A model generated the notes under the pieces. That model was given only the letters and a program-made list of their open reading frames with translations, was not told the DNA's origin and did not search any database. Of a stretch of DNA of 13,115 nt, positions 1-13,115 are shown in pieces. The DNA lies in the NCBI GenBank assembly GCA_032249135.1, contig JAVVGL010000038.1:1-13115 (forward strand), in the 5' to 3' direction. The DNA comes from Candidatus Calescibacterium sp. Lineage in GTDB: Bacteria; Calescibacteriota; Calescibacteriia; Calescibacteriales; Calescibacteriaceae. A program made the translations under genes and the position numbers. Each line of letters starts with the position of its first letter. The first letter of the stretch is position 1.

Positions 1-1
1 A

Positions 2-1477
2 GCTTACTATGAAAAAGTAGACTATGGCAAAGCTATTGAAGACTTTACAAAAGCTATTAAGTTGAAACCTGATGAGGCTGGTTTTTATTACCTGCGTGGC
101 AACGCTTACTATTGGAAAGAAGAATATGAAAAAGCTATTAAGGATTTTAACAAAGTTCTTGAACTTAATCCGAGCTATAAGGAAGCACGGGAAGCAAAGA
201 AGGAAGTTGAGAACTTAATAGAATATAAAAAGAAAAGTTTAGTAAAATCTGGAAACGGATCAAGCTATGAAGAAGCACGGAAAGCGAAGAAAGAAGTTGA
301 GAGCTTAATAGAATCTAAAAAGAAAAGCTTGATAAAGTCTGAAGACGGGAGAAAAGCTTTTAAAGTCTCTTTTCTGCTCATGCTATTTCTGACATCAGTT
401 CCAATGTTGGTAATTTTGGGCACTAAAGATGATTGGCAACAGAGATTTATAGAGACTATCAAAGAAAATCAGGAGAAGATTAGAATTTCGCAATTGCCAG
501 ATAATCTATCTTCTCTGGATGAGGTAATAGATTATGTTATATATCAGCTTCCGGATCACAAGATCAAGGGAGCTGCGCTTCCGCGCGATACTAATGCTCA
601 TTTTATTATAGCTCTTGTATCTTGGTGGTGTTGGATGGTATTTTTTAGTATATTTCTTTCGTCAAGTAGCAATGAAGAGAACTGGGCTATTCTATCTTCG
701 CTGTTTACAGCTATTTCGGGAATTCTTATTCTTCTTGTTATCCAATTGCTTGTACTCGAGATATATAAAAGTGGGATTTGGAAAACATTAAAAATCTTTA
801 GGGGAAGATACTCTATTTTTGGCCTTATTCTTTATTTCATTGGTTTTTCATATTATGGTGCGCTGGACCCAGAATCTGGGTTTATCAAAAGCTTTATCGG
901 TTTTACCTTTGGAGTAGGGCTGTGTGAGGAACTTGTGAAACTTATACCAGTAGTTTGGTTAATGAAAAAGGCTTTCAAAAGAGAAGAAATATCTCATTTG
1001 CCTGGGATATTGCTGGTTGGTTTAGCAAGTGGAGTTGGTTTTGGAGTAGCAGAAGGAATTATGTATAGCGCTCAATTCTACAATGGTATACATGGTTGGG
1101 ATGTTTATTGGGTCCGTTTTGTCACATGTGTTGCCCTTCATTCAACTTGGACAGGAATTGCAGTTCTTAGTTTTTTTTTGTTTTTATTCAGGGAGGAAGA
1201 AACAACTAAAAACGAAAAGGCGAAAGATGAGAAGAATAAAGAAGATGAGAAGAAAGAAAAATCTCATATATCAATAGAGGAACAGTCTGATATGGGATTC
1301 AAGGAGATTATGTTTATGTTAGCAATTTTTTCTGTTGTAGCTATTATTTTGCATGGTTTATATGATACCCTTTTGAAAAAAGGTGAAGATTTTTTGGCTT
1401 TTGTTGTTGCTATCACTACTTTTGTGGTGTTTTATTACTTATTGAGTAAAATGTATGAGAAAGAAAATCAAATTTAG
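2..1477 (+). CDS. TPR-repeat-containing PrsW-family (M82) intramembrane protease, 5'-partial
   Basis: The frame is open from base 2 (AYYEKVDYGKAIEDFTKAIKLKPDEAGFYYLRGNAYY...), so the TTG at 62 is probably not the true start. TPR consensus (YYLRGNAYY..EYEKAIKDFNKVLELNP) precedes multiple TM helices. PrsW motifs: EExxK (CEELVK), GFxxxE (GFGVAEG), LHSTWTG, HxxxD (LHGLYD). Confidence 0.85.
   Translation, partial: AYYEKVDYGKAIEDFTKAIKLKPDEAGFYYLRGNAYYWKEEYEKAIKDFNKVLELNPSYKEAREAKKEVENLIEYKKKSLVKSGNGSSYEEARKAKKEVESLIESKKKSLIKSEDGRKAFKVSFLLMLFLTSVPMLVILGTKDDWQQRFIETIKENQEKIRISQLPDNLSSLDEVIDYVIYQLPDHKIKGAALPRDTNAHFIIALVSWWCWMVFFSIFLSSSSNEENWAILSSLFTAISGILILLVIQLLVLEIYKSGIWKTLKIFRGRYSIFGLILYFIGFSYYGALDPESGFIKSFIGFTFGVGLCEELVKLIPVVWLMKKAFKREEISHLPGILLVGLASGVGFGVAEGIMYSAQFYNGIHGWDVYWVRFVTCVALHSTWTGIAVLSFFLFLFREEETTKNEKAKDEKNKEDEKKEKSHISIEEQSDMGFKEIMFMLAIFSVVAIILHGLYDTLLKKGEDFLAFVVAITTFVVFYYLLSKMYEKENQI
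173..352 (+). repeat. Imperfect 90-bp (30-aa) in-frame tandem duplication in the TPR-PrsW linker
   Basis: agctataaggaagcacgggaagcaaagaaggaagttgag... at 173 and agctatgaagaagcacggaaagcgaagaaagaagttgag... at 263. Peptides: SYKEAREAKKEVENLIEYKKKSLVKSGNG / SYEEARKAKKEVESLIESKKKSLIKSEDG. Confidence 0.9.
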
Positions 1478-1569
1478 GAATTAAGAAAAAAAGAAAAAAC
1501 AGGTTAGTTCCGCTTTTTAGTAAAGCTTTCATTAATTTTTTTTCAGGGGTTTAAACTTAAAATATTGGT

Positions 1570-2673
1570 ATGAGAAAAGTTGAAGAAATACTTAAAGACC
1601 TTCCTGAAAATATAAGGGGACCGATATTTGAGGCATTTATTGCTTTCAGAGATGATGTCATACTCAAAGAAATAAGTGAGGTAAAGCAGGAAATAAATAG
1701 GGTATGGAAAGCAATAGAAGAACTTGCATTGGCGCAAAAGAGAACTGAACAAATAATTCAAAGACTTGTGGAAGAACATGAGAAATTAAAAGAGGAGGTC
1801 AGGAAGCTTGCGGAGGCTCAGGCGAGGACCGAGCAGCAGATTCAAAGGCTTGCTGAGGAGCAAGAGAGGTTGAGGGATGAGGTTAGAAAACTTGCCGAAG
1901 CTCAGATGAGAACCGAGCAACAGGTTCAAAAGCTTGCGGAGGCTCAGGCAAGGACCGAGCAACAGGTTCAAAAACTTACAGAAGCCCAAGCAAGAACAGA
2001 GCAACAGCTTCAAAGACTTGCAGAAGAACATGAGAAGTTAAAGGTTGAAGTTAGAAAACTTGCTGAGGCACAAGCGAGGACCGAGCAGCAACTTCAGAAG
2101 CTCGTGGAAGACCATGAGAAGCTAAAAGAAGAGGTTAGAAAGCTCACTGAAGCTCAGATGAAAACAGAGCAACAGGTTCAAAAACTTGCGGAGGAACACG
2201 AAAAACTGCGAGAGGAAGTTAGGAAGCTTGTTGAAGCTCAATCAGAAACTGAAAGGAGACTCCAAATGCTTATTAAAGAGCACGAGAAAACGAGAGAAAA
2301 TTTGGCTGGACTTTCTCATACCGTGGGTCATTTGCTTGAAGATAGAGCTATAAAATCTTTGCCTAAAATTCTTAAAAAATATGGAATTGAAGTTGTTGGA
2401 GAACTTTCAAGAGATTATATTGAAGTTGGTGGAGAATATATTGAAGTAAATATTTACGGTAAAGCAATTAAGGATGGCAAAGAATATATATTGTTGGGAG
2501 AAGCGAAAACGAGGGTTTCAATAAAAGCAATTGATGAATTTATTGAAAAGTGTGATCTCATATCAAAGGAAGCAATCAAGGTCTTTATCTCTTACATTTT
2601 CCCACCTCATATTAAAGAATATGCAAAAGAAAAACGAATAATTTTGATCCCTTCATATCAACTTGAACTTTAA
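1570..2673 (+). CDS. Long coiled-coil repeat protein with C-terminal PD-(D/E)XK nuclease-like domain (DUF3782-like architecture)
   Basis: 367-aa ORF with heptad repeats LAEAQARTEQQVQK / LAEEHEKLKEEVRK, then VGHLLED, EVNIYG and LLGEAK, matching a restriction-endonuclease-like fold (motif II Asp appears as Asn). Confidence 0.75.
   Translation: MRKVEEILKDLPENIRGPIFEAFIAFRDDVILKEISEVKQEINRVWKAIEELALAQKRTEQIIQRLVEEHEKLKEEVRKLAEAQARTEQQIQRLAEEQERLRDEVRKLAEAQMRTEQQVQKLAEAQARTEQQVQKLTEAQARTEQQLQRLAEEHEKLKVEVRKLAEAQARTEQQLQKLVEDHEKLKEEVRKLTEAQMKTEQQVQKLAEEHEKLREEVRKLVEAQSETERRLQMLIKEHEKTRENLAGLSHTVGHLLEDRAIKSLPKILKKYGIEVVGELSRDYIEVGGEYIEVNIYGKAIKDGKEYILLGEAKTRVSIKAIDEFIEKCDLISKEAIKVFISYIFPPHIKEYAKEKRIILIPSYQLEL
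1723..2310 (+). repeat. Coding tandem array of 14 x 42-bp (14-aa) units of two types
   Basis: A = LxEAQxRTEQQxQK and B = LxEEHEKLxEEVRK, in the order ABABAAABABABAB. Near-identical DNA recurs, e.g. aagcttgcggaggctcaggcRaggaccgagca near 1804 and 1930. Confidence 0.9.
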
Positions 2674-2758
2674 AAATTAGAATGAAAAAAGTAAAGGTAA
2701 TTTAAGATGAAAAAGAATCTTGAAAAATTATGTCATTTTTTGAAATAATAATAATAAT

Positions 2759-2764
2759 AAGGAG
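2759..2764 (+). promoter_or_regulatory. Shine-Dalgarno site for the CDS at 2771
   Basis: AAGGAG 6 nt before the ATG, preceded by (AAT)5. Confidence 0.75.
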
Positions 2765-2770
2765 ATAACT

Positions 2771-4819
2771 ATGAAGAATTCACTAAAATTGTTAGATAGC
2801 TTAGCGTCTTATTTAATTTCACGAGTTCTTTACAGAACAATATTATTTGCAACAATTCTTTTATTTACTGGTTTGGGTTGTGGAAGGAAAGTTGATAATG
2901 ATTTCATATTAGTAATAGCCGATAAAAATTCTTCTGATATTATTGAGAAGTTTATAGATGATTTGTCAGAAAAGGTTAAGCTTAAAGTATGTGATAAGCA
3001 ATCAGAATGTGTTGAGGATGGAGCGATAAATGTTATCATAGAAAAATTAGATTGCAAAGAGTGTTATCAAATAACAGAAAGAGACGGAAGTTTTGTAGTG
3101 AAAGGAGGCTTCCCGGCTGGAATAATTTACGGACTTACTCATTTCCTTGAACTTGCAGGTTTTCGTTTCCCACATCCGTTTTATAGTATTATCCCTCAAA
3201 AAATAAATAATTTGAAACAAGAGGTTTCTCGGATCAATTCAAAAGTTTTTGAACCTATTGTTGAGCAGAGGGGACTTCAATTACATATCTTACATCCAAT
3301 AGAGGCTCTATTTTCTTTCTGGATACCTTCTCCTGAGGGCGAAAAAGAAGCATTTAAAATTGTAAAGTGGATAGCAAGACAAAGAGGCAATTATATTCAG
3401 CTGACAGCTCTTGATAATATAAAAAAAGATGAAGAGTATACCAGATGGAAAGAACATATGAAAAAGATTTTAGATTACGCGCACAAAATAGGTGTAAAAG
3501 TTGGAATTAATATTCAGATTTTTTCTGTATCAAGCTTTCAGAGAGCTTATGTGGTCAGTACGAAACAAGATTTGGAAAAGATTTTATCTCTTCCGTTTGA
3601 TGCTGTGAATATTTCTTTTGGTGAATTTATAGGAACTAATCCTGACGAATTCATACAAAAAGTAAATGAGGTGTATGAATGGATAAAAAGTTTCAACAAA
3701 AATATTGAGGTTTCTGCTACTATACATGTTGGAAATTTTGAAAATCTTTGGGTAGAATATAAAGGTGAAAGGCTACTTTATTACTTCCTTGTAAAGTATG
3801 CAAATGAAGATATAGTTCCTTGGGTTCATACAGTAATGTTTTACAATCTCTTTGATGATGCTGGCGGAGCATATAATCATGATAATTTTTCTCTTCACAG
3901 GGAGTTTTTGTTTGAAAGAATAAAGCAAGAAAAAAAAGTTAATTACTTCCCAGAAACAGCTTATTGGATAGCCTTTGATAATTCCGTCCCGCTTTATCTG
4001 CCCATTTATATTGTTTCAAGGTGGATTGATATCAAGAACATAACAGAAGCAGGTAAGCTTTATTCTCATGTCATATTTTCGTCTGGTTGGGAATGGGGTT
4101 ATTGGCTTTTTGACTATTTATCTTTACGATTTTCTTGGTCTGTTCCTGCTACCTGGGTTGAACCATTATCTGAACTATTTCCGAATTGGGGAAAAGATAT
4201 AATAAAAAAACTCGGAGAAATTCAGTATGATTATCTGATAAGAAAAAGGCTAACTCCTTATATTGTTGGTGAGGATTTCTATGTTCATCTTGGATGTCAA
4301 AGCAAAGTTTTCTTTTCTCAACCTTGTAGGATAACATTTGAAGAATTAGTCAAAATGTCTGATGCTGAAAAGCAGAGATTTGAAAAAAATGTTCTTGAAC
4401 CCCTTGCTAATATGGAAAAAGAAATTGGAACTCTTTTGGGAAATTTCCCTGCTGATTCAAAATCTGATCCTCTTATTTTGGAGTTAAAAGATGGATTAGA
4501 TATAACATATTTGAGAGTAAAATTTATGAGAAACCTTTATGAAGCTATATTTTTGCACTCTTATGGTAAAGAATTTTCTGAAAAGCTTGATACTTCTGTG
4601 CAGATTCTCAATAAAGCAGATGAAGTTGTAAAAAGGCGAGCTAAGAATTTCTTTTATCCTCGTCCAGAGCTTCTTATAGAAAATGTAGAAAATCCAACTA
4701 TATACCAGTTTGGCTATTTGAAACAGGCTCATAATTTGTGTTTTTGGAGAAGGGAGCTTGGGCAGGCTAAGTTAGCTTTGGGTTTATCAGCAGAAACTAT
4801 TCCAAGTTGCATAGATTAA
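2771..4819 (+). CDS. Putative lipoprotein, uncharacterised; N-terminal GH20/GH67-like domain followed by a probable TIM-barrel
   Basis: 682-aa ORF with a good RBS and a hydrophobic stretch ending LLFTGLGC (lipobox-like). YQIT...VVKGGFPAGIIYGLTHFLE...GFRF.HP followed by RGLQLH resembles the hexosaminidase-like N-terminal domain and the first barrel strand. The CDS is secure; the function is tentative. Confidence 0.6.
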   Translation: MKNSLKLLDSLASYLISRVLYRTILFATILLFTGLGCGRKVDNDFILVIADKNSSDIIEKFIDDLSEKVKLKVCDKQSECVEDGAINVIIEKLDCKECYQITERDGSFVVKGGFPAGIIYGLTHFLELAGFRFPHPFYSIIPQKINNLKQEVSRINSKVFEPIVEQRGLQLHILHPIEALFSFWIPSPEGEKEAFKIVKWIARQRGNYIQLTALDNIKKDEEYTRWKEHMKKILDYAHKIGVKVGINIQIFSVSSFQRAYVVSTKQDLEKILSLPFDAVNISFGEFIGTNPDEFIQKVNEVYEWIKSFNKNIEVSATIHVGNFENLWVEYKGERLLYYFLVKYANEDIVPWVHTVMFYNLFDDAGGAYNHDNFSLHREFLFERIKQEKKVNYFPETAYWIAFDNSVPLYLPIYIVSRWIDIKNITEAGKLYSHVIFSSGWEWGYWLFDYLSLRFSWSVPATWVEPLSELFPNWGKDIIKKLGEIQYDYLIRKRLTPYIVGEDFYVHLGCQSKVFFSQPCRITFEELVKMSDAEKQRFEKNVLEPLANMEKEIGTLLGNFPADSKSDPLILELKDGLDITYLRVKFMRNLYEAIFLHSYGKEFSEKLDTSVQILNKADEVVKRRAKNFFYPRPELLIENVENPTIYQFGYLKQAHNLCFWRRELGQAKLALGLSAETIPSCID

Positions 4820-4847
4820 TGGAATATATAAGTTTCAGATGGATTAA

Positions 4848-6077
4848 CTATATATTGAAGGGAGAGCAACAAATCTGAGATTTGCAATTTAAGCTTTGAC
4901 ATTCTTCATCTTTTGTGCAGCTTTCTCCTTTTGGTTTCCTATTTTTTGTATCTGATGGTTTTTTGCATACTTTTTCTTCTTTGTCGCATATAAGTCCGAG
5001 ATCGCATACATAATCATTTCCACATTTTTCTCCTTCTTTTTTTAATTTTTTGCATACTCCTTCATCTAGGGAGCAATATGATCCTATATCACAGCTATCA
5101 CCTTCTTTACAATTTTCACCTTCTTTTTTTCTTGGAGAGCAGATGAAATTTTGAGCTGTTTGCTTTCCTCCCTCTTTTTCTTTCATTTCTTTGCAGTATA
5201 ATCCTACATTACATATTTTATATATTCTGTTTCCTGCAAATATTCCACAACTTTCACCTTCCTCTGATGTAGCTAATATTGTACATAATTTATCAGCGCT
5301 ACAAAGAATTTCACAATCCGATGAATCTACGCAACTTTCTCCCTCTTGTTTTAGTCTTGTGCATTTATATCTTATGCATGCAAGATCCTCCTTACATTGG
5401 AAATCATTATTACAAAATTTTCCCTCGTCCCCGGGTTCAGTACAAATACCATTCAGGCATACAAGATTAGGGCTGCATTCTCTATCTTCTTGGCAAACCT
5501 CTTCCTTTTGTTTGGTTATTTTGCATGTTCCTGGACATCCTCCATCACATATAAGTCCCGGTGAGCATTCTAAATCGTGATAGCAAGTTTCCCCTTCTTT
5601 AAGTTTTCCATAAAATGAAGTTTGTAGTTCCATCAGATTTTTCTGGATTAGTATCAGAATTGACTTTGGTTTTTTTCTTATCTCTTTGCAATCTTGATTC
5701 AAGAGTTCTTCGGTTTTTTTTATTATTTCATATGCTTTTTTACCATCGTATTCTATTGTTTTTCTCTCGGTGATATATCTTGTAATCTCATAAACATAAG
5801 TCAAGCAGTTCTGATAAAATTCTGCAATCTTATTCCTCTCTGAATTGTATGCTTTTTCTATATTTTCACCAAAACACAGAGAGAATTTATTGATTCTGGT
5901 CTTGTGTATTTCCAGTGCTTGGTTGCAGAAATCTTCTAATTTTATTTCATTTCTTACTTCATTCTCTTTTGGTTTATTTTTATCTTTGCATACTATAAGA
6001 GATAAGAGTAGAGGTAAACATAAGAAATGCTTTAAGAATGCTCCATATTTTCTATTCGTCATAGATTTTTTCCTCAT
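4848..6077 (-). CDS. Cysteine-rich repeat secreted/lipoprotein (Dickkopf-N/EB-like 4-Cys modules)
   Basis: 409 aa with a basic N-terminus and LPLLLSLIVC. I count 40 Cys. Eight modules of about GExC-x5-C-x3-5-C-x4-6-C occupy the C-terminal part (one module has longer loops). Confidence 0.8.
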   Translation of the reverse strand: MRKKSMTNRKYGAFLKHFLCLPLLLSLIVCKDKNKPKENEVRNEIKLEDFCNQALEIHKTRINKFSLCFGENIEKAYNSERNKIAEFYQNCLTYVYEITRYITERKTIEYDGKKAYEIIKKTEELLNQDCKEIRKKPKSILILIQKNLMELQTSFYGKLKEGETCYHDLECSPGLICDGGCPGTCKITKQKEEVCQEDRECSPNLVCLNGICTEPGDEGKFCNNDFQCKEDLACIRYKCTRLKQEGESCVDSSDCEILCSADKLCTILATSEEGESCGIFAGNRIYKICNVGLYCKEMKEKEGGKQTAQNFICSPRKKEGENCKEGDSCDIGSYCSLDEGVCKKLKKEGEKCGNDYVCDLGLICDKEEKVCKKPSDTKNRKPKGESCTKDEECQSLNCKSQICCSPFNI

Positions 6078-6198
6078 TTTACAATTTTTCGGATTTTTTT
6101 AATTTCTTAATCTCTGTTTTTCTTTTTTCTATACTTTTCTATTTTTTTCTATTTTATTTTATTTTTACTTATTTGCATTATTTTTTTTCTGTTTTTGT

Positions 6199-6206
6199 AA
6201 GGAGGT
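6199..6206 (+). promoter_or_regulatory. Shine-Dalgarno site for pckG
   Basis: AAGGAGGT 7 nt before the ATG at 6214. Confidence 0.8.
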
Positions 6207-6213
6207 AAATTGG

Positions 6214-8100
6214 ATGAATGAATTTTTAGCAAAGTTGGAGAATATTTTGAAGGAAAGTGAATTCAAAAAACTTGTGAAAATAAAAAACAAGGAAGTTCAT
6301 AAATTTATTCTTGACGCAATTGAGCTGTGTTCTCCGAAAGATGTTTTTATATGCTCTGATACCCCTGATGAAATAGCTTATATAAAGAATATGGCTGTTG
6401 TGTCTGGTGAGGAAAAGATGCTTCTTACTCCGGGACATACATATCACTTTGACGGAATTTATGATCAAGGTAGAGATAGAGCTGTGACAAAATTTTTGGT
6501 TCCAAAAGGAGAGAAATTATCGCAAAAACTTAACCAAATAGATAGAGATGAAGGATTAGACGAAATACTAAATCTTTTCAGAGAATCTATGCAAGGAAAA
6601 ACTATGATTGTTCTCTTTGCTTCTTTGGGACCTGTAAATTCTGTGTTTTCAATACCGTGCGTTGAGTGTACGGATAGTTGGTATGTTGCTCATTCAATAA
6701 ATGTTCTATATCGTGGTGGATATGAGATGTTTGTGAATTTGCCAGAAAATGGAGTTGATATTTTCAAGTTCTTGCATTCAGCCGGAGAGCTTGATGAAAA
6801 TCAAGTTTCAAAAAATTACGATAAAAAAAGAATCTATATTGATTACATAACCAACACAGTTTATTCTGTAAATACCCAGTATGCAGGAAATTCTGTTGGT
6901 TTCAAAAAACTTGCTTTAAGGCTTGCTATAAGAAAAGCTCACAAAGAAGGTTGGCTTGCAGAACATTTTATGCTGATAGGAGTTAATGGTCCTGGTGGTA
7001 GAAAAACCTATTTTGCCGGAGCTTTTCCATCAGGATGTGGTAAAACCTCTACTGCTATGCTTCCGGGAGAAAGCATATTATCTGATGATTTAGCTTTTGT
7101 AAGAAATATAGATGGTGTAGCGAGAGCTGTGAATGTTGAAAAAGGTATATTTGGTATAATACAAGATGTCAATCCAAAAGATGATCCTCTAATTTGGGAG
7201 GTTCTGAACTCCCCGGGCGAGATTATATTCAGTAATGTTTTAGTGAAAGACGGAAGAGCTTTGTGGCTTGGTATGGGGTGTGAATTGCCGAAAGAAGGAA
7301 TAAACTTTTCAGGATACTGGTATGAGGGCAAAAAAGATAAGGATGGAAAAGAAATCCCTCCTGCTCATAAAAACGCAAGATATGCTGTTTCTCTAAAAGC
7401 TCTGAAAAACTGCGATGAAAACCTTGAAAATCCAGATGGAGTTGAACTCAAAGGTATTATGTTTGGCGGAAGAGATTACAGAGCTTATGTTCCGGTTCAG
7501 CAAAGTTTTGATTGGGCTCACGGTGTTGTGGCTTATGGAGCTTCTTTGGAAACAGAAACTACATTTGCTGTTGTGGGAGAGGAGGGAAAATACGAAATCA
7601 ATATTATGAGCATACAAGATTTTGTCTCAATACCTCTTGGCACTTATGTGAAAAATTACATTGAATTTGGTAAAAAACTCAAAAAAGCCCCATTGATTTT
7701 TGGAGTTAATTACTTTCTTAAAGATTTAGATACAGGAGAATTTCTAAATTCAAAATTAGATAAACACGTTTGGGTAAAATGGATGGAGTTAAGAGTTCAC
7801 GGTGAAGTTAAAGTAAGAAAAACCCCAACAGGACTTATTCCTCTCTACGAAGATTTAGCTTATCTTTTCAAATCAGTTTTGAAGAAAGATTACTCAAAGC
7901 AAGATTATATCAAACAATTTACGATAAGAGTTCAGGAAAATCTTGCGAAGATTGAAAGAGCGAAAAAATTCTGGGAAAATGAGGAGGATGTTCCCGGTGA
8001 AATTTTTGATGTTTTGGAGGAGCAAAAACAAAGGCTCATTTCGGCTCAAAAGAAATTTGGAAACTACATTTCTCCTGAAAATTTTGAAATAGTAGATTGA
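6214..8100 (+). CDS. pckG: Phosphoenolpyruvate carboxykinase (GTP)
   Basis: 628 aa. YAGNSVGFKKLALR, GWLAEHF, P-loop AFPSGCGKTSTAM, kinase-2 SDDLAF, NVEKGIFG, AHKNARY, FGGRD, FDWAHGV, IFGVNYF. Confidence 0.96.
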   Translation: MNEFLAKLENILKESEFKKLVKIKNKEVHKFILDAIELCSPKDVFICSDTPDEIAYIKNMAVVSGEEKMLLTPGHTYHFDGIYDQGRDRAVTKFLVPKGEKLSQKLNQIDRDEGLDEILNLFRESMQGKTMIVLFASLGPVNSVFSIPCVECTDSWYVAHSINVLYRGGYEMFVNLPENGVDIFKFLHSAGELDENQVSKNYDKKRIYIDYITNTVYSVNTQYAGNSVGFKKLALRLAIRKAHKEGWLAEHFMLIGVNGPGGRKTYFAGAFPSGCGKTSTAMLPGESILSDDLAFVRNIDGVARAVNVEKGIFGIIQDVNPKDDPLIWEVLNSPGEIIFSNVLVKDGRALWLGMGCELPKEGINFSGYWYEGKKDKDGKEIPPAHKNARYAVSLKALKNCDENLENPDGVELKGIMFGGRDYRAYVPVQQSFDWAHGVVAYGASLETETTFAVVGEEGKYEINIMSIQDFVSIPLGTYVKNYIEFGKKLKKAPLIFGVNYFLKDLDTGEFLNSKLDKHVWVKWMELRVHGEVKVRKTPTGLIPLYEDLAYLFKSVLKKDYSKQDYIKQFTIRVQENLAKIERAKKFWENEEDVPGEIFDVLEEQKQRLISAQKKFGNYISPENFEIVD

Positions 8101-8103
8101 AGA

Positions 8104-8802
8104 ATGGTACTTTTTGTTGTTGCAACTCCGATTGGGAATCTCAAAGATTTGAGTGAAAGAGCAAAGGAAGTAATAAAAGAAGCAGATTTAGTAGTTTGTG
8201 AATCAAGAGAAAGAGCTTTAAAGATTCTGAACTTTTTGGGCTTAAAAAAAAGATTGATCTATATGCCAGCTCCTCGGGAGAAAGATTTAGCTCGGAAAAT
8301 AGCTGAGGAAATAAAAAATGAGAATTTGAAAGCTGTTCTTTTAGTGTCTGCTGGAACCCCTGGATTATCTGATCCCGGTTCTTTTCTTGTAAGGGAGTGT
8401 AGGGAAATAGGAGTTCCTGTTATTCCAGTTCCAGGACCTTCTGCACTTTCTTCGGCAGTTTCTGTTTCGGGCATTCCTATTCAGCGGGTTTTGTTTTTAG
8501 GTTTTTTACCAAAAAAGGGAAGAAAAAGTTTCCTTTCAAAAGTAAAAGATGCATTAGATAAATTACCTTTTTCTTTATCTGTTGTTATTTTTGAATCTCC
8601 TCACAGAATATCTGAGACATTGAATGATATTCAAGACGTTTTCGGAGATATAAATTTGCTCTTGGCACGGGAGATGACAAAAGTTCATGAAGAATACATT
8701 TTCGGAAATGTTGATTTTGTGAAAAGAATGATTGAAAAAAAAGGAAAATTGAAAGGAGAGATAACTTTGGTCTTGGAACTTACTAAGTTCGGAGCTGATT
8801 GA
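8104..8802 (+). CDS. rsmI: 16S rRNA (cytidine(1402)-2'-O)-methyltransferase RsmI
   Basis: LFVVATPIGNLKDLSERA, AGTPGLSDPG, PVPGPSA, FLGFLP, FESPHRI, AREMTKVHEE, KGEITLV. Starts 3 bp after the pckG stop. Confidence 0.92.
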   Translation: MVLFVVATPIGNLKDLSERAKEVIKEADLVVCESRERALKILNFLGLKKRLIYMPAPREKDLARKIAEEIKNENLKAVLLVSAGTPGLSDPGSFLVRECREIGVPVIPVPGPSALSSAVSVSGIPIQRVLFLGFLPKKGRKSFLSKVKDALDKLPFSLSVVIFESPHRISETLNDIQDVFGDINLLLAREMTKVHEEYIFGNVDFVKRMIEKKGKLKGEITLVLELTKFGAD

Positions 8803-8837
8803 ATAGTAATTGTTTTATTATTGCCTATTTTGAGTTT

Positions 8838-9154
8838 TTATTTTTTTGAATTTGAGTTTTTGAGAAATTTGACGAAATCTTCCCAAGTTTTTGCTTTTAT
8901 TGCCTCTGTTTCTATCTTTTTCAGATGATTTATATCTTCTACTTTTTCTAAAAGGCTTTTGATTTGCTTTGCTTTTGAGCTACTGAATTTTACTTGGACA
9001 ATTCTCAAAATTGCTTCTTTAAGACCCTTTACAATCCCCTTTTTTCACCTTCTTTAAGACCTTTTACGAGACCTCTTTGTTCTCCTTCTTTTAACCCTTC
9101 TTCTTTTCCCCATTTGTAAAGGAAAGTTTTTCTTATGTCAACTTGTATTGGCAT
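8838..9154 (-). pseudogene. Second (orphan) Rpn C-terminal cassette, RpnS-like, with a single-base frameshift; absent from the ORF track
   Basis: ATG at 9154 gives MPIQVDIRKTFLYKWGKEEGLKEGEQRGLVKGLKEGEKRG. One base is missing in the A6G4 run (9036-9045), giving a premature TAA at 9029-9031. The shifted frame continues IVKGLKEAILRIVQVKFSSSKAKQIKSLLEKVEDINHLKKIETEAIKAKTWEDFVKFLKNSNSKK* (TAA 8838-8840). It would be 105 aa if repaired and is colinear with 9171-9443. Confidence 0.88.
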
Positions 9155-9173
9155 AGGTTTAACCTTTATTTCA
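9138..9173 (-). repeat. 36-bp perfect direct repeat, copy 2 (head of the orphan cassette)
   Basis: Minus strand TGAAATAAAGGTTAAACCTATGCCAATACAAGTTGA, identical to 9427-9462 (period 289 bp). Confidence 0.95.
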
Positions 9174-9443
9174 CTTGTGGTTTCTGAATGTTTTGATAAA
9201 ATCATCCCAGTTCTTTGCTTCTATTATTTTCCTCTTTATTTTTTTGAGGTAATTTACATCGTCAACTTTTTCCAAGAGAGTTTTTACCTCTTTTGTCTTT
9301 GATTTGCCAAACTTGATTTGAACATCTAATAAAATTGCCTCCTTCAAGCCCTCTTGTTTCCCTTTTTCAAATCCTCTCTTTTCTCCTTCTTTCTCTCCCC
9401 ACTTATAAAGAAAGGTTTTTCTAATATCAACTTGTATTGGCAT
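9171..9443 (-). CDS. Rpn C-terminal module as a stand-alone small protein (RpnS-like, DUF4351-like), 90 aa
   Basis: ATG preceded by the SD-like AAGGT. Contains the GxxEGxxxG low-complexity repeat typical of Rpn/YhgA tails, then a helical domain (KFG...LLEKV...LKKI...AKNWDDF). Confidence 0.75.
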   Translation of the reverse strand: MPIQVDIRKTFLYKWGEKEGEKRGFEKGKQEGLKEAILLDVQIKFGKSKTKEVKTLLEKVDDVNYLKKIKRKIIEAKNWDDFIKTFRNHK

Positions 9444-9462
9444 AGGTTTAACCTTTATTTCA
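9427..9462 (-). repeat. 36-bp perfect direct repeat, copy 1 (internal to the Rpn gene)
   Basis: Same sequence as 9138-9173. In the repaired Rpn frame it encodes EIKVKPMPIQV. Confidence 0.95.
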
Positions 9463-10051
9463 ATATCAAATAAACCTGCTAAAAAGCTTATGCTATCTAT
9501 ATATTTTATGATATGATTTTTTCTTCGTTTTTCAAAATTTCTACAATTCTCTTTTTGACTTTCTTTATTATCTTGGGTTTATCTTTGAATTTCCCTGCCA
9601 AAATCCCTAAAATAACTTCTGCTGGTTTTTCGCTTTTTATGAAAACAGCCGGGGCTATTTTCTTCATGTCTAAAACTTTGTATTTCAAGGCAAGTTTAGG
9701 AGTTTTGTACTCTGATGGAGGAGGATTTCCTTTACCAACAAATAAAACTATTTGCGTTGGTTCTTTTTTATATTTTTCTGATATTGCATAGTAATAGCGA
9801 AACATCCTGAGTGGCAAAGTTTTATCTTGTTGAGCTTGGATTTCAACCTGAATTATCTCTCCGTCAGCCTCAACTAAAATATCAGGGCGAAAAGTCTTTA
9901 CCAAACTTATTTCTGCAGATATAACTCTGACTTTTTTACCTATTTTTTTACCTATTGCTAAGTAATAAATCGTTCCTATTGCTTCGGAGAAAATCTCTTT
10001 TAAAATTGTATCAAACCTTTTTAACTCTTTTTTGTATTCCTTTCTCTTTTC

Positions 10052-10093
10052 TCTCTGTTGCTTTTTTATCTTTCTCTGTTGCTTTTTTATCTT
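10052..10093 (-). repeat. Perfect 21-bp tandem duplication at the Rpn N-terminus (KIKKQQR x2)
   Basis: tctctgttgcttttttatctt at 10052-10072 and 10073-10093 (+ strand). Confidence 0.92.
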
Positions 10094-10302
10094 CTTCATT
10101 ATTCAAGTTTTGCAGTTTTACTTGAAGCTCAAAATTAAATTTTACTTATTTGGTGACTTGCAAGATTTCTTCTCTTAGAAATCTAATTCCTAATGATTGT
10201 GACAAAGTAAAGAGAGAAGTGTTTTCAGATTTTCAAATCAAGCGAAACAGGAAAGATAATGAAAAAAAGAAAGAGATTTTCTTAAGAAAAAAATAAAGAT
10301 TT

Positions 10303-11145
10303 TCAGTCAATTTCTGCGAAAGCGTTCTTTAAGACTTCTTCTCCATTTTGGTTTATTGCAACTATATCAATTCTTCTTTTTCCTATTTCTGGTTTTTCTT
10401 TGCTCTCATAACCTATGAAGGTAAGTTCATCTTCCGGTAGGACTATTTTTGAGAACCTACATCTTACTCTTTTTATTTTTGTTGGATCTCCTTCACATAC
10501 ATTGTCTATTACAGATTTTGTAGCGAACGCCATCGTACACATACCGTGCAGTATTATTGTTGGAAATCCCATAGCTTTTGCGAAGTTTTCATCTGTGTGG
10601 ATTGGGAACCTATCTCCTGAGCCTTCTGCATATTTTATAGGCTGATCTTTTGCTACTTTGATTTTCCACTCATAAAGCTTTTGACCAAACTCTTTCTTCT
10701 CTTCTTCTTTCTTCTTTTCTCCTCCGCCTTTTTTCTCTCCTCTTATAAAGTATAAATGATATCCTTCTCCTATTTTTTCACCTTTTGTTTTGTCATATTG
10801 TTCCGCTTTTACAAGAAAAATAGTTCCGGTTTCTTTCTGTTCTATCCCCAGAAATTTCGTCTTTATGCCTATCTTGTCTCCCGCCTTTATTAATCTAAAA
10901 ATTCTTGAATCCTGCTCACCATGAACAACTCTCATAGGATTGACCCCTTGATTTACTTCATCATCAAAAAGAACTTTTCCTGTGAAAGGTATAGATAAAG
11001 CCGTTGCATAAAGTGGTGGAGCTTTTACCCCATCTTTTAAAAATACAGGATTGTTTTCACTTATACCTTCCATATATTTTTTTATACTCTCCTCCGTTAC
11101 TTCCACAATTTCCTCTGGATATTCTTTTATTACATTTTCTGCCAT
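10303..11145 (-). CDS. MaoC-family double-hotdog dehydratase / (R)-specific enoyl-CoA hydratase
   Basis: N-terminal hotdog (APPLYA, VVHGEQ) and C-terminal hydratase-2 motif YAEGSGDRFPIHTDENFAKAMGFPTIILHGMCT, plus RFSKIVLPED. Strong RBS. Confidence 0.9.
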   Translation of the reverse strand: MAENVIKEYPEEIVEVTEESIKKYMEGISENNPVFLKDGVKAPPLYATALSIPFTGKVLFDDEVNQGVNPMRVVHGEQDSRIFRLIKAGDKIGIKTKFLGIEQKETGTIFLVKAEQYDKTKGEKIGEGYHLYFIRGEKKGGGEKKKEEEKKEFGQKLYEWKIKVAKDQPIKYAEGSGDRFPIHTDENFAKAMGFPTIILHGMCTMAFATKSVIDNVCEGDPTKIKRVRCRFSKIVLPEDELTFIGYESKEKPEIGKRRIDIVAINQNGEEVLKNAFAEID

Positions 11146-11152
11146 TATACTA

Positions 11153-11160
11153 ACCTCCTT
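11153..11160 (-). promoter_or_regulatory. Shine-Dalgarno site for the MaoC gene
   Basis: AAGGAGGT on the minus strand, 7 nt before the ATG at 11145. Confidence 0.8.
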
Positions 11161-11286
11161 ATTATTATTTTATTTTTTTTATTTTTAACCTTTTAATCTG
11201 CAAGTTATATTTTAGCTTTTTGCAAGATTTCAGGCTATTTCAAAAGATATTCAAGGAAAACGCAGAAAGTAAAAAATTTCAATTTC

Positions 11287-11811
11287 ATGGGTAAAGCCGC
11301 TACTGGCGAGTTAGCTTTACCAGGAGGTTTCACATCAGAAACGGCTCAAAATTTAGTAAAAGTTCTAAAAAACGGAAGAGAAAAATTTGATTACTCAAAA
11401 GAAGACAATGAAATTCATATTTCTGAAAGACCTGATAAATTTGATGTATCTAAAATTGTAAATTTTCCGGGGTTGTTCATGCCCACCAGAATAAAAGAAA
11501 TTCCACTTCCTGATTTTGCGAAGATAGATGTTTGCAAATTTTTTGGAGCGAAAAAAATTCAACCAAAACCTATAAGAGATTTACTTTTACTGTATGAACT
11601 TGTTTAAGACGGAGTAGATGGTCTCCCTTATCTACTATCTGCGGCAGTTATATTTGAATCAGGAGCGACGACTATATCCATTAAGTTTTCTTCTTCTACT
11701 TATATTTTGAGCGCACCAAGTCAGTATCAAAGCATAATTATAGAACACAGAATTGCTGACTTTCTAAATTTCCCACTGCTACTTTTTGATTCCTCATCAC
11801 CGAATAAATAA
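11287..11811 (+). pseudogene. Hypothetical ORF (11287-11607) with in-frame continuation past the stop; possible gene remnant
   Basis: 106-aa ORF without a clear RBS. After TAA at 11605-11607 the same frame stays open for 67 codons (DGVDGLPYLLSAAVIFESG...) to TAA 11809-11811. No family recognised. Confidence 0.35.
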
Positions 11812-12160
11812 GGTTTTCTGGGAAAAACTATCGGTCGGTCTTTTGGTTTCAAAAAACTGGGTCAAAGGTGATTATGTTGTAAGAGCTAAGGGAAAAAGGT
11901 ATTAGTTCATTTGCAATAGCATTCAAAGAATATGCAGAAAAATAGTTAGCATAGCTAATAAAAATTTCAAAACTCCATTTTCCATAACATACACTCAGGA
12001 ATCCCTTGAAATTTCAAGCAGAAAAAAAAAGAAAAAAAAATCAGAAAGAATAGTTGAAAATGCTAACAAGAGGCTATTTTTTCAGGAAAAAAACGCTCAA
12101 AAATAACAAAACTCAAAAATTATGATTATATTATTAGATAAAAATTGTAAATTTATGATT

Positions 12161-12170
12161 GAGGAGGAGG
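12161..12170 (+). promoter_or_regulatory. Shine-Dalgarno site for the S8 peptidase gene
   Basis: GAGGAGGAGG 7 nt before the ATG at 12178. Confidence 0.8.
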
Positions 12171-12177
12171 GGAAAAT

Positions 12178-13115
12178 ATGCTGAAAGCAAAAAAATTGTG
12201 CGGAAGTTTATCTTATGGTTGTCTTTTTTTCACAATCTTTATCTTCACATCCTTGATTTTTTCAAACTGTGCAAGAAAAAAAGAAAAAGAAAAAAATCAA
12301 CTTGTTGTTATAAAAGACGAATTTGAAAAAGTTGAAGAATTTGTTTTAGATGAAAAAACAGGTCAGGAGTTCGCAAAAAACCAAATCTTAATCTACATCG
12401 TAGCAAATAGTAAATCAGAGTTAGAAGAGAAGAAAACGAAAATTTCTCAGATTATAACAGCCAAAAAAGGAGAATTCTCAGTTTTGGGAGAGATTGAGTT
12501 TTTGTCTGAAAAAGAAAAAGTAGGAATTTTACTGCAAGCAAAGGTTCCAGCCGGAACACCAGAGGAGATAAAGCAAATTGTTTCAGAGCTGCGGAATTTT
12601 GATGGGAGTATAAGAGCGTTTCCGAATATGAGAATGAAACCATCAGCGATTTTGGGTGGATATGTTCCTCTTGACCCTCTATTTGATAGCTGGGATGAAA
12701 CCCCGGGAGGAAATAACTGGCATTTTGAAGCTGTTAATATGCCAAAACTTTGGAATCTGGAAACTCGTGGGAAAGTTCCAGTTGCGGTTATAGAATTTGG
12801 GATAAGAAAGCATGAGGATTTGGAATATGATTTGAGAAGGGGTGTTGATGGTGAAGGAGCAGACTGGGCGCAAAATCACGGAGTGAGCGTTTTGGAGTTT
12901 TAGGGGCAGTAGGGAACAACTCAAAAGGAATAGCAGGTGTAATTTGGAGAGGGGATATAAAGGTGTATGTTATAGATGGGAGTTTGAGTTCTTTGGTTCA
13001 GAGCATAGTTTTAGCTCTGCAAGACAAGGCAAAAGTAATATTATTTGCTGGGGGATTAGGATGGGGAAGTATAAGTCCCGAAGGAAATCCAGAAGCTGAG
13101 GCGATTTTGGAGTAT
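12178..13115 (+). pseudogene. S8 (subtilisin-like) serine peptidase, probable lipoprotein; frameshifted as sequenced and 3'-partial
   Basis: Signal/lipobox-like LIFSNC, a propeptide-like region, DP....W, VAVIEFG..HEDL, then HGVSV. One base is missing at the T4 run 12890-12893. The shifted frame from 12894 reads GVLGAVGNNSKGIAGVIW...AKVILFAGG, restoring the HGxxVxGxxGAxxNNxxGIAGV motif, and stays open to the window end. Confidence 0.85.

Follow-up and report, generated by a model that had tools for sequence, protein, structure and literature searches.

Spare gene parts headed by conserved sequence are known from polymorphic toxin loci of the cdiA/rhs type, in which orphan C-terminal toxin/immunity modules lie downstream of the main gene and each opens with a conserved junction enabling recombination onto it, and from the pilE/pilS system, in which silent cassettes, partial gene copies with conserved sequence, donate the variable part of the expressed gene. 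Closest to the locus described here is the RpnL/RpnS/RpnSs system of E. coli (rpnA-E), where separately encoded tail copies have been reported downstream of rpn genes (rpnESs/ypaA, rpnCSs) and disappear either when they are deleted or when the N-domain becomes fused to the downstream copy (Zhong et al. 2023, PNAS 120:e2307382120, PMC10400941). In the parts of that study drawn on here, the origin of the variable Rpn tails and of their downstream copies is left open, as is the role of these copies; a search of the subsequent literature on Rpn tails found a commentary (PMC10400984) and one genome report and nothing further.

The present locus resembles the E. coli system, as described in those parts of the publication, in having a PD-(D/E)XK N-domain (here predicted) that carries a small C-terminal tail of variable type, an internal start before the tail (here a candidate start, read from sequence), four-residue-unit variation in a long first helix forming the dimer interface (here predicted), and extra tail copies just downstream which are lost by deletion or N-domain fusion, and in occurring many times in one genome while lacking IS-like ends. 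It differs in that sequence similarity to Rpn proteins lies under every curated cut-off, that two tails of different classes occur together and in both orders at different loci (the supplement and Dataset S1 of PMC10400941 may hold similar cases), and that arrays reach three heads with tails shuffled across approximately 27 paralogs. The RpnSs-type arrangement occurs at positions 9154-8838 of the stretch analysed, at nine spare heads in its own genome and in alleles L097, L116, L067 and L069 described below. The preliminary description of this DNA overstated the novelty of spare downstream tails, as both the arrangement and its loss by deletion or fusion are already published for E. coli (PMC10400941).

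Layout of the locus and its two frame breaks

The window, meaning the whole stretch of 13,115 nucleotides that was analysed, comprises positions 1-13,115 of contig JAVVGL010000038.1 from assembly GCA_032249135.1 of Candidatus Calescibacterium sp., a hot-spring bacterium with a 2.1-Mb genome (Table 1). The ORF list, the repeat and a search for exact copies all confirm the architecture recognised in the preliminary description, namely an N-terminal nuclease-like domain followed by two homologous but diverged tails behind a common 36-bp head. The direct repeat carrying the two tails is 102 nt long with 80% identity, a spacing of 289 and an exact core of 36 nt, and this 36-mer has exactly two exact copies in the whole genome, both in the window (9462-9427 and 9173-9138). 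The tail 1 protein begins MPIQVDIRKTFLYKWG, the first 16 residues being identical in tail 2. The junction of the tail 1 stop with the head recurs behind seven spare heads, and a frame-shifted reading SET(I/T)xE precedes the head. Neighbouring genes are of housekeeping type (PEPCK, RsmI-like, MaoC-like) with no defence island, and a scan for promoters and terminators revealed no excess of either (promoter-like, 5 against 4.2 expected; terminator-like, 1 against 0.7 expected).

Table 1. Features of the two-tailed locus, in window coordinates
Feature	Position	Strand	Remarks
N-domain ORF, 197 codons/aa	9506..10099	-	putative Rpn-like PD-(D/E)XK nuclease domain and helical linker; basis: ORF list
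5-bp tandem duplication ATCAT ATCAT	9508..9517	-	puts tail 1 out of frame with the N-domain
Head copy 1, exact 36-nt repeat	9427..9462	-	holds SD-like AAGGT and internal ATG (9443-9441)
Tail 1 (alpha class)	9171..9443	-	intact 90-codon ORF from internal ATG; RpnS-like; 19-residue repeat linker
Head copy 2, identical 36 nt	9138..9173	-	overlaps tail 1 TGA stop (9171-9173)
Tail 2 (beta class), spare cassette	8838..9154	-	two frames; intact counterparts elsewhere
G4 run	9036..9039	-	1-nt deletion breaking tail 2
Whole unit (leader, N-domain, two tails)	8788..10282	-	absent at orthologous site of congeneric genome G001

The cassettes had also been described as independently translatable; in this strain tail 1 is an open frame, and tail 2 and the long ORF are both broken. 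The N-domain ORF ends at a premature TAA created by the first break, a 5-bp duplication that puts it out of frame with tail 1 and that is absent from all eight close paralogs examined and from all four orthologous metagenome alleles. A slip in the A6 run was considered as the cause and rejected, the alignment showing a 5-bp duplication instead. Tail 2 runs for 41 codons from an ATG at 9154 to the second break and then for 68 codons in another frame to a stop at 8838-8840, its linker amounting to 31 codons minus one base. The G run at this break has five G in all three orthologous alleles that keep the stretch and in a contig of sequencing run X5 (one extra letter behind 9035), while runs X1-X3 have the same break as the window. 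The two breaks, the 5-bp duplication and the 1-nt deletion, had been left unspelled in the preliminary description. Since the only frames still open in this strain are the N-domain ORF and the alpha-tail ORF, the window's copy most likely represents a recently inactivated gene.

A family remotely related to Rpn nucleases

The genome contains 33 N-domain matches and 48 tail matches, and approximately 27 paralogous loci of the family. Seventeen open frames of 292-331 codons can be aligned, with D67, E80, Q82, Q84, D86, K87 and also M212 invariant in all 17; these residues, M212 aside, include a conserved D...E-x-Q motif and are all present in the window's N-domain ORF too. The Rpn family model TIGR01784 matches 26 places in the genome, all of them in this family, with scores of 16.2-28.9 bits where the cut-off is 52.1; the sub-threshold match within the window's N-domain ORF (9776-9898) scores 18 bits. 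No curated family model (TIGR01784, PF04754, PF12784, PF14261) reaches its cut-off for the family. A Pfam search of the window's four pieces and five intact paralogs returned nothing significant, including for PF12784, PF04754 coming nearest at an E-value of 0.052 in one of the five paralogs. PF14261 (DUF4351) had no match across the whole genome at E-values up to 1, and TIGR01784 had none in 31 genomes at E-values up to 1e-10. Matches to FliH (NCBIfam), the best of them with an E-value of 2e-6, lie within the EGxK repeats and were set aside as repeat or low-complexity likeness. Atlas neighbours with scores of 0.96-0.97 are named 'Rpn family' or carry DUF4351, and JGI names many members 'predicted transposase YdaD'.

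The AlphaFold2 model has a pLDDT of 69.6, a middling confidence similar to that of a second predicted model of this family (71.5). Residues ~20-141, in the N-domain of the model, align to NucS (Z 6.8, rmsd 3.3, 103 residues aligned), and further fold matches were to the PD-(D/E)XK proteins SdaI (6.5), VC1899 (6.2), Bax1 (6.0), Can2 (5.7), Card1 (5.4) and an XisH-like protein (5.3), all of these Z scores lying in the range that the tool calls common. Foldseek assigned the NucS match a probability of 1.00 but an E-value of 0.07. Profile alignment with E. coli RpnA (hhalign) placed RPD/VEIQ opposite SDV/IEHQ in a weak match (E 0.02, probability 2.4%); residue 63 of RpnA is taken by us to be catalytic. 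Profile searches against PDB sequences, with the full length and with the tail, gave no meaningful match. As judged by sequence, the family is lineage-specific, greatly expanded and remotely Rpn-like, and it lies outside the Rpn family by curated thresholds. The identification as an Rpn nuclease is retained as a remote likeness; searches with PDDEXK_2, Transposase_31 and DUF4351 gave no significant match, and the family stays below every curated cut-off.

Tail structure and exchange of tails at one chromosomal site

The tail linker between WG and (A/S/G)I(L/F/S) measures 7, 11 and so on up to 39 residues and leaves a remainder of three on division by four in 27 of 27 tails, and so varies by whole four-residue units. 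These repeats begin 17 residues after the Met in this family, and in E. coli Rpn tails they lie 8 to 20 residues after it (Zhong et al. 2023, PMC10400941). At the window's own chromosomal site, linker alleles likewise differ by whole repeats, with 19 or 23 residues in alpha tails and 31, 35 or 39 in beta tails. All 26 main heads carry the internal ATG and 18 of them an SD-like (A/G)AGG(T) motif. The 3' end of the 16S rRNA, with its anti-SD, was sought in the genome and not found, and a look for RNA runs likewise found none.

Tail 1 is predicted to pair as a homodimer along its first helix. Its homodimer model scored 0.72 compared with 0.01 for the best control; among proteins of solved structure, 20 of 30 pairs and one of 23 single chains attained the pass mark. 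The predicted interface comprises residues 9-44 in register, runs agreed in at least 93% of contacts, and partner pLDDT was at least 82. This pass may partly reflect likeness, because a solved RpnAS dimer exists. A Foldseek search of the tail model against the PDB gave no match at E-values up to 0.001, the RpnAS crystal not being among the matches listed, and a comparison of the tail profile with E. coli RpnA and RpnE by hhalign was equally without a match.

Four metagenome contigs cover the same chromosomal site with flanks 96-97.5% identical at the nucleotide level, and they differ in tail content. L097 keeps the two tails intact (N-alpha-beta), L116 has lost most of beta and is N-alpha, and in L067 and L069 the N-domain is fused directly to a tail of the tail 2 (beta) type, the same N-beta form being found in protein P0176 (326 aa, 7 contigs). 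Intact counterparts of tail 2 are found in L097, L067 and L069 and in proteins P0203 and P0198. The occurrence of N-alpha-beta, N-alpha and N-beta at a single site indicates that the resident tail is indeed lost through recombination at the heads. Two earlier expectations are borne out by these alleles, namely that the resident tail is replaceable by recombination between the repeats, the N-domain being joined directly to the tail 2 type, and that a form lacking ~289 bp exists, which L067 and L069 supply at the same chromosomal site.

Cassette number and order also vary among relatives, as had been anticipated. Of 79 metagenome loci, 50 have one head, 21 have two and eight have three, the 80 metagenome loci collected being the best matches to a beta-tailed query rather than an unbiased sample; C38 carries alpha then beta, and C36 beta then alpha. 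In the tail tree none of five spare cassettes groups with its own upstream tail, whereas E. coli downstream copies, in the published account consulted, cluster with theirs, which implies local duplication there. Alpha-tailed genes fall in at least three well-supported N-domain clades, so that tail and N-domain trees conflict, and an AU test rejects a single clade for the alpha-tailed genes (p 7e-6), the group having been defined from the tail tree and hence after a tree had been seen.

Possible role of the spare tail and alternative readings

We consider it probable that the locus is one copy of an expanded Rpn-like family with two swappable tails behind shared heads, the roles of its parts being assigned by analogy with E. 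coli. In each member a helical linker would connect an N-domain of the PD-(D/E)XK nuclease type to a small C-terminal tail starting from an invariant internal Met, the long first helix of the tail bearing a variable number of four-residue repeats. Homologous recombination between heads, together with gene conversion with paralogs, would delete, insert or exchange tails, so that one N-domain could be joined to either tail. If the analogy with RpnL/RpnS/RpnSs holds, the long protein would be a toxic DNase, and the tail translated from the internal ATG would block this protein by pairing with its tail. Tail class and repeat number would then decide the pairing partners, and a spare tail would be a former tail that has been displaced or else an additional antitoxin gene standing by itself. 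A comparable retuning by repeat number is known from EcoR124I/EcoR124II, whose specificity changes with the number of TAEL repeats (cited in Zhong et al. 2023, PMC10400941). The likeness to these enzymes lies in the four-residue repeat number in a helix; what is retuned there is a restriction-enzyme specificity subunit, without alternative cassettes.

The strongest competing reading takes the spare tail for an antitoxin gene in its own right, maintained by selection like rpnESs/ypaA and no passive displaced relic, whose break in the window would be a recent accident. It is intact as a 131-codon open frame in L097, it has been recorded as a free-standing ORF (P0203, 113 aa, 2 contigs; P0198, 130 aa), the ATG and SD-like motif are preserved at 9154, and all four X5-specific substitutions in tail 2 are synonymous. 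The dN/dS between spare and main tails (0.14-0.49) also lies in the same range as that between main tails (0.13-0.40), although such low values may date from a time as resident tail. Against this, an intact ORF follows only two of the nine spare heads in the genome, the remainder comprising three with one or two frameshifts, two truncated and two head-only cases, and deletion remnants also lie behind other genes. Tail 2 further belongs to another class and carries three more four-residue repeats than tail 1, which, by the repeat-matching result reported in the consulted parts of PMC10400941, argues against its neutralising the toxin with tail 1; its own neighbour is an unlikely target, and a paralog is a possible one. 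By analogy with the E. coli genes, we regard a selected antitoxin role as possible but somewhat doubtful.

A more far-reaching proposal, which we consider improbable, is that the conserved heads are working sites of a cassette-shuffling system. If this were true, a tail library of at least three classes with one to nine repeats each, together with the spare cassettes, would be re-paired with the ~27 N-domains by frequent recombination. The matching of antitoxin to toxin would be continually re-set, insulating copies from each other or keeping them ahead of phage inhibitors, and recombination might be initiated by the Rpn-like nucleases of the family. In pilE/pilS, partial copies sharing conserved sequence likewise act as donors, but switching there is dedicated or frequent, of which there is no evidence here. 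The likeness to cdiA/rhs orphan modules lies in spare C-terminal modules behind the main gene, headed by a conserved junction sequence; the variable module there is a toxin with its own immunity gene, whereas here it is presumed to be an oligomerisation/antitoxin tail and the nuclease is constant.

It is very unlikely that the unit is an insertion sequence with the protein as its transposase, its many copies and the empty relative site having arisen by transposition. The ~27 loci in 2.1 Mb, the 'predicted transposase' names given by JGI and the absence of the 1.5-kb unit from the orthologous site in congeneric genome G001, where the RsmI-like and MaoC-like genes (91% and 95% amino acid identity to those of the window) are ~50 nt apart, could be taken to suggest this. 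However, neither terminal inverted repeats nor a target-site duplication was seen at the unit boundaries, the copies are homologous only from ~50 nt upstream of the ATG to 10-35 nt past the last stop, and the paralogs are only 52-88% identical and hence not recent copies. The same negative conclusion was reached for rpn genes in the consulted parts of Zhong et al. 2023 (PMC10400941).

The remaining two explanations are highly improbable. The first is that metagenome assembly of so repetitive a family produced the tandem tails or the breaks as artefacts. This might be suspected from the ~26-fold repetition of the family, a depth over 9465-9535 of ~26 times that of the flanks and the position of several family copies at contig ends, but the tandem-tail arrangement did not arise by an accident of assembly: runs X1, X2 and X3 (three studies, one possibly the source sample) share an identical 286-nt contig spanning 8843-9128, a 138-nt contig of a fourth run, X5, joins the stop of tail 1 to the head of tail 2, seven contigs are recorded with the truncated 197-aa product, and the same architecture with the same flanks occurs in independent metagenome contigs. 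The odd joint 9496>9969 found in X1-X3 could have been taken for a deletion form of the window locus; this was rejected, its 16 inserted letters being unique to a remnant paralog at C1:15850. The contigs of runs X1-X5 bear on the tails, the stretch that holds the 5-bp duplication being common to ~26 paralogs. Equally remote is the idea that the breaks are programmed, by ribosomal frameshifting or homopolymer phase variation, and that full-length protein and tail 2 are still made: the tail 2 break does lie in an A6G4 run with G4 or G5 in different strains, but the first break is a 5-bp duplication with no slippery site, G4 is short for phase variation, contigs of X1-X3 have a single form (though contigs can hide minor variants), and most paralogs and all four orthologous alleles are plainly in frame.

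Returning to the preferred reading of an Rpn-like family with swappable tails, the finding reveals no new kind of system. The lineage is a natural experiment on the origin and role of downstream tail copies, the question left open for E. coli, as one chromosomal site occurs in three forms, with both tails, with a single tail or with the N-domain fused to the other tail, and one small genome holds ~27 copies with tails exchanged between unrelated N-domains. The alleles, compared as sequences, show that the tail encoded downstream may differ from the resident one and need not be its duplicate. Through recombination at a short conserved head, the long protein acquires another tail and, presumably, another pairing specificity. 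The allele sets assembled here allow tests of the rules of cross-neutralisation, tail class versus repeat number.

Anatomy of the locus and its likeness to Rpn

The preliminary description had placed an N-terminal module followed by two homologous C-terminal tails at 8838-10099, and the ORF positions, the direct repeat and the head coordinates found here confirm that arrangement. The two tails form a direct repeat of 102 nt with 80% identity at a spacing of 289 nt, including an exact core that has no other exact copy in the genome; the second copy of this head overlaps the TGA stop of tail 1.

Features of the locus and of neighbouring parts of the window
Feature	Position	Strand	Remark
N-domain ORF, 197 codons	10099 to 9506	-	ORF list
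Tail 1 ORF, 90 codons, opening MPIQVDIRKTFLYKWG	9443 to 9171	-	ORF list
Tail 2, reached only via a frame change	start 9154, stop 8838-8840	-	same first 16 residues as tail 1
Exact repeat core (head), 36 nt	9462-9427 and 9173-9138		
5-bp tandem duplication	9508-9517		ATCAT ATCAT
G run of tail 2	9036-9039		four G
A run ahead of tail 2 stop	8841		
Best promoter-like match in region	9508-9535	-	TTGAAA, 16 nt, TATCAT; 10 of 12
Whole 1.5-kb unit	~8788-10282		
RsmI-like C-terminus at unit boundary	8776-8802		
ORF, 409 aa	4851-6077	-	Pfam Dickkopf_N cysteine-rich match, unusual for a bacterium; E 2e-8, 34.8 bits (cut-off 25)
ORF, 367 aa	1570-2670	+	no Pfam match at E <=1e-5
ORF, 682 aa	2771-4816	+	no Pfam match at E <=1e-5
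ORF, 106 aa	11287-11604	+	no Pfam match at E <=1e-5
ORF, 241 aa	12178-12900	+	no Pfam match at E <=1e-5

The N-terminal module had also been named an Rpn nuclease; a remote likeness is supported, but all curated models stay below cut-off. TIGR01784 has 26 matches in the genome, all in this family, scoring 16.2-28.9 bits where the cut-off is 52.1, a Pfam search of the window's pieces and of intact paralogs gave nothing significant, and the DUF4351 model had no match in the genome. D67, E80 and Q82 are invariant in an alignment of 17 paralogs, and the region around them shows a weak hhalign match (E 0.02) to SDV...IEHQ in the core of E. coli RpnA. The N-domain of an AlphaFold2 model (pLDDT 69.6) aligns to NucS, SdaI, Bax1, Can2, Card1 and other PD-(D/E)XK nucleases with Z of 5.3-6.8, and in the ESM Atlas the closest clusters that bear a name are labelled DUF4351 or 'Rpn family' (scores 0.96-0.97). 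The family is thus consistent with a remote Rpn relative, the region of strongest likeness being the tail.

The linker between the WG and AIL motifs measures 7, 11, 15 and so on up to 39 residues, a length equal to 3 modulo 4 in 27 of 27 tails. This corresponds to the variation by four-residue repeats in E. coli RpnS, the tail made internally, which begins 8-20 residues past Met in the part of Zhong et al. (2023, PMC10400941) that treats it; the start of the variation here falls inside that range. All 26 main heads contain the internal ATG, 18 of them with a Shine-Dalgarno-like AAGGT or GAGGT. Modelled as a homodimer, tail 1 passes the controls (score 0.72, best control 0.01), with at least 93% contact agreement between runs and a partner pLDDT of at least 82. 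The mark used was attained by 20 of 30 proteins whose solved structure is a pair, compared with 1 of 23 whose solved structure is a single chain. The predicted interface runs in register along the first helix, which bears the repeats. As the structure of an RpnAS dimer has been solved, the good score may stem from resemblance to it and need not be independent evidence.

Frame breaks and alleles at the same chromosomal site

Two breaks interrupt the copy in the window. The 5-bp duplication lies between the N-domain ORF and tail 1 and puts them out of frame; it is missing in all eight close paralogs in the alignment and in all four orthologous metagenome alleles. The frame of tail 2 is lost in its G run, which has four G where five occur in all three orthologous alleles that keep that stretch and in a contig of metagenome run X5, another contig of which (138 nt) spans the tail 1 stop to the tail 2 head. 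Both breaks are real alleles and not sequencing slips, since three studies (runs X1, X2 and X3, among which the source sample may be) each yielded the same 286-nt contig, spanning 8843-9128 and containing the tail 2 break, and the truncated 197-aa product is recorded from 7 contigs. Neither break looks programmed. Only the N-domain and tail 1 ORFs are open in this strain, and the window's own copy was most likely inactivated recently. Compared with X5 and with four of four orthologous alleles, the A run also has one extra base, which cuts the end of tail 2 from ...NSNSKNKNSK to ...NSNSKK. The -10 hexamer of the best promoter-like match, directly upstream of the tail 1 start, is formed by the 5-bp duplication, though such matches are not above chance in number in the region.

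Four metagenome contigs with RsmI-like, MaoC-like and PEPCK flanks (96-98% amino acid and 96-97.5% nucleotide identity) carry the same site in different states. L097 is N-alpha-beta with both ORFs intact, alpha and beta being the classes of tails 1 and 2, and L116 is N-alpha followed by a deletion of ~230 nt and what is left of beta, its decayed 3' third. In L067 and L069 the N-domain is fused directly to beta by a join in or before the 36-nt head, as it is in a public 326-aa protein record (P0176, 7 contigs). The join lies exactly where recombination between the heads would put it, and these fusions bear out the earlier proposal that the resident tail is replaceable in that way. Repeat linkers vary among the site alleles (alpha 19 or 23; beta 31, 35 or 39), and the gene diverges two to four times more than its flanks (N-domain 88-91% versus 96-97.5%). 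Among 79 related metagenome loci, a sample biased because it consists of best matches to a beta-tailed query, one head was found in 50, two in 21 and three in 8.

The congeneric genome G001 lacks the whole unit, its two flanking genes lying ~50 nt apart. Comparison with this empty site revealed neither a target-site duplication nor a terminal repeat at the unit boundaries, and homology between paralogs extends from ~50 nt ahead of the ATG to 10-35 nt past the last stop. Without either hallmark, and with homology ending at gene edges, an insertion sequence is a poor fit; the passages on mobility in Zhong et al. (2023, PMC10400941) give a matching picture for rpn genes. The indel of the unit also reshaped the RsmI-like C-terminus, which reads ...ELTKFGAD in the window and ...ELTNLKGF in the unit-less L056 (G001:C113).

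Spare tails and tail exchange in an expanded family

The window's own genome (2.1 Mb, 51 contigs, 87% complete) has 33 N-domain matches and 48 tail matches, with ~25 loci holding an N-domain and 27 a main tail; open frames of 292-331 codons occur at 17 loci. N-domain matches number 20 in G001 and 2-9 in other genomes of the same family, with none in 24 genomes of other families. Public metagenomes contribute more than 1,000 related proteins, many called 'predicted transposase YdaD' by JGI. The EGxK repeat region gives weak FliH matches in NCBIfam, and the names 'FliH' and 'YuzE' on some public records look like repeat-driven mis-annotation.

Nine heads in the own genome lie directly behind a complete tail. 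Two have an intact ORF (C4:101037 and, with a GTG start, C29:11797), three belong to full-length tails with one or two frameshifts (the window's locus C38, C36 and C49), two to truncated tails (C5, C9), and two are head-only (C1, C4:33063); additional deletion remnants lie behind other genes. Two junction types recur: gene ends in ...FRNHK-TGA pass directly into the head, and after those in ...KNKI-TAG comes a head copy that is slightly longer. At G000:C1:15562-15984 lies a degenerate family remnant in which the head occurs twice and a fragment of the N-domain is inverted; its internal deletion joins N-domain residue ~45 to the pre-head region, explaining the joint 9496>9969 in runs X1-X3.

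In the tail tree, each of the five spare cassettes that could be aligned groups elsewhere than with the tail upstream of it, in contrast to E. coli rpn, whose downstream copies cluster with theirs as portrayed in parts of Zhong et al. The nearest relative of tail 2 is the C36 main tail (88.9% nucleotide identity), and that of the C36 spare cassette is the C9 main tail (87.6%), which shares a well-supported clade with tail 1, so that C38 is alpha-beta and C36 beta-alpha. Alpha-tailed genes, a group defined from the tail tree, are spread over three or more well-supported clades of N-domains, and a single clade for them is rejected by the AU test (p 7e-6); this scatter indicates that tails have been exchanged among N-domains. 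The dN/dS of spare versus main tails (0.14-0.49) equals that among main tails (0.13-0.40), and the four changes that set X5 apart in tail 2 are all synonymous. The cassettes thus remained coding until recently, either as resident or as spare tails. The paralog at G000:C20:16887-17879 has an alpha-type tail body and a beta-type end (...WDDFIKFLKNSNPKNKNSKGK), which is what would result if a deletion had joined two tandem tails at their WxDF sites.

Comparison with E. coli rpn and possible mode of action

Internal RpnS and its four-residue repeats, downstream rpnSs genes lost by deletion or N-domain fusion, and multi-copy genomes are already described by Zhong et al. (2023, PMC10400941). A literature search for later work on Rpn tails found none beyond that paper, whose supplements may hold similar cases, a commentary and one unrelated genome report. 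Relative to that account, the differences here are the heterologous rather than duplicated spare tails, in both orders and with up to three heads, the clear tail exchange across ~27 paralogs, and a remote, lineage-specific family under curated thresholds.

By analogy with E. coli, the long protein would be a toxic DNase, a tail translated from the internal ATG would bind to the long form's tail and so block it, and the choice of partner between tails would depend on their class and number of repeats. Tail 2 differs from tail 1 in class and by three additional repeats, and a one-repeat difference abolished neutralisation in E. coli in an experiment reported within Zhong et al. (2023, PMC10400941); action of tail 2 on a toxin with tail 1 is therefore unlikely. 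Tail 2 would be either a leftover of an earlier resident tail or the match of a different paralog or of the fused form.
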